In this document: one piece after another, positions 1 through 64,000 of the stretch
Position numbering within the stretch: the first letter of the stretch is position 1
Layout of the letters: each line of letters starts with the position of its first letter
Sequence record: NC_055780.1
Length of the DNA stretch: 64,000 bases
Origin: Escherichia phage MLF4
Strand: one strand, 5' to 3'
The notes under the pieces: generated by a model
The model's database searches: none
Told to the model about the DNA's origin: nothing
The model's input: only the letters and a program-made list of their open reading frames with translations
Position numbers and translations under genes: made by a program

Positions 1-2
1 CA

Positions 3-407
3 CTTCGTTTAGATGGTGGCAGACAATCCGGTAAATCAACTGCAGTAACTAATTTTGCCGCTAATTGGTTGTATGATGGTGGAACAGTTATTGTTCTTTC
101 TAATACTTCAGCTTACGCTAAAATTTCTGCGGGCCGCATTAAAAAAGAATTTTCTCGTTATTCTAGCGATGATATTCGATTCCGTTTATTTACTGATTCT
201 GTCCGTAGTTTTGTTGGTAATAGAGGTAGCAAGTTCAGAGGTTTATCGCTTTCTCGAATTTTGTATATAATCGATGAGCCTGTTAAATCTCCTGATATGG
301 ATAAAATTTACGATATTCATATTGAAACTGTGCAATATTGCTGCAATAGTAAATGCTGTATTGGTGGTATTACTCGTCCGCAGTTTTTCGTAATTGGAAT
401 GCAATGA
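3..407 (+). CDS. P-loop NTPase, 3' portion (5' end lies upstream of the window)
   Basis: Frame open from window edge to TGA 405-407; Walker A-like GGRQSGKST and Walker B-like LYIIDE. Confidence 0.5.
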   Translation, partial: LRLDGGRQSGKSTAVTNFAANWLYDGGTVIVLSNTSAYAKISAGRIKKEFSRYSSDDIRFRLFTDSVRSFVGNRGSKFRGLSLSRILYIIDEPVKSPDMDKIYDIHIETVQYCCNSKCCIGGITRPQFFVIGMQ

Positions 408-733
408 TGACAGATACGCAACTTTTCGAATATCTTTATTTTTCGCCAAAAACTATTAAAAATAAATTGGTGAATCATTTTGAAATTTTAGCAAATAATA
501 ACATTTTGAGCGAATTTTATCCCAAGCAATACAAATTACAAAAAGGTGTATTCAAAGGATGCAGAGTTTTATGTACTGCTCCTAATGCACGGCTAATGAA
601 TAAAATTCCATATTTTACCATGGAATTTATTGATGGACCTTTTAAAGGATTAATTACGCAAAGTTTAATGGCATATGATTCTGAGCCGTTTTTAATTAAA
701 GAACAATCTTGGATAAATTTATTTTCTAATTGA
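404..733 (+). CDS. hypothetical protein (109 aa)
   Basis: ATG overlapping upstream stop (ATGATGA); weak SD; ORF-track ATG at 353 would overlap upstream gene by 55 nt. Confidence 0.35.
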
Positions 734-740
734 GGTTTAT

Positions 741-1103
741 ATGAAAGCATATCAAATTCTTGAAGGCACACACAAAGGTACTATTTATTTTGAAGATGGT
801 ATTCAAGCACGAATTATCGTTTCTAAAACCTTTAAAGAGGACTCTTTTGTAGACCCAGAAATTTTCTATGGTTTGCATGCCCGTGAAATTGAAATTGAGC
901 AACAGCCTGCAGTTAAAATTGAAGGTGGTCAACACCTGAACGTTAACGTTCTGCGTCGTGAAACTCTGGAAGATGCAGTTAAGCATCCGGAAAAATATCC
1001 GCAGCTGACCATCCGTGTATCCGGTTATGCAGTTCGCTTTAACTCTCTGACTCCGGAACAGCAGCGCGACGTTATCGCTCGTACATTCACCGAGAGTTTG
1101 TAA
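741..1103 (+). CDS. GrcA/YfiD-like autonomous glycyl radical cofactor (120 aa)
   Basis: ATG after TGAGGT; C-terminus carries glycyl-radical signature [12 protein letters not shown]; 3' half uses host-like codons. Confidence 0.7.
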
Positions 1104-1324
1104 TGGCAAAGATAATTATTGAAGGTTCTGAAGATGTGCTAAATGCTTTCGCCGAGTGGTTTAGTAATTCAGGCGAACAGCAATTTAATGAAGCCTGGAA
1201 TATGGGTGATATTGATGGAATTTATCCTACGACAGAAATTTCTGTTCAGGGATATGGCATTCATGAACCTATTCGTTTAGTTGAATACGATTTATGTACT
1301 GGTGAGGAAGTCAAATATGATTGA
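1103..1324 (+). CDS. hypothetical protein (73 aa)
   Basis: TAATG stop-start overlap with upstream gene. Confidence 0.5.
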   Translation: MAKIIIEGSEDVLNAFAEWFSNSGEQQFNEAWNMGDIDGIYPTTEISVQGYGIHEPIRLVEYDLCTGEEVKYD

Positions 1325-1583
1325 AGATATTAAAGGTTATAAGCCGCATACTGAAGAGAAAATCGGTAAAGTGAATGCTATCAAAGACGCTGAAGTTCGT
1401 TTAGGACTTATCTTTGATGCTTTATACGATGAATTCTGGGAAGCACTAGATAATTGTGAAGACTGTGAATTCGCGAAGAATTATGCTGAAAGCCTCGATC
1501 AGTTAACTATTGCTAAAACGAAACTCAAAGAAGCCAGTATGTGGGCTTGTCGCGCAGTGTTCCAACCAGAGGAAAAATACTAA
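1317..1583 (+). CDS. hypothetical protein (88 aa)
   Basis: In-frame ATG after GAGGAAG; ORF-track start 1281 lies inside the upstream gene. Confidence 0.45.
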
Positions 1584-1861
1584 TGGCTCAATTAAGTGCA
1601 GGGTTTGGTTATGAGTATTATACTGCACCTCGTCGTGTATCTGTCGCTCCTAAGAAAATTCAAAGTCTTGATGACTTCCAGGAAGTAGTCCGTAAAGCTT
1701 TTCAGGACTATGCACGTTATCTTAAAGAAGATTCACAGGACTGTCTCGAAGAAGATGAAATTGCTTACTATGAGCAGCGTCTTGAACAGCTCAAAAATCT
1801 ACATGAGGTTCGTGCAGAAGTTTCAAAGTCTATGAATAAATTGACTAGATTTAAAGAATAA
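1583..1861 (+). CDS. hypothetical protein (92 aa)
   Basis: TAATG overlap start (MAQLSAGF...); ORF-track start 1541 lies inside upstream gene. Confidence 0.45.
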
Positions 1862-1863
1862 CT

Positions 1864-1893
1864 GTTTACTTTTCCTCTTGACTGTGGTATAAT
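1864..1893 (+). promoter_or_regulatory. T4-type early promoter (GTTTAC, 18 nt, TATAAT)
   Basis: GTTTAC at 1864-1869, TATAAT at 1888-1893, upstream of regB. Confidence 0.6.
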
Positions 1894-1919
1894 TTTCTAT
1901 CAGTTAAGAGGAGAATAAC

Positions 1920-2381
1920 ATGACTATCAACACAGAAGTTTTTATCCGTCGAAATAAGCTTCGTCGTCACTTTGAGTCGGAGTTTCGTCAAATTAACAAT
2001 GAGATTCGTGAGGCATCAAAAGCAGCAGGGGTCTCATCGTTTCATCTAAAATATTCTCAGCATCTTCTTGATCGTGCAATTCAACGGGAGATTGATGAGA
2101 CATATGTTTTTGAATTATTCCACAAAATAAAAGACCATGTTTTAGAAGTTAATGAATTCCTGAGTATGCCTCCGCGTCCTGACATTGACGAGGATTTTAT
2201 TGATGGGGTTGAATACCGTCCTGGACGTTTAGAAATCACAGATGGAAATCTTTGGCTTGGATTTACAGTTTGTAAACCTAATGCGAAGTTCAAAGACCCG
2301 TCACTTCAATGTAGGATGGCAATTATTAACAGTCGTCGTTTACCAGGAAAGGCTTCTAAAGCAGTAATTAAAACTCAATGA
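1920..2381 (+). CDS. regB: RegB sequence-specific endoribonuclease (153 aa)
   Basis: ATG after AGAGGAGAA; size and N-terminus MTINTEVFIRRNK match my recollection of T4 RegB. Confidence 0.85.
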   Translation: MTINTEVFIRRNKLRRHFESEFRQINNEIREASKAAGVSSFHLKYSQHLLDRAIQREIDETYVFELFHKIKDHVLEVNEFLSMPPRPDIDEDFIDGVEYRPGRLEITDGNLWLGFTVCKPNAKFKDPSLQCRMAIINSRRLPGKASKAVIKTQ

Positions 2382-2388
2382 GGTAAGC

Positions 2389-2934
2389 ATGAGAAAAGCA
2401 CTACTCGCTGGTCTATTGGCCATTTCAATGATGGCGCATAGCTCCGAGCATACTTTCAGTAATGTCCAACTCGATAACATGCGTTACGCGTATCAATTCG
2501 GGGAACAATTTTCTAAGGATGGAAAATATAAAACACACAAAAATATCCACAAGAGCGGATTAGGTCATATAATGGCTGCTATTTTATGGCAAGAAAGCTC
2601 TGGCGGAGTTAATTTAAAATCTAAACCAAAGCATCACGCCTACGGAATGTTCCAAAATTATTTGCCTACTATGCGAGCAAGAGTTAAGGAACTTGGTTAT
2701 AATATGACCGATGCTGAAATAAAAAGAATGTTGAATAAACGGTCCAATTCAGCTTCCTGGGCGTACATTGAACTTTCTTATTGGTTAAATATACATAAGG
2801 GCGATATAAGAAAAGCAATATCCTCTTATAATTCGGGATGGAATGTTAAAGCAGGTTCTAAATATGCTTCTGAAGTCCTAGAAAAGGCTAATTACCTTAA
2901 AAATAATAAACTTTTGGAAATAGTAAATGACTAA
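2389..2934 (+). CDS. secreted lytic-transglycosylase-like protein (SLT fold, 181 aa)
   Basis: Signal-peptide-like N-terminus; SLT-type motifs WQESSGG, YGMFQ, SYNSGW. Confidence 0.6.
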   Translation: MRKALLAGLLAISMMAHSSEHTFSNVQLDNMRYAYQFGEQFSKDGKYKTHKNIHKSGLGHIMAAILWQESSGGVNLKSKPKHHAYGMFQNYLPTMRARVKELGYNMTDAEIKRMLNKRSNSASWAYIELSYWLNIHKGDIRKAISSYNSGWNVKAGSKYASEVLEKANYLKNNKLLEIVND

Positions 2935-3268
2935 AATTTTGGTTTTATGTATAGGATTAATTTCATTTTCTGCGTTAGCAGATACATCATATACTGAAAT
3001 TAGAGAGTATGTAAACCGTACTGCAGCGGATTATTGCGGGAAAAATAAAGCATGCCAAGCTGAATTTGCACAGAAATTAATATATGCATATAAAGACGGA
3101 GAAAGAGATAAATCAAGCAGATACAAAAACGATACATTATTAAAACGATATGCTAAAAAGTGGAATACCCTAGAATGTTCAGTTGCGGAGGAAAAAGATA
3201 AAGCCGCTTGTCATTCAATGGTTGACCGTTTAGTAGATTCTTATAATCGAGGATTGAGTACTAGATGA
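2927..3268 (+). CDS. secreted/periplasmic hypothetical protein (113 aa)
   Basis: ATG overlapping upstream 3' end; hydrophobic signal-like N-terminus MTKILVLCIGLISFSALA; 4 Cys. Confidence 0.5.
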   Translation: MTKILVLCIGLISFSALADTSYTEIREYVNRTAADYCGKNKACQAEFAQKLIYAYKDGERDKSSRYKNDTLLKRYAKKWNTLECSVAEEKDKAACHSMVDRLVDSYNRGLSTR

Positions 3269-3744
3269 TTGTAAAATATATCAAGGGCGATATTGTCGCC
3301 CTATTTCTTCAAGGTAATATTATTGCGCACGGGTGCAATTGTTTTCATACTATGGGTTCAGGCGTAGCGGGTCAATTAGCAAGAGCCTATCCCAAAATTT
3401 TAGAAATAGATAAAACCACTACTGAGTACGGTTCTCGTGATAAATTAGGCGATATGTCTATTGTTTTTAAACATAGTCCTACGGGATTTGGTATATGCTA
3501 TAACCTGTATACGCAATACGAACCAGGTCCTAATCTTGATTATGGTGCTTTAGTAAACTGCATGATAGAATTAAATCTACAGGCAGAAACCCTTTTGTTT
3601 AAACCAGTAATTTACATTCCGCGTATAGGTTGTGGTATTGCTGGCGGCGATTGGGATAAGGTTTCTAAATTAATCGACATGTTTACTCCTGATATTGATT
3701 TAATAGTGGTGGATTATGAAAGTACATTACCCGCATCCGTTTGA
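3265..3744 (+). CDS. macro-domain-like protein (putative ADP-ribose binding/processing, 159 aa)
   Basis: ATG after GAGGATTGAG; N-terminal GDIV..AHGCNC..GSGVAGQLA resembles macro-domain glycine-rich core. Confidence 0.5.
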   Translation: MIVKYIKGDIVALFLQGNIIAHGCNCFHTMGSGVAGQLARAYPKILEIDKTTTEYGSRDKLGDMSIVFKHSPTGFGICYNLYTQYEPGPNLDYGALVNCMIELNLQAETLLFKPVIYIPRIGCGIAGGDWDKVSKLIDMFTPDIDLIVVDYESTLPASV

Positions 3745-3928
3745 TCCTAAAAACAAAGCAGAAATTATTCGTCAATGGGAACGCATTTGCCGTACTAAAT
3801 GCCCAATTAATAGTCCACATGATGTAAATAAAGACTACATTGGAACATTCGTTGAATATACCTTTATTGATAAGAAAGGTCGTAAACAACATGTAGAAGA
3901 ATATTGCTTAAAGGTTACATGGTTATGA
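3716..3928 (+). CDS. hypothetical protein (70 aa)
   Basis: ATG after GGTGGTGGA; overlaps upstream gene end by 29 nt. Confidence 0.4.
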   Translation: MKVHYPHPFDPKNKAEIIRQWERICRTKCPINSPHDVNKDYIGTFVEYTFIDKKGRKQHVEEYCLKVTWL

Positions 3929-4131
3929 GCCAAACTAGTATTCTTAAAAATGCCCACTGTGAAAAGTGTAAGTGGCCGGTTGTTTTTGCTTTATGCAACG
4001 ATGAAATGACTTGTGATTTCGATTATTGGTGCTATTGTTCTAATAAAGGATGTATCAATCATAAAGGTGAAGGATTTTATTCGGGATTTTATCCTTATCC
4101 AGATTTCGTTAAAGAAGGTAAACCAAAATGA
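3919..4131 (+). CDS. Cys-rich small protein (about 70 aa, putative Zn-binding)
   Basis: ORF-track start 3904 is TTG; first ATG at 3919 (alt 3925); 9 Cys. Confidence 0.4.
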   Translation: MVMSQTSILKNAHCEKCKWPVVFALCNDEMTCDFDYWCYCSNKGCINHKGEGFYSGFYPYPDFVKEGKPK

Positions 4132-4301
4132 ATAGTTTTGAGTTACAATACGAAGTGTTACGTGAGCTTGATAATTTAATTGAACTCGCTGCTAATAAAG
4201 GTTTTGCCATTGGAATTGGTCAAAAAGATACTGATCATTTAACTATGGAAATATTTAAGCAAAAGCGAATTATTTTAAAACTCCTGGAAATTAATATATG
4301 A
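4128..4301 (+). CDS. hypothetical small protein (57 aa)
   Basis: ATGA overlap with upstream stop; below ORF-track length cutoff. Confidence 0.35.
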   Translation: MNSFELQYEVLRELDNLIELAANKGFAIGIGQKDTDHLTMEIFKQKRIILKLLEINI

Positions 4302-4483
4302 GTCTGAGTAAAGAACAAAAAGATAAATTGTTTGAGCTTATCCATGAACTTCTAGATGAGCATACAGAAGCAAACACCTTTTATGATGAATACGGCCCGC
4401 TATCTCCCGAACAGCAGGAAGAATTTGCTGTTCGGTTTGATAAGAAAGAAAATGAATTAATAGCTTATGTGAATACGCTTTAA
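4298..4483 (+). CDS. hypothetical acidic protein (61 aa)
   Basis: ATGA stop-start overlap. Confidence 0.45.
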   Translation: MSLSKEQKDKLFELIHELLDEHTEANTFYDEYGPLSPEQQEEFAVRFDKKENELIAYVNTL

Positions 4484-4492
4484 GAAGGTGAT

Positions 4493-5074
4493 ATGGCGAG
4501 TTTAATTTTTACTTATGCAGCAATGAATGCTGGAAAATCTGCTTCTCTTTTGACTGCTGCACATAATTATAAAGAACGTGGAATGGGTGTATTAGTTCTT
4601 AAGCCTGCTATTGATACTCGCGATTCTGTCTGTGAAGTTGTTTCTCGCATTGGAATTAAGCAGGAAGCGAATATTATTACAGATGATATGGATATTTTCG
4701 AGTTCTATAAATGGGCTGAAGCACAAAAAGATATTCATTGCGTATTTGTAGATGAAGCTCAGTTTTTAAAAACTGAACAGGTGCACCAATTAAGCCGAAT
4801 TGTTGATACATATAATGTTCCTGTTATGGCTTATGGATTAAGGACTGATTTCGCTGGAAAATTGTTTGAAGGTTCTAAAGAACTTTTGGCGATTGCAGAT
4901 AAACTTATTGAACTAAAGGCAGTTTGTCATTGTGGTAAAAAAGCTATTATGACAGCTCGATTAATGGAAGATGGAACACCAGTTAAAGAAGGTAATCAAA
5001 TCTGTATTGGTGATGAAATTTATGTTTCTTTGTGTAGAAAACATTGGAATGAATTAACTAAAAAGCTCGGTTAG
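4493..5074 (+). CDS. tk: thymidine kinase (193 aa)
   Basis: ATG after AAGAAGGTG; P-loop NAGKS; size and N-terminus match recollection of T4 Tk. Confidence 0.9.
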   Translation: MASLIFTYAAMNAGKSASLLTAAHNYKERGMGVLVLKPAIDTRDSVCEVVSRIGIKQEANIITDDMDIFEFYKWAEAQKDIHCVFVDEAQFLKTEQVHQLSRIVDTYNVPVMAYGLRTDFAGKLFEGSKELLAIADKLIELKAVCHCGKKAIMTARLMEDGTPVKEGNQICIGDEIYVSLCRKHWNELTKKLG

Positions 5075-5083
5075 TGCAAAAGT

Positions 5084-5091
5084 TATAAATA
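5084..5091 (+). promoter_or_regulatory. T4 late-promoter-like TATAAATA box
   Basis: Exact TATAAATA about 27 nt upstream of the ATG at 5118. Confidence 0.4.
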
Positions 5092-5117
5092 GGTTTATCT
5101 AACTAAAGGGGTATATA

Positions 5118-5330
5118 ATGCTACAATTAACTGAAAAGCAACTTCGCAATCTTACTGTTCTTCAATTAGATGAAATTCGTAGGGAAGTTGGAAATATCAT
5201 TTCAGCTTTGCGTCGAGAAGTATCACTCAACCAATCTCCGGCAGACTATACTAGATTGCGAAATTTTGAAAAATACCTTGATAAAGTTAAGGCCGTGCAT
5301 CGGCATAAAGTAAATACAGGACAAAAATGA
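5118..5330 (+). CDS. hypothetical protein (70 aa), rI.1 position
   Basis: ATG after AAAGGGG; position between tk and rI. Confidence 0.5.
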
Positions 5331-5342
5331 TAGGAGGCCTTT

Positions 5343-5636
5343 ATGGCCTTAAAAGCAACGGCACTATTTGCCATGCTAGGATTAGCATTTGCTTTGTCTC
5401 CACCGATTGAAGCAAATGTCGATCCTCATTTTGATAAATTTATGGAATCTGGTATTAGACATGTTTATATGCTTTTTGAAAATAAAAGCGTAGAATCATC
5501 TGAACAGTTCTATAGTTTTATGCGAACGACTTATAAAAATGACCCGTGCTCTTCCGATTTTGAATGTATAGAGCGAGGCGCGGAGATGGCACAATCATAC
5601 GCTAGAATTATGAACATTAAATTGGAGACTGAATGA
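5343..5636 (+). CDS. rI: RI lysis-inhibition regulator (97 aa, signal-anchor)
   Basis: ATG after TAGGAGG; N-terminus MALKATALFAMLGL and size match recollection of T4 RI. Confidence 0.85.
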   Translation: MALKATALFAMLGLAFALSPPIEANVDPHFDKFMESGIRHVYMLFENKSVESSEQFYSFMRTTYKNDPCSSDFECIERGAEMAQSYARIMNIKLETE

Positions 5637-6019
5637 AATTCAGCGACTTTTCACAAAGTGGAAAACCTTCAAAGGCAGATGAATACTTAGGTTTATTAAT
5701 GGCTGCACAAGCTTATTTTCATTCTGCACATTTTGAAACTAAAAGTTATGCTAGACACAAAGCATACGATTTTATTTTCTCCGAGTTGCCAGATTTGATT
5801 GATAAATTTGGTGAGCAATATTTGGGGTATTCTGGTAGAAAATACACGCCTTCAATTCCAGATGCCAGTAAACTTCCTACCGACACAATTAAAATGATTG
5901 ATCGCATACTAGACCAATCTAACAGCATTTATAAAGAAATGCCTCCAGCCATTCAAAGCACGATAGATGATATTACTGGAATGTTTTACCAGAGTAAGTA
6001 TCTTCTTTCCCTCGAATAA
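5633..6019 (+). CDS. hypothetical protein (128 aa), rI.-1 position
   Basis: ATGA stop-start overlap with rI. Confidence 0.5.
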
Positions 6020-6024
6020 CATTA

Positions 6025-6047
6025 GTCTCCTTCGGGAGACTTTTTTC
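6025..6047 (+). terminator. hairpin terminator (GTCTCC-TTCG-GGAGAC + T-run)
   Basis: Perfect 6-bp stem, UUCG loop, followed by TTTTTT. Confidence 0.55.
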
Positions 6048-6056
6048 ATTTTACCG

Positions 6057-6086
6057 GTTTACTTTCCGTTTGAGCTGTGATACTAT
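6057..6086 (+). promoter_or_regulatory. T4-type early promoter
   Basis: GTTTAC 6057-6062, 18-nt spacer, TACTAT 6081-6086. Confidence 0.5.
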
Positions 6087-6114
6087 ACAACTATCAGATA
6101 AAGAGGAGAACATC

Positions 6115-6303
6115 ATGAAAATTGAAGCACTCAATCAAGAAGGAAATATCTACGTCATCATTAATGGTGATTTTTTCGTCGACATGGATGAAGTTACTAG
6201 TGAAGAACTTGTAGAATTTCTTAAGAAACGTTATAATATGTGTGATGAAGTTGCAACTCACATGGCATGTGCAATATTCTCTCTTTCATATGTGGTGGAA
6301 TAA
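6115..6303 (+). CDS. hypothetical protein (62 aa)
   Basis: ATG after AAGAGGAGAA; ORF-track start 6070 is TTG. Confidence 0.45.
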
Positions 6304-6506
6304 TGATTAGTATCGAACAAGCGGATAAAATTAAGGAATTGGTAGCTTTAATTCGTAAAGCAGATGAGGAACTTAGTGACTTTGCTTGGTTTTCATCAGG
6401 CATTGCAAATAAAGACATTGATGAACTTGAAGCTAAAGTTGATAATGCTTTAGAAGCGTTAGATATGTTTCTTGATGAAATTATCGATCATAATACGAGA
6501 GTTTAA
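6303..6506 (+). CDS. hypothetical protein (67 aa)
   Basis: TAATG overlap start; ORF-track ATG 6267 lies inside upstream gene. Confidence 0.45.
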   Translation: MISIEQADKIKELVALIRKADEELSDFAWFSSGIANKDIDELEAKVDNALEALDMFLDEIIDHNTRV

Positions 6507-6508
6507 GT

Positions 6509-6703
6509 ATGCTAACACGTGAACAGTTTGAAAAAATCATTAAATTAGCACGTGATATTGAAATAGATTCATACCAATTAGCAGTTGAGCATTGTGAAGG
6601 ATATTCATACGACGGTATAGAAGCAGCTAAAAAGGATTTGGATAAATCCAAAGCTAAGTTAGTTCAATATCTTGAAATGATTAGGTGGAATAATGAAAAC
6701 TGA
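6509..6703 (+). CDS. hypothetical protein (64 aa)
   Basis: ATG 2 nt after upstream stop. Confidence 0.45.
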   Translation: MLTREQFEKIIKLARDIEIDSYQLAVEHCEGYSYDGIEAAKKDLDKSKAKLVQYLEMIRWNNEN

Positions 6704-6866
6704 AAAGCAGATGTTTTTAATGAAGCTAATTGAAGAATATGCTAATGCAGTTTCTGACTATGAGTATTCTGCTCGGGAAAGAGGTACGGCTTTCGCTAAA
6801 GAAGAATTGAAAATCATGGTTGATGCTCATACAAAGCTTCAGAATTTTATCGAAAACGTCATTTAA
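6693..6866 (+). CDS. hypothetical small protein (57 aa)
   Basis: ATG overlapping upstream 3' end; below ORF-track cutoff. Confidence 0.35.
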   Translation: MKTEKQMFLMKLIEEYANAVSDYEYSARERGTAFAKEELKIMVDAHTKLQNFIENVI

Positions 6867-6868
6867 TG

Positions 6869-6898
6869 GTTTACAAGTTGGCAAGGTTATGGTATAGT
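6869..6898 (+). promoter_or_regulatory. T4-type early promoter
   Basis: GTTTAC 6869-6874, 18-nt spacer, TATAGT 6893-6898. Confidence 0.55.
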
Positions 6899-6926
6899 AA
6901 TCTTGTCAACTGCCAAGGAGAAGAGA

Positions 6927-7031
6927 ATGAAAGTTTTGTTTGTTGTGTATGTGATGATTCAATATAATTACCCAATGTTTACTTATAATCTGGTGAACAA
7001 TATTATTGATATGATTCAGAGGAGTATGTAA
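6927..7031 (+). CDS. tiny hydrophobic ORF (34 aa)
   Basis: ATG after strong SD AAGGAGAAG right after promoter; TAATG overlap with next gene. Confidence 0.25.
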   Translation: MKVLFVVYVMIQYNYPMFTYNLVNNIIDMIQRSM

Positions 7032-7216
7032 TGACAAGTGAGCAGGCTTTTAAATTAAGAGAATTAATTGAGACGTATAGTAAAGCTGTTCATACATCAA
7101 CAATTATTGATGAATCAGCTTTCTCCGGACATGCTAACAAGATTAAATACAAAACTCTTATGGAAGAAGCTAAAGTAAATCTCGATTCTTATATTGAAAC
7201 TTTAATTGGTAAATAA
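7031..7216 (+). CDS. hypothetical protein (61 aa)
   Basis: ATG after CAGAGGAG. Confidence 0.45.
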   Translation: MTSEQAFKLRELIETYSKAVHTSTIIDESAFSGHANKIKYKTLMEEAKVNLDSYIETLIGK

Positions 7217-7217
7217 T

Positions 7218-7760
7218 ATGAAAGCTGTAATTGAAACAACTGATTTGTTCGGTGACCTAGTTATCGAAAAACGCGGTAATGTATACGTTCTGACGCAGGA
7301 AGACGATAGTATTACTATTCTTCCTATGGAACTGGCTGCGATTTTATCTTATGCTCCCTCAGGAGTTACCGGTGTAACTAATATTACAGGTGACCTCCAA
7401 GTTCGTTTTTATCGTGGCCTTTACGGCGGTAATATTGAAACTGAATTTATGTGTCTTTCTATCAACAATTGGGCAACATTCGTTGCCAAGGTGAAAGAAT
7501 TCTTAGAATCTGAAACAGTCGAAACACCCGAAAAGGCTAAACTTCAATGGGCTAAAGATCGCGGTGCTAACATTATTAATCCAGTAGCTGCAAACTATAC
7601 TACGACTTTGGATGTCAAGACTTCTTATGAAGATGGCGATGTCGTACTTGTTCGCCAAAATGATGATTCTCGAGCACATATTGTCACATTTACCAAAGAC
7701 GAAGCTATTGCGCTAAAGACTTATCTTGATTCTGTCATTCCAACTATGATTTCAAAGTGA
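7218..7760 (+). CDS. hypothetical protein (180 aa), paralog of next gene
   Basis: ORF-track start 7206 is TTG; ATG at 7218; shares module ..Q.DD..I.....EA.A...YL with 7767 gene. Confidence 0.5.
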   Translation: MKAVIETTDLFGDLVIEKRGNVYVLTQEDDSITILPMELAAILSYAPSGVTGVTNITGDLQVRFYRGLYGGNIETEFMCLSINNWATFVAKVKEFLESETVETPEKAKLQWAKDRGANIINPVAANYTTTLDVKTSYEDGDVVLVRQNDDSRAHIVTFTKDEAIALKTYLDSVIPTMISK

Positions 7761-7766
7761 GGAAAT

Positions 7767-8288
7767 ATGTTTATTTCAAGTGGAAGTGGTTTAATTCGTG
7801 TTGAATTTAAAAATGACATCTTTCTTATTCAAGGAGATGATATTATTAAAATGAGTTATGACGAAATCAAGAAAATTTGTCATGCTCTTGAAAGTCATGG
7901 AAAAGTGAACGCTGTTATTGATATTGGCGATTTATGGGTGACACTTTATGAAGTATCCGAAGGATTTAACATTGAAGATGAAAATAACATTTTAGCTATT
8001 GATAAAAGAAGTGATTTGTTTGATGTATTAAAAGTTTATGAACAGTCAAATGGCGGAAGAAAAGCTGCATTGATTTATCAAAAACCGCATTCATGTGGAA
8101 CTGCTTCAATCATTTCAAATATTGAAGATGAAGTTGATACTTATATGTGTGTTTTAAAAGCTGGTGGTGACCGTCATCCGGATTTTATTTCTATTCGTCA
8201 AAACAATGGAGAAATTTCATTATCAAAATCAGAAGCTGAAGCTATGATTAAGTATTTAACAACTGTTACGCCTTCAATGAGAGGATAA
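7767..8288 (+). CDS. hypothetical protein (173 aa), paralog of previous gene
   Basis: ATG after GTGAGGAAAT; similar C-terminal module to 7218 gene. Confidence 0.5.
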   Translation: MFISSGSGLIRVEFKNDIFLIQGDDIIKMSYDEIKKICHALESHGKVNAVIDIGDLWVTLYEVSEGFNIEDENNILAIDKRSDLFDVLKVYEQSNGGRKAALIYQKPHSCGTASIISNIEDEVDTYMCVLKAGGDRHPDFISIRQNNGEISLSKSEAEAMIKYLTTVTPSMRG

Positions 8289-8290
8289 TT

Positions 8291-8752
8291 ATGATTATTA
8301 ATGAAAACTCTTGGCACTATAAATTATTCAAATTGTTTAACGATGAATGGCAACGACCTAAGACACTATGCGCATATTTTTGGTCTATTGCCATTCCTAC
8401 ATTTTTCGTTTCTATTTTTGGATGTGCTATACTCGTAGGGCTAACAATTATTTGTGCAGAAAGCCTACAGCGTTGGATTATTTTTGGTAGTTTATGGACT
8501 TTGCTTCCATCAGCATTTATACTTGCGCTTTTGGTTGTTTTACTTATTATCGGTTCATTTGTTATTCCTGCACATTTGCGTGAAAAATATAAAGATTATA
8601 AATGGAAAAAGGATTATGCTTTACACGTAGAAAATATTGATAGGGCGTATAAAGGTTTACCTCCTATTCAACCCAAGAAATCTATTATCGTCGAATTTTT
8701 AAAAGCCCGTAAAGCTAAAGTATGTCCTGTTATTGAATATAAGGCTGAATGA
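8291..8752 (+). CDS. integral membrane protein (153 aa)
   Basis: ATG after GAGGATAATT; 2-3 long hydrophobic segments. Confidence 0.5.
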   Translation: MIINENSWHYKLFKLFNDEWQRPKTLCAYFWSIAIPTFFVSIFGCAILVGLTIICAESLQRWIIFGSLWTLLPSAFILALLVVLLIIGSFVIPAHLREKYKDYKWKKDYALHVENIDRAYKGLPPIQPKKSIIVEFLKARKAKVCPVIEYKAE

Positions 8753-9762
8753 TGAAAACAGTAATGAAAAGCTATTTTGGTAGTCATCTTTATGGAACTT
8801 CTACTCCAGAATCTGATGTAGATTTTAAAGAAATCTTTGTTCCTCCTGCTCGCGATATTCTTATCGGAAATGTCAAAGAGCACATGAGTAAAAACACTAA
8901 CAATACATCATCTAAAAACACTAAAGATGATATTGACCATGAACTATACAGTCTTAAATATTTCTTTAAATTAGCAGCAGATGGTGAAACCGTAGCATTG
9001 GATATGCTTCACACTCCACCTGAACTAGTGGTTAAATCCGATTTGCCTGATGTGTGGAAGTTTATTCAAGACAACCGTTCTCGTTTTTATACGACTAACA
9101 TGAAATCATATTTAGGATATGTCCGCAAGCAAGCTTCTAAATACGGCGTCAAGGGTTCTCGTTTGGCTGCATTACGTGATGTATTGAAAGTAGTTAATCA
9201 AATCCCTGAGCAATGGGTTGATTACCAAGAAGACGGTTCCATTAAGCAGCGTCGTACTAAAGTTGAAGATATTAAGCATCGTCTTCCAGAAAACGAATTC
9301 TGTGAATGGGTGTTCCATAATCATGAGAAAACAGGCCCACAAACGTTCTACACTGTGTTGGGTCGTAAATATCAGACAACGCTTTCTCTTATTGAGCTTA
9401 AGCAGTCACTGAACAAATTAGATGCTGAATACGGTGAACGTGCTCGTAAGGCCGAAGCCAATGAAGGCATTGATTGGAAAGCACTAAGTCATGCTTGTCG
9501 TGGTGGACTCCAACTATTGGAAATTTACAAAACTGGTGACTTAGTCTATCCACTTCAAGATGCTCCATTTATTCTCGACGTGAAGTTGGGTAAACATCCA
9601 TTTAAAACAGTTCAAGAGTTTTTGGAAGATGTGGTCGATCAAGTAGAAGCAGCATCTACTGAAGCTTCTAAGAACGGTATGCCTAAAACAGTAGACATGA
9701 GTTTCTGGGATGACTTCCTTGAGAAGGTCTATCTTGAAAACCACCGAAGTTATTATAAATGA
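8749..9762 (+). CDS. nucleotidyltransferase-fold protein (pol-beta superfamily-like, 337 aa)
   Basis: ATGATG overlapping upstream stop; N-terminal GSHLYGTSTPESDVDF matches G[GS]x9-13DhD NTase motif. Confidence 0.55.
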   Translation: MMKTVMKSYFGSHLYGTSTPESDVDFKEIFVPPARDILIGNVKEHMSKNTNNTSSKNTKDDIDHELYSLKYFFKLAADGETVALDMLHTPPELVVKSDLPDVWKFIQDNRSRFYTTNMKSYLGYVRKQASKYGVKGSRLAALRDVLKVVNQIPEQWVDYQEDGSIKQRRTKVEDIKHRLPENEFCEWVFHNHEKTGPQTFYTVLGRKYQTTLSLIELKQSLNKLDAEYGERARKAEANEGIDWKALSHACRGGLQLLEIYKTGDLVYPLQDAPFILDVKLGKHPFKTVQEFLEDVVDQVEAASTEASKNGMPKTVDMSFWDDFLEKVYLENHRSYYK

Positions 9763-9764
9763 TA

Positions 9765-9788
9765 GGGAGCCTTCGGGCTCCCTTTTTT
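9765..9788 (+). terminator. hairpin terminator (GGGAGCC-TTCG-GGCTCCC + T6)
   Basis: 7-bp GC stem, UUCG loop, TTTTTT. Confidence 0.6.
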
Positions 9789-9812
9789 ATTTCAAAAATT
9801 TTTCACAAAACT

Positions 9813-9842
9813 GTTTACAAGCATAAAGCTTTATGGTACTAT
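9813..9842 (+). promoter_or_regulatory. T4-type early promoter with upstream TTTTCACAAAA element
   Basis: GTTTAC 9813-9818, 18-nt spacer, TACTAT 9837-9842. Confidence 0.55.
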
Positions 9843-9880
9843 ACAACTATCAAAACAAATGAGTAAATTGGAGATACAAA

Positions 9881-10081
9881 ATGACTACTTTGAATAAACG
9901 TTTCGGTAAAGCTAAATCTGGGTGTGCAGCTGAACGTCGTTATGTTTTCGCTCAGTTAGAAGATGTAGAGTATCAGATTAATCAAGTTCACATTACTGGT
10001 ATCGAGCCTATGTGTGGCCTTGAAGCTCTTCGTGAAGTTCGTGACGGGTATCGTCGTGACATCGAAGAAATGTCAAAATAA
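9881..10081 (+). CDS. hypothetical protein (66 aa)
   Basis: ATG after GGAGAT. Confidence 0.45.
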   Translation: MTTLNKRFGKAKSGCAAERRYVFAQLEDVEYQINQVHITGIEPMCGLEALREVRDGYRRDIEEMSK

Positions 10082-10092
10082 GTATACAAACT

Positions 10093-10120
10093 GATAGGAC
10101 TATGTTATAGTAGTCCTATC
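10093..10120 (+). repeat. perfect 10-bp inverted repeat (GATAGGACTA / TAGTCCTATC, 8-nt spacer)
   Basis: Read directly; overlaps a -10-like TATAGT in the 5' leader of the AAA+ gene. Confidence 0.6.
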
Positions 10121-10138
10121 AAATCAAAGGAGAATAAA

Positions 10139-11107
10139 ATGAAAACTGTAACTATCAATAAGGGTATTTACTTCGGTAAAGAAATCTCTGGAACTTTTGA
10201 GCTCTTAGGCGAATGGTTCCCAGATAATGCTCCGGTAGATGCACAAGGAGATGGTAAAGTTTTTGTTGAAATTGACGGTAAACGTCGCGGTGTTTGGGTT
10301 TACAAATCAGACATTTCATATGATGGTGTAAAAGTTGAAGAAGTTAAAGAATCGTATGAAGATATGAAAACCCGCATTAATAAAAGATTTAATGTTATGG
10401 GAATGATGACGAATGGTATTATTAACGGAAACATTCGTTCATTAATTATCTCTGGTGCAGCAGGTATTGGTAAAACGTATTCTTTAGATAAAGCTTTAAA
10501 TAAAGCAAATGATATTGGATACATTGAATATAAAAGCATTAATGGTAAAATCTCTGGTATTGGTCTTTATGAGCAGCTTTGGAATAATCGTGAAGAGAAT
10601 TCTGTCCTTTTGATTGATGATGTGGATGTTTTCTCTGATATGGACATTCTTAATCTTCTGAAAGCTGCTCTGGACACTGGAGAGACCCGTAAAGTCTGCT
10701 GGAGCACCGCATCTTCTTACTTAGAAGAAAAAGGCATTGAGCGTGAGTTTGAATTTAAAGGAACGATTGTTTTTATCACAAACGTTGACATTGACCGCGA
10801 ATTAGACCGTGGTACTAAACTTGCTCCACATTTACAAGCATTAGTGTCCCGCTCAGTTTATTTGGATTTGGGTGTTCACACTAATGAAGAAATTATGGTC
10901 AGGGTTGAAGATGTTATTCTTTCAACTGACATGATGCAAAAGCGCGGTCTTTCTGATGAAGAAACTTATAAAGCATTATCATGGATGAAAGTCAATGTTA
11001 ATCGTTTACGCAATGTTTCACTGCGTACTGCTCTTTATCTTGCTGACTTTATTATGACCGACAAAAACGGTTGGGAAGAAATCGCTGAGGTTACTCTTCT
11101 GAAATAA
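10139..11107 (+). CDS. AAA+ family ATPase (322 aa)
   Basis: ATG after AAAGGAGAA; Walker A GAAGIGKT, Walker B LLIDDVD. Confidence 0.6.
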   Translation: MKTVTINKGIYFGKEISGTFELLGEWFPDNAPVDAQGDGKVFVEIDGKRRGVWVYKSDISYDGVKVEEVKESYEDMKTRINKRFNVMGMMTNGIINGNIRSLIISGAAGIGKTYSLDKALNKANDIGYIEYKSINGKISGIGLYEQLWNNREENSVLLIDDVDVFSDMDILNLLKAALDTGETRKVCWSTASSYLEEKGIEREFEFKGTIVFITNVDIDRELDRGTKLAPHLQALVSRSVYLDLGVHTNEEIMVRVEDVILSTDMMQKRGLSDEETYKALSWMKVNVNRLRNVSLRTALYLADFIMTDKNGWEEIAEVTLLK

Positions 11108-11208
11108 TTCATAAGAGGACTTCTATGACAAAAAGGCAGTTCAGAAATAGATTATATGGACTGCCATCAAAAAGATGACTAGAATTAAACTGGTAAATGG
11201 AGGTAATG

Positions 11209-11511
11209 ATGTTATACTCAAAGGCTCGTGAAATTTACGAAACTAAAATTAAAGAAGCTGTATTTCAATTCGCAACGACAATGCGATGGACAAATGACTG
11301 GGAGTATTCAAAAAATCATAAGAAGCCCTTGGTGACAAGAAAGGCTCATATGTTAGTGTTAATAGACCGTGAGCAGATTAAAGCCCGAGAAGCCCTCCAG
11401 AATCATAAAAAGGCTGCCTTTGAATGGTTTATGGATAACACTGCTCCTGAGACTAAGAAAGCAGTGAGCGCGTGGTTCAGTGGAAAAAATTGTGAAAGAA
11501 GTTTCTTTTAG
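11209..11511 (+). CDS. hypothetical protein (about 100 aa)
   Basis: GGAGG 5 nt upstream of ATG 11209; alternative ATGs at 11197 and 11206. Confidence 0.4.
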   Translation: MLYSKAREIYETKIKEAVFQFATTMRWTNDWEYSKNHKKPLVTRKAHMLVLIDREQIKAREALQNHKKAAFEWFMDNTAPETKKAVSAWFSGKNCERSFF

Positions 11512-11513
11512 TG

Positions 11514-11543
11514 GTTTACAAGACTGTTCCTCTGTGGTACTAT
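11514..11543 (+). promoter_or_regulatory. T4-type early promoter
   Basis: GTTTAC 11514-11519, 18-nt spacer, TACTAT 11538-11543; leader ACTATACAACTATCAACTAC shared with other sites. Confidence 0.55.
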
Positions 11544-11571
11544 ACAACTATCAACTACGGAGGAACAGAAA

Positions 11572-12099
11572 ATGAATGCTAAAGATATTTTCAACTTGGT
11601 AAATTACAACGATGGTAAATTTAAATCTGAAGCACAAAGCAAGTTCTTTAATGACATCTCAATTGGAGGTGAAATCACGGTTGATGGAGGACAAATTTAT
11701 AAATCTCGTTGGAATTGGATTGTTATCATCGATGAGATTGGTATTGTAGAAATTTACAAAAATACGAATAAAAATCGTACATTACACTGGTCTCGTGATA
11801 CTAACGAACAGTACAAAAAGGATAAAGCATCTAAGTTATCTCGTGTAACTCAAGAAGATATTGAGTTCATCAAGAAAGATATTTTGATGTATGATAACTT
11901 AATTGCTGAAGAGCAAGCTGTTATTGATAAATTTGATGAGATTAAAGCTTCTCGTGAAATTCCTGATTTTATGAAAGAATCAGTAAATGAACGATACACT
12001 CTCATTTCAGAGCGTATTAAAACTTACAAAAAGCAAAGAGCTGAACGCCAGAATACTCTTCGGAAGTTTGAAGAACGGTTAAAGACGGTACTCGCATAA
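11572..12099 (+). CDS. hypothetical protein (175 aa)
   Basis: ATG after CGGAGGAA. Confidence 0.5.
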   Translation: MNAKDIFNLVNYNDGKFKSEAQSKFFNDISIGGEITVDGGQIYKSRWNWIVIIDEIGIVEIYKNTNKNRTLHWSRDTNEQYKKDKASKLSRVTQEDIEFIKKDILMYDNLIAEEQAVIDKFDEIKASREIPDFMKESVNERYTLISERIKTYKKQRAERQNTLRKFEERLKTVLA

Positions 12100-12125
12100 C
12101 CGCTTTATACCAAGGATGGTATAAT
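12096..12125 (+). promoter_or_regulatory. possible promoter (CCAAGGATGGTATAAT motif)
   Basis: TATAAT 12120-12125; weak -35; same core motif as promoters at 14470 and 59486. Confidence 0.3.
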
Positions 12126-12154
12126 GGTTCTAAGCCCTTTTAATTGAGATTATT

Positions 12155-12562
12155 ATGAAACAGTTGATAATTAAAAGATTGAATTTATTGATATGTTGTT
12201 TATGTATAGTAATTGCATATGGTTATTACGCAATTAATGATTATATGCATTATAAAGATTATGATGTTACTGTAGTTAATACCCTTACAGGAACTCAAGG
12301 AAAGGGGTCTAGTTTATCGTTTATTGCCGTATATGAACTCAAAGACGGTTATAGATTTAGTGAATATATTTCCCCAGAGATGTATTCATCAATAGAAAAA
12401 GGCGATAATATTACTGTAAGTTTACGTCCTTTCGACGTAAAACAGACATTGTTTGATAATATTGTTTGGTTCTTTGGAATGGTATTAGTTCAATCTGTGT
12501 GTGGTGCTTATATAGTCTTTTCCATCATATTCTGTATATTTAGTAAAATTGAAATTGAGTGA
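12155..12562 (+). CDS. membrane protein (135 aa)
   Basis: Hydrophobic N- and C-terminal segments. Confidence 0.5.
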   Translation: MKQLIIKRLNLLICCLCIVIAYGYYAINDYMHYKDYDVTVVNTLTGTQGKGSSLSFIAVYELKDGYRFSEYISPEMYSSIEKGDNITVSLRPFDVKQTLFDNIVWFFGMVLVQSVCGAYIVFSIIFCIFSKIEIE

Positions 12563-12569
12563 GGAAAAT

Positions 12570-13457
12570 ATGTCAGTAGTAATTAATAATGTCAATACAG
12601 TAATTAAATCTTTAGTTAATAAAAAAATGAATGAATGGACTGTACTTCGTCGTGGAGAGCCAGATAAATTTTTTCATAGATTTAACCCAACTTTGGATTT
12701 GAATGTTATTGACAGAGATGTTCATGCAGAAATTTTAGATAAGTTTAAAGTTGATATTGGATTTGGATTAGAAAAACATTTGCAGCGAACAAACGGGTCT
12801 GGAATGGGTTTATCTAATCGCATTATGAAAGCCCTTAATAAAATTGGAGCATTGTCTCGTATTAACGCGAGTGAAATTCTTCGCAATTATAATAAAGGCT
12901 ATGATCTTTATGGTCGACTAATGCCGAAATTATCATTTGACCAAATGATCGCAGATTTGTGGGAAAATCAACGACGATTATTAGCATTAGGCGCTCGATT
13001 AGCTAAAGGTCTAGATAAACAAATGATTTTTAAGACCAATAATACAGAAGACCTTAAATGCTTTAAATTTAGTATTCGCGGAGATGATTATTATGTCAGA
13101 GCTCGCTCTACAGATTATGTTAATATGGGGCATCATCTCTGTTTAGCTTTTGAAGTTTTAAAAGAAGCCGGAACATTAGAATATGTGTCTGGTGCTAAAT
13201 GCCCGATTGGTTCAAGTTGTATTTTAATTTATCGCCCGGATGAATCCAGTTTAACTAAATTGCCTACAAAACCTGTACCAGTTCGCAGTAATGAAAAACA
13301 TTCTGAGCAAATTGATTATTTTAATAAGCAAATTGAAGAGCTGAATATTTCTATTCAACAGTATGACGATGAAATTTTCAGACTATCTGGATTGAGTAGT
13401 AAAGCTAAATCTGAGCGTGAAAAATTAATTAAAATTGTTGATTTACTTAAATCTTAA
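12570..13457 (+). CDS. hypothetical protein with C-terminal coiled-coil tail (295 aa)
   Basis: ATG after GAGGAAAA (ORF-track start 12549 is TTG); C-terminal heptad-like stretch. Confidence 0.5.
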   Translation: MSVVINNVNTVIKSLVNKKMNEWTVLRRGEPDKFFHRFNPTLDLNVIDRDVHAEILDKFKVDIGFGLEKHLQRTNGSGMGLSNRIMKALNKIGALSRINASEILRNYNKGYDLYGRLMPKLSFDQMIADLWENQRRLLALGARLAKGLDKQMIFKTNNTEDLKCFKFSIRGDDYYVRARSTDYVNMGHHLCLAFEVLKEAGTLEYVSGAKCPIGSSCILIYRPDESSLTKLPTKPVPVRSNEKHSEQIDYFNKQIEELNISIQQYDDEIFRLSGLSSKAKSEREKLIKIVDLLKS

Positions 13458-13465
13458 GGAACACT

Positions 13466-14470
13466 ATGAAAACTCGTTCTCAAATTGAAGATATGGTTCG
13501 TAATGCCAGCTATACTCGTGATGTTATGACATTTTTGTGCCAAAATAATTTAGACCCTGATAAAGTTAATCGTGATATTCACTTTAAATATATGAATAGC
13601 AGTGAATGGTTACGTCATTTTAGTAAAGCGGGGTATATTACACAAATGACTGCTCGTGAGCAGCTCACCGATTTCTGTAAAACTATTGATTATAAAAATC
13701 CTCTGTTTGTTCAAGGTGTTGGTCAGAGTAAGGTCGATTTATCATCTGGATTTTTTAATCCAAATCATTATCGTATTGAATGGAGATTTATTGCTCTATT
13801 TCGTAAACAATTAAAGCAAATTTTGTCTACTGCTAGTCGATTAAAAGGCTCTGATATTAACTTAAAGAATCTGAAATTTGATGGTTATACTCTTCAGATG
13901 GAAGTAAGACCATTAAAAGAAAATAATAGAACTGCACGAATTAGCTTTAAACCTAGTACTAAAAATTCTCTTTCAATTTGTGAATGTCTTAAATCACAGC
14001 TGACAGAAGCATTTAAGTATATGGATGTTGTTGCCGCTGTTCAATCTAAGATTTCGCAGCATTTCGAACGATTTAAATTAGATACGACAACATATGAACT
14101 TGATATGATCGTTTCATTTAAATATGATTTTTTGAGAAAGGACGAAGTTACACAAGAGAAAAAACCTGAACCCCAAACTAATTACTCATCAAACGATCCT
14201 AAATTTTGGATGTATAGTTCAGGTAATAAAGATGCATGGAAATTTAATAAAGTGAATTTTCTTCCTATTGAAAATCCGAGTCTTAAACCTGTTGAAAAAT
14301 GGCACGCGGATGCGATTGAGAAGTCTCTTAAGGCAGTAGATGATGAACTCGTTAAAGCAACTAATGAAGTGTTAGAAGCTGAAAAGATGCTAGAAAAAGC
14401 TCAAGAAAAAGTAAAAAATCTCACGAAGCAACGTTCTAAATTGAACAACGCACTAAATGCACTAAACTAG
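13466..14470 (+). CDS. hypothetical protein with C-terminal coiled-coil tail (334 aa)
   Basis: ATG after AAGGAAC; C-terminal 55 residues charged/heptad-like. Confidence 0.55.
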   Translation: MKTRSQIEDMVRNASYTRDVMTFLCQNNLDPDKVNRDIHFKYMNSSEWLRHFSKAGYITQMTAREQLTDFCKTIDYKNPLFVQGVGQSKVDLSSGFFNPNHYRIEWRFIALFRKQLKQILSTASRLKGSDINLKNLKFDGYTLQMEVRPLKENNRTARISFKPSTKNSLSICECLKSQLTEAFKYMDVVAAVQSKISQHFERFKLDTTTYELDMIVSFKYDFLRKDEVTQEKKPEPQTNYSSNDPKFWMYSSGNKDAWKFNKVNFLPIENPSLKPVEKWHADAIEKSLKAVDDELVKATNEVLEAEKMLEKAQEKVKNLTKQRSKLNNALNALN

Positions 14471-14499
14471 TTTACTTCGCCACAAGGATGTGGTATAAT
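14470..14499 (+). promoter_or_regulatory. T4-type early promoter
   Basis: GTTTAC 14470-14475, 18-nt spacer, TATAAT 14494-14499. Confidence 0.6.
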
Positions 14500-14527
14500 G
14501 TTCTTACTTTCTACTGAGGAGATTAAT

Positions 14528-15529
14528 ATGACTCGCAACGAATATATTAAATCGTTCAACAGCGTTATTGATGATAAAGTTAAACCTATGTTTAGTCAGA
14601 ATAGTGTGATTTCTATTATCAATCAATGGCTCAATAATACTGATGCAAGTATTGTTTCTTCCAGCAAATTTATTCATGAAGTTCATAAAATTTCTAGTCG
14701 TGCAGATAAAGATGATATTAAGGAAACCTTTAAAGGGTCTCGTCTTCTTTCATACTTAGTCAACAGAGATATTCTTAGTAAATTTGGGAAAGAAATTAAA
14801 CGAACTAAAGATGTAGTAGGATATAATTGGTTTGGTGATGTTAATTCTTATCATCTTAATAATAAAGAAGACCCTGAGAATATTTTTACTCGTCGTTGGA
14901 TTAGTAATTTCAGACTTTTCAAAGGACAAATTCTAAAATCAGCTTCTAAATTATGTTATGGCGATTATCGTCAAATTCATCCTTTGGCTTCTGATATGAT
15001 TATCGTAAAAGAATATGAGCTTGATGAAAATAAAGTAGCTATTTTTGTGAATTATGGATTTTTTACACCAAACGCTAATCAAAAGAATATTAATAAATTT
15101 TTCTCAATTGCTAGCACTATAACTTATCAATTAGAGGCGGTTTTGGGCTGTATGGAAACAGTAGAAAATATTCATACATATCCTTTTAAGAATATATGCG
15201 GTTGGGAAGGATATAAAATTGTAGTTAGTCTCCGTGAAGTAAAGTGCGCGTACTCACCGACTGATAAAGAAATTTATCATCAAAAATGTGATGAAATTGT
15301 GAATACTCCTAAAGAAGAAACTACACTTGAGGAACTAATGGAATGTCTTGATGATTCACCTGAACCGGTAGAAATTCGTCCAGAAGTTATTGCATTAGAA
15401 AAAGCTTATAAGGAAGCTCTAGAAATTTCTAATAAAGCACAGAAAGAATATGAGAAGGCTAAAAGGATTTGGGAAGAATCTGTTAATCGCCTTGATCGCT
15501 TAGAACAGGCTTTACAGTTAATTAAGTAA
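14528..15529 (+). CDS. hypothetical protein with C-terminal coiled-coil tail (333 aa)
   Basis: ATG after GAGGAG (ORF-track ATG 14498 sits inside the -10 box); C-terminal heptad-like stretch. Confidence 0.55.
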   Translation: MTRNEYIKSFNSVIDDKVKPMFSQNSVISIINQWLNNTDASIVSSSKFIHEVHKISSRADKDDIKETFKGSRLLSYLVNRDILSKFGKEIKRTKDVVGYNWFGDVNSYHLNNKEDPENIFTRRWISNFRLFKGQILKSASKLCYGDYRQIHPLASDMIIVKEYELDENKVAIFVNYGFFTPNANQKNINKFFSIASTITYQLEAVLGCMETVENIHTYPFKNICGWEGYKIVVSLREVKCAYSPTDKEIYHQKCDEIVNTPKEETTLEELMECLDDSPEPVEIRPEVIALEKAYKEALEISNKAQKEYEKAKRIWEESVNRLDRLEQALQLIK

Positions 15530-15583
15530 AATTTAAAGCCAAGGATGGCTCGGAGTATAAATCATTAACCAAGTGAGAAGAAC

Positions 15584-16513
15584 ATGAAAACTCGTAAACA
15601 TTATATTGATTATTTTGACAGTCTTATTACTAAACATCGTAATTATCAGATCGGACACAGAGCAGTAATCAATAATATTCTTCGTGATTTCCTTCAATAT
15701 GTTGGCCAGGAAAATTATATCTGTAAAGATACTCAAAACGCTTATTCTCATTCGTTAGGTAATTTGCTTGAATGGTTTAAACGTTCTCGTATGTTATCTT
15801 CTACTGTAGCTCGCGATAACATTAAAAACTTTATGAAGCCGAGCTTTATTAAATCTGAGACATCTATAACTGATTTGGTTGAATTTACTATTGTTAACGA
15901 TGTTAAAAAGACTCATTTGGCTGATTGGTTATCTACCATTCCTGAAACTAAATTTGCTGATAAATTTGCTTGTCAATTCAATGACCAAGTGAATATGCTT
16001 TTTAAGCATGCTCGCAAACTGTTTACCGCGGGTGATGACCGTACAAATACAGTTCATGTTAAGGACTGGGTTATTGCTGATGAAGTAACACACAAGCCAG
16101 GTGGTTCATCAGTATTAATTAATATCCAGGTTCCTTATTATTACTCACGTAATCTCGGCACCATGACAGCTAAAGAAATTAATAAGCACAACAAAACTAT
16201 TCGTTCGTTGTCTTATAAACTCCGCATGATGTTAAAAATCATGGACGTAGTAGAAATGTATGACGAAACCGAAGATAATGGTTCAATGTTATACAGTTCA
16301 CGTATTCTAATTAAACTGAAGAACCCTAATACATATAAGACAGTTGTAAAAGAGCCTAAAGCAGAAAAGATTGATAACATGAGTGAAGAACGTGAATACC
16401 TCAAATCTCGACTGGTTGAAGTTGAATCCCAGATTGCCGAACACACCAAATTGTTAAAAGCTCTTAATGCAAAAGCAAATGGTTTACGTAATGCTATTGA
16501 GGTATTGAAATGA
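15584..16513 (+). CDS. hypothetical protein with C-terminal coiled-coil tail (309 aa)
   Basis: ATG after GTGAGAAG; C-terminal heptad-like stretch. Confidence 0.55.
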   Translation: MKTRKHYIDYFDSLITKHRNYQIGHRAVINNILRDFLQYVGQENYICKDTQNAYSHSLGNLLEWFKRSRMLSSTVARDNIKNFMKPSFIKSETSITDLVEFTIVNDVKKTHLADWLSTIPETKFADKFACQFNDQVNMLFKHARKLFTAGDDRTNTVHVKDWVIADEVTHKPGGSSVLINIQVPYYYSRNLGTMTAKEINKHNKTIRSLSYKLRMMLKIMDVVEMYDETEDNGSMLYSSRILIKLKNPNTYKTVVKEPKAEKIDNMSEEREYLKSRLVEVESQIAEHTKLLKALNAKANGLRNAIEVLK

Positions 16514-16899
16514 AAAAGCGTTTATTAGAAGACATTGCAGCTTCAAGTAATTCCAGTTTAATTAAAATTATTATGGCTGGTGAGGAAGATGATATGGAAA
16601 TGCGTGGAAAGATTCACGGCTGCGACGATTTAGATTTTAAACCTCCAGCATGGGATGCTATTATGGCTATGGTTGAACGACGTGAAAGAGCTTCTAAAAA
16701 CGTTCCTAATTGCCCTGAATGCGGTACTGAACAAGTTCAGTTGATTAACTGGCGTAAACCAGAGCTTGAATATAAATGCCGTCAATGTAAACATAAATTC
16801 AGTAAGCATGCTCCGGAAATGGTTAAATTGCCTGACTCTACTGAGTTCTTTAAAGAACTTGTGAGTGTTCAACCAATGCCTAATAATATTTTGGATTAA
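16510..16899 (+). CDS. zinc-ribbon protein (129 aa)
   Basis: ATGA overlap; CPECG..(17)..CRQC four-Cys motif. Confidence 0.5.
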
Positions 16900-16901
16900 A
16901 A

Positions 16902-17144
16902 ATGACCAAGCGTAAAGAATATATGGAGGCTGCTGAAAAGGCAGTCCGTGAATTAGCAATAGCTTATTATAATGAACACGGTAAATTTCCTGATAGATAC
17001 AGCGTGCTTAAATCTGCTTTAACTCGTTCATATAAAAATATGCTATCAGAAGTAAGTGATATTATATACAAACATAAAGAACAAACGGGCCAAAGTCTTG
17101 ATTACGACGAGACTTTTAAACAAGTACTAGGAATTAAGGAATAA
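16902..17144 (+). CDS. hypothetical protein (80 aa)
   Basis: ATG 2 nt after upstream stop. Confidence 0.45.
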
Positions 17145-17145
17145 T

Positions 17146-17409
17146 ATGTTTAAAGTATATGGTTATGATAGCAACATTCATAAATGTGTGTATTGCGATA
17201 ATGCAAAACGTCTTTTGACCGTGAAGAAACAGCCGTTTGAATTTATCAACATTATGCCGGAAAAAGGTGTTTTTGATGATGAGAAAATCGCTGAGCTTCT
17301 GACTAAACTAGGTCGTGATACTCAAATCGGCTTGACAATGCCCCAGGTATTTGCTCCTGATGGAAGTCATATTGGTGGATTTGACCAACTGCGAGAATAT
17401 TTTAAATGA
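17146..17409 (+). CDS. nrdC: phage glutaredoxin/thioredoxin NrdC (87 aa)
   Basis: ATG after AAGGA; CVYC active site; matches recollection of T4 NrdC. Confidence 0.85.
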   Translation: MFKVYGYDSNIHKCVYCDNAKRLLTVKKQPFEFINIMPEKGVFDDEKIAELLTKLGRDTQIGLTMPQVFAPDGSHIGGFDQLREYFK

Positions 17410-17621
17410 TGCTCGAAGGAACTGACTATATTCATGATTACCGCGGAAGCGCGGTATATGTAGGTGATGAAGTTGCAGTTTATTATGGGTATGGAACTTT
17501 GATGACAGCCAAGGTTATTCAAATTAAAAATAATCGTGCTAAACTCGAAGTTTATTATTCTAATGGTGAAAAGTCTATTTCTAAGTGGAAATACGGCGAT
17601 TGTATGGTTAAATTGGGGTAA
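17406..17621 (+). CDS. hypothetical protein (71 aa)
   Basis: ATGA overlap with nrdC stop. Confidence 0.45.
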   Translation: MMLEGTDYIHDYRGSAVYVGDEVAVYYGYGTLMTAKVIQIKNNRAKLEVYYSNGEKSISKWKYGDCMVKLG

Positions 17622-17623
17622 AT

Positions 17624-17794
17624 ATGATTTACGATATTAATGTATCACGAGCTCCGTCAATGGTTACTATTCCAGCCGAAGAACTAGATCGTCTTCAGAA
17701 AATTGAAGAACTTCTTTGGGAAATTGAATGTGACCTGCCATCAGGACTAGAATCCTGGATTGATGATGAAGAACTTAATAAATTGCGAAATTAA
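17624..17794 (+). CDS. hypothetical small acidic protein (56 aa)
   Basis: ATG 2 nt after upstream stop; below ORF-track cutoff. Confidence 0.3.
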   Translation: MIYDINVSRAPSMVTIPAEELDRLQKIEELLWEIECDLPSGLESWIDDEELNKLRN

Positions 17795-17804
17795 TTGGTG
17801 AAAA

Positions 17805-18125
17805 ATGACTATTGAAAATAAATTAGATGTTGATGCAGTTCTGAGCGAAATCATTGAAGACCATGATGCATTTTCGGAAAACTATGATTTCGATTTTTCC
17901 AATTATCTTAAACCTGTCGAAATAGAAGACTGGGTGCAAGATGGTAAATGTCAATATCGTCAGTGTGTTTACTTTAGTCCAAAACATAATGTACATGTGG
18001 CTGTAAATGAATCTCGGTCAGGTTCTTATCATTCTGACTGGTATTATGCAGTTCCGACTGTTGAACTAGTCGAGCTCCATGAACGTGTAGTAACTCAGAC
18101 AGTACGAGAATGGATTACGCTATAA
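17805..18125 (+). CDS. hypothetical protein (106 aa)
   Basis: First ATG of the ORF; upstream AT-rich, weak SD. Confidence 0.45.
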   Translation: MTIENKLDVDAVLSEIIEDHDAFSENYDFDFSNYLKPVEIEDWVQDGKCQYRQCVYFSPKHNVHVAVNESRSGSYHSDWYYAVPTVELVELHERVVTQTVREWITL

Positions 18126-18265
18126 AACCTTGGTGGGCGGCTAGATGGGAAACTGTAGAGTCAGAGCCGGAAGAACCGGTTTACACTGATGAAGAAACAG
18201 TATATAATGAACCAACGATAAATGACTTAATTGATATGGAGATGGGACATGATTACAGTAGATAA
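18110..18265 (+). CDS. possible small acidic protein (51 aa)
   Basis: ATG ORF bridging two genes, overlapping both by about 16 nt; below ORF-track cutoff; weak SD. Confidence 0.25.
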   Translation: MDYAIKPWWAARWETVESEPEEPVYTDEETVYNEPTINDLIDMEMGHDYSR

Positions 18266-18734
18266 GTGGTTTAGAATTAATCGTACTGATACAGGGCTGT
18301 GTAATTACTGGCCGGAACTTAGTGCAGGTACTGTCTTTAAAGTTCGTGAACTCGCAAAAGAATGTGAAGATGATATAGAGCCTGACACTGGAATTATTGA
18401 AATTGAACTTTCTGATGGAAAAATTATTAACATCTACGATAAGCCAATTACGTATTGGTGCTTGTGGAATACTGAATCAGTAGAAAATGGCGAAATTGAA
18501 GAAGTTGTAGAGAGAACTAATCAAGTTGTTCAGAAGCCTAAAGCCGATTTTCAAGGTGAACGTATTCCATACGCATTAGCTAAATTAGCTGCGCAAGAAA
18601 ATAACGATGGCTATGAAGGTAACCTGATGCAAGCTGCCGCAGAATACATTGAATGGCTTGAAAATCAAATTTCTTTTTCTGACCAAAAGATTCGGCAATA
18701 TAAGCGATTGAATCAAATGTTTTACAATACTTGA
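18249..18734 (+). CDS. hypothetical protein (161 aa) at the pin (protease-inhibitor) position next to gene 49
   Basis: ORF-track start 18231 is TTG; ATG 18249 after GGAGATGGG; assignment by size and position only. Confidence 0.45.
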   Translation: MITVDKWFRINRTDTGLCNYWPELSAGTVFKVRELAKECEDDIEPDTGIIEIELSDGKIINIYDKPITYWCLWNTESVENGEIEEVVERTNQVVQKPKADFQGERIPYALAKLAAQENNDGYEGNLMQAAAEYIEWLENQISFSDQKIRQYKRLNQMFYNT

Positions 18735-18745
18735 AAATAATAAAT

Positions 18746-18770
18746 ACCCTTATCTATTTAAGGTAAGGGT
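18746..18770 (+). promoter_or_regulatory. leader hairpin upstream of gene 49 (ACCCTTA / TAAGGGT, 11-nt loop)
   Basis: 7-bp inverted repeat covering the AAGG of the gene 49 RBS. Confidence 0.4.
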
Positions 18771-18775
18771 TTATT

Positions 18776-19249
18776 ATGTTATTGACTGGCAAATTATATA
18801 AAGAAGAAAAACAGAAATTTTATGATGCACAAAACGGTAAATGCTTAATTTGCCAACGAGAACTAAATCCTGATGTTCAAGCTAATCACCTTGACCATGA
18901 CCATGAATTAAATGGACCAAAAGCAGGAAAGGTACGTGGATTGCTTTGTAATCTCTGCAATGCCGCAGAAGGTCAAATGAAGCATAAATTTAATCGTTCT
19001 GGCTTAAAGGGACAAGGTGTTGATTATCTTGAATGGTTAGAAAATTTACTTACTTATTTAAAATCCGATTACACCCAAAATAATATTCACCCTAACTTTG
19101 TTGGAGATAAATCAAAGGAATTTTCTCGTTTAGGAAAAGAGGAAATGATGGCTGAGATGCTTCAAAGAGGATTTGAATATAATGAATCTGACACTAAAAC
19201 ACAATTAATAGCTTCATTTAAGAAGCAGCTTAGAAAGAGTTTAAAATGA
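18776..19249 (+). CDS. 49: endonuclease VII, Holliday-junction resolvase (157 aa)
   Basis: N-terminus MLLTGKLYKEEKQKFYDAQNGKCLICQ and HDHELNGPKAG motif match recollection of T4 gp49. Confidence 0.85.
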   Translation: MLLTGKLYKEEKQKFYDAQNGKCLICQRELNPDVQANHLDHDHELNGPKAGKVRGLLCNLCNAAEGQMKHKFNRSGLKGQGVDYLEWLENLLTYLKSDYTQNNIHPNFVGDKSKEFSRLGKEEMMAEMLQRGFEYNESDTKTQLIASFKKQLRKSLK

Positions 19250-21063
19250 CAATTGAAAAAGAAATTGAAGGATTGATTCATAAAACTAATAAAGACCTTT
19301 TAAACGAGAATGCTAATAAAGATTCTCGTGTTTTTCCAACTCAACGGGACCTTATGGCTGGTATTGTGTCTAAACACATTGCCAAAAATATGGTCCCGTC
19401 TTTTATTATGAAAGCGCATGAAAGCGGAATTATTCATTTCCATGATATTGATTATTCCCCTGCTCTTCCATTTACTAATTGCTGTTTAGTAGATTTAAAA
19501 GGAATGCTTGAGAACGGATTTAAGCTTGGTAATGCACAGATTGAAACTCCTAAATCAATCGGTGTTGCTACTGCAATTATGGCACAAATTACTGCACAGG
19601 TTGCTTCCCATCAATACGGCGGAACGACTTTTGCTAATGTAGATAAAGTACTTTCTCCTTATGTTAAACGCACCTATGCAAAACATATTGAAGATGCAGA
19701 AAAATGGCAAATCGCTGATGCGTTGAATTATGCTCAATCTAAAACAGAAAAAGATGTATACGATGCATTCCAAGCTTATGAATATGAAGTAAATACTCTC
19801 TTTAGTTCAAACGGACAAACACCTTTTGTAACAATTACATTTGGTACAGGAACTGACTGGACTGAACGAATGATTCAGAAAGCAATTCTGAAAAATCGTA
19901 TTAAAGGTCTCGGTCGTGATGGGATAACTCCTATTTTCCCTAAGCTTGTTATGTTCGTTGAAGAAGGTGTTAATCTTTATAAAGACGATCCGAACTATGA
20001 TATTAAACAGCTTGCTCTAGAGTGCGCAAGCAAAAGAATGTATCCTGATATTATTTCAGCTAAGAACAATAAAGCTATCACTGGCTCATCTATTCCTGTT
20101 TCTCCAATGGGTTGTCGTAGTTTCTTGAGCGTATGGAAAGATTCGACTGGCAATGAAATTCTTGATGGACGTAATAATCTCGGTGTTGTAACACTGAATC
20201 TTCCTCGTATCGCATTAGATTCTTATATTGGAACACAGTTCAATGAACAGAAATTTATCGAATTGTTCAATGAACGAATGGATTTATGTTTTGAAGCTTT
20301 GATGTGTAGAATTAGTTCCTTAAAAGGAGTTAAAGCGACTGTTGCTCCTATTCTTTACCAAGAAGGTGCATTCGGGGTTCGTCTTAAACCTGATGACGAT
20401 ATAATTGAGTTATTTAAAAACGGCAGAAGTTCAGTGTCTTTAGGATACATTGGTATTCATGAATTGAATATTCTTGTCGGTCGTGATATTGGACAAGAAA
20501 TTTTAACTAAAATGAATGCTCGTCTTAAGCAGTGGACTGAAAGAACCGGATTTGCTTTTAGTTTATATTCGACTCCTGCTGAAAACCTTTGTTATCGCTT
20601 CTGTAAACTCGATACCGAAAAATATGGAAGTGTAAAGGATGTTACCGATAAAGGCTGGTACACTAACAGTTTCCATGTTTCAGTAGAAGAAAATATTACT
20701 CCGTTTGAAAAGATTTCTCGCGAAGCGCCGTATCATTTCATTGCGACAGGCGGTCACATTTCTTATGTTGAACTTCCAGATATGAAAAACAATTTAAAGG
20801 GTCTTGAGGCTGTCTGGGATTATGCTGCACAACATTTAGATTATTTTGGTGTTAATATGCCGGTAGATAAATGTTTTACATGCGGAAGTACCCATGAAAT
20901 GACTCCTACTGAAAACGGATTTGTTTGTTCTATCTGTGGAGAAACTGATCCTAAAAAGATGAACACAATAAGAAGAACATGTGGTTATTTGGGAAATCCG
21001 AACGAACGTGGATTTAATCTCGGTAAAAATAAAGAAATCATGCATAGGGTTAAACACCAATGA
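19246..21063 (+). CDS. nrdD: anaerobic ribonucleoside-triphosphate reductase (605 aa), uninterrupted
   Basis: C-terminal Zn site CFTCG..CSICG and glycyl-radical motif RRTCGYLG; single frame, no intron. Confidence 0.9.
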   Translation: MTIEKEIEGLIHKTNKDLLNENANKDSRVFPTQRDLMAGIVSKHIAKNMVPSFIMKAHESGIIHFHDIDYSPALPFTNCCLVDLKGMLENGFKLGNAQIETPKSIGVATAIMAQITAQVASHQYGGTTFANVDKVLSPYVKRTYAKHIEDAEKWQIADALNYAQSKTEKDVYDAFQAYEYEVNTLFSSNGQTPFVTITFGTGTDWTERMIQKAILKNRIKGLGRDGITPIFPKLVMFVEEGVNLYKDDPNYDIKQLALECASKRMYPDIISAKNNKAITGSSIPVSPMGCRSFLSVWKDSTGNEILDGRNNLGVVTLNLPRIALDSYIGTQFNEQKFIELFNERMDLCFEALMCRISSLKGVKATVAPILYQEGAFGVRLKPDDDIIELFKNGRSSVSLGYIGIHELNILVGRDIGQEILTKMNARLKQWTERTGFAFSLYSTPAENLCYRFCKLDTEKYGSVKDVTDKGWYTNSFHVSVEENITPFEKISREAPYHFIATGGHISYVELPDMKNNLKGLEAVWDYAAQHLDYFGVNMPVDKCFTCGSTHEMTPTENGFVCSICGETDPKKMNTIRRTCGYLGNPNERGFNLGKNKEIMHRVKHQ

Positions 21064-21530
21064 ATTATGATAGATTTTATCCTTGCGATTTTGTGAATGG
21101 CCCTGGTTGCAGGGTCGTTCTTTTCGTTACAGGTTGTTTGCATAAATGTGAAGGGTGTTATAATAAATCAACATGGAATGCTAGAAATGGTATTCCATTC
21201 ACTGGTGAAACACTAGAACAATTAATTGAATGTTTGAATAATGATTATATAGAAGGATTAACTATAACTGGGGGTGACCCTCTTTATCCTGATAACAGAG
21301 ACGTGATTCACTCTGTGGTTCAAACTATTAAAAATCTTTATCCCAATAAAAGCATTTGGTTGTGGACAGGATATAAGTTTGAAGATATTAAACAACTAGA
21401 AATGCTTAAATATGTTGATGTTATTATTGATGGGAAGTATGAGAAAAATCTTCCGACTAAAAAGCTGTGGCGAGGATCAGATAATCAGCGACTTTGGTCA
21501 AATACCGATGGGGTGTGGACACATGATTAA
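21060..21530 (+). CDS. nrdG: anaerobic RNR activating radical-SAM protein (156 aa)
   Basis: ATGA overlap with nrdD; CLHKCEGC (CxxxCxxC) cluster. Confidence 0.85.
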   Translation: MNYDRFYPCDFVNGPGCRVVLFVTGCLHKCEGCYNKSTWNARNGIPFTGETLEQLIECLNNDYIEGLTITGGDPLYPDNRDVIHSVVQTIKNLYPNKSIWLWTGYKFEDIKQLEMLKYVDVIIDGKYEKNLPTKKLWRGSDNQRLWSNTDGVWTHD

Positions 21531-21645
21531 ATTGAATTACATTATGGATACTATAAATGATATGATTTTTCATTTTGGTCCAGAATTTTATTCGCAATAT
21601 AGTTTAGTGCTTATCAATGCTTGGTTAATCAATTAAGGGTAAAAT

Positions 21646-21861
21646 ATGTATAAATTTCGTAAAGGTTTAGCTGATTTTCTTACAACTGTAACGTTCTTTC
21701 TGTTTATGGCAGTTGGAGCTATTTTCCTTATTCCTTTTATTGTTGTATTTTTCGTGATTAGTTTAATTTCTCCAGAAAAGGGCTTATCTTCTAGTGAGTT
21801 CAATGAGCGTCTGGATAAAATTACTAACAAGCTGAATGCTGTTCTTGATAAAAAGGCTTAA
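21646..21861 (+). CDS. membrane protein (71 aa)
   Basis: One long hydrophobic segment. Confidence 0.45.
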   Translation: MYKFRKGLADFLTTVTFFLFMAVGAIFLIPFIVVFFVISLISPEKGLSSSEFNERLDKITNKLNAVLDKKA

Positions 21862-21863
21862 TT

Positions 21864-22175
21864 ATGATTAGTTTTGAGCGGTATGTAGTAGAGAGTTGGA
21901 AGGGGTTTGATATGTTCGGTAATGACTATTATTTTTACGAATGTAGTCTAAATCCTAGTTTTTGGGCTGGACGTGAACGAGATCTCGAAGAAATTAATGC
22001 TCGTGCCGAATTGTTAGGTGAACTGCCTACGGTTTATTTTACCTTTGATGCATCTGGATTTGTTATCCAGGTTTATTTTCCTGAAGAAAACTCTGGTGAG
22101 GATTCTGTTAATCCTCCTTATTGGGCTTACCAAGGAATTATTTCTCGTGGAACAAAACTCGAACTTAAAGAATAA
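21864..22175 (+). CDS. hypothetical protein (103 aa)
   Basis: ATG after AAAAGG. Confidence 0.45.
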   Translation: MISFERYVVESWKGFDMFGNDYYFYECSLNPSFWAGRERDLEEINARAELLGELPTVYFTFDASGFVIQVYFPEENSGEDSVNPPYWAYQGIISRGTKLELKE

Positions 22176-22176
22176 G

Positions 22177-22470
22177 ATTGAAGTCTACGGAATTCCAGAT
22201 GAAGTTGGTCGTTGTCCTGGATGTCAATCAGTTACAAAACTTCTAAAGGAGCTCAATGCTCCTTTTACTTTCTATAAAGTTCTTACTAATAATGGTAAGA
22301 TTGAGTACGATCGCCCATTGATTGTATCTCTTGCTAAACGCGCTGGATTCACATCTCTTAATATTCGGTATCCTGTCATTTTCATTAATGATTCTAGACA
22401 AAAGAACATTAAACACTTCAAAGAAACTCTCATTTCACTTGGATATGATAGAGATATCATAGAAGACTAA
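22177..22470 (+). CDS. NrdH/glutaredoxin-like protein, no canonical start codon
   Basis: Frame encodes KIEVYGIPDEVGRCPGCQ; no in-frame ATG/GTG/TTG after the upstream stop; coordinates assume ATT at 22177. Confidence 0.4.
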   Translation: MEVYGIPDEVGRCPGCQSVTKLLKELNAPFTFYKVLTNNGKIEYDRPLIVSLAKRAGFTSLNIRYPVIFINDSRQKNIKHFKETLISLGYDRDIIED

Positions 22471-22474
22471 GACG

Positions 22475-22497
22475 GGCCCTCTGGGCCTTTCTTTCTT
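22475..22497 (+). terminator. hairpin terminator (GGCCC-TCT-GGGCC + T-rich)
   Basis: 5-bp GC stem followed by TTTCTTTCTT. Confidence 0.5.
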
Positions 22498-22568
22498 ACA
22501 TTCTGTATATTACCATTCTAAGCTATCGTTCCTTTCTTATCATTCCCTAAAATATTTTTCACAAAGTT

Positions 22569-22598
22569 GTTTACAACAAGCTCAAACTGTGGTATTAT
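22569..22598 (+). promoter_or_regulatory. T4-type early promoter with TTTTCACAAA upstream element
   Basis: GTTTAC 22569-22574, 18-nt spacer, TATTAT 22593-22598. Confidence 0.6.
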
Positions 22599-22628
22599 TA
22601 ACACATGAATTGCCTTTGAGGAATTGAT

Positions 22629-22811
22629 ATGGTTGTGGTTGATAAAGAAATTAAAAAGGGGCAGTATTATCTCATTAATGGTAATGCTGTTCGTGTTACT
22701 CATGTAAATAGTTTTGAAGTTTGCTATATTATACTCAAGTTACATAAACGCATGATTTGCGATCGTGCTGCATTTAGTTCAGTTGCTAAGGAAATTAAAC
22801 TCCATGGGTAA
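22629..22811 (+). CDS. hypothetical protein (60 aa)
   Basis: ATG after GAGGAATTGA. Confidence 0.4.
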   Translation: MVVVDKEIKKGQYYLINGNAVRVTHVNSFEVCYIILKLHKRMICDRAAFSSVAKEIKLHG

Positions 22812-23097
22812 AACGTATCGTCGTAAAGATTTAAAAGTACGTGATTATGACTATTTCGGAAAGCGTAAAGCTCCTGATGGGGTAAGTCATAAAGATATGG
22901 TTGAAAACATTTTTCGCTCAGATAAATGGCGTAGAATGAAAGGTATTGATTCAGAAGTTAAAGATGAGCTAAATCGCCAATTACGTGGTGAAGTAAGAAA
23001 GTTGAAAAAATCAGTTTACATTGACGATGATTTTGATTATAATACTTCTCAACGAGTTGCTAAACGTAAATCAAACGAGTGTTATCGTTACAGCTGA
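22804..23097 (+). CDS. hypothetical basic protein (97 aa)
   Basis: ORF-track start 22765 is GTG; first ATG at 22804; Lys/Arg-rich. Confidence 0.4.
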   Translation: MGKTYRRKDLKVRDYDYFGKRKAPDGVSHKDMVENIFRSDKWRRMKGIDSEVKDELNRQLRGEVRKLKKSVYIDDDFDYNTSQRVAKRKSNECYRYS

Positions 23098-23104
23098 GGA
23101 AATT

Positions 23105-23236
23105 ATGAATATCAAACGAATGCTTTTTAAGCAGGGGTTATACACTTTAAATGTTACTCCAAAAGGTGATACAACTAAGTGGTCAGTAAATGACTGGATT
23201 AAATTTATTGATGAAAACGGTAACTGGAAAATTTAA
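23105..23236 (+). CDS. possible small protein (43 aa)
   Basis: ATG after GAGGAAA; ORF-track start 23021 lies inside upstream gene. Confidence 0.25.
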   Translation: MNIKRMLFKQGLYTLNVTPKGDTTKWSVNDWIKFIDENGNWKI

Positions 23237-23437
23237 ATGAATCCTGAATCTAAATTATCACAACGAATTGCCGAATCTCGTCGTCAGTTCTTTGAAAATA
23301 TGATAGCCCAAGGTATTGATGACGAAGTTTTTCTAAACTGGTTTTGGAATCACAAATATTCAAGTTGCTCAGGAGCAATATTAATATCAGCCGCAATGAT
23401 GTACGAAGGCTGGAAGGGTGCCAAAAAGTTTAGCTAA
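23237..23437 (+). CDS. hypothetical protein (66 aa)
   Basis: ATG abutting upstream stop; followed by terminator hairpin. Confidence 0.4.
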   Translation: MNPESKLSQRIAESRRQFFENMIAQGIDDEVFLNWFWNHKYSSCSGAILISAAMMYEGWKGAKKFS

Positions 23438-23454
23438 GGGCTTCGGCCCTTTTT
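23436..23454 (+). terminator. hairpin terminator AAGGGC-TTCG-GCCCTT + T-run
   Basis: 16-nt element identical to copies at 27075, 31785 and 63109. Confidence 0.55.
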
Positions 23455-23489
23455 GGATAATAAAATTTTAACGCAATTGAGGATAATGT

Positions 23490-23816
23490 ATGACTATTCA
23501 AATTAAAAACGTCATTAATTCTTACGCATATGATAAAGTAGTTTCTTTGCTAGAAAAAGGCGATATTGTAACTCCTCAAATTTTGGATAAATGGGAAAAA
23601 GAGCTTCATCAAACGATGAAACAGAATGATCAGAAGATTGGACGCAATACTGTCCGTGAATTGTTGGTTCAATATATCTTGTCAGAATTTGATGTTAAAG
23701 CTTTTGGCGTAGAATCTAAAGCTTATCAAAAGCATGAAATTTCCGATAAAACTATTCGTCGCATGAAAAATCAACGCAAGAAAAAATTTGCAGACCTGAA
23801 AATTACTAAGGTATAA
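23490..23816 (+). CDS. hypothetical protein (108 aa)
   Basis: ATG after TGAGGAT. Confidence 0.45.
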   Translation: MTIQIKNVINSYAYDKVVSLLEKGDIVTPQILDKWEKELHQTMKQNDQKIGRNTVRELLVQYILSEFDVKAFGVESKAYQKHEISDKTIRRMKNQRKKKFADLKITKV

Positions 23817-23818
23817 TT

Positions 23819-24034
23819 ATGAACGAAGCTCTTATTAACGATTTGCGTCTTGCCGGATATGAAGTAAATACAAATGGCATTGGTTTAACTCAAATTGAAG
23901 GAAATGGATTCATCCTTGAGTATGAATTTAGCCAATGGTGGTTATACGCTAATTACGGCGAATTGATTGAATATGTTGATCAATTTGATTCACTAGATGC
24001 AGCTCTTGAAGCGGCTAAGTTGATGAATGTATGA
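23819..24034 (+). CDS. hypothetical acidic protein (71 aa)
   Basis: ATG 2 nt after upstream stop. Confidence 0.45.
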   Translation: MNEALINDLRLAGYEVNTNGIGLTQIEGNGFILEYEFSQWWLYANYGELIEYVDQFDSLDAALEAAKLMNV

Positions 24035-24300
24035 AATTTATTAATATTTCTATTACTATTGAAAATTATGGCATTTTCTATGTTGACCAATACATGAAAA
24101 TTTCATTTTTCCCAAATAAGACTGGTGTTGGATATTGGGAAAGCCATGTTTCTGAATTAAATGAAAGTGAATATGTTAGTACACATGAAAAGTTTTTAGA
24201 CTTTTTATATCATGCTGATCTAACTAGTCATTATATAGATATTCATGAATTTAAAAAGATGATGGAAAAAGTATTCCAAGCATACTGTTTACTTAGATAA
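24031..24300 (+). CDS. hypothetical protein (89 aa)
   Basis: ATGA overlap. Confidence 0.45.
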   Translation: MKFINISITIENYGIFYVDQYMKISFFPNKTGVGYWESHVSELNESEYVSTHEKFLDFLYHADLTSHYIDIHEFKKMMEKVFQAYCLLR

Positions 24301-24312
24301 CTGATATCCTCT

Positions 24313-24349
24313 ATGCTTTAAGATAGATCTTCAAATATTATGATATAAT
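24313..24349 (+). promoter_or_regulatory. possible middle/early promoter upstream of gene 55 (MotA-box-like ATGCTTTA)
   Basis: ATGCTTTA 24313-24320; TATAAT 24344-24349 flanked by TAGATC/GATCTA inverted repeat; spacing not ideal. Confidence 0.3.
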
Positions 24350-24378
24350 AGATCTATGAATTGAGCTAAGAGGTGAAA

Positions 24379-24936
24379 ATGTCAGAAACTAAGCCTAAAT
24401 ATAATTACGTAAACAATAAAGAGCTTTTACAAGCTATTATTGATTGGAAAACAGAATTAGCAAATAATAAAGACCCAAATAAAGTAGTTCGTCAGAATGA
24501 TACTATCGGATTAGCCATTATGCTTATTGCAGAAGGCTTATCTAAACGTTTCAACTTTTCAGGATACACCCAGTCTTGGAAACAAGAAATGATTGCAGAT
24601 GGTATAGAAGCTTCTATTAAGGGGCTTCACAATTTTGATGAAACGAAATATAAAAACCCACATGCATATATAACTCAAGCTTGTTTTAATGCATTCGTCC
24701 AGCGTATTAAAAAAGAACGTAAGGAAGTTGCAAAGAAATATAGTTACTTCGTTCACAATGTCTATGACAGCCGTGACGACGATATGGTTGCGTTAGTAGA
24801 TGAAACTTTTATTCAAGACATCTACGATAAAATGACGCATTACGAAGAATCAACCTATAGAACACCGGGGGCTGAAAAGAAAAGTGTTGTAGACGATTCT
24901 CCTAGTTTGGATTTTTTATATGAGGCTAACGATTAA
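24379..24936 (+). CDS. 55: late-transcription sigma factor gp55 (185 aa)
   Basis: ORF-track start 24373 is GTG; ATG 24379 after AAGAGG; N-terminus [24 protein letters not shown] matches recollection. Confidence 0.85.
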
Positions 24937-25138
24937 CCTCTCCGGATTCTTGGAAGAAATACCTGAAGTTGAAGCTATTCCCTATTTACTTAAAATGTAT
25001 CTCAGGGAAGTTTTAGCTCTTGACATTGATATTGATCCAGAAAATCCGTATGATACCGCTTTTAAATCTAATGGTGTAGAATTAAACTATCGGTATCATT
25101 TAACAGATGATGATTTTTATTTTATATTAGAGAAATAA
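24920..25138 (+). CDS. hypothetical protein (72 aa)
   Basis: ATG overlapping gp55 3' end by 17 nt; no clear SD. Confidence 0.35.
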
Positions 25139-25139
25139 T

Positions 25140-25457
25140 ATGACTGATAAACCCGAAATTAATGATGAAGTGGAAAAGCTTATTTCTTCTATTGAAGAAA
25201 AGAACCGTCTTGAAGCAGAAAGAAAAGCAAATAAGTTATTGTCTAAAAACAAACGCGAACTGAATCGTCTTTATAAGCACGCTCAGATCGCAGCTGAAAA
25301 CAATAATTTTGCTCAATACGAATATGCTATCAAGAAAAGTCGGGATATTCTAAAACAGCCATATAACGATGAACTCATCAGTATTCTTTGGAAGACTACT
25401 AGATCGCAGATTGAGGATATGATTGATGCTTACACACGTAAAATTCAAGCGTCTTAA
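25140..25457 (+). CDS. hypothetical protein (105 aa)
   Basis: ATG 2 nt after upstream stop. Confidence 0.45.
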   Translation: MTDKPEINDEVEKLISSIEEKNRLEAERKANKLLSKNKRELNRLYKHAQIAAENNNFAQYEYAIKKSRDILKQPYNDELISILWKTTRSQIEDMIDAYTRKIQAS

Positions 25458-25629
25458 AATTAATGCAGGATTTACTGAATCTTTGAATGGTCATCTTTGT
25501 GTGAAAATTTCTGAAAAAGAATACCATGATAGTTCAATTAAAGAAGTTAATCCTCCTATTGTAAGAGCAGACCCTAATATGAAAGTGTGGGTTGATTCTT
25601 ATCAAGTCAAAAAATGGTGGCAACTATGA
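25426..25629 (+). CDS. hypothetical protein (67 aa)
   Basis: ORF-track start 25423 is TTG; ATG 25426 after GAGGAT; overlaps upstream gene by 32 nt. Confidence 0.35.
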   Translation: MLTHVKFKRLKINAGFTESLNGHLCVKISEKEYHDSSIKEVNPPIVRADPNMKVWVDSYQVKKWWQL

Positions 25630-25804
25630 AAGATGAACACCCAGACTTCTGAAATAGATTATAATAAAATTCGTTCCTCTAAAGAGGAAATGATGAGACG
25701 CTTTAAAGAGTCTCATGATAAAGCTAAAGCAGAAGGAACTATAACATATAAGCGCATAAAATTTAAAAGTTCTAACGAGCCTCTATATGGCGTATTATGC
25801 GGAT

Positions 25805-25820
25805 AGGAGCTTCGGCTCCT
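25805..25820 (+). terminator. UUCG-loop hairpin (AGGAGC-TTCG-GCTCCT), no clean T-tract
   Basis: 6-bp stem with UUCG loop. Confidence 0.35.
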
Positions 25821-25823
25821 ATA

Positions 25824-25848
25824 TTGCTTTATAAATTTTTGGTAAAAT
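25824..25848 (+). promoter_or_regulatory. MotA-dependent middle-promoter-like element upstream of a-gt
   Basis: TTGCTTTA 25824-25831, 11-nt spacing, TAAAAT 25843-25848. Confidence 0.4.
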
Positions 25849-25872
25849 AAACCAAAACAAAGAGGATATTAA

Positions 25873-27075
25873 ATGAAAGTATGTATTTTTATGGCTCGAG
25901 GTCTTGAAGGTTGTGGTGTAACTAAATTTTCTCTTGAGCAACGTGATTGGTTTATTAAAAATGGTCATGAAGTAACTTTGGTTTATGCTAAAGATAAATC
26001 ATTTACTCGTAATTGTGCGCATGATTATAAATCATTTTCAATTCCGGTTTTATTGGCAAAAGAATACGATAAAACACTTAAGCTGGTAAATGATTGTGAT
26101 ATTCTAATTATCAATTCAGTTCCTGCTACTTCGGTTGAAGAAGACACTATTAATAACTATAAAAAAATTATTGATAACATTAAACCTTCTGTTCGTGTTG
26201 TAGTTTATCAACATGACCATTCTTCTCTTTCTTTGCGCCGAAATTTGGGATTAGAAGAAACTGTTCGTCGAGCTGATGTCATTTTTAGCCATTCTGATAA
26301 TGGTGATTTTAATAAAGTTCTGATGAAAGAATGGTATCCAGAAACTGTTTCTCTGTTTGATGATATTGAAGAAGCACCGACAGTATATAACTTTCAGCCT
26401 CCTATGGATATTGCGAAGGTTCGGTCAACCTACTGGAAAGATGTTTCTGAAATTAACATGAATATCAACCGTTGGATTGGTCGCACGACTACATGGAAAG
26501 GTTTTTATCAGATGTTTGATTTTCATGAAAAACATCTTAAACCTGCAGGACTAAGTACTATTATGGAAGGTCTGGAACGTTCTCCAGCGTTCATTCCTAT
26601 TAAAGAAAAAGGAATTCCATACGAGTATTATCGTCTTCATCAAGTAGACCAAATTAAAATTGCTCCTAATTTGCCAACGCAAATTCTTGACCGTTATGTA
26701 AATAGCGAAATGCTTGAACGCATGAGTAAATCCGGTTTTGGTTATCAGTTGAGTAAGTTGGATAAAAAATATCTACAACGTTCTTTAGAATATACTCATC
26801 TCGAGCTTGGTGCATGTGGAACAATTCCGGTATTTTGGAAATCTACTGGCGAAAATTTAAAATTCCGTGTTGATAATACTCCATTAATTTCTCATGATAG
26901 CGGTATCGTTTGGTTTGATGAAAATGACATGGAATCAACATTTGAACGTATTAAAGAACTGTCATCTGACCGAACTCTTTATGACCGTGAACGCGAAAAA
27001 GCTTATGAATTTTTGTATCAGCATCAAGATTCAAGCTTCTGCTTTAAAGAACAGTTTGACATTATTACAAAATAA
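25873..27075 (+). CDS. a-gt: DNA alpha-glucosyltransferase (400 aa)
   Basis: ATG after AAGAGGATATT; near-identical along its length to my recollection of T4 alpha-gt. Confidence 0.9.
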   Translation: MKVCIFMARGLEGCGVTKFSLEQRDWFIKNGHEVTLVYAKDKSFTRNCAHDYKSFSIPVLLAKEYDKTLKLVNDCDILIINSVPATSVEEDTINNYKKIIDNIKPSVRVVVYQHDHSSLSLRRNLGLEETVRRADVIFSHSDNGDFNKVLMKEWYPETVSLFDDIEEAPTVYNFQPPMDIAKVRSTYWKDVSEINMNINRWIGRTTTWKGFYQMFDFHEKHLKPAGLSTIMEGLERSPAFIPIKEKGIPYEYYRLHQVDQIKIAPNLPTQILDRYVNSEMLERMSKSGFGYQLSKLDKKYLQRSLEYTHLELGACGTIPVFWKSTGENLKFRVDNTPLISHDSGIVWFDENDMESTFERIKELSSDRTLYDREREKAYEFLYQHQDSSFCFKEQFDIITK

Positions 27076-27093
27076 AGGGCTTCGGCCCTTTAG
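27075..27093 (+). terminator. hairpin terminator AAGGGC-TTCG-GCCCTT
   Basis: Same 16-nt element as at 23436. Confidence 0.5.
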
Positions 27094-27114
27094 CTTTATA
27101 CGGAGTTTGATATA

Positions 27115-27255
27115 ATGATATTTCTTGGATATGTGATACTTTTTCTCGCGTTTTATCTTTTCACTAGAGCGTGTTGGGTTGGATTCTTTAGCACACCAGA
27201 TGGGTTTATTTCAATAATTTTATTTTGCATTTCAATGACGGTTCTTGATATATGA
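27115..27255 (+). CDS. possible small membrane protein (46 aa)
   Basis: Hydrophobic peptide; stop overlaps gp47 start. Confidence 0.3.
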   Translation: MIFLGYVILFLAFYLFTRACWVGFFSTPDGFISIILFCISMTVLDI

Positions 27256-28271
27256 AAATTTTAAATTTAGGTGATTGGCATTTAGGCGTTAAAGCCGATG
27301 ATGAGTGGGTTCAATCCATTCAGTTAGATGGAATTAAACAAGCAATAGAATATTCTAAGAAAAATGGAATTACTACCTGGATTCAATACGGCGATATTTT
27401 TGATGTGCGAAAAGCAATCACGCATAAAACTATGGAGTTCGCTCGTGAAATAGTTCAAATGCTTGATGATGCCGGTATTACCCTACATACTGTTGTAGGA
27501 AACCATGATATGCACTTTAAAAATACTTTAACCCCAAATGCCTCTACTGAGCTTTTGGCTAAATATCCTAATGTTAAAGTGTATGATAAGCCTACTACAG
27601 TAGATTTTGACGGATGTTTGATTGATTTAATTCCTTGGATGTGTGAAGAAAATACTGGTGAAATTCTTGAGCATATCAAAACTTCATCTGCTTCTTTTTG
27701 TGTTGGTCACTGGGAACTGAACGGATTTTATTTTTATAAAGGAATGAAATCTCATGGTCTTGAACCTGATTTCCTTAAGACTTATAAAGAAGTGTGGTCT
27801 GGTCACTTCCATACTATCTCTGAGGCTGCTAACGTCAGATATATTGGGACACCATGGACACTAACTGCAGGTGACGAGAATGACCCTCGTGGGTTCTGGA
27901 TGTTTGATACAGAAACAGAACGAATGGAATTTATTCCAAACAATACTACCTGGCATCGTAGAATTCATTATCCATTTAAAGGAAAAATTGACTATAAAGA
28001 TTTTACAAATCTATCAGTACGTGTTATAGTAACTGAAGTAGACAAAAATCTGACGAAGTTCGAATCTGAACTAGAAAAAGTTGTGCATTCATTACGAGTT
28101 GTGTCAAAGATTGATAACTCTGTCGAGTCAGATGATAGTGAAGAAGTTGAAGTTCAATCTCTTCAGACATTGATGGAAGAATACATTAATGCAATTCCAG
28201 ACATCACTGATTCTGATCGCGAAGCACTTATTCAATATGCAAATCAGTTATATGTAGAGGCAACACAATGA
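27252..28271 (+). CDS. 47: recombination nuclease subunit gp47 (Mre11-like, 339 aa)
   Basis: Phosphoesterase motifs GDWHLG, GDIFD, GNHD; size and position. Confidence 0.85.
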   Translation: MKILNLGDWHLGVKADDEWVQSIQLDGIKQAIEYSKKNGITTWIQYGDIFDVRKAITHKTMEFAREIVQMLDDAGITLHTVVGNHDMHFKNTLTPNASTELLAKYPNVKVYDKPTTVDFDGCLIDLIPWMCEENTGEILEHIKTSSASFCVGHWELNGFYFYKGMKSHGLEPDFLKTYKEVWSGHFHTISEAANVRYIGTPWTLTAGDENDPRGFWMFDTETERMEFIPNNTTWHRRIHYPFKGKIDYKDFTNLSVRVIVTEVDKNLTKFESELEKVVHSLRVVSKIDNSVESDDSEEVEVQSLQTLMEEYINAIPDITDSDREALIQYANQLYVEATQ

Positions 28272-28531
28272 CTTTTGATGAATTTAAAAATGTTATGATG
28301 AGTCAGCATTTTGAATGCGAAGTAAAAGATGATATTGGGCATAAAGAAATTATTGAATATTGGTTTGAACCGTTAGAGGTTGAAGATAATTGTATTAAAA
28401 AGGTTACAGTCTGCACTGACTGGGCTGTATCTTTTAACTTCAACATTTTAGATAATGACACACCTAAATCATTACGAGATATGGCTGTATCTTGTATTAA
28501 GGATGCATACTGTGAAGTTTTCGACATTTGA
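28268..28531 (+). CDS. hypothetical protein (87 aa)
   Basis: ATGA overlap with gp47 stop. Confidence 0.45.
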   Translation: MTFDEFKNVMMSQHFECEVKDDIGHKEIIEYWFEPLEVEDNCIKKVTVCTDWAVSFNFNILDNDTPKSLRDMAVSCIKDAYCEVFDI

Positions 28532-28718
28532 CATTAATGATGAATTCATAGCAAACATTGATTATACCGAAGAAGATTCTAGATATGTTGGAATAATTTA
28601 TATCACATCAAAAGCAGCACAAGGCGTTGTTTGCATGGCTGAATTTGATGAATACTTTTTAGATTATGATGATATGATAGAATGGTCTAAAAGATACATT
28701 AAAAGGAATCTTTTGTGA
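28455..28718 (+). CDS. hypothetical protein (87 aa; start uncertain, alt ATG 28503)
   Basis: Overlaps upstream gene in another frame; neither candidate ATG has a well-spaced SD. Confidence 0.35.
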   Translation: MTHLNHYEIWLYLVLRMHTVKFSTFDINDEFIANIDYTEEDSRYVGIIYITSKAAQGVVCMAEFDEYFLDYDDMIEWSKRYIKRNLL

Positions 28719-30397
28719 AGAATTTTAAACTAAACCGAGTTAGGTATCAAAATATAATGTCAGTAGGTGGAAATCCTATTGACATTCAATTAGATAAGGT
28801 TCAAAAAACTCTTATTACTGGACGAAATGGCGGTGGTAAGTCTACTATGTTAGAAGCCATCACATTTGGGCTTTTTGGCAAGCCATTTCGTGATGTAAAG
28901 AAAGGTCAATTAATAAACAGCACAAATAAGAAAGAACTTTTAGTTGAACTGTGGATGGAATATGATGAGAAAAAGTACTATATCAAAAGAGGACAAAAAC
29001 CAAACGTTTTCGAAATCACCGTTAACGGTACACGTCTTAATGAATCTGCCAGCAGTAAAGATTTCCAAGCAGAATTTGAACAGCTTATCGGAATGTCATA
29101 TGCCAGTTTCAAGCAGATTGTTGTCCTTGGTACAGCAGGGTATACCCCTTTCATGGGTTTGTCGACCCCTGCGCGAAGAAAGCTTGTGGAAGACCTGCTT
29201 GAGGTAGGAACATTAGCTGAAATGGATAAGCTTAATAAAGCACTAATACGTGAATTAAATTCACAAAACCAAGTGCTTGATGTTAAAAAAGATAGTATTA
29301 TCCAACAAATTAAAATATATAATGATAACGTTGAACGCCAGAAAAAATTAACGGGTGACAACCTTACTCGTCTTCAAAATATGTATGATGATTTGGCAAA
29401 AGAAGCTAGAACGCTAAAATCGGAAATAGAAGAAGCTAATGAAAGATTAGTTAATATTGTTTTAGATGAAGACCCGACTGATGCATTTAATAAAATCGGT
29501 CAAGAAGCAGTTTTAATTAAATCAAAAATTGACTCGTATAATAAAGTCATTAATATGTATCACGAAGGTGGATTATGCCCAACCTGCTTGTCACAATTAA
29601 GTTCAGGTGATAAAGTTGTTTCTAAAATTAAAGATAAAGTTTCTGAATGTACGCATTCGTTTGAACAGCTTTCAACACATCGTGATAATTTAAAAGTTCT
29701 TGTTGATGAATACCGAGATAATATTAAAACCCAGCAGTCGTTGGCAAATGATATTCGCAATAAAAAGCAATCTCTGATCGCAGCAGTAGATAAAGCTAAA
29801 AAGGTTAAAGCGGCTATAGAAAAAGCATCTTCTGAGTTTATTGACCATGCTGATGAAATAGCACTGCTTCAAGAAGAACTTGATAAAATTGTTAAGACAA
29901 AAACTAATTTAGTAATGGAAAAATACCACCGAGGAATTTTGACTGATATGCTCAAAGATTCTGGTATTAAAGGTGCTATTATTAAAAAGTACATTCCATT
30001 ATTTAATAAGCAGATTAACCATTATCTTAAAATAATGGAAGCGGATTATGTGTTTACATTAGATGAAGAATTTAATGAGACAATTAAATCCCGTGGTCGT
30101 GAAGATTTTAGTTATGCTTCATTTAGTGAAGGTGAAAAGGCACGAATTGATATTGCTCTTTTATTTACTTGGCGTGATATTGCTTCTATCGTATCTGGTG
30201 TTAGTATTAGTACATTAATTCTTGATGAAGTGTTTGATGGGTCATTTGATGCCGAAGGTATTAAAGGTGTAGCTAATATTATAAATTCAATGAAAAACAC
30301 TAATGTTTTTATAATTTCGCATAAAGACCATGACCCGCAAGCATACGGTCAGCATCTTCAAATGAAGAAAGTTGGTCGATTTACTGTAATGGTTTAA
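28715..30397 (+). CDS. 46: recombination ATPase subunit gp46 (Rad50/SbcC-like, 560 aa), GTG start
   Basis: GTG after AAAAGGAA; Walker A GRNGGGKST, zinc hook CPTC, signature SFSEGEKA, Walker B LILDEVFD. Confidence 0.85.
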   Translation: MKNFKLNRVRYQNIMSVGGNPIDIQLDKVQKTLITGRNGGGKSTMLEAITFGLFGKPFRDVKKGQLINSTNKKELLVELWMEYDEKKYYIKRGQKPNVFEITVNGTRLNESASSKDFQAEFEQLIGMSYASFKQIVVLGTAGYTPFMGLSTPARRKLVEDLLEVGTLAEMDKLNKALIRELNSQNQVLDVKKDSIIQQIKIYNDNVERQKKLTGDNLTRLQNMYDDLAKEARTLKSEIEEANERLVNIVLDEDPTDAFNKIGQEAVLIKSKIDSYNKVINMYHEGGLCPTCLSQLSSGDKVVSKIKDKVSECTHSFEQLSTHRDNLKVLVDEYRDNIKTQQSLANDIRNKKQSLIAAVDKAKKVKAAIEKASSEFIDHADEIALLQEELDKIVKTKTNLVMEKYHRGILTDMLKDSGIKGAIIKKYIPLFNKQINHYLKIMEADYVFTLDEEFNETIKSRGREDFSYASFSEGEKARIDIALLFTWRDIASIVSGVSISTLILDEVFDGSFDAEGIKGVANIINSMKNTNVFIISHKDHDPQAYGQHLQMKKVGRFTVMV

Positions 30398-30410
30398 TTT
30401 ATAAGAGATT

Positions 30411-30435
30411 ATGCTTTAATTTATTAGAGTATAAT
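30411..30435 (+). promoter_or_regulatory. MotA-dependent middle-promoter-like element
   Basis: ATGCTTTA 30411-30418, 11-nt spacing, TATAAT 30430-30435. Confidence 0.5.
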
Positions 30436-30452
30436 CTCTATGGAGGAAAAAC

Positions 30453-30641
30453 ATGGAATATTCAACTGGACAGCATCTATTAACTATTCCTGAAATAAAA
30501 CGATATATTCTGAGAAATAATTTTTCTAATGAAGAGCATATAGTTACTGAATCTATGCTTAGGAATGCATTTAAAGCAGAATATACAAAAATAATGTCCA
30601 ATAGAAATGAAGCTTGGACTGTTACTGATTATTATGACTAA
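30453..30641 (+). CDS. hypothetical protein (62 aa)
   Basis: ATG after GGAGGAAAA. Confidence 0.45.
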   Translation: MEYSTGQHLLTIPEIKRYILRNNFSNEEHIVTESMLRNAFKAEYTKIMSNRNEAWTVTDYYD

Positions 30642-30650
30642 AGGTGTATT

Positions 30651-31040
30651 ATGACTAAAATTACTGTGAATTATACTGTTGATGTAAAAGATATTCAGCC
30701 AAAACACGTGCGTTCTGACTCAAATCCGCAAAACCAAAATAAAATTCGTCGCGCATGGGTTTTGTCTCTTTCTGATAACGCAATGGAAGTTATTCAGAAC
30801 AAAATTAAATCTGCACCTGCTCGTCATGCATATTATGAAGCTATCGATCGTGAAGTAAGTAATAAATGGATTGAACTAATGCGCAAACATACGACAGAAT
30901 CTCTAAATGCTGGTGCTAAATTTATTATGACTTCATGCGGTGAACGCCTTGAAGATGATTATTGCGGTAATGCAGATGAACGTCTAATTGTTGCTGCTCA
31001 AATTGTTGCGGAAACAATTGCTGCTGATTTTAATCGTTAA
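30651..31040 (+). CDS. rpbA: RNA polymerase-binding protein RpbA candidate (129 aa)
   Basis: Size and position between 46 and 45 only. Confidence 0.5.
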
Positions 31041-31066
31041 TTGCTTTATTAAATTAGTTATAAAAT
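31041..31066 (+). promoter_or_regulatory. MotA-dependent middle promoter upstream of gene 45
   Basis: TTGCTTTA 31041-31048, 12-nt spacing, TAAAAT 31061-31066. Confidence 0.5.
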
Positions 31067-31095
31067 TAAATCTCATTTGAATTGAAGGAAATTAC

Positions 31096-31782
31096 ATGAA
31101 ACTGTCTAAAGATACTACTGCTCTGCTTAAAAATTTCGCTACTATTAACTCTGGTATTATGCTTAAATCCGGTCAATTTATTATGACTCGTGCAGTTAAT
31201 GGTACAACTTATGCGGAAGCAAATATTTCTGACACTATTGATTTTGATGTAGCAATTTACGATTTGAATGGTTTTCTCGGTATTCTGTCTTTAGTTAATG
31301 ATGATGCAGAAATTTCCCAGTCAGAAGATGGAAATATTAAAATTGCTGATGCCCGTTCAACAATTTTTTGGCCAGCAGCCGATCCGAGTACAGTAGTTGC
31401 TCCTAATAAACCAATTCCATTCCCAGTAGCATCTGTTGTTACTGAAATTAAAGCTGAAGACCTTCAACAGCTGTTGCGTGTATCTCGTGGTCTGCAGATT
31501 GATACAATTGCTATCACGGTAAAAGAAGGTAAAATCGTAATTAACGGTTTTAATAAAGTAGAAGATTCTGCTCTGACCCGTGTTAAATATTCTTTGACTC
31601 TTGGTGATTATGATGGTGAAAATACATTTAATTTCATTATCAATATGGCAAATATGAAAATGCAACCAGGAAATTATAAACTTCTACTCTGGGCAAAAGG
31701 TAAACAAGGTGCTGCTAAATTTGAAGGTGAACACGCAAATTATGTAGTAGCTCTTGAAGCTGATTCTACCCACGATTTTTAA
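31096..31782 (+). CDS. 45: sliding clamp gp45 (228 aa)
   Basis: Size and position before 44/62 block. Confidence 0.8.
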   Translation: MKLSKDTTALLKNFATINSGIMLKSGQFIMTRAVNGTTYAEANISDTIDFDVAIYDLNGFLGILSLVNDDAEISQSEDGNIKIADARSTIFWPAADPSTVVAPNKPIPFPVASVVTEIKAEDLQQLLRVSRGLQIDTIAITVKEGKIVINGFNKVEDSALTRVKYSLTLGDYDGENTFNFIINMANMKMQPGNYKLLLWAKGKQGAAKFEGEHANYVVALEADSTHDF

Positions 31783-31784
31783 TA

Positions 31785-31803
31785 AAGGGCTTCGGCCCTT
31801 TAT
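31785..31803 (+). terminator. hairpin AAGGGC-TTCG-GCCCTT
   Basis: Same 16-nt element; sits between 45 and 44, probably attenuator or RNA stabiliser. Confidence 0.5.
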
Positions 31804-31833
31804 AATTTACACTAAAACTTGAATGAGGAAATT

Positions 31834-32793
31834 ATGATTACCGTAAATGAAAAAGAACACATTCTTGAACAGAAATATCGTCCATCTACTATCGATGAAT
31901 GTATTCTTCCCGCCTTTGATAAAGAAACCTTTAAATCTATTACAAGTAAAGGTAAGATTCCACATATTATTCTTCATTCTCCTTCTCCAGGAACAGGTAA
32001 AACAACTGTAGCGAAAGCATTGTGTCATGATGTAAATGCTGATATGATGTTTGTGAATGGGTCAGATTGTAAAATTGATTTCGTTCGTGGTCCTTTGACT
32101 AATTTTGCTAGCGCCGCTTCATTTGATGGGCGTCAAAAAGTAATCGTTATTGATGAATTTGACCGCTCAGGATTAGCAGAGTCTCAGCGACATCTTCGTT
32201 CCTTTATGGAAGCTTATAGTTCGAACTGTAGTATTATTATTACTGCTAACAATATTGATGGTATTATTAAACCGCTTCAGTCACGCTGCCGAGTTATCAC
32301 ATTCGGTCAACCGACCGATGAAGATAAAATTGAAATGATGAAGCAGATGATTCGTCGATTGACTGAAATCTGTAAGCATGAAGGAATTGCTATAGCTGAT
32401 ATGAAAGTTGTAGCAGCTTTGGTTAAAAAGAATTTTCCTGATTTTCGTAAAACTATTGGCGAGCTCGATAGTTATTCATCTAAAGGTGTTTTGGATGCTG
32501 GTATTTTATCACTGGTTACTAACGATCGTGGTGCTATTGATGATGTTCTTGAGTCTCTCAAAAATAAAGATGTTAAACAACTCAGAGCTTTAGCACCAAA
32601 ATATGCAGCCGATTATTCGTGGTTCGTGGGTAAACTTGCCGAAGAAATCTATTCACGTGTAACTCCACAGAGTATTATTCGTATGTACGAAATTGTCGGC
32701 GAAAATAATCAGTATCATGGTATTGCAGCTAATACTGAATTGCATCTAGTTTATCTTTTCATTCAGTTAGCATGTGAAATGCAGTGGAAGTGA
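31834..32793 (+). CDS. 44: clamp-loader large subunit gp44 (AAA+, 319 aa)
   Basis: ORF-track start 31819 is TTG; ATG 31834 after GAGGAAA; N-terminus [17 protein letters not shown]; Walker A GTGKTT. Confidence 0.85.
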
Positions 32794-32794
32794 T

Positions 32795-33358
32795 ATGAGC
32801 TTATTTGAAGATGATATTCAATTAAACGAGCATCAAGTTGCTTGGTATTCAAAAGATTGGACAGCTGTCCAATCCGCTGCTGATTCTTTTAAAGAAAAAG
32901 CTGAAAATGAATTTTTTGAAATAATTGGAGCTATTAATAATAAAACTAAATGCTCTATTGCTCAAAAAGATTATTCAAAATTCATGGTTGAAAATGCATT
33001 ATCACAATTTCCAGAGTGCATGCCAGCTGTATATGCTATGAATTTAATTGGATCAGGCTTAAGCGATGAAGCTCATTTTAATTATCTAATGGCTGCAGTT
33101 CCTCGTGGTAAAAGATATGGTAAATGGGCAAAACTAGTTGAAGATTCCACCGAAGTATTGATTATTAAGTTACTTGCTAAGCGGTATCAAGTTAACACAA
33201 ATGATGCAATTAACTATAAATCAATTCTTACTAAAAATGGAAAACTTCCTTTAGTATTAAAAGAACTAAAAGGTTTAGTCACGGATGATTTTTTGAAAGA
33301 AGTGACTAAGAACGTAAAAGAACAGAAACAACTCAAAAAACTAGCATTGGAATGGTAA
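32795..33358 (+). CDS. 62: clamp-loader small subunit gp62 (187 aa)
   Basis: ATG overlapping gp44 stop; N-terminus [17 protein letters not shown]. Confidence 0.85.
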
Positions 33359-33359
33359 A

Positions 33360-33728
33360 ATGATTGAAATTACTCTTAAAAAACCTGAAGATTTTCTGAA
33401 AGTAAAAGAAACTTTGACTCGTATGGGAATTGCTAATAATAAAGATAAAGTTCTGTATCAGTCCTGTCATATTCTTCAGAAAAAAGGACTATACTATATC
33501 GTTCATTTTAAAGAAATGCTTCGTATGGATGGCCGTCAAGTTGAAATGACAGAAGAAGATGAAGTTCGTCGTGATTCGATTGCATGGCTGTTAGAAGATT
33601 GGGGACTAATTGAAATCGTTCCTGGACAAAGAACTTTTATGAAAGATTTAACTAATAACTTCCGAGTTATTTCTTTTAAACAAAAGCACGAATGGAAACT
33701 CGTTCCTAAATATACGATTGGTAATTAA
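33360..33728 (+). CDS. regA: translational repressor RegA (122 aa)
   Basis: Size and position after 62. Confidence 0.75.
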   Translation: MIEITLKKPEDFLKVKETLTRMGIANNKDKVLYQSCHILQKKGLYYIVHFKEMLRMDGRQVEMTEEDEVRRDSIAWLLEDWGLIEIVPGQRTFMKDLTNNFRVISFKQKHEWKLVPKYTIGN

Positions 33729-33738
33729 GGTAAATTAT

Positions 33739-33975
33739 ATGACACAATCAGAGATTCAGTTTACCGAAGCTTTTCTAATATTCGAAAATCTAAAACAAAC
33801 ATATGGTCTGTCTTCTACCCAACTAGTTTTTGACCTCCCGGAAGATAAACAAATAGAATTCCAAAAAGAATTCCAACGATTAGTTTACCCACGCCAACGC
33901 GTATTTCATGCGATTATCAAAACCACAAATAAAGATGGCAAGTCCGTTATATCGCGTCGTACAATAGAAATTTAA
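33739..33975 (+). CDS. hypothetical protein (78 aa) between regA and 43
   Basis: ORF-track start 33718 is TTG; ATG at 33739. Confidence 0.4.
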   Translation: MTQSEIQFTEAFLIFENLKQTYGLSSTQLVFDLPEDKQIEFQKEFQRLVYPRQRVFHAIIKTTNKDGKSVISRRTIEI

Positions 33976-33979
33976 AGCA

Positions 33980-34000
33980 AAGGGGCTTCGGCCCCTTATT
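33980..34000 (+). terminator. hairpin AAGGGGC-TTCG-GCCCCTT
   Basis: 7-bp stem, UUCG loop. Confidence 0.5.
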
Positions 34001-34018
34001 TGGAGTATAATATATCAA

Positions 34019-34055
34019 GAGCCTAATAACTCGGGCTATAAACTAAGGAATATCT
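34019..34055 (+). promoter_or_regulatory. candidate gp43 autogenous translational operator (hairpin plus SD)
   Basis: AGCC-(10 nt)-GGCT hairpin 34020-34037 just 5' of SD TAAGGAA and ATG 34056. Confidence 0.45.
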
Positions 34056-36752
34056 ATGAAAGAATTTTATATCTCTATTGAAACAGTCGGAAATAACATT
34101 GTTGAACGTTATATTGATGAAAACGGAAAGGAACGTACTCGTGAAGTAGAATATCTTCCAACTATGTTTAGACATTGTAAGGAAGAGTCAAAGTACAAAG
34201 ACATCTATGGTAAAAACTGTGCTCCTCAAAAATTTCCATCAATGAAAGATGCTCGAGATTGGATGAAACGAATGGAAGACATCGGTCTCGAAGCTCTCGG
34301 TATGAACGATTTTAAACTCGCTTATATCAGTGATACATATGGTTCAGAAATTGTTTATGACCGAAAATTTGTTCGTGTAGCTAACTGTGACATTGAGGTT
34401 ACTGGTGATAAATTTCCTGACCCAATGAAAGCTGAATATGAAATTGATGCTATCACTCATTACGATTCAATTGATGATCGTTTTTATGTTTTCGACCTTT
34501 TGAATTCAATGTACGGTTCAGTATCAAAATGGGATGCAAAGTTAGCTGCTAAGCTTGACTGTGAAGGTGGTGATGAAGTTCCTCAAGAAATTCTTGACCG
34601 AGTAATTTATATGCCATTCGATAATGAGCGTGATATGCTCATGGAATATATTAATCTTTGGGAACAGAAACGACCTGCTATTTTTACTGGTTGGAATATT
34701 GAGGGATTTGACGTTCCGTATATCATGAATCGTGTTAAAATGGTTCTTGGTGAACGCAGTATGAAACGCTTCTCTCCAATCGGTCGAGTAAAATCTAAAC
34801 TTATCCAAAATATGTACGGTAGCAAAGAAATTTATTCTATTGATGGCGTATCTATTCTTGATTATTTAGATTTGTATAAGAAATTCGCATTTACTAATTT
34901 GCCGTCATTCTCTTTGGAATCAGTTGCTCAGCATGAAACCAAAAAAGGTAAATTACCATACGACGGTCCTATTAATAAACTTCGTGAGACTAATCATCAG
35001 CGATACATTAGTTATAACATCATTGACGTAGAATCAGTTCAAGCGATTGATAAAATTCGTGGGTTTATCGATCTAGTTTTAAGTATGTCTTATTACGCTA
35101 AAATGCCTTTTTCTGGTGTAATGAGTCCCATTAAAACTTGGGATGCTATTATTTTTAACTCATTGAAAGGTGAACATAAGGTTATTCCTCAACAAGGTTC
35201 ACACGTTAAACAGAGTTTTCCGGGTGCATTTGTGTTTGAACCTAAACCAATTGCTCGTCGATATATTATGAGTTTTGACTTGACGTCTCTGTATCCGAGC
35301 ATTATTCGTCAGGTTAACATTAGTCCTGAGACTATTCGTGGTCAGTTTAAAGTTCATCCAATTCATGAATATATCGCAGGAACAGCTCCTAAGCCAAGTG
35401 AAGAATATTCTTGTTCTCCGAATGGATGGATGTACGATAAGCATCAAGAAGGTATCATTCCAAAGGAAATCGCTAAAGTATTTTTCCAGCGTAAAGATTG
35501 GAAAAAGAAAATGTTCGCTGAAGAAATGAATGCCGAAGCTATTAAAAAGATTATTATGAAAGGCGCAGGGTCTTGTTCAACTAAACCTGAAGTTGAACGA
35601 TATGTTAAGTTCAGTGATGATTTCTTAAATGAACTATCGAATTATACTGAATCTGTTCTCAATAGTTTGATTGAAGAATGTGAAAAAGCAGCTACACTTG
35701 CTAACACAAATCAGCTGAACCGTAAAATTCTTATTAACAGTCTTTACGGTGCTCTTGGTAATATTCATTTCCGTTACTATGATTTGCGAAATGCTACTGC
35801 TATCACAATTTTCGGCCAAGTTGGTATTCAGTGGATTGCTCGTAAAATTAATGAGTATCTGAATAAAGTATGTGGAACTAATGGCGAAGATTTCATCGCA
35901 GCAGGTGATACTGATTCGGTATATGTTTGTGTAGATAAAGTTATTGAAAAAGTTGGTCTTGACCGATTCAAAGAGCAGAACGATTTAGTTGAATTCATGA
36001 ATCAGTTCGGTAAGAAAAAGATGGAACCTATGATTGATGTTGCATATCGTGAGTTATGTGATTATATGAATAACCGCGAGCATCTGATGCATATGGACCG
36101 TGAAGCTATTTCTTGCCCTCCACTTGGTTCAAAGGGCGTTGGTGGATTTTGGAAAGCGAAAAAGCGTTATGCTCTGAACGTTTATGATATGGAAGATAAG
36201 CGATTTGCTGAACCGCATCTAAAAATCATGGGTATGGAAACTCAGCAAAGTTCAACGCCTAAAGCGGTCCAAGAAGCTCTTGAAGAAAGTATCCGTCGTA
36301 TTCTTCAAGAAGGCGAAGAGTCTGTTCAAGAATATTATAAGAACTTTGAGAAAGAATATCGTCAACTTGACTATAAAGTTATTGCTGAAGTAAAAACTGC
36401 GAACGATATAGCGAAATATGATGATAAAGGTTGGCCAGGATTTAAATGTCCGTTCCATATTCGTGGTGTGCTAACTTATCGTCGAGCTGTTAACGGTTTA
36501 GGGGTAGCTCCAATTTTGGATGGAAATAAAGTAATGGTTCTTCCATTGCGTGAAGGAAATCCATTTGGTGACAAGTGCATTGCTTGGCCGTCGGGCACAG
36601 AACTTCCAAAAGAAATTCGTTCTGACGTACTGTCTTGGATTGACTACTCAACTTTGTTCCAAAAATCGTTTGTTAAACCGCTTGCAGGCATGTGTGAATC
36701 GGCAGGTATGGACTATGAAGAAAAAGCTTCGTTAGACTTCCTGTTTGGCTGA
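34056..36752 (+). CDS. 43: DNA polymerase gp43 (family B, 898 aa)
   Basis: Exo motif CDIEV, pol motifs DLTSLYPSI and AAGDTDSVY; size. Confidence 0.9.
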   Translation: MKEFYISIETVGNNIVERYIDENGKERTREVEYLPTMFRHCKEESKYKDIYGKNCAPQKFPSMKDARDWMKRMEDIGLEALGMNDFKLAYISDTYGSEIVYDRKFVRVANCDIEVTGDKFPDPMKAEYEIDAITHYDSIDDRFYVFDLLNSMYGSVSKWDAKLAAKLDCEGGDEVPQEILDRVIYMPFDNERDMLMEYINLWEQKRPAIFTGWNIEGFDVPYIMNRVKMVLGERSMKRFSPIGRVKSKLIQNMYGSKEIYSIDGVSILDYLDLYKKFAFTNLPSFSLESVAQHETKKGKLPYDGPINKLRETNHQRYISYNIIDVESVQAIDKIRGFIDLVLSMSYYAKMPFSGVMSPIKTWDAIIFNSLKGEHKVIPQQGSHVKQSFPGAFVFEPKPIARRYIMSFDLTSLYPSIIRQVNISPETIRGQFKVHPIHEYIAGTAPKPSEEYSCSPNGWMYDKHQEGIIPKEIAKVFFQRKDWKKKMFAEEMNAEAIKKIIMKGAGSCSTKPEVERYVKFSDDFLNELSNYTESVLNSLIEECEKAATLANTNQLNRKILINSLYGALGNIHFRYYDLRNATAITIFGQVGIQWIARKINEYLNKVCGTNGEDFIAAGDTDSVYVCVDKVIEKVGLDRFKEQNDLVEFMNQFGKKKMEPMIDVAYRELCDYMNNREHLMHMDREAISCPPLGSKGVGGFWKAKKRYALNVYDMEDKRFAEPHLKIMGMETQQSSTPKAVQEALEESIRRILQEGEESVQEYYKNFEKEYRQLDYKVIAEVKTANDIAKYDDKGWPGFKCPFHIRGVLTYRRAVNGLGVAPILDGNKVMVLPLREGNPFGDKCIAWPSGTELPKEIRSDVLSWIDYSTLFQKSFVKPLAGMCESAGMDYEEKASLDFLFG

Positions 36753-36765
36753 TAGAATAAATCTA

Positions 36766-36786
36766 GGGACCTCCGGGTCCCTTTTT
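36766..36786 (+). terminator. hairpin terminator (GGGACC-TCCG-GGTCCC + T5)
   Basis: 6-bp GC stem and TTTTT. Confidence 0.6.
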
Positions 36787-36867
36787 CACACAAGTAATAT
36801 AAATCTATACTTAGGAAAAATAGATGATTCTGGACCTTTAGAATTCCCTAAAAAATTTCACAAAACT

Positions 36868-36897
36868 GTTTACAAGACTGTTCTTCCATGGTACTAT
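36868..36897 (+). promoter_or_regulatory. T4-type early promoter with TTTCACAAAA upstream element
   Basis: GTTTAC 36868-36873, 18-nt spacer, TACTAT 36892-36897. Confidence 0.6.
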
Positions 36898-36934
36898 ACA
36901 ACTATCAACTACTGATACAGATTTGGAGAATAAA

Positions 36935-37171
36935 ATGAAAATTGTTATGGGATGCTTAGCAGTTTGTTTAGTTGCATTAGCAGCAGTTCCATTTGTTAGT
37001 GTTGAAAATGATACTCAACCTGTGATTGAATCTAGCACCGTTATTCACACTAATGGTAAAATATCAGTTAAAATTGATGATAATCTTCATGTGAATACAA
37101 ATGGGTCTTTAGGTGTGCAAATGGGTAATATCTGCATAAGCACTACTGGAGTAATTACTACTTGCATTTGA
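36935..37171 (+). CDS. secreted/membrane small protein (78 aa)
   Basis: ORF-track start 36923 is TTG; ATG after GGAGAATAAA; hydrophobic N-terminus. Confidence 0.45.
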   Translation: MKIVMGCLAVCLVALAAVPFVSVENDTQPVIESSTVIHTNGKISVKIDDNLHVNTNGSLGVQMGNICISTTGVITTCI

Positions 37172-37181
37172 GGAAATTATT

Positions 37182-37562
37182 ATGAAAATCGCTATTTTGG
37201 TTATTGCATTAGGTCTTACTGGTTGTGTAGCTCAAGGACCGGTAGTAAATCAGTCTGATGTAGGAAAAATTGTAAACTGTTCAAGCAAATTTTATAATCC
37301 TAATGTCAAGTGTTATAAAGAAGCTCCAAAGCAAACAGTAGAACAAATGCAGGCAAATTTTGACGAAGCTATTCGTCCAGATGAATCTGCTCAAGCATAT
37401 CGTAATTCGGATGTAATTACACGCGAAGAAAAAATTGAAAACTACTGCGCCGAGCTTTGGGCAAATTGGGCTAATAATTACCAATGGCGTACCGGTAAAA
37501 ATGCTCCGATGGAGTATGTAGTGAATTCTTATAATTCATGTGTAAAAAATTTGACTAAGTGA
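37182..37562 (+). CDS. putative lipoprotein (126 aa)
   Basis: Signal peptide with lipobox LTGC. Confidence 0.5.
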   Translation: MKIAILVIALGLTGCVAQGPVVNQSDVGKIVNCSSKFYNPNVKCYKEAPKQTVEQMQANFDEAIRPDESAQAYRNSDVITREEKIENYCAELWANWANNYQWRTGKNAPMEYVVNSYNSCVKNLTK

Positions 37563-37569
37563 GGAAAAC

Positions 37570-37821
37570 ATGGAAACTTTAGTAGCAGGTTCAATTTTTA
37601 TGGTTTTAGTTTCAGGTGTGTTGGCTATTATTATATACATGCTTCCATGGTTTATTGCCTTGATGCGTGGGTCAAAATCGACAGTAGGAATCTTTTTCAC
37701 ATCTTTACTGTTTAACTGGTCAATTATTGGTTGGTTTATTACATTTATTTGGTCAATTGCTGGTGAAACTAAAAAGTCTGCACAACCAAATCAGGTAATT
37801 ATCATCAGAGAGAAGGAATGA
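37570..37821 (+). CDS. imm: superinfection immunity membrane protein Imm candidate (83 aa)
   Basis: Two hydrophobic helices; size and position between 43 and 42. Confidence 0.6.
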   Translation: METLVAGSIFMVLVSGVLAIIIYMLPWFIALMRGSKSTVGIFFTSLLFNWSIIGWFITFIWSIAGETKKSAQPNQVIIIREKE

Positions 37822-37967
37822 AAAGCAAAATTATAGCAGTGTTGCTTTTAATCTTGATGATTATAATAAGTATATACTATAGTGTAACGGTTCCTCTTAT
37901 GATTCCAACTATTATTTTAGGTTGGGGTTTATTACTGTTACAAGTTAAATATGAATGTATCAATTGA
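37818..37967 (+). CDS. possible small membrane protein (49 aa)
   Basis: ATGA overlap with imm stop; highly hydrophobic. Confidence 0.3.
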   Translation: MKSKIIAVLLLILMIIISIYYSVTVPLMIPTIILGWGLLLLQVKYECIN

Positions 37968-37974
37968 GGTTTAA

Positions 37975-38715
37975 ATGATTAGTGACTCTATGACAGTTGA
38001 AGAAATCCGTCTTCATTTGGGGCTTGCATTAAAAGAAAAAGATTTCGTAGTTGATAAAACTGGTGTTAAAACTATTGAAATTATTGGCGCATCATTTGTA
38101 GCAGATGAACCGTTTATTTTTGGTGCTCTTAATGATGAATACATTCAGCGTGAACTTGAATGGTATAAATCTAAGAGCTTGTTTGTTAAAGATATTCCAG
38201 GTGAAACACCAAAGATTTGGCAGCAGGTAGCATCTTCTAAAGGCGAAATTAACTCGAATTATGGTTGGGCTATCTGGTCAGAAGATAACTATGCTCAATA
38301 TGATATGTGTTTAGCTGAACTTGGTCAAAATCCTGATTCTCGACGTGGTATCATGATTTATACTCGTCCATCCATGCAATTTGACTACAATAAAGATGGT
38401 ATGTCAGATTTCATGTGTACGAATACAGTACAGTATCTGATTCGTGATAAGAAAGTCAATGCAGTAGTAAGCATGCGCTCAAATGACGTGGTCTTCGGAT
38501 TCCGTAATGATTATGCATGGCAAAAATACGTATTAGATAAATTAGTATCTGATTTGAATGCAGGCGATTCAACTCGTCAGTATAAAGCAGGTTCTATTAT
38601 ATGGAATGTTGGAAGTCTTCATGTATATTCTCGTCATTTTTACTTGGTTGATCATTGGTGGAATACTGGCGAAACTCATATTGTGAAAAAAGATTATAAC
38701 GGTGAGTGGAAATGA
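37975..38715 (+). CDS. 42: dCMP hydroxymethylase gp42 (246 aa)
   Basis: Size and position. Confidence 0.85.
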   Translation: MISDSMTVEEIRLHLGLALKEKDFVVDKTGVKTIEIIGASFVADEPFIFGALNDEYIQRELEWYKSKSLFVKDIPGETPKIWQQVASSKGEINSNYGWAIWSEDNYAQYDMCLAELGQNPDSRRGIMIYTRPSMQFDYNKDGMSDFMCTNTVQYLIRDKKVNAVVSMRSNDVVFGFRNDYAWQKYVLDKLVSDLNAGDSTRQYKAGSIIWNVGSLHVYSRHFYLVDHWWNTGETHIVKKDYNGEWK

Positions 38716-39554
38716 TTCAATTCGTAATTCCAAGTTATCAGCGTGTCGGGGCAGTTTCTGCCCTTGATATGTTTCCGACTGATTATGAACCCCATATTGT
38801 AGTGCGTGAACATGAAGAAAAAGCTTATCATGACGCTTATGGGTCTAGAGCTAAAATTATAACTATTCCTGATGATGTAAACGGAATTGCCGGTACTCGT
38901 AAAGCAATTACTGATATGTATGCAGGTCAACGAATCTGGATGATTGACGATGATACTACTATTCGTATGAGTTCAATGCGAAAAAGAGATGATCGTCGTT
39001 GTGTAGATAAAGTCAATCAATTGACTCATGAACAGTTCTATGAATTGATTCAATACGTCGAAGATGCCATGGATTGCGGGTATTATCACGGTCATGCTCG
39101 CCTACCAATTTTTAAAATTACTTCATCTTGGGGTAATTATCGTGAAAACTCATATGGATTCACGAATACATGGTATGACCTCGGAAAACTTACGACAGAA
39201 CAAATTGGGTATGGAAAAATTGATTTGTGCGAAGATATGTATGCATTTCTCAATTTAATTAATCAAGGTTATCCGCATTTGGCCTTGTTCAAATATCTGG
39301 TTGTATCTGGAAAAGCACAAGCTCCTGGCGGGTGCAGTTCAATTCGTAGTAATTCTAAACATAATAGAGCGCTTGAGCAAATCAATAGAGAGTTTCCAGA
39401 GCAAGCTCGTTGGAAAACTTCTAATATTGAAAAACGAAAATCGTTGGGTGAAGAAGACGAGCCATTAAAGGTTCTTCGCATGTGTGTTTCACGTAAAGAA
39501 AAATCAGAAGCATTTCATAAGTTTAATGCTATTCATCCAATAGCAGTTGATTAA
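38712..39554 (+). CDS. glycosyltransferase-like protein (280 aa) at the beta-gt position
   Basis: ORF-track start 38706 is GTG; ATG 38712 overlaps gp42 stop; DxD-like WMIDDDTT; does not resemble my recollection of T4 beta-gt. Confidence 0.5.
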   Translation: MIQFVIPSYQRVGAVSALDMFPTDYEPHIVVREHEEKAYHDAYGSRAKIITIPDDVNGIAGTRKAITDMYAGQRIWMIDDDTTIRMSSMRKRDDRRCVDKVNQLTHEQFYELIQYVEDAMDCGYYHGHARLPIFKITSSWGNYRENSYGFTNTWYDLGKLTTEQIGYGKIDLCEDMYAFLNLINQGYPHLALFKYLVVSGKAQAPGGCSSIRSNSKHNRALEQINREFPEQARWKTSNIEKRKSLGEEDEPLKVLRMCVSRKEKSEAFHKFNAIHPIAVD

Positions 39555-39578
39555 TGCCTAAATTTATTGTGTTATAAT
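39553..39578 (+). promoter_or_regulatory. possible middle promoter upstream of uvsX
   Basis: AATGCCTAA (MotA-box variant) and TATAAT 39573-39578. Confidence 0.3.
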
Positions 39579-39631
39579 TACTCTATCTTTAACCAGTGAG
39601 GAAAATATAATGATGCCTATGGAAAAAATGA

Positions 39632-40813
39632 ATGTCTATTGCAGATTTAAAATCCCGTTTGATTAAAGCTTCCACTTCTAAAATGACTGCTGAACTGACT
39701 ACATCTAAATTCTTTAATGAAAAGGATGTAATCCGTACAAAAATTCCAATGCTTAATATTGCTATTTCTGGTGCGATTGATGGCGGTATGCAGTCTGGTT
39801 TAACTATTTTCGCAGGGCCTTCTAAACACTTTAAATCAAATATGTCTTTGACTATGGTTGCGGCATATTTGAACAAATATCCTGACGCAGTTTGTCTATT
39901 CTATGATAGCGAATTTGGTATTACTCCAGCTTATTTGCGATCCATGGGGGTTGACCCAGAACGAGTAATTCATACGCCAATCCAGTCAGTTGAACAGCTG
40001 AAAATTGATATGGTGAACCAGCTTGAAGCTATTGAGCGTGGTGAAAAGGTTATTGTATTCATCGACTCAATTGGTAATATGGCTTCTAAGAAAGAAACGG
40101 AAGATGCCTTGAATGAAAAATCTGTGGCAGATATGACTCGTGCTAAATCGCTGAAGTCATTATTCCGTATTGTTACTCCTTATTTTAGTATTAAAAATAT
40201 TCCATGTGTTGCGGTTAACCATACAATTGAAACAATTGAAATGTTTAGTAAAACCGTGATGACAGGTGGTACAGGCGTAATGTATTCGGCTGATACCGTA
40301 TTCATTATCGGTAAACGCCAGATTAAAGATGGTTCTGATCTTCAGGGGTATCAATTTGTTCTAAATGTAGAAAAATCTCGTACCGTTAAAGAAAAAAGTA
40401 AATTCTTTATTGATGTTAAATTTGACGGCGGTATCGATCCTTATTCTGGATTGTTAGATATGGCTCTAGAATTAGGATTCGTGGTAAAACCTAAAAATGG
40501 TTGGTATGCTCGTGAATTTCTTGATGAAGAAACCGGTGAGATGATTCGCGAAGAAAAATCTTGGCGTGCAAAAGATACTAACTGCACTACATTCTGGGGT
40601 CCTTTATTTAAGCATCAACCATTCCGAGATGCTATTAAACGTGCTTATCAGTTAGGTGCTATTGATAGTAATGAAATTGTTGAAGCTGAAGTTGATGAAT
40701 TGATTAACTCAAAGGTTGAAAAATTTAAATCTCCAGAAAGTAAAAGTAAATCAGCAGCTGATTTAGAAACTGACCTCGAGCAGTTAAGTGATATGGAAGA
40801 ATTTAATGAATAA
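39632..40813 (+). CDS. uvsX: RecA-like recombinase UvsX (393 aa)
   Basis: Walker A GPSKHFKS; long matches to my recollection of T4 UvsX. Confidence 0.9.
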   Translation: MSIADLKSRLIKASTSKMTAELTTSKFFNEKDVIRTKIPMLNIAISGAIDGGMQSGLTIFAGPSKHFKSNMSLTMVAAYLNKYPDAVCLFYDSEFGITPAYLRSMGVDPERVIHTPIQSVEQLKIDMVNQLEAIERGEKVIVFIDSIGNMASKKETEDALNEKSVADMTRAKSLKSLFRIVTPYFSIKNIPCVAVNHTIETIEMFSKTVMTGGTGVMYSADTVFIIGKRQIKDGSDLQGYQFVLNVEKSRTVKEKSKFFIDVKFDGGIDPYSGLLDMALELGFVVKPKNGWYAREFLDEETGEMIREEKSWRAKDTNCTTFWGPLFKHQPFRDAIKRAYQLGAIDSNEIVEAEVDELINSKVEKFKSPESKSKSAADLETDLEQLSDMEEFNE

Positions 40814-41150
40814 AGATGATTTAGACTTAGATCTAGAAATTATTGATGAATCCCCCTCTTCGGAGGGGGAAGAAGAAAGAAAAGAACGTCTTTTTAACGA
40901 GTCTCTTAAGATAATTAAATCTGCCATGGAAAATGTTATCCAGGAGATTGTCATTAAACTAGAAGATGGTTCTACACACATTGTGTATGTGACAAAATTA
41001 GATTGGGTTGATGGAAAGGTTGTAATGGACTTTGCTGTTCTTGACCAAGAAAGAAAAGCTGAGTTAGCTCCTCATGTAGAAAAATGTATTACAATGCAAC
41101 TGCAAGATGCATTTAATAAAAGGTCAAAGAAAAAATTTAAATTCTTTTAA
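40806..41150 (+). CDS. 40: gp40 head-vertex assembly chaperone candidate (114 aa)
   Basis: ORF-track start 40788 is GTG; ATG 40806 overlaps uvsX stop; size and position. Confidence 0.6.
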   Translation: MNKDDLDLDLEIIDESPSSEGEEERKERLFNESLKIIKSAMENVIQEIVIKLEDGSTHIVYVTKLDWVDGKVVMDFAVLDQERKAELAPHVEKCITMQLQDAFNKRSKKKFKFF

Positions 41151-41159
41151 GGAGTAAGT

Positions 41160-42587
41160 GTGGTAGAAATTATTCTTTCTCATCTCATATTTGATCAAGC
41201 TTATTTTTCAAAAGTTTGGCCATATATGGATTCAGAATATTTTGAAAGTGGTCCAGCTAAAAATACATTCAAATTAATTAAATCCCATGTTAATGAGTAT
41301 CATAGCGTTCCATCTATTAATGCGTTAAATGTTGCATTAGAAAATAGTTCATTTACTGAAACGGAATATTCTGGTGTAAAAACACTTATTTCAAAACTAG
41401 CCGATTCTCCAGAAGACCACAGCTGGTTAGTAAAAGAAACAGAAAAATATGTTCAGCAAAGGGCGATGTTTAATGCTACATCTAAAATAATTGAAATTCA
41501 AACTAATGCTGAGCTTCCTCCGGAAAAACGAAATAAGAAAATGCCGGATGTTGGTGCTATTCCTGACATCATGCGTCAAGCATTATCAATTTCATTTGAT
41601 AGTTACGTTGGTCATGATTGGATGGATGACTACGAAGCACGTTGGTTATCTTATATGAATAAAGCTCGTAAGGTTCCATTTAAACTCAAAATTCTAAATA
41701 AAATTACTAAAGGCGGAGCTGAAACTGGAACACTGAATGTTTTAATGGCTGGTGTTAACGTTGGTAAGTCATTAGGATTGTGTTCATTGGCAGCAGATTA
41801 TTTGCAGCTCGGACATAATGTTCTTTACATTTCCATGGAAATGGCAGAAGAAGTCTGTGCTAAACGTATTGATGCTAATATGCTTGATGTTTCTCTTGAT
41901 GACATTGATGATGGGCATATTTCTTACGCTGAGTATAAAGGAAAAATGGAAAAATGGCGTGAGAAATCTACTCTCGGTCGTTTAATTGTTAAACAGTACC
42001 CTACTGGTGGGGCAGATGCTAACACATTCAGGTCTCTCTTGAATGAATTGAAGCTCAAAAAGAATTTTGTTCCAACAATCATTATTGTCGACTATCTAGG
42101 TATTTGTAAATCTTGCCGCATTAGAGTTTATTCAGAAAATAGTTACACAACTGTTAAAGCTATTGCAGAGGAATTGCGTGCTCTTGCTGTTGAAACCGAA
42201 ACTGTTCTTTGGACTGCAGCGCAGGTCGGCAAACAAGCTTGGGATTCTTCTGATGTTAACATGAGCGATATTGCAGAATCTGCCGGTCTTCCAGCAACAG
42301 CCGATTTTATGCTTGCGGTCATTGAAACCGAGGAGCTAGCAGCTGCTGAACAACAACTCATTAAGCAAATCAAATCACGATATGGCGATAAGAACAAATG
42401 GAATAAGTTTTTGATGGGTGTTCAAAAGGGAAATCAGAAATGGGTAGAAATTGAACAAGATTCTACTCCAACTGAAGTGAACGAAGTAGCAGGTTCACAA
42501 CAGATACAAGCTGAGCAGAATCGCTATCAAAGAAATGAATCCACTCGAGCTCAGTTAGATGCTTTGGCAAATGAATTAAAATTTTAG
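41160..42587 (+). CDS. 41: replicative DNA helicase gp41 (DnaB-like, 475 aa), GTG start
   Basis: GTG after AAGGAGT; Walker A GVNVGKS; N-terminus (M)VEIILSHLIFDQAYF. Confidence 0.9.
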   Translation: MVEIILSHLIFDQAYFSKVWPYMDSEYFESGPAKNTFKLIKSHVNEYHSVPSINALNVALENSSFTETEYSGVKTLISKLADSPEDHSWLVKETEKYVQQRAMFNATSKIIEIQTNAELPPEKRNKKMPDVGAIPDIMRQALSISFDSYVGHDWMDDYEARWLSYMNKARKVPFKLKILNKITKGGAETGTLNVLMAGVNVGKSLGLCSLAADYLQLGHNVLYISMEMAEEVCAKRIDANMLDVSLDDIDDGHISYAEYKGKMEKWREKSTLGRLIVKQYPTGGADANTFRSLLNELKLKKNFVPTIIIVDYLGICKSCRIRVYSENSYTTVKAIAEELRALAVETETVLWTAAQVGKQAWDSSDVNMSDIAESAGLPATADFMLAVIETEELAAAEQQLIKQIKSRYGDKNKWNKFLMGVQKGNQKWVEIEQDSTPTEVNEVAGSQQIQAEQNRYQRNESTRAQLDALANELKF

Positions 42588-42616
42588 TTTACAAGCTGAC
42601 AAGACTATGGTATAGT
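42587..42616 (+). promoter_or_regulatory. T4-type early promoter
   Basis: GTTTAC 42587-42592, 18-nt spacer, TATAGT 42611-42616. Confidence 0.6.
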
Positions 42617-42645
42617 AGTCTTGTTGGTTAAATGAGGAGATTGTT

Positions 42646-42828
42646 ATGGAATTGGTAAAAGTAGTTTTTATGGGGTGGTTTAAGAACGAAAGTATGTTTA
42701 CTAAAGAAATCACAATGATGAAAGATGACGTTCAATGGGCTACTACTCAATATGCTGAAGTTAATAAAGCATTAGTTAAAGCTTTCATTGATGACAAGAA
42801 AGTATGTGAAGTAGATTGCCGAGGATAA
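42646..42828 (+). CDS. dmd: Dmd, discriminator of mRNA degradation (60 aa)
   Basis: ATG after GAGGAG; 60 aa; matches recollection of T4 Dmd (MELVKVVFMGWFKNESMF). Confidence 0.8.
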   Translation: MELVKVVFMGWFKNESMFTKEITMMKDDVQWATTQYAEVNKALVKAFIDDKKVCEVDCRG

Positions 42829-42829
42829 T

Positions 42830-43087
42830 ATGCATATTGTTTTATTTAAACCTACTCCATATAACGTCAGGAAAAATACGCAATTCAAAGCACTTATTGC
42901 AGATACATGGGAATTGGTGCTAGATATTCCAGCAGAAGAAAGTCCTCCATTTGGTCGAGTGGAATTTATTAAGTTTGCTGTACGTCCTACGAAGAGGCAG
43001 ATTCGTCAATGCAAAAGATATTTTCGTAAGATCGTTAAGTTAGAGAAACAGTTTGTAACATGTGATTATGCAGAAGTTTTAAAATAA
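42830..43087 (+). CDS. hypothetical protein (85 aa)
   Basis: ATG after GAGGATAAT. Confidence 0.45.
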   Translation: MHIVLFKPTPYNVRKNTQFKALIADTWELVLDIPAEESPPFGRVEFIKFAVRPTKRQIRQCKRYFRKIVKLEKQFVTCDYAEVLK

Positions 43088-43089
43088 CT

Positions 43090-43119
43090 ATTTACTTTTG
43101 TTGGAAATTGAGATACTAT
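43090..43119 (+). promoter_or_regulatory. early-promoter-like element upstream of sp
   Basis: ATTTAC 43090-43095, 18-nt spacer, TACTAT 43114-43119. Confidence 0.45.
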
Positions 43120-43147
43120 ATAAACATAAACTACTGAGGAGATTATC

Positions 43148-43441
43148 ATGAAAAAATTTATTTTTGCTACAATTTTTGCTTTAGCTTCTTGTGCTGCTCA
43201 GCCTGCTATGGCAGGTTATGATAAAGATTTGTGTGAATGGTCTATGACTGCGGATCAGACTGAAGTTGAAACTCAAATTGAAGCAGATATTATGAATATC
43301 GTTGAGCGCGATCGCCCTGAAATGAAAGCTGAAGTGCAAAAACAGCTTAAGTCTGGTGGTGTAATGCAGTATAATTATGTTCTGTATTGCGATAAAAACT
43401 TTAATAACAAAAATATCATCGCTGAAGTGGTAGGTGAATAA
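43148..43441 (+). CDS. sp: Spackle periplasmic protein candidate (97 aa)
   Basis: ATG after GAGGAG; cleavable signal peptide; size and position. Confidence 0.6.
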   Translation: MKKFIFATIFALASCAAQPAMAGYDKDLCEWSMTADQTEVETQIEADIMNIVERDRPEMKAEVQKQLKSGGVMQYNYVLYCDKNFNNKNIIAEVVGE

Positions 43442-44067
43442 TGCTCTATCAAATGCACAAGTGCAAAGATACATACAAATATAAAGGTGCCCAGTGTTAT
43501 ATCATTAATCGTGAAAACGCGGGTCCAGGTCATTCGCATCAATCACGGTTTGTATTCGTTAAAAACAATGAAATTATAGCAGTTGCTAATTACATGCTTG
43601 TGACTAATGATGTTAATCCGGTGCCTTTTACATATTATAATCTAATGGATTTGGCGTACGATTATAATTGGTTTAATCATGACACTTTGGCTCATATCGA
43701 AGGCGTAGGATTTGACATCTCTTATTCTAGTTACTCGTTGTGTCCTATGAGCCGAGCTCATAAAGAGCCTGAATATTTTTCATTTCGTCGGCGTGTAGAC
43801 TTTAAACGCAGCACAGAGTATGTCGGTGGAATATTTGTTAAAGATAATCGAATTACTCGCATTATTTATCCTTTGGGCTGTGGTCAAAAAGATATTGATG
43901 TTGATTTAGACTTTACTGAAAACATCATTAATCATATTGCTTCTGTATATTTTGATATTGATCACAAAATTGTAATATGTGGATATGAATTACCATCAGA
44001 AAAACAGTCTAAAGTAAATGTTTCTATTGATGACCAAATTTTTAATGCTTTTATGAATAGAGGTTAA
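43441..44067 (+). CDS. hypothetical protein (208 aa)
   Basis: ATG overlapping sp stop. Confidence 0.5.
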   Translation: MLYQMHKCKDTYKYKGAQCYIINRENAGPGHSHQSRFVFVKNNEIIAVANYMLVTNDVNPVPFTYYNLMDLAYDYNWFNHDTLAHIEGVGFDISYSSYSLCPMSRAHKEPEYFSFRRRVDFKRSTEYVGGIFVKDNRITRIIYPLGCGQKDIDVDLDFTENIINHIASVYFDIDHKIVICGYELPSEKQSKVNVSIDDQIFNAFMNRG

Positions 44068-44068
44068 T

Positions 44069-44233
44069 ATGAAAACATATAAAGAATTTATTAAAGAAGA
44101 TATGGTCGCTGGAGATTCAGGTGGTAATCCTGAAAATATCTCTACTGGAACAACGTCAGGTGCTGTAGTAAATAAAGGTCCTGAACAGATTCCTAAAAAG
44201 AAGAAAGAGGAATCTAAAGAAAAAGAAGAGTAA
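44069..44233 (+). CDS. small protein with capsid-targeting-sequence-like N-terminus (54 aa)
   Basis: ATG after AGAGG; N-terminus MKTYKEFIKE resembles internal-protein CTS; below ORF-track cutoff. Confidence 0.45.
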   Translation: MKTYKEFIKEDMVAGDSGGNPENISTGTTSGAVVNKGPEQIPKKKKEESKEKEE

Positions 44234-44235
44234 AA

Positions 44236-45264
44236 ATGTCATCAATACCTTGGATTGATAATGAGTTTGCATACCGTGCATTAGCTCATTTACCTAAATT
44301 CACACAAGTAAATAATAGTTCAACTTTTAAATTGCGGTTTAGATGCCCTGTTTGTGGAGATTCAAAAACCGACCAGAATAAAGCTCGTGGATGGTATTAT
44401 GGTGATAATAATGAAGGAAATATTCATTGTTATAACTGTAACTATCATGCACCAATTGGAATATATTTAAAGGAGTTTGAACCTGATTTATATCGTGAGT
44501 ATATCTTTGAAATAAGAAAAGAAAAAGGTAAAAGTCGTCCAGTAGAAAAACCTAAAGAACTTCCTAAACAACCTGAGAAGAAAATAATTAAATCTCTTCC
44601 GTCATGTGTTCGATTAGATAAACTGGCGGAAGACCATGCAATTATAAAATATGTAAAAGCTCGTTGTATTCCAAAGGATAAATGGAAATATCTTTGGTTT
44701 ACAACCGAATGGCCTAAATTAGTTAATAGCATAGCACCGGGAACATACAAAAAGGAAATTTCTGAGCCTCGTCTTGTTATTCCAATTTATAATGCTAATG
44801 GAAAAGCTGAGTCTTTTCAAGGACGTGCATTAAAGAAAGATGCTCCTCAAAAATATATCACCATCAAAGCTTATCCTGAGGCAACAAAAATCTATGGAGT
44901 CGAACGAGTTAAAGATGGTGATGTATATGTTCTAGAAGGACCTATAGATTCACTTTTTATTGAAAATGGTATAGCTATTACGGGTGGTCAATTAGACCTA
45001 GAAGTTGTTCCATTTAAAGATAGACGAGTGTGGGTTTTAGATAATGAACCTCGTCACCCTGACACTATCAAGCGAATGACTAAATTAGTTGATGCAGGAG
45101 AAAGGGTTATGTTTTGGGATAAATCTCCCTGGAAATCAAAAGATGTTAATGATATGATTAGAAAGGAAGGTGCAACCCCTGAACAAATTATGGAATATAT
45201 GAAAAATAATATTGCCCAGGGGTTGATGGCTAAAATGCGGTTATCTAAATATGCTAAGATTTAA
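44236..45264 (+). CDS. 61: DNA primase gp61 (342 aa)
   Basis: Zn ribbon CPVCGDS..CYNCNYH and TOPRIM-like EGPIDSLF; size. Confidence 0.85.
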   Translation: MSSIPWIDNEFAYRALAHLPKFTQVNNSSTFKLRFRCPVCGDSKTDQNKARGWYYGDNNEGNIHCYNCNYHAPIGIYLKEFEPDLYREYIFEIRKEKGKSRPVEKPKELPKQPEKKIIKSLPSCVRLDKLAEDHAIIKYVKARCIPKDKWKYLWFTTEWPKLVNSIAPGTYKKEISEPRLVIPIYNANGKAESFQGRALKKDAPQKYITIKAYPEATKIYGVERVKDGDVYVLEGPIDSLFIENGIAITGGQLDLEVVPFKDRRVWVLDNEPRHPDTIKRMTKLVDAGERVMFWDKSPWKSKDVNDMIRKEGATPEQIMEYMKNNIAQGLMAKMRLSKYAKI

Positions 45265-45461
45265 ATTAACCCAACTAAAGCAAATGCTAAATCTACGAAT
45301 GTATCAAGAGTAACTACTGGAATATTAATACCATGTGCAATTGCAATAGGTGATAGAATAAAGTTCCAGAGTAAAATTCCTACCATAGCAGAAATAGTAA
45401 AAGCTATACGTTTTTTATTACCTTTTATGGCATTAACAAGTGCCATTAATTTTTGTACCAT
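45261..45461 (-). CDS. small membrane protein (66 aa) on the opposite strand
   Basis: Only convincing minus-strand ORF; strong SD AAGGAGG 4 nt before ATG; two hydrophobic segments. Confidence 0.45.
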   Translation of the reverse strand: MVQKLMALVNAIKGNKKRIAFTISAMVGILLWNFILSPIAIAHGINIPVVTLDTFVDLAFALVGLI

Positions 45462-45473
45462 ATGTCCTCCTTA

Positions 45474-45498
45474 TTGCTTTATATATTTATTGTATAAT
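45474..45498 (+). promoter_or_regulatory. MotA-dependent middle-promoter-like element upstream of 56
   Basis: TTGCTTTA 45474-45481, 11-nt spacing, TATAAT 45493-45498. Confidence 0.45.
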
Positions 45499-45532
45499 TA
45501 ATCTACTAACCCATGAATTGAAAGGAAAAATA

Positions 45533-46051
45533 ATGGCTTACTTTAATGAATGTGCTCATTTGATCGAAGGTGTTGATAAAGCAAATCGTGCATATGCTGA
45601 GAATATTATGCACAATATTGACCCACTGCAGGTTATGCTTGATATGCAGCGGCATTTACAGATTCGTTTGGCTAATGATAAACCAGAAACAAATCGTCAT
45701 CCTGATTCACTTGAAACTGCAGGAGAAGTTCTTGCTTGGTTGCGAAACCAAGACGATTATATCGCAGATGAAACTCGCGAACTATATACTTCTCTTGGTG
45801 GTATGAGTAATGGTGAAAAAGAAGCTTCTGCTGTATGGAAACCTTGGAAGAAACGTTATTCTGAAATGCAATCCAAGAAAATTCAAGATTTATCTCCCGA
45901 AGATCAGCTTGAAATTAAATTTGAACTGATTGACCAATTTCACTTTTTCATGAATAAATTTATTGCTCTTGGAATGTCAGCTGAAGAAATCTTTAAACTT
46001 TATTACCTGAAAAATGCTGAAAACTTCGCTCGTCAAGACCGAGGTTATTAA
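45533..46051 (+). CDS. 56: dCTP pyrophosphatase gp56 (172 aa)
   Basis: ATG after AAAGGAAAAA; MAYFNECAHLIEGVDKA matches recollection of T4 gp56; ORF-track start 45440 is upstream hydrophobic read-in. Confidence 0.85.
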   Translation: MAYFNECAHLIEGVDKANRAYAENIMHNIDPLQVMLDMQRHLQIRLANDKPETNRHPDSLETAGEVLAWLRNQDDYIADETRELYTSLGGMSNGEKEASAVWKPWKKRYSEMQSKKIQDLSPEDQLEIKFELIDQFHFFMNKFIALGMSAEEIFKLYYLKNAENFARQDRGY

Positions 46052-46254
46052 TGGCTCGTTTAAATAAGCGTCAGCTTAAGAAAGCCCATAAGAAACGTAT
46101 TGACCAGCTATTTAAAGATTATAACAAGGAGCTCGTATGTGAGCTCTTATCTAATCAGCTTCGCAAAGCTTACATAATTAAAACTGGGCATATACCATTA
46201 GGCAAGTGGGTACATGAAGAAGCCTTAAAATTAATTATAGAGCATTCAAAATGA
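46051..46254 (+). CDS. hypothetical basic protein (67 aa)
   Basis: TAATG overlap with 56 stop. Confidence 0.45.
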   Translation: MARLNKRQLKKAHKKRIDQLFKDYNKELVCELLSNQLRKAYIIKTGHIPLGKWVHEEALKLIIEHSK

Positions 46255-46460
46255 AATTTAATTTTTATGCATGGCAAAAAGCCGGGAGACCGGCTAGTCG
46301 AGCATTTGGTTCTGATGGATATAATATTAGAGCCCATTGGAAATTTAATGCTCCAGACGATTATTCTCCGGTAATTATTAACGGCGATGTTGTTATATTA
46401 ACTAAAATTGGGTATTTTAACGTTCCGCGAGAATTTATTATAAATAATCATGTAATTTAA
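46251..46460 (+). CDS. hypothetical protein (69 aa)
   Basis: ATGA overlap. Confidence 0.45.
   Translation: MKFNFYAWQKAGRPASRAFGSDGYNIRAHWKFNAPDDYSPVIINGDVVILTKIGYFNVPREFIINNHVI
46439..46446 (+). promoter_or_regulatory. T4 late promoter box TATAAATA upstream of soc
   Basis: Exact TATAAATA about 30 nt upstream of soc ATG. Confidence 0.5.
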
Positions 46461-46476
46461 ATAAAAGGAGAATTAC

Positions 46477-46722
46477 ATGGCTAGTACTCGCGGTTATGTT
46501 AATATTAAAACATTTGAGCAAAAATTAGATGGAAATAAGAAAATTGAAGGAAAGGAAATTTCCGTAGCTTTCCCTCTTTATTCTGACGTTCACAAAATTT
46601 CTGGTGCTCATTACCAGACATTCCCTTCAGAAAAAGCAGCATATTCTACAGTATATGAAGAAAATCAACGCACTGAATGGATTGCTGCAAATGAAGATTT
46701 GTGGAAAGTAACTGGTGAATAA
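46477..46722 (+). CDS. soc: small outer capsid protein Soc (81 aa)
   Basis: ATG after AAAAGGAG; matches recollection of T4 Soc (MASTRGYVNIKTFEQKLDGNKKIEGKEISVAFPLY). Confidence 0.85.
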   Translation: MASTRGYVNIKTFEQKLDGNKKIEGKEISVAFPLYSDVHKISGAHYQTFPSEKAAYSTVYEENQRTEWIAANEDLWKVTGE

Positions 46723-46726
46723 ATTC

Positions 46727-46751
46727 AAGGACTCCTTCGGGAGTCCTTTTT
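46727..46751 (+). terminator. hairpin terminator (AAGGACTCC-TTCG-GGAGTCCTT + T5)
   Basis: 9-bp stem, UUCG loop, TTTTT. Confidence 0.6.
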
Positions 46752-46761
46752 CATTTAAATG

Positions 46762-46791
46762 GTTTACTTTCCAAAATGAGTATGGTATAAT
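46762..46791 (+). promoter_or_regulatory. T4-type early promoter
   Basis: GTTTAC 46762-46767, 18-nt spacer, TATAAT 46786-46791. Confidence 0.6.
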
Positions 46792-46817
46792 AGAATTATC
46801 TTATAGAGGAGAGCACT

Positions 46818-47024
46818 ATGTTAAATCGTTGGATTAAACCAAATGAAGATTTAGATATTATCATTTCACGACATGTAATGAAGAAATATGAACTGCAGCC
46901 ATGGTCTACAGAAGTTGTTGTGCATTCATTTATGATGTACGCAGATGGTTCTGTTGAATTTAATGCAGAGATTCGATATGATTATGGTGAGAAGCAAGTC
47001 GAATTCAAAAGAGGCTTTTTGTAA
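46818..47024 (+). CDS. hypothetical protein (68 aa)
   Basis: ATG after AGAGGAGAG. Confidence 0.45.
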   Translation: MLNRWIKPNEDLDIIISRHVMKKYELQPWSTEVVVHSFMMYADGSVEFNAEIRYDYGEKQVEFKRGFL

Positions 47025-47365
47025 TGTTTATCTTTAATTGGTTTAAAAATTTCTTTACAGATTTTTTCTCTACAACTCCGGGAGAAGGTGTAGTTCCTAT
47101 TTCAAATGACTATCTTCCTTTAACTGTAGTTGAGTATGTTTATATGGGAGATGGAACAGTAGAAGCAGTTACTATGACTTATGAAGAAGCCCAAGAATAT
47201 TATAAAAATCCTTGGCGCTGGTCAGTACCTACTACATCATCTAATGCACAGAATACACAGTCTAGTTCTGATTCATATGACACCAATGTTCCTGTTCATG
47301 TATGGACGGGCGATTCATGTGGAAGTTCTTGTGATTCTAGTTGTTCATCTACATCTTGTGATTGA
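47024..47365 (+). CDS. hypothetical protein with Ser/Cys-rich C-terminal tail (113 aa)
   Basis: TAATG overlap; C-terminus [18 protein letters not shown]. Confidence 0.45.
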
Positions 47366-47373
47366 GGAAAATT

Positions 47374-47859
47374 ATGGAAGCGATTTTGTTTGAAATGTCT
47401 ATCAATAGTATTAGTATGGCGTTTGTCAAGGATGTTCCAATTACAGTAGCAGTAATGATTGATAAAAGATATGACAATGACATGTATCTAGTAGAAGATT
47501 TTATTTCAATGCCAGTTCCAGAAGATGTTGAAATAAAACTTAAAAAGATCGGAATTATTGAAACTGTACAAAATTCTCCATTTATGGCAATTCAAGCATT
47601 TACTAAATCTAACTATATTGATGTTGCTGAAGCATACTATAATAATAAACCGTTATCCTTCTATTCATACGATTCAATATATGATTGGAAAATAGATAAA
47701 GGAAATAAATTTATAATTACGGACGAAAGTGCGCTATCATATTTTATTACCTCTTTATGGAATAATTTAAATCCTAATTTGCTAAAAATTCATGAATTTG
47801 ACGCTGTCCATACTATCGTTTTAGGTAAAACAAATGAAAGTTCTGAAGAAAATGCTTGA
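47374..47859 (+). CDS. hypothetical protein (161 aa)
   Basis: ORF-track start 47362 is TTG; ATG 47374 after GAGGAAAA. Confidence 0.45.
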
Positions 47860-48037
47860 ATGGTTCAATAGACCAAACTCAATGTATATTGATGATGGTT
47901 GGGTTGAACAAGCAAATAAAGAAATGCAGAACGAGTCAGAAGAATGGATGAAATCAATGATTAGTGCTGAGAAAGAAAAGAAATTAGAACGCTCAGCGCT
48001 TAAATTGATGAGAGACATCTATGGTGATAAATCATGA
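47834..48037 (+). CDS. hypothetical protein (67 aa)
   Basis: ATG overlapping upstream 3' end. Confidence 0.4.
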
Positions 48038-48198
48038 CCAAAGATATGACGTTAGAAGAGGCAAAGGCTAAAGCAAATGAAGCAATGGATTTGCTTCTTA
48101 AAATTGGCAGTAAAATGATGGAAGAAAATGAGAAGTATATCCAGGAAAATAAAATTCCTGACGGTCCATTAGTAGGCAAAAGGAAATCACATGATTGA
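48034..48198 (+). CDS. possible small protein (54 aa)
   Basis: ATGA overlap; below ORF-track cutoff. Confidence 0.3.
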
Positions 48199-48661
48199 AG
48201 TAGCAAAATTATATTCAATAGAATTTATGTCTAAAGAAGGTAAATCAGTAAATACACTTGATAAAAAATGCTCATTAATTATTCCTTTAGCAGAAAATCC
48301 GGATTTTTTAATTAAAGATATAAAAGAAAGAAAATATCCAGAAAATGTTATTCTAATTATAAAGCATACTGAAGATATTTTGCAGAATACTGATTCGCCG
48401 TTTTCTTCTTCCGAAGCTTTAACTATTAAAGGCTATAAAAGAGCTCATGAATATGGTCTTTTTGACATGTTTGAAGACGATAAAGTTAAATTAGCGAGTC
48501 AACCTTCTAAAAGTAAAACATTCATTATTGAAGATATTAAAGATATAAATGCATTTGTTAAGATGGTCTGGGCTCATTTTGATGTTGGACTACGCTGGAG
48601 AATGTCCGAAGAAGAAAGAAAGATTATTGAAGCTAATCGTCAATTTGGTTTTTATCGCTAG
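48191..48661 (+). CDS. hypothetical protein (156 aa)
   Basis: ATG after AGGAAATCAC. Confidence 0.45.
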
Positions 48662-48669
48662 GAATTAGT

Positions 48670-48852
48670 ATGGATTTATTTGAGATGTTAGAAGATAATC
48701 ATTCTACGAATATCCAGAATGATTCTAGTGATTATAAGAAAGAATACCGTATAGTATTACAGAATTATGGAATTGAAGCCCCAGATGCTCTTCTAGAAGA
48801 ACTAGCTTCATACCATCTTGACCCTCCGCCTTGGGCTCCCTGGGCAAAATAA
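48670..48852 (+). CDS. hypothetical protein (60 aa)
   Basis: ATG after TAGGAATTAGT. Confidence 0.4.
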   Translation: MDLFEMLEDNHSTNIQNDSSDYKKEYRIVLQNYGIEAPDALLEELASYHLDPPPWAPWAK

Positions 48853-48863
48853 TTCAAAAAGTT

Positions 48864-48893
48864 GTTTACTTTCCTTTCTAACGATGATATGAT
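48864..48893 (+). promoter_or_regulatory. T4-type early promoter
   Basis: GTTTAC 48864-48869, 18-nt spacer, TATGAT 48888-48893. Confidence 0.55.
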
Positions 48894-48919
48894 AGCTTCT
48901 GAAGTATACGGAGGCTATC

Positions 48920-49543
48920 ATGATTATTAATCCTGCAGATGTTGAACAGTTATCTATAAAAGCTGAAAGCGTTGATTTTCAATATGATATGTATAAAAAA
49001 GTCTGTGAAAAATTTACTGACTTTGAGCAGTCTGTTCTTTGGCAATGTATGGAAGCCAAAAAGAATGAAGCTCTTCATCGGCAGTTGAATAAAATCATTA
49101 AAAAGCATTTAACTAAATCGCCTTATCAGTTATATCGTGGTATATCAAAATCGACAAAAGAAATAATAGAAAATTTACAGGTTGGAGATGTATTTTCAAC
49201 AAATAGGGTAGATTCATTTACTACTAGTTTGCATACAGCGTGTTCTTTTTCTTATGCTGAATATTTCACTGAAACAATACTTCGTTTAAAAACTGATAAA
49301 GCTTTTAATTATTCTGACCATATCAGCGATATTATACTTTCTTCTCCTAACACTGAGTTTAAGTACACGTATGAAGATACTGATGGGTTAGATTCAGAAA
49401 GAACTGATAACTTAATGATGATTGTACATGAACAAGAATGGATGATTCCAATTGGAAAGTATAAAATAACTTCTATTTCAAAAGAAAAATTACACGATTC
49501 ATTTGGAACATTTAAAGTTTATGATATTGAGGTAATTGAATGA
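48920..49543 (+). CDS. modB: ADP-ribosyltransferase ModB candidate (207 aa)
   Basis: ART-type R-S-ExE arrangement (YRGIS, TTSLHT, EQEWMIP); size and position. Confidence 0.6.
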   Translation: MIINPADVEQLSIKAESVDFQYDMYKKVCEKFTDFEQSVLWQCMEAKKNEALHRQLNKIIKKHLTKSPYQLYRGISKSTKEIIENLQVGDVFSTNRVDSFTTSLHTACSFSYAEYFTETILRLKTDKAFNYSDHISDIILSSPNTEFKYTYEDTDGLDSERTDNLMMIVHEQEWMIPIGKYKITSISKEKLHDSFGTFKVYDIEVIE

Positions 49544-50142
49544 AATACTCAGTAATGCAACTAAAAGATTTTAAAATAAAATCAATGGATGCATCGGTGC
49601 GTGCTTCTATTCGTGAAGAATTACTTTCTGAAGGGTTTAATTTATCTGAAATTGAACTTTTAATTCATTGTATTACTAATAAACCAGATGACCATACTTG
49701 GTTAAATGAAATAATCAAATCTCGTTTGGTTCCAAACGATAAACCTCTTTGGAGAGGTGTTCCAGCTGAGACTAAGCAGGTGTTAAATCAAGGAATTGAT
49801 ATTATTACATTTGATAAAGTCGTATCAGCTTCATATGATAAAAATATAGCTCTACATTTTGCTTCCGGTTTAGAGTATAACACACAGGTTATTTTTGAAT
49901 TCAAAGCTCCTATGGTATTCAATTTCCAGGAGTATGCTATAAAAGCTCTACGCTGTAAAGAATACAATCCAAACTTTAAGTTTCCGGATAGCCATCGTTA
50001 TCGTAATATGGAATTAGTTTCAGATGAACAAGAAGTAATGATACCAGCTGGAAGTGTATTTAGAATTGCAGATAGATATGAGTACAAAAAGTATTCAACA
50101 TACACTATCTATACTCTTGATTTTGAAGGATTTAATCTATAA
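49540..50142 (+). CDS. modA: ADP-ribosyltransferase ModA candidate (200 aa)
   Basis: ART-type motifs (WRGVP, VSASYD, EQEVMIP); size and position. Confidence 0.6.
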   Translation: MKYSVMQLKDFKIKSMDASVRASIREELLSEGFNLSEIELLIHCITNKPDDHTWLNEIIKSRLVPNDKPLWRGVPAETKQVLNQGIDIITFDKVVSASYDKNIALHFASGLEYNTQVIFEFKAPMVFNFQEYAIKALRCKEYNPNFKFPDSHRYRNMELVSDEQEVMIPAGSVFRIADRYEYKKYSTYTIYTLDFEGFNL

Positions 50143-50199
50143 TGGAAGGACTTAGATTCATTATACCATGAAATTTTTAAAGCATTTTTACATAAAGTT

Positions 50200-50229
50200 G
50201 TTTACAAGTTAAGGTAAAAATGTTATAGT
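50200..50229 (+). promoter_or_regulatory. T4-type early promoter
   Basis: GTTTAC 50200-50205, 18-nt spacer, TATAGT 50224-50229. Confidence 0.55.
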
Positions 50230-50263
50230 AAGTATTAAATCGTCCGTAAGATGTGAGAAAAAT

Positions 50264-51019
50264 ATGAAACTGCATAATATGTCTAATAATCAAATTCGTA
50301 AAATTAAACGTCGTTTAGAGCGCACTCAGGCATCTGCTAAAAGACGTTCTAAAGATTTTAACTTAGACTTCAATTACATTAAGAACATTTTAGATCAGAA
50401 AGTTTGCGCTTACTCGGGAGAACCTTTTGATAATCGTATTGAAGGAGAGAAATTATCATTAGAACGTTTTGATAATAACGTTGGATACATTAAAGGGAAT
50501 GTTATTGCAGTAAAGAAAAAGTATAATACATTTCGTTCTGATTATACTTTAGAAGAGTTGATTGAAAAGCGTGATTTATTTGCTTTGCGAATTGGTCGTT
50601 CATCTGCGAAAAAAGTTCATAAACTAAATTTAGATGAAAAGAAATGGGCTAAAATCAAAAAGACTTATAATCAAATTAAAGCTATACAGAAAAAACGTGA
50701 AAACCGAATTGAACACATTTCTCAGCTTTCTAAATCAAAACAGACCTCTGACATTAAGCTAAGAATTATATCACTTAAAGCTCGTATTGATGGTTCTCGC
50801 ATAGCAGAAGGCGCTGAAGTTGTTAAACTTAACGTTCTTCTTAAAGGTTCGGATTGGAAAATTGTGAAAAAGCTGTCAGAAGCAGAAATGCAATATGATA
50901 TGTGTGATAAAATTATTCAAGGTGTAGAGCGGTATCAAAACTTGTCTTTTATTGATAAACTTAAACTGAAAAGAGGATACCCGCTAAATTGTTCAATTTT
51001 TAAACTTATCCGAGGATAA
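50264..51019 (+). CDS. basic hypothetical protein (251 aa) at the srd position
   Basis: ATG after GTGAGAAA; Lys/Arg-rich; assignment by position and size only. Confidence 0.45.
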   Translation: MKLHNMSNNQIRKIKRRLERTQASAKRRSKDFNLDFNYIKNILDQKVCAYSGEPFDNRIEGEKLSLERFDNNVGYIKGNVIAVKKKYNTFRSDYTLEELIEKRDLFALRIGRSSAKKVHKLNLDEKKWAKIKKTYNQIKAIQKKRENRIEHISQLSKSKQTSDIKLRIISLKARIDGSRIAEGAEVVKLNVLLKGSDWKIVKKLSEAEMQYDMCDKIIQGVERYQNLSFIDKLKLKRGYPLNCSIFKLIRG

Positions 51020-51020
51020 T

Positions 51021-51332
51021 ATGGTTTATGTATATGCGATAGTTTACCGAGACAAAGACGGATTTACGGCGCCAGTTCCGCTTGATGAACATCGTCCTGC
51101 TGTATTTTTTGAATGGAAGATTGCTGATAAAGTATTTACCACTCTTAAAGAGCAGTATCAACTAGCTTTAGGTAAGGGAATTCCAAGATTAGTTGAGACT
51201 CCACGTAAATTTTGGTTTAATAAAATAGAAGTTAAACATGTTAAGCCTGATGTAGACACACAAAGATTATATCAGCGAATTTTAGATACTGGGCGTATTG
51301 TTAGTATACCAATTGCAGGGAATTTACGATGA
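51021..51332 (+). CDS. hypothetical protein (103 aa)
   Basis: ATG after CGAGGATAAT. Confidence 0.5.
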   Translation: MVYVYAIVYRDKDGFTAPVPLDEHRPAVFFEWKIADKVFTTLKEQYQLALGKGIPRLVETPRKFWFNKIEVKHVKPDVDTQRLYQRILDTGRIVSIPIAGNLR

Positions 51333-52648
51333 CATTTGATGATTTGACCGAAGGCCAGAAAAATGCCTTTAACATTGTTATGAGGGCTATTAAAGAAAAG
51401 AAACATCATGTAACTATTAATGGACCTGCTGGTACTGGTAAGACTACTCTTACTAAGTTCATCATTGAAGCTTTAATATCTACGGGTGAAACTGGTATTA
51501 TTTTAGCAGCTCCTACACATGCAGCTAAAAAGATTCTTTCAAAACTGTCGGGGAAAGAAGCGAGTACTATTCATAGTATTCTTAAAATTAACCCAGTAAC
51601 ATATGAAGAAAATGTCCTCTTTGAGCAGAAGGAAGTACCAGATTTAGCTAAATGCAGAGTATTAATCTGCGATGAAGTGTCAATGTATGATAGAAAGCTA
51701 TTTAAAATTCTGCTTTCAACTATCCCGCCGTGGTGTACTATAATTGGAATAGGTGATAATAAGCAAATTAGACCTGTTGACCCAGGAGAAAATACTGCTT
51801 ATATCAGTCCATTCTTTACACATAAAGATTTTTATCAGTGTGAACTCACTGAAGTTAAACGCAGTAATGCTCCTATTATTGATGTAGCTACTGATGTTCG
51901 CAACGGTAAGTGGATTTATGATAAAGTTGTTGACGGGCATGGAGTACGTGGATTTACAGGTGATACCGCTTTACGCGATTTTATGGTAAATTATTTTTCA
52001 ATCGTCAAATCTCTAGATGATTTGTTTGAAAATCGCGTAATGGCATTTACGAATAAATCTGTTGACAAGTTAAATAGCATTATTCGTAAAAAGATTTTTG
52101 AAACTGATAAAGATTTTATTGTAGGTGAAATTATTGTAATGCAGGAACCATTAATTAAAACATATAAAATTGATGGAAAGCCTGTGTCAGAAATTATTTT
52201 TAATAACGGACAATTAGTTCGTATTATAGAAGCAGAGTATACATCAACGTTTGTTAAAGCCCGTGGTGTTCCTGGAGAATACTTAATTCGTCATTGGGAT
52301 TTAACAGTAGAAACTTACGGCGATGATGAATATTATCGTGAAAAGATTAAAATAATTTCATCTGATGAAGAGCTATATAAGTTTAACCTGTTTTTAGGTA
52401 AAACAGCAGAAACTTATAAAAATTGGAACAAAGGCGGAAAAGCTCCATGGAGTGATTTTTGGGATGCTAAATCACAGTTCAGTAAAGTGAAAGCACTTCC
52501 TGCATCAACATTCCATAAAGCTCAGGGTATGTCTGTAGACCGTGCTTTCATTTATACGCCTTGTATTCATTATGCAGATGCTGAATTAGCTCAACAACTT
52601 CTTTACGTTGGTGTAACACGTGGTCGTTATGATGTGTTTTATGTGTGA
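51329..52648 (+). CDS. dda: Dda SF1B DNA helicase (439 aa)
   Basis: ATGA overlap; Walker A GPAGTGKTT; N-terminus MTFDDLTEGQKNAFNIVM matches recollection. Confidence 0.9.
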   Translation: MTFDDLTEGQKNAFNIVMRAIKEKKHHVTINGPAGTGKTTLTKFIIEALISTGETGIILAAPTHAAKKILSKLSGKEASTIHSILKINPVTYEENVLFEQKEVPDLAKCRVLICDEVSMYDRKLFKILLSTIPPWCTIIGIGDNKQIRPVDPGENTAYISPFFTHKDFYQCELTEVKRSNAPIIDVATDVRNGKWIYDKVVDGHGVRGFTGDTALRDFMVNYFSIVKSLDDLFENRVMAFTNKSVDKLNSIIRKKIFETDKDFIVGEIIVMQEPLIKTYKIDGKPVSEIIFNNGQLVRIIEAEYTSTFVKARGVPGEYLIRHWDLTVETYGDDEYYREKIKIISSDEELYKFNLFLGKTAETYKNWNKGGKAPWSDFWDAKSQFSKVKALPASTFHKAQGMSVDRAFIYTPCIHYADAELAQQLLYVGVTRGRYDVFYV

Positions 52649-52654
52649 GGCTAT

Positions 52655-52915
52655 ATGATTAACATCAATTCAAAATATTTAAATCGTCTAATAGATGGTA
52701 TAAGGAAGCATACTAATAAGCAAGATAATCTCGATGTTATGGTAACAGGAGCTGAGCTCCTTCATAAGCTTTATCTTATAAGTGATACTATATTAGCAAT
52801 TAAACGAATTGAAAAACAATCATATCACAGTAATACAGATACGGTAATTACACTAGATGAAAGTGTCTGTAAATTACTAATTAAATTTGAGGAAGCTATT
52901 CGTGGAAATAACTAA
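52655..52915 (+). CDS. hypothetical protein (86 aa), first of three small paralog-like genes
   Basis: ATG after GTGAGGCT. Confidence 0.45.
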   Translation: MININSKYLNRLIDGIRKHTNKQDNLDVMVTGAELLHKLYLISDTILAIKRIEKQSYHSNTDTVITLDESVCKLLIKFEEAIRGNN

Positions 52916-53147
52916 AGACCAGTTTTATCTGCTTCAAGATAAAGTAAGCGAAATTTATGAAATAGCTTATAGTAAAAATCGCAAAAACGTGAAAATTGAA
53001 TCAGGCAAGTTAATGCTTCAATTGGAAGAAATTGAACGAGATTTAATTGCGTTAGAATTCTTTTGCGGCGAAGTGAAAACTGTCACAATCAATGATTACG
53101 TTTTAGGCGAAATTAGCTATCTTTATGAGGCGATTATTAATGATTGA
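52902..53147 (+). CDS. hypothetical protein (about 81 aa), probable GTG start
   Basis: ORF-track start 52887 is TTG; GTG 52902 lies 7 nt after GAGGAA; C-terminal motif VTINDYVLGEISYL resembles next gene. Confidence 0.4.
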   Translation: MEITKDQFYLLQDKVSEIYEIAYSKNRKNVKIESGKLMLQLEEIERDLIALEFFCGEVKTVTINDYVLGEISYLYEAIIND

Positions 53148-53382
53148 ATTAAGTTGGTACCAGTTTAAATCTCTTATGACAAATGTTAAAGCTGTCATTG
53201 AAGAAAATCCAGGTCCTGAAAATATTACTATTCGCGAAAAAGCTTCAAAGATAGTATACAGTCTTAAAGAGATACAAAAAGATATTGAATCTATGGCAAA
53301 ATTTATTGATGAGCCTATTAATAAAGTTTATATTCAAGACTATACTGTAGGCCAAATTCGTGACTTAGCGAGGAAAATTTAA
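53140..53382 (+). CDS. hypothetical protein (80 aa), paralog of previous
   Basis: ATG 53140 (alt 53125); C-terminal VYIQDYTVGQIRDL. Confidence 0.45.
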   Translation: MIELSWYQFKSLMTNVKAVIEENPGPENITIREKASKIVYSLKEIQKDIESMAKFIDEPINKVYIQDYTVGQIRDLARKI

Positions 53383-54065
53383 TGTTTGATTTTATTATAG
53401 ATTTTGAAACAATGGGAAGCGGTGAAAAAGCAGCTGTTATTGATTTGGCTGTAATTGCTTTTGACCCTAACCCAGAAGTAGTTGAATCATTCGATGAACT
53501 AGTTTCACGTGGCATTAAAATCAAATTTGATTTAAAAAGCCAAAAAGGACATCGTCTTTTTACTAAAAGCACTATCGAATGGTGGAAAAATCAGTCTCCT
53601 GAAGCTCGAAAAAATATTGCACCATCCGATGAAGATGTAAGCACCATTGATGGTATTGCAAAATTCAACGATTACATCAATGCACATAATATCGATCCTT
53701 GGAAATCTCAAGGCTGGTGCCGTGGAATGTCGTTTGATTTTCCAATTTTAGTCGATCTCATTCGCGATATTCAACGTCTTAATGGCGTTTCCGAGAATGA
53801 GCTTGATACATTTAAGTTAGAACCATGTAAATTCTGGAATCAGCGTGATATTCGTACCAGAATTGAAGCACTTCTGCTTGTTCGTGATATGACCACGTGT
53901 CCTCTTCCAAAGGGAACTTTAGATGGATTCGTTGCACATGATTCTATTCATGACTGTGCGAAAGACATCCTGATGATGAAGTATGCTTTGCGATACGCTA
54001 TGGGTCTTGAAGATGCTCCGTCAGAGGAAGATTGCGATCCTCTGTCTCTTCCAACAAAACGATAA
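53382..54065 (+). CDS. dexA: exonuclease A candidate (227 aa)
   Basis: TAATG overlap; size and position after dda. Confidence 0.65.
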   Translation: MFDFIIDFETMGSGEKAAVIDLAVIAFDPNPEVVESFDELVSRGIKIKFDLKSQKGHRLFTKSTIEWWKNQSPEARKNIAPSDEDVSTIDGIAKFNDYINAHNIDPWKSQGWCRGMSFDFPILVDLIRDIQRLNGVSENELDTFKLEPCKFWNQRDIRTRIEALLLVRDMTTCPLPKGTLDGFVAHDSIHDCAKDILMMKYALRYAMGLEDAPSEEDCDPLSLPTKR

Positions 54066-54071
54066 AAAGTT

Positions 54072-54101
54072 GTTTACTTCCTCGGTTAGTTGTGGTATTA
54101 T
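54072..54101 (+). promoter_or_regulatory. T4-type early promoter
   Basis: GTTTAC 54072-54077, 18-nt spacer, TATTAT 54096-54101. Confidence 0.55.
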
Positions 54102-54128
54102 AACACCATAGCTACTGAGGATAATAAA

Positions 54129-54641
54129 ATGAAAATTTATCGTGTTGAATCATCGTTTAGCGCATTAAATGATGATAGTGGTATAGTCAAAATTAGGCAA
54201 GAGTTATGCGTTCAATCAACTCCTTATCGTGGATTTGATTCTATGAAAACTCGAACTTGGCTAAAATTTTGCGGTATTAATTCATCGTCATTTCATCATC
54301 ATAGCGATAATTATGAAAGCCATGAAAGTATTCCTATTCCACACGATGATAAGTTATTAGTTGAAAATGCTAATGATGCTATTAAAACTAAATGGAATAA
54401 AGATTATTCACAATTTGAAAATTATATTCCATTGTGGCTTATTGCATTATATCATTTTGCTTTCGCTAGTGAATATGATATGATGAGATGGTTCACCCGA
54501 GAAGAGCGTGAAGACTTAAAAGATCGTGGAATGTACATTGCGATTTATGAAGTTCCTGAAGATGAAGTTATCATTGGCGGGCACCAAGTAATGTTCCGTA
54601 AATCCCATGCTGAACTTGTAGATTTTATTGAAATGAGATAA
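54129..54641 (+). CDS. hypothetical protein (170 aa)
   Basis: ORF-track start 54090 is TTG; ATG 54129 after GAGGATAATAAA. Confidence 0.45.
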   Translation: MKIYRVESSFSALNDDSGIVKIRQELCVQSTPYRGFDSMKTRTWLKFCGINSSSFHHHSDNYESHESIPIPHDDKLLVENANDAIKTKWNKDYSQFENYIPLWLIALYHFAFASEYDMMRWFTREEREDLKDRGMYIAIYEVPEDEVIIGGHQVMFRKSHAELVDFIEMR

Positions 54642-54643
54642 TT

Positions 54644-55186
54644 ATGAAATTTAATTATAATCCTGAATACACACCGAATCCTGTAGATAAACCGTTTGAT
54701 ATGGATATAGCAAGCATGTACGGCACCCTCGTTAAACCATTAGAAATTAAGGAAACATTTATGACTGCTCGGACCATCGAAATTGGCAAAATCTACAAAC
54801 TAGTTGAAACTGAAATTAAAACTACTGAACTAAATTTGGGTTATAAAGCATTGACTAATGTTTTTGGTGAAGGCGAGTTTGTGGTTAAAAGCTTTTCAAA
54901 AAGTAACTGGTATGATAAGAATAAAGCTTACGTGATTCGAGTACAACGTTTAGATAATGATGAAGTAATTAAAACTATAGTTTTTGAAGCAGAGTTCATC
55001 CTCTTTCAAGAATGCGATCCTACTGACCTTTTAACTCGTGCGGTAGCTATCAAGACCCCATTTATTTCGGTTTGTGGTTGGGTAACAGACCAGTGGATTG
55101 AAGATGGTGTTGAACTTCTGAACGTTGTTCATGCAGGTGATTTTAGTGTAGTACCTCGTAGTGCGGTGGTAGCTATTTTAAATTAA
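54644..55186 (+). CDS. hypothetical protein (180 aa), paralog of 55262 gene
   Basis: C-terminal VCGWVTDQWIEDGVELLNVV parallels MCAYITDQWVEDGVKLYNAV in next gene. Confidence 0.45.
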   Translation: MKFNYNPEYTPNPVDKPFDMDIASMYGTLVKPLEIKETFMTARTIEIGKIYKLVETEIKTTELNLGYKALTNVFGEGEFVVKSFSKSNWYDKNKAYVIRVQRLDNDEVIKTIVFEAEFILFQECDPTDLLTRAVAIKTPFISVCGWVTDQWIEDGVELLNVVHAGDFSVVPRSAVVAILN

Positions 55187-55188
55187 TA

Positions 55189-55216
55189 GTTTACAAACTC
55201 TTGGGATCATTATACT
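55189..55216 (+). promoter_or_regulatory. early-promoter-like element
   Basis: GTTTAC 55189-55194; -10 candidate TATACT 55211-55216 with short spacer. Confidence 0.4.
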
Positions 55217-55261
55217 CTGGTCCCGTGGAGTATAAAATCTTTTAACAAGTGAGAGATAACT

Positions 55262-55759
55262 ATGATTATTAATATTGGTGAAATTGCTCGTGTATCTGAT
55301 AAATCCCGTTCTAAAGCAGCAGGAAAATTGGTTGAAATTGTAAGCATTCAGCTTAAACACGGTGTTAAAGATGAAGATTCTGAAGTAAAAGTGCGTATCA
55401 TTCCTAAAGATGGAAAGTCTAAACCTCAGTTTGGCTATGTTCGTGCGAAATTTCTTGAATCTGCGTTTTTGAAAGCTGTTCCTGCTAAAGGAATTGAAAC
55501 GATTGATACTTCGCATGTAGGCGTAGACTTTAAGTGGAAACTCGGTCAAGCTATTAAGTTCGTTGCTCCTTATGAATTCGAATTTACTGAAGATGAGGAA
55601 GGGGTTGTTCAAAAACACCGTACTCGTGCTATGTGCGCATACATTACCGATCAGTGGGTAGAAGACGGTGTTAAGCTGTACAACGCGGTATTTTTAGGAA
55701 CATACAAAGTCATTCCTGAAAGTTGGATTAAACACTATAGCAAAGCTCGCTATGCATAA
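55262..55759 (+). CDS. hypothetical protein (165 aa)
   Basis: ATG after GTGAGAGATAAC. Confidence 0.45.
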   Translation: MIINIGEIARVSDKSRSKAAGKLVEIVSIQLKHGVKDEDSEVKVRIIPKDGKSKPQFGYVRAKFLESAFLKAVPAKGIETIDTSHVGVDFKWKLGQAIKFVAPYEFEFTEDEEGVVQKHRTRAMCAYITDQWVEDGVKLYNAVFLGTYKVIPESWIKHYSKARYA

Positions 55760-55789
55760 AGTTTAAAATTTTTTCATAAAACTATATAC

Positions 55790-55832
55790 ATCAGTAGTTG
55801 ATTATGGTACTATATCAATATCAACTACTGAT
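55790..55832 (+). repeat. 13-bp perfect inverted repeat (ATCAGTAGTTGAT / ATCAACTACTGAT) bracketing a -10 box
   Basis: Arms 55790-55802 and 55820-55832; spacer contains GGTACTAT -10-like sequence. Confidence 0.6.
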
Positions 55833-55856
55833 ACAGAAAATAACTTGGAGAATAAA

Positions 55857-56126
55857 ATGGAAAACTTAATTATCATCGAGCAATCTTTCAACGATTATGG
55901 TATGGCTTACGGTTATCGTGCGATAATGGAAGATTCTCGTGGATGTGTTATCGATATTGCTGAATGTAAAGATTTACTGCAGCTTTTGAAGATTGTTCGC
56001 AAAAATTGGGATTGTGAAAACATTAAAGCTCGTGTTGTAACGGAAGAAGAAACTGTTTTTCATGATGTAAAATTCGCTAAAGGTGCTGCTACTCTTCTGA
56101 AACGCATCGCTCCACTGTTCAATTAA
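55857..56126 (+). CDS. hypothetical protein (89 aa)
   Basis: ORF-track start 55845 is TTG; ATG 55857 after TTGGAGAATAAA, same leader as gene at 36935. Confidence 0.45.
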   Translation: MENLIIIEQSFNDYGMAYGYRAIMEDSRGCVIDIAECKDLLQLLKIVRKNWDCENIKARVVTEEETVFHDVKFAKGAATLLKRIAPLFN

Positions 56127-56139
56127 TGAGGAAATTGTA

Positions 56140-56355
56140 ATGAAACGTAAAATTGTTCAGAATTGCACTAATGACGAATTTGAAGATGTACTATTCGATC
56201 CAGATTTGGTAGTAGTTCAAAAAGAACATACCGTTAAGTTTACTCACTTGACTTCGGTTTATGTGTATGAAAAGGTTGGTGATAAACAACCAATTTACGG
56301 TGTATTTCGTGAAATTACTGAAGATGGCACAACTTACTGGAAGGAAACTTATTAA
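56140..56355 (+). CDS. hypothetical protein (71 aa)
   Basis: ATG after TGAGGAAATTG. Confidence 0.45.
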
Positions 56356-56780
56356 TGGCTATTAAATTTGAAGTTAATAAATGGTATCAATTTAAAAATA
56401 AACAAGCTCAAGAAGATTTTATCAAGGACCATACTGAAAACGGAATTTATGCACGTCGTCTTGGTATGGAACCTTTTAGAGTTACAGATATTGACTATCT
56501 TGGTCGTCCTACTAAACTTGTGACATCTAGTGGAAAATTGGCGTTATCTTCTGGTAAAGATATTTTGGATGAAGATTTTATCTGGCTTTCAACGAGCGAA
56601 GCTGTGTTCTTTGATGAAGTGGAAAATCCATATCAGGCAGTTGAAGAGCAAGAGCAGGAAGAGAAAGAGCAAGAACAAATAGAAGATTTCACAGAATTCC
56701 CGGTCATGAAAGTTACTATTGAAAATAATGAACAGGCATGGTCTTTGTATCAGATGCTGAAAGCTCATTTTAAGGAATAA
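56355..56780 (+). CDS. hypothetical acidic protein (141 aa)
   Basis: TAATG overlap; Glu-rich stretch [12 protein letters not shown]. Confidence 0.45.
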
Positions 56781-56782
56781 TT

Positions 56783-56959
56783 ATGCCAATGTATGATTAT
56801 AAATGCCAATCTGAAGACTGCGGGCATGAATATGAAAAAATTAAAAAGATTTCTGAACGAGAAAATGATGTTTGCCCTAAATGTCATCGTTTGTCTACTC
56901 GTCGGCCTTCTGCTCCTAAGCATGTGAATGGCGGATTTTACGACTTACTTAAAGGATAA
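56783..56959 (+). CDS. small zinc-ribbon protein (58 aa)
   Basis: ATG after AAGGAATAATT; CxxC..(19)..CxxC; below ORF-track cutoff. Confidence 0.4.
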   Translation: MPMYDYKCQSEDCGHEYEKIKKISERENDVCPKCHRLSTRRPSAPKHVNGGFYDLLKG

Positions 56960-56961
56960 TT

Positions 56962-57333
56962 ATGTTTAAAATCGGTAAGAAGTATCGTATTCGCAAAGGC
57001 GAAGAAAAGAAATATCTAATGTCTGCTATTTATAGGAATGGTTCTATTAATGCTGTAATATCTACAAACGAATTTATCGTTGAAGATATGAAAGGTCATA
57101 ATGTTACAATGATTAGTACAGCATCCGGAAATGATGGAAAAATTCTTCACAGTTTTCAGAGTAATGTTCTAATTTATGATGAAGAATTTGACTTCTTCGA
57201 AGAAGTCACAGAAGATTTTGATTTTGAATGCACTATTACCATGAAATCTGGCGACCCTCTTTCTTTTACAGTTAAAGATGAAAGAAGTCGCTTGAGAATT
57301 ATTAGTCTTCTTCAAGCCATTAAATTTGAGTGA
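56962..57333 (+). CDS. hypothetical protein (123 aa)
   Basis: ATG 2 nt after upstream stop. Confidence 0.45.
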   Translation: MFKIGKKYRIRKGEEKKYLMSAIYRNGSINAVISTNEFIVEDMKGHNVTMISTASGNDGKILHSFQSNVLIYDEEFDFFEEVTEDFDFECTITMKSGDPLSFTVKDERSRLRIISLLQAIKFE

Positions 57334-57338
57334 AAATT

Positions 57339-57599
57339 ATGAAATATATTAATCGTTCTATCGCGGCATTAGTATTAGCAGTGTCTTTAGCAGGATGTAC
57401 TGATGCTGATAATGCAACCAAAGTTTTATCTTCAAGTGGTTTTACTAATATTGAAATCACTGGATATAATTGGTTTGGTTGTTCTGAAAATGATTTCCAA
57501 CATACTGGATTTCGTGCTATTGGACCTACTGGGCAGAAAGTAGAAGGAACAGTATGTTCTGGGCTGTTCTTTAAGGATTCAACTATTCGTTTTAAATAA
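57339..57599 (+). CDS. putative lipoprotein (86 aa)
   Basis: ORF-track start 57330 is GTG; ATG 57339; signal peptide with lipobox LAGC. Confidence 0.5.
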   Translation: MKYINRSIAALVLAVSLAGCTDADNATKVLSSSGFTNIEITGYNWFGCSENDFQHTGFRAIGPTGQKVEGTVCSGLFFKDSTIRFK

Positions 57600-57617
57600 A
57601 AGGCCTTCGGGCCTTTA
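57598..57617 (+). terminator. hairpin terminator (AGGCC-TTCG-GGCCT + TTT)
   Basis: UUCG-loop hairpin immediately after stop codon. Confidence 0.5.
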
Positions 57618-57668
57618 GCTTTATGATTGCCGGAGTATAATATTCCCGAAACCAAACGAGGATAAGTG

Positions 57669-59486
57669 ATGATTAAGAATGAAATTAAAATTCTGAGCGA
57701 TATTGAACATATCAAAAAGCGTAGTGGCATGTACATTGGCTCTTCTGCTAATGAAATGCATGAGCGCTTTCTGTTTGGTAAATGGGAAAGTGTTCAGTAT
57801 GTACCTGGTCTTGTTAAGCTTATTGATGAAATTATCGATAACTCAGTCGATGAAGGTATTCGTACTAAGTTTAAATTCGCAAATAAAATTAATGTTACTA
57901 TTAAAAACAATCAAGTAACAGTTGAAGATAACGGTCGTGGTATTCCACAAGCGATGGTTAAAACACCTACCGGTGAAGAAATTCCTGGTCCAGTTGCTGC
58001 TTGGACTATTCCAAAAGCGGGTGGTAACTTTGGTGATGATAAAGAACGTGTCACCGGTGGTATGAATGGTGTTGGTTCTAGTTTAACTAACATTTTTTCT
58101 GTGATGTTTGTCGGTGAAACTGGCGATGGTCAAAATAATATTGTAGTTCGTTGTTCAAATGGCATGGAAAATAAATCCTGGGAAACTATTCCTGGAAAAT
58201 GGAAAGGAACTCGTGTTACTTTCATTCCAGATTTTATGTCATTTGAAACTAATGAGCTGTCCCAAGTTTATCTTGACATTACACTAGATCGTCTCCAGAC
58301 ACTTGCTGTTGTTTATCCTGATATTCAATTTACCTTTAATGGTAAAAAGGTTCAGGGCAATTTTAAGAAATATGCACGACAGTATGATGAACATGCTATC
58401 GTTCAAGAACAAGAAAATTGTTCTATTGCGGTTGGTCGTTCACCGGATGGATTTCGTCAATTAACTTACGTGAATAACATTCACACTAAGAATGGTGGCC
58501 ATCACATTGACTGTGTTATGGATGATATTTGTGAAGACCTTATTCCACAAATCAAACGTAAGTTCAAAATTGATGTAACTAAAGCACGTGTCAAAGAATG
58601 TTTGACTATCGTTATGTTTGTCCGTGATATGAAAAACATGCGATTTGATTCTCAAACTAAAGAGCGTTTGACTTCTCCATTTGGCGAAATTCGTAGTCAT
58701 ATTCAGCTTGATGCTAAAAAGATTTCACGCGCTATTCTAAATAATGAAGCAATTTTAATGCCGATTATTGAAGCTGCTTTGGCTCGTAAATTGGCGGCAG
58801 AAAAAGCAGCAGAAACTAAAGCAGCTAAAAAGGCTTCTAAAGCTAAGGTTCATAAACATATCAAAGCGAATCTTTGCGGTAAAGATGCTGACACTACTCT
58901 TTTCTTGACTGAGGGTGATTCTGCTATCGGATATCTTATTGATGTTCGTGATAAAGAACTTCATGGTGGTTATCCATTACGTGGTAAAGTTCTCAACAGT
59001 TGGGGTATGTCTTATGCAGATATGCTTAAAAACAAAGAACTATTTGATATTTGCGCAATCACTGGATTAGTTCTCGGTGAAAAAGCTGAAAACTTGAATT
59101 ATCATAATATTGCTATTATGACTGATGCTGACCATGATGGTCTAGGAAGCATTTATCCTTCTCTGCTCGGATTTTTTAGTAATTGGCCAGAATTGTTTGA
59201 GCAAGGACGAATTCGCTTTGTCAAAACTCCTGTAATCATCGCTCAGGTCGGTAAAAAACAAGAATGGTTTTATACAGTCGCTGAATATGAGAGTGCCAAA
59301 GATGCTCTACCTAAACATAGCATCCGTTATATTAAAGGACTTGGCTCTTTGGAAAAATCTGAATATCGTGAGATGATTCAAAATCCAGTATATGATGTTG
59401 TTAAACTTCCTGAGAACTGGAAAGAGCTTTTTGAAATGCTCATGGGAGATAATGCTGACCTTCGTAAAGAATGGATGAGCCAGTAG
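57669..59486 (+). CDS. 39: DNA topoisomerase II ATPase subunit gp39, single uninterrupted ORF (605 aa)
   Basis: ORF-track start 57666 is GTG; ATG 57669 after GAGGAT; GHKL motif DNGRGIP, TOPRIM TEGDSA; no separate downstream gene 60. Confidence 0.85.
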   Translation: MIKNEIKILSDIEHIKKRSGMYIGSSANEMHERFLFGKWESVQYVPGLVKLIDEIIDNSVDEGIRTKFKFANKINVTIKNNQVTVEDNGRGIPQAMVKTPTGEEIPGPVAAWTIPKAGGNFGDDKERVTGGMNGVGSSLTNIFSVMFVGETGDGQNNIVVRCSNGMENKSWETIPGKWKGTRVTFIPDFMSFETNELSQVYLDITLDRLQTLAVVYPDIQFTFNGKKVQGNFKKYARQYDEHAIVQEQENCSIAVGRSPDGFRQLTYVNNIHTKNGGHHIDCVMDDICEDLIPQIKRKFKIDVTKARVKECLTIVMFVRDMKNMRFDSQTKERLTSPFGEIRSHIQLDAKKISRAILNNEAILMPIIEAALARKLAAEKAAETKAAKKASKAKVHKHIKANLCGKDADTTLFLTEGDSAIGYLIDVRDKELHGGYPLRGKVLNSWGMSYADMLKNKELFDICAITGLVLGEKAENLNYHNIAIMTDADHDGLGSIYPSLLGFFSNWPELFEQGRIRFVKTPVIIAQVGKKQEWFYTVAEYESAKDALPKHSIRYIKGLGSLEKSEYREMIQNPVYDVVKLPENWKELFEMLMGDNADLRKEWMSQ

Positions 59487-59515
59487 TTTACTTTACCACA
59501 AGGATGTGGTATAAT
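59486..59515 (+). promoter_or_regulatory. T4-type early promoter
   Basis: GTTTAC 59486-59491, 18-nt spacer, TATAAT 59510-59515. Confidence 0.6.
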
Positions 59516-59540
59516 TAATTGGGCAAATGAGGATATTGAA

Positions 59541-59744
59541 ATGAAATCATATAAAGTAAATTTAGAACTTTTTGATAAAGCAGTTCATCGAGAATATAGA
59601 ATCATTCAACGCTTTTTCGATATGGGAGAAGCCGAAGAATTTAAAAACCGCTTTAAAGATATTAGAGATAAAATTCAATCCGACACTGCAACTAAAGATG
59701 AACTACTAGAAGTTGCTGAAGTTATTAAGCGTAATATGAATTAA
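59541..59744 (+). CDS. hypothetical protein (67 aa)
   Basis: ATG after TGAGGATATTGAA. Confidence 0.45.
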
Positions 59745-59754
59745 TGAGGAAATT

Positions 59755-61932
59755 ATGATTATCACCACTGAAAAAGAAACAATTCTTGGTAATGGTTCTA
59801 AATCAAAAGCATTTAGCATCGCAGCAAATCCTAAAGTATTTAAAATTCTGTCATCTGATTTGTATACAAACAAGATTCGCGCAGTAGTCCGTGAATTGAT
59901 TACTAACATGATTGATGCTCATGCTCTCAATGGAAATCCTGAAAAATTTATCATTCAAGTTCCAGGACGATTAGATCCACGATTTGTTTGTCGAGATTTT
60001 GGTCCGGGTATGAGTGATTTTGATATTCAGGGTGATGATAATTCTCCTGGGTTATATAATTCATACTTCAGTTCATCTAAGGCTGAATCTAACGATTTCA
60101 TTGGCGGATTTGGTTTAGGTTCTAAATCTCCGTTTAGTTATACTGATACGTTTAGTATTACTTCGTATCATAAAGGTGAAATTCGTGGTTATGTAGCTTA
60201 CATGGATGGTGATGGTCCACAAATTAAACCTACATTCGTGAAAGAAATGGGTCCAGATGATAAAACTGGTATTGAAATCGTAGTTCCAGTTGAAGAAAAA
60301 GACTTTAGAAACTTTGCTTATGAAGTTTCTTATATCATGCGACCGTTCAAAGATTTGGCTATTATTAATGGTCTTGACCGCGAAATTGATTATTTTCCGG
60401 ATTTTGATGACTATTACGGTGTAAATCCAGAAAGATACTGGCCTGATCGTGGTGGATTATATGCTATCTATGGTGGTATTGTTTATCCTATCGATGGTGT
60501 TATTAGAGACCGTAACTGGCTAAGCATTCGCAATGAAGTGAATTACATTAAATTTCCAATGGGTTCACTTGATATTGCTCCATCTCGCGAGGCTCTTTCA
60601 CTGGATGATCGTACTCGTAAAAATATTATTGAACGAGTTAAAGAACTCAGTGAGAAAGCATTTAATGAAGATGTAAAACGATTTAAAGAATCTACATCTC
60701 CTCGTCACACATATCGTGAATTGATGAAGATGGGGTATTCTGCTCGAGATTATATGATTAGTAATTCAGTCAAATTCACGACTAAAAATCTGTCATATAA
60801 AAAGATGCAGAGCATGTTTGAACCTGACAGTAAGTTATGCAATGCAGGAGTTGTGTATGAAGTAAATCTTGACCCTCGACTGAAGCGCATTAAGCAAAGT
60901 CATGAAACATCAGCCGTTGCGTCAAGTTATCGTCTGTTTGGTATTAATACAACAAAAATTAATATCGTTATTGATAATATTAAAAATCGTGTTAATATTG
61001 TCCGTGGATTAGCACATGCGCTAGATGATAGTGAATTTAATAACACTTTAAATATTCATCACAATGAGCGTCTTCTGTTTATTAATCCGGAAGTAGAATC
61101 GCAGATTGATTTACTACCTGATATTATGGCAATGTTTGAAAGTGATGAAGTTAACATTCATTATTTGTCAGAAATTGAAGCTTTAGTTAAAAGCTATATT
61201 CCAAAGGTAGTTAAAAGTAAAGCTCCTCGTCCTAAAGCTGCTACAGCATTTAAGTTTGAAATTAAAGATGGGCGTTGGGAAAAAGAGGAATTATTTACAC
61301 TTACGTCAGAAGCAGATGAAATTACTGGTTATGTAGCGTATATGCATCGTTCTGATATTTTCTCTATGGATGGTACTACATCACTTTGTCATCCATCTAT
61401 GAATATTTTGATTCGTATGGCTAATCTTATTGGCATTAATGAATTTTATGTTATTCGTCCGCTTTTACAGAAAAAGGTAAAAGAACTCGGTCAGTGCCAA
61501 TGTATTTTTGAAGCTTTGCGTGATTTATATGTAGATGCTTTTGATGATGTAGATTATGATAAGTATGTAGGTTATTCAAGTTCAGCTCAACGATATATTG
61601 ATAAAATTATCAAGTATCCTGAACTAGATTTTATGATGAAGTACTTCAGTACAGATGAAGTTTCTGAAGAATATACACGACTTGGTAATATGGTTAGTTC
61701 ATTACGCGGTGTGTATTTCAATGGTGGAAAAGATACCATCGGTCATGATATCTGGACAGTAACTAATCTCTTTGATGAATTATCACGTAATGCTTCAAAA
61801 AATAGTGATAAAATGGTTGCTGAGTTTACCAAGAAATTCCGTATTGTTTCCGACTTCATCGGTTATCGCAACTCTTTAAGTGATGATGAAGTTTCCCAAA
61901 TCGCTAAAACTATGAAGGCCCTTGCGGCCTAA
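59755..61932 (+). CDS. rIIA: RIIA membrane-associated protein (725 aa)
   Basis: ATG after TGAGGAAATT; size and position before rIIB. Confidence 0.8.
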
Positions 61933-61943
61933 TAAGGAAAATT

Positions 61944-62882
61944 ATGTACAATATTAAATGCCTGACCAAAAACGAACAAGCTGAAATTGTTAAGCTGTAT
62001 TCAAGTGGTAATTACACCCAGCAGGAATTGGCTGATTGGCAAGGTGTATCGGTTGACACAATCCGTCGTGTTTTGAAAAATGCTGAAGAAGCTAAACGTC
62101 CTAAAGTTACTATTAGCGGTGACATTACGGTTAAAGTTAATAGCGATGCAGTTATTGCTCCAGTTGCTAAATCTGACATTATTTGGAATGCATCTAAAAA
62201 ATTCATTTCAATTACTGTTGATGGTGTAACTTATAACGCAACTCCTAATACTCATTCAAACTTCCAGGAAATTCTTAATCTGCTTGTTGCAGATAAATTG
62301 GAAGAAGCGGCACAAAAAATTAATGTTCGCCGCGCTGTTGAAAAATATATTTCTGGTGATGTTCGAATTGAAGGTGGAAGCTTGTTCTATCAAAATATTG
62401 AATTGCGGTCTGGTTTAGTTGATCGTATTCTCGATTCGATGGAAAAAGGCGAAAACTTTGAATTTTATTTTCCGTTCTTGGAAAATCTGTTAGAAAACCC
62501 GAGCCAAAAGGCGGTATCTCGACTCTTTGATTTCTTGGTAGCAAACGATATTGAAATTACAGAAGACGGTTACTTCTATGCTTGGAAAGTAGTTCGCAGT
62601 AATTACTTTGACTGCCATTCAAATACTTTTGATAACAGTCCTGGTAAAGTAGTTAAAATGCCACGTACTCGTGTGAATGACGATGATACACAAACTTGTT
62701 CTCGCGGTCTGCATGTATGTTCTAAATCTTATATTCGTCACTTTGGCAGTTCAACCAGCCGAGTTGTAAAAGTTAAAGTACATCCTCGCGATGTAGTATC
62801 AATTCCGATTGATTACAACGATGCTAAAATGCGTACCTGCCAATACGAAGTAGTTGAAGACGTTACTGAACAATTCAAATAA
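61944..62882 (+). CDS. rIIB: RIIB protein (312 aa)
   Basis: ATG after AAGGAAAATT; size and position. Confidence 0.8.
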   Translation: MYNIKCLTKNEQAEIVKLYSSGNYTQQELADWQGVSVDTIRRVLKNAEEAKRPKVTISGDITVKVNSDAVIAPVAKSDIIWNASKKFISITVDGVTYNATPNTHSNFQEILNLLVADKLEEAAQKINVRRAVEKYISGDVRIEGGSLFYQNIELRSGLVDRILDSMEKGENFEFYFPFLENLLENPSQKAVSRLFDFLVANDIEITEDGYFYAWKVVRSNYFDCHSNTFDNSPGKVVKMPRTRVNDDDTQTCSRGLHVCSKSYIRHFGSSTSRVVKVKVHPRDVVSIPIDYNDAKMRTCQYEVVEDVTEQFK

Positions 62883-62897
62883 GGGCTTCAGCCCTTA
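62881..62897 (+). terminator. hairpin AAGGGC-TTCA-GCCCTT
   Basis: Variant of the recurring 16-nt hairpin (loop TTCA). Confidence 0.45.
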
Positions 62898-62910
62898 ACT
62901 AAGGAAAATT

Positions 62911-63105
62911 ATGTTAGGTTATCAAGCACGAGTAAAAGAAGAATACGATCAATTAATGCTCAAAATTAATGCGCTGAGCAAATTTTTAGAAAGCACAAAG
63001 TTTATAACGATTAATGAAGTTGAGCAAGAATTACTGCTTTCACAATTCATCTCAATGAAATCTTACGCAGATTGTTTAGAGAAAAGAATTGCACAATTCA
63101 AATAA
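62911..63105 (+). CDS. hypothetical protein (64 aa)
   Basis: ATG after AAGGAAAATT. Confidence 0.45.
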   Translation: MLGYQARVKEEYDQLMLKINALSKFLESTKFITINEVEQELLLSQFISMKSYADCLEKRIAQFK

Positions 63106-63108
63106 AGT

Positions 63109-63127
63109 AAAGGGCTTCGGCCCTTTT
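63109..63127 (+). terminator. hairpin AAGGGC-TTCG-GCCCTT + T-rich
   Basis: Identical 16-nt element. Confidence 0.5.
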
Positions 63128-63143
63128 GTTTTAAGGGAAAATT

Positions 63144-63473
63144 ATGATTTATTGTATGAATATCGGTGATTCCGATATAAAAGAGATTAAACTGCACGGA
63201 AATCATCACGCTAATATTGTGTACTGTAATAAATTTGAGTTTGGTCACGAAAAACTTGGGTTTCTTTACTGTAATGATGTTATAGTCATGGATAAAAAGG
63301 AGCTCGATGAACTTGACCGCGAGTCTTTAGATGAAAATGACCGAATTTATTACGGCACTCTTAAAGTATATAACGCTTATCTCAGTGGTAAAAAGGAAAG
63401 TCTAAATGCAGAAAACGAATCCGGGTTTACAGAGACTATTTCAGATTCCGACATTTACCCTATCGAACGGTGA
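63144..63473 (+). CDS. hypothetical protein (109 aa)
   Basis: ATG after AAGGGAAAATT; 3' end overlaps next gene by 68 nt. Confidence 0.4.
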   Translation: MIYCMNIGDSDIKEIKLHGNHHANIVYCNKFEFGHEKLGFLYCNDVIVMDKKELDELDRESLDENDRIYYGTLKVYNAYLSGKKESLNAENESGFTETISDSDIYPIER

Positions 63474-63963
63474 CTTGACTAGTGAAATGAAGGTCAAAAT
63501 TGCTGATACAGCAAGATACTCTTTAAAACAAAATCCGAATCAGGATAAGGCAGAAGTTATCGAAAGATGCCGTATCGCTGTGTACGCAGAGTTTTTTGTA
63601 GCAGATTGGCTGAGCGGGTATGTTAACAAAGGTCAAGAAGATGTCGATGATCCGTACACATATGCATGGGATGTATTGGCGCATCCAAAATACTGTGGGC
63701 TTCGTGTAGAAGTTAAGACACATCAAACTGACTCACGTTGGATTTCGGTTACAACAGGATGCAGCGGAGAGTATCCATATGGTTCTGGAATAAATCTAGG
63801 GCCCATTCTGAATCATCAGGTCGCTGACTGTATAATTATATTCAACACTAAAGAAATTCATCCAGGTGTCATCCAGTACACTCCGAAGTTCATCGGTGAC
63901 AGAGAAGACCTTCGTAAGGTTGTAAGAAAAAGCAACTACAACGGATGGTATCTTTCCATTTAA
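63406..63963 (+). CDS. hypothetical protein (185 aa) at the denB (endonuclease IV) position
   Basis: ATG after AAAAGGAAAG; assignment by size and position only. Confidence 0.5.
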   Translation: MQKTNPGLQRLFQIPTFTLSNGDLTSEMKVKIADTARYSLKQNPNQDKAEVIERCRIAVYAEFFVADWLSGYVNKGQEDVDDPYTYAWDVLAHPKYCGLRVEVKTHQTDSRWISVTTGCSGEYPYGSGINLGPILNHQVADCIIIFNTKEIHPGVIQYTPKFIGDREDLRKVVRKSNYNGWYLSI

Positions 63964-63980
63964 AAAATTTTCACAAAACG

Positions 63981-64000
63981 GTTTACATACCACAAGGACC
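63981..64000 (+). promoter_or_regulatory. start of an early promoter (-35 GTTTAC; -10 beyond window)
   Basis: TTTTCACAAAACGGTTTAC matches upstream element plus -35 of other early promoters here. Confidence 0.3.

Follow-up and report, generated by a model that had tools for sequence, protein, structure and literature searches.

Between the primase gene 61 and the dCTPase gene 56 of Escherichia phage MLF4 (NC_055780.1), whose 64,000-nucleotide stretch analysed here we call the window, lies an interval of 268 bp (the last base of gene 61 is 45264 and the first of gene 56 is 45533), in line with the approximately 270 bp given in the original prediction. This interval holds a minus-strand open reading frame (ORF) for a 66-aa product, and both the ORF list and the sequence itself confirm its ATG start and the Shine-Dalgarno sequence just before it (AAGGAGG, 4 nt, ATG). 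The features of the locus are:

44236–45264, plus strand: gene 61 (primase, 342 aa), convergent with the ORF (from the sequence and ORF list).
45261–45461, minus strand: coding sequence, stop codon included, assigned to the 66-aa Dam.1 ortholog, PHROG 2024 (from the ORF list, identity with T4T Dam.1, the phrog_2024 match and purifying selection).
45466–45472, minus strand: Shine-Dalgarno sequence AAGGAGG, 4 nt before the ATG of the ORF (from direct reading of the sequence).
45474–45498, plus strand: middle promoter of gene 56, with MotA box TTGCTTTA at 45474–45481, an 11-nt spacer and a −10 element TATAAT at 45493–45498.
45484–45491, minus strand: late-promoter-like box AATAAATA, the variant of TATAAATA with A at −13, 29 nt upstream of the ATG.
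45533–46051, plus strand: gene 56 (dCTPase, ATG at 45533), divergent from the ORF (from the sequence and ORF list).

The palindrome TTAA at 45261–45264 is common to the TAA of the ORF and the TAA of gene 61, and the two genes thereby form a 4-base convergent overlap. The original prediction had the ORF running head-on into the gene 56 middle promoter, and the geometry is in fact the reverse: the ORF begins next to that promoter and is read in the direction leading away from it (i.e., the two are divergent, back to back), and its head-on partner is gene 61, through the overlapping stop codons. A plus-strand hairpin with a T-run at 45427–45446 is weak and unremarkable.

A crude test of the whole window, in which the longest plus-strand ORFs were laid down (92% coverage) and minus-strand ORFs were then sought in the gaps, left 45261–45461 as the sole ATG-started minus-strand ORF of at least 40 aa within a true gap in plus-strand coding, in agreement with the view that this is the only convincing minus-strand gene in the 64 kb. 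The remaining ATG-started minus-strand candidates lie over small plus-strand genes, e.g., 61.1 and a 58-aa zinc-ribbon ORF (56783–56959), or share most of their length with one. The gap at 6704–7030 holds two TTG-started ORFs, both unconvincing.

Sequence identity and shared position mark the ORF as the ortholog of T4 dam.1. This protein-coding gene is conserved among enterobacterial T4-like phages and is already known: as dam.1 in T4T, as a "hypothetical protein" in hundreds of records and as PHROG 2024. The T4 copy sits at the same place and is 95–97% identical to the ORF in the window. In the T4T record (HM137666) it is annotated as "dam.1, hypothetical protein" at 17724–17924 (T4Tp032 / ADJ39749.1), where it abuts gene 61 (17921–18949) with dam (16832–17611) on its other side. 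The RefSeq T4 record (NC_000866.4), on the other hand, omits it: nothing is annotated between the end of dam (17625) and the start of gene 61 (17935), and the dam.1 ORF lies there intact and unannotated at 17738–17938. The ORF is also found in T6, RB18, RB3 and hundreds of other phages.

The original prediction was right that T4 carries a much larger interval here, as the T4 61–56 interval measures 1149 bp with dam inside it and segF beyond gene 56; the conclusion drawn from it, that MLF4 carries a different, compact insert, did not survive alignment. When the window was aligned with T4, T6 and KAW1E185, homology ran through the whole ORF: the sequences are nearly identical from the final part of gene 61 through the ORF and its ribosome-binding site to the ATATTTAT word. 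Beyond that word T4 has approximately 880 extra bases (dam and its flanks), after which homology returns at the gene 56 promoter. The same compact arrangement occurs in T6, KAW1E185, RB18 and many others, and neither dam nor segF has a homolog anywhere in the window (tblastn E>1). The interval in the window is thus short because the dam cassette is absent, as in T6 and RB18, and the presence or absence of that cassette is the sole difference from T4 at this site. A novel phage-specific insert that replaced the T4 dam/gene 69 region would account for an interval of 268 rather than 1149 bp, but with the length difference fully explained by the dam cassette, and with an ORF that is syntenic and 95–97% identical in T4 and present in hundreds of relatives, we regard this proposal as refuted and its residual probability as negligible. 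A third state exists in one further genome (L012), which has dam plus an extra 186-aa ORF at the site; given these three states (dam-less, dam, and dam plus the 186-aa ORF), we take the site to be an indel hot spot beside a stable small ORF. The tally of 353 of 552 "contiguous" loci, in which pieces were joined across a dam-sized gap, is not usable as a frequency of the dam-less state.

Is the ORF translated? A search with the 66-aa product (tblastn against 50,697 phage records) returned 691 matching records, 685 of them near full length, with identities of 89–100% in Tequatrovirus and 43–57% in Mosigvirus and Gaprivervirus. The product matches phrog_2024 (annotated "unknown function") at E=1.4e-31, with residues 2–66 aligned to positions 1–65 of the 65-position profile. 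Profile searches of 5.8 and 1.8 billion proteins recovered only small proteins of 57–70 aa with one common signature, the few exceptions in length being fragments and one 97-aa form. That signature comprises a basic cluster, a hydrophobic helix with W-N-[F/Y/L]-x3-P-x-A-A, then x2-G-x2-L-P-P and x2-[L/I/M]-[E/D], and finally a short amphipathic helix. The window protein carries it throughout: the length, the basic cluster, the W-N...P and G...LP-P elements and the acidic start of the C-terminal helix. Across the family P38 is invariant and N33, G44 and L47 are at least 90% conserved, as is W32 in smaller alignments.

Substitution patterns (Nei–Gojobori counts) likewise bear the mark of a coding gene. 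Synonymous changes prevail in Tequatrovirus and Mosigvirus (dN/dS 0.07–0.3): they make up 15 of 19 between two mosigviruses (L005–L017; P=1.4e-6, dN/dS 0.07), 9 of 12 between T4 and L013 (P=2.4e-4, dN/dS 0.09) and 9 of 14 between the window and L013 (P=1.4e-3, dN/dS 0.15). For Gaprivervirus pairs the counts are 6 of 13 and 7 of 18 (P 0.11 and 0.19; dN/dS 0.4–0.55). The T-even group falls into two subfamilies, and gapriverviruses have one copy of each in tandem; the weaker selection signal there coincides with the presence of two copies.

These data bear directly on whether the frame might be a chance, untranslated one, kept open by DNA constraints from an oriA or promoter region or from the end of gene 61. 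Such an origin would fit a small, AT-rich ORF that is missing from the curated T4 RefSeq annotation and that in T6 has lost its first ATG, which is replaced there by ATT. It fits poorly with a frame intact in 685 of the 691 matching phage records, across genera that are only 20–55% identical in protein, and with a significant synonymous excess and a conserved Shine-Dalgarno sequence; we consider it very improbable. By these comparative measures dam.1 is a real coding gene under purifying selection, and the original prediction was correct in treating it as genuine. The loss of the first ATG in T6 and the existence of a few truncated variants mean that the gene may nevertheless be dispensable.

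Gene order around dam.1 was compared in Tequatrovirus, Mosigvirus, Gaprivervirus, Klebsiella phage Potts1, Salmonella phage STP4-a and the metagenomic contigs L019, L025 and L030. In all of these lineages dam.1 has the primase gene on one flank and the gene 56 side on the other, runs counter to the early genes around it and retains a GGAGG-type Shine-Dalgarno sequence. The 4-nt stop overlap with gene 61 is present in T4, Mosigvirus, Gaprivervirus, Potts1, STP4-a, L025, L030 and the window; in L019 an extra 124-aa ORF stands between dam.1 and the primase gene and overlaps dam.1 by the same 4 nt.

A convergent overlap kept across T4-like lineages wherever the two genes adjoin, together with the lack of any terminator-like site on the minus strand inside gene 61, would suit a locus whose main product is a late RNA that runs antisense into gene 61 and lowers primase mRNA late in infection, with the peptide secondary. 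What the comparisons preserve, however, is a translated product—purifying selection acts on the protein, and the strong Shine-Dalgarno sequence, the length and the motif are all conserved—and temperate relatives keep the protein without any primase gene. Nor did Rfam yield a family in the whole window or the interval, and the predicted fold of the 5′ region of the putative mRNA was no better than that of shuffled sequences (z=−0.16). An RNA as main product is accordingly improbable in our judgement.

Upstream of the ORF, two promoter-like elements are interleaved. The gene 56 middle promoter aligns with the sequence upstream of T4 gene 56 (TTGCTTA...TATAAT), its MotA box being called on the consensus of T4 middle promoters; the corresponding gene 56 transcript of T4 carries the annotation of primer RNA for the origin oriA. 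The late-promoter-like box of the ORF sits on the opposite strand inside the spacer between the MotA box and the −10 element, so that the two promoters stand back to back, while in T4 the dam cassette separates the late box from the gene 56 middle promoter. A NATAAATA word is found 22–40 nt upstream of the ATG in eight of nine lineages, although the sequences flanking it have diverged. The boxes are AATAAATA in the window and Mosigvirus, GATAAATA in T4 and L019, CATAAATA in Gaprivervirus, L025 and L030 and TATAAATA in Potts1; STP4-a, the ninth lineage, is the exception with ATTAAATA.

The word is also rare in the genome. ATAAATA is approximately 6-fold depleted, with 7 occurrences on both strands of the 64-kb window against 40.8±6.6 expected from shuffles, the one in the late box of the ORF being at 45484–45490 on the minus strand, and TATAAATA occurs 3 times against 10.4 expected, one of these being the soc late promoter (46439–46446). 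The other minus-strand ATAAATA words (at 782, 43863 and 57027) have no credible ORF downstream. In T4 a late promoter is an 8-bp TATA box that lies about one helical turn ahead of the transcription start, and late transcripts can have either polarity; among the T4 late sites listed, 32 of 50 are perfect, and A at −13 is the commonest variant, with 9 of 50 (Geiduschek and Kassavetis, PMC2988020). The AATAAATA box of the window thus resembles the TATAAATA-type boxes of late genes in being the A(−13) variant, conserved across lineages and rare in the genome. From the conserved box and the documented variants we infer a late gene with a leader of approximately 16 nt; dam.1 is, then, probably late, and its promoter may be weak, as most lineages have a base other than T at the first position of the box. 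Our literature search found no paper mentioning dam.1, no transcript, ribosome or protein data for it and no T4 ribosome-profiling or start-site data over the ORF.

The product was originally described as a two-helix hydrophobic protein, and half of this description holds. Hydropathy and a position-independent Hessa scale agree on one robust transmembrane segment at approximately residues 19–42 (summed ΔG −1 to +3 kcal/mol across the family), preceded by an N-terminal region with a net charge of +5. The second proposed helix is another matter: the C-terminal segment (47–66), which contains two Asp, scores +5 to +10 kcal/mol as a 19-mer across the family on the crude Hessa scale, and its acidic residues are conserved. 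An AlphaFold model (22-sequence alignment; mean pLDDT 78) places helices at 2–12, 16–42 and 52–63. The most likely topology predicted from these data is single-pass with the N-terminus inside and a short periplasmic or interfacial helix, and a helical hairpin is a conceivable alternative. By analogy with the general behaviour of membrane proteins, the invariant Asn in the membrane helix suggests self-association.

What such a protein might do is approached here through its relatives. Pfam, NCBIfam and PADLOC gave nothing above threshold for the window protein, and a sequence profile search of the PDB gave spurious transmembrane matches only, to acetylcholine-receptor M4 helices. Foldseek against BFVD found family members only; one of these bears the name "Holin," a label chosen by its submitter that carries no evidential weight. 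Among 37 family members, four matched PF11351 (GTA_holin_3TM), with a best E-value of 0.007; three of them (P0109, P0114 and P0120) share one register, with the family Trp on profile position 84, and the best detailed score (15.3 bits, P0120) is below the gathering threshold of 24.8, while the window protein itself has no Pfam match, PF11351 included. Six members matched phrog_11161 and two matched phrog_3427, both annotated "holin," the latter over profile positions 75–125 of 141. In a control with the 37 sequences reversed, no holin was matched and no family was matched by more than one member, though one reversed sequence reached E=5e-4 against an unrelated PHROG. When hhalign compared the family profile with the 81-aa "GTA-like holin" of Pseudanabaena phage Pan1, the probability was 86%, and that protein is itself sub-threshold for PF11351. 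All of these holin similarities lie below curated thresholds, and for the putative RcGTA holin rcc00556 (PF11351) the function itself stands on limited evidence (PMC3423380).

The gene's surroundings are not those of a holin in a lysis cassette: the neighbours of dam.1 are replication genes, i.e., the primase and dCTPase genes. Temperate relatives are likewise found off lysis cassettes, with no lysin called near the one in L022 and, in an E. coli prophage, a lysozyme gene several genes away on the other strand. T4-like phages already possess holin T. More specific holin features were tried and rejected. A class II holin or pinholin does not fit a protein that ends in ...ALVGLI without a charged tail and whose second transmembrane domain is doubtful, and a Met1/Lys4/Met6 dual-start motif is confined to Tequatrovirus, with neither Mosigvirus nor Gaprivervirus having it. 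A role as a holin-like protein or in lysis timing, suggested by weak but recurring profile similarities, is offered as a tentative guess. The stronger form of this idea, in which Dam.1/PHROG 2024 would be a holin-derived late membrane microprotein and an unrecognised part of T-even lysis control (timing or lysis inhibition), we hold to be unlikely; in one variant of it the late transcript would also act as an antisense brake on primase mRNA.

The positions of the temperate relatives invite a different function, that of an envelope-protective or superinfection-exclusion accessory protein that keeps DNA from entering or shields the infected (or lysogenic) cell. Those relatives occupy accessory "moron" positions: the one in L022 stands after the tail-tip J gene and before the integrase, another comes last among the genes of an E. 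coli prophage integrated in yegD, and one adjoins a gene with a RelA_SpoT domain, while in T4-like phages dam.1 and spackle are a few genes apart. The temperate positions suit a membrane "moron" (an exclusion factor, for instance) about as well as they suit a holin. This positional argument is circumstantial, however, and scans of the 37 family members against Pfam and PHROG gave no Imm or Spackle family match; moreover, T4 Imm and Sp are early genes, whereas dam.1 has a late-type word and no MotA box on its own strand. We consider an exclusion role rather unlikely.

Taken as a whole, we think it likely that the locus holds a dam.1 ortholog in a dam-less gap, expressed late and encoding a membrane protein, for which a holin-like function is the present guess. 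Under this explanation, gp55-RNA polymerase would transcribe the ORF late from the AATAAATA box at 45491–45484, giving a message with a leader of some 16 nt and a strong Shine-Dalgarno sequence. The protein would then insert into the inner membrane, its basic N-terminus remaining cytoplasmic and one transmembrane helix presenting the invariant W-N-x4-P face, followed on the periplasmic side by the short G...LP-P turn and the acidic amphipathic helix. As a guess at the final step, the Asn-containing helix would self-associate, and the protein would modulate membrane permeability or lysis timing as a holin-like module.

The main value of this analysis lies in a correction: what had been read as a new insert is a conserved, catalogued hypothetical gene, and the annotation of NC_000866.4 leaves out an ORF that is, by the comparative evidence, real and under purifying selection. 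The locus also presents what appears to be a late gene in the "wrong" orientation, whose promoter word and the gene 56 middle promoter are interleaved. The small membrane protein encoded by dam.1 is conserved in every enterobacterial T4-like genus that we examined, its holin-like lead is a weak one, and the gene is a cheap knockout target. Should the holin-derived reading be true, the gene would have been missed in six decades of T4 genetics partly through an unannotated T4 reference record.

Among known systems, the closest counterpart is T4 Dam.1 itself, which is 97% identical over 66 residues and shares the site, the strand relation, the Shine-Dalgarno sequence and the late-box word; the two differ in the upstream gene, which is dam in T4 and gene 56 in the window, and in the box (GATAAATA in T4 versus AATAAATA in the window). 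T4 late genes located in early regions, e.g., soc, likewise combine a short leader and a strong Shine-Dalgarno sequence with a TATAAATA-type box near the start, but the first base of the dam.1 box is A, G or C in most lineages and not T. Several members of the dam.1 family show a sub-threshold, in-register likeness to the last approximately 50 profile positions of GTA_holin_3TM, namely a basic stretch, then a transmembrane segment that contains Pro and an aromatic-polar-aromatic motif, and lastly an amphipathic helix of acidic character. GTA_holin_3TM, however, is about twice the length of dam.1 and has three transmembrane segments as against one robust segment, and dam.1, unlike holins in lysis cassettes, has no adjacent endolysin gene. 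The small T4 membrane proteins Imm, Sp and RI and the RIII-T system are small, envelope-located, non-essential accessory factors, as the small dam.1 product may be, yet Pfam and PHROG scans detected no sequence relationship between them and dam.1, and their genes lie on the early strand whereas dam.1 lies on the opposite strand with a late-type promoter.

An indel hot spot lies between the late box of the dam.1 ortholog (its late-promoter-like word) and the middle promoter of gene 56; comparison of the homologous loci reveals at least three states there: empty (the window, T6 and KAW1E185), dam alone (T4), and dam together with a 186-aa ORF (the Tequatrovirus locus L012).

Window 45462-45532, compared with its counterparts in T4 (L004) and L012: indel site
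L012:1841-2401, minus strand: 186-aa ORF (IMGVR_UViG_2974787500_000001, Tequatrovirus)

In L012, the dam.1 ortholog and dam flank this additional ORF, with which the dam start overlaps by 1 nt. The 186-aa ORF had no match among PDB sequences; it carries a PD-(D/E)xK-like motif (..FDIVISRNGKKHIIEIKHQ..) and may encode a nuclease that partners the Dam methylase.

The dam.1 site was also compared in T6 (L003) and Gaprivervirus (L006-L008), and a distant member of the family was found on a short metagenomic contig (L024) and another form on a Raoultella chromosome.

L003 (AP018814) 2501-2701: T6 dam.1 ortholog
L006:1995-2401 and L008:1995-2401: tandem dam.1 paralogs, Gaprivervirus
L024:129-1383 region: distant family member, 59 aa

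ATT replaces the first ATG of the T6 ortholog, whose annotation begins at Met6 (61 aa), and the product names around it in AP018814 ("terminase," "ferredoxin," "head morphogenesis") were evidently mis-transferred. In L006 and L008, paralogs of 65 and 66 aa (~20% identity) lie in tandem at the site, 8 nt apart, the second belonging to a subfamily that Klebsiella phages carry alone; in TH40 (L007), this second copy appears degraded. The Raoultella form is 97 aa long. Directly downstream of the 59-aa member lies a gene for a 352-aa RelA_SpoT-domain protein, and the dam.1-family protein there may serve a toxSAS or CapRel-like module as its membrane partner.

Across both strands, the window strongly avoids late-promoter words: the T4-type word TATAAATA occurs three times (10.4 expected) and the shorter ATAAATA seven times (40.8±6.6 expected). 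No credible ORF was found downstream of either of these minus-strand occurrences:

Window 57027-57034, minus strand: TATAAATA
Window 782, minus strand: ATAAATA

Two other stretches of the window were considered.

Window 6704-7030: plus-strand coding gap, 327 bp
Window 46051-46460, plus strand: gene 56-soc interval with two small ORFs (67 and 69 aa)

Neither strand of the former holds a convincing ORF, and the gap has no match in Rfam. In the RefSeq annotation of KAW1E185, the counterparts of the two small ORFs are labelled "virion structural protein" and "head protein." A search of the whole window returned no segF; in T4 this homing endonuclease gene occupies the gene 56-soc position, whereas in the window the 67-aa and 69-aa ORFs stand there.
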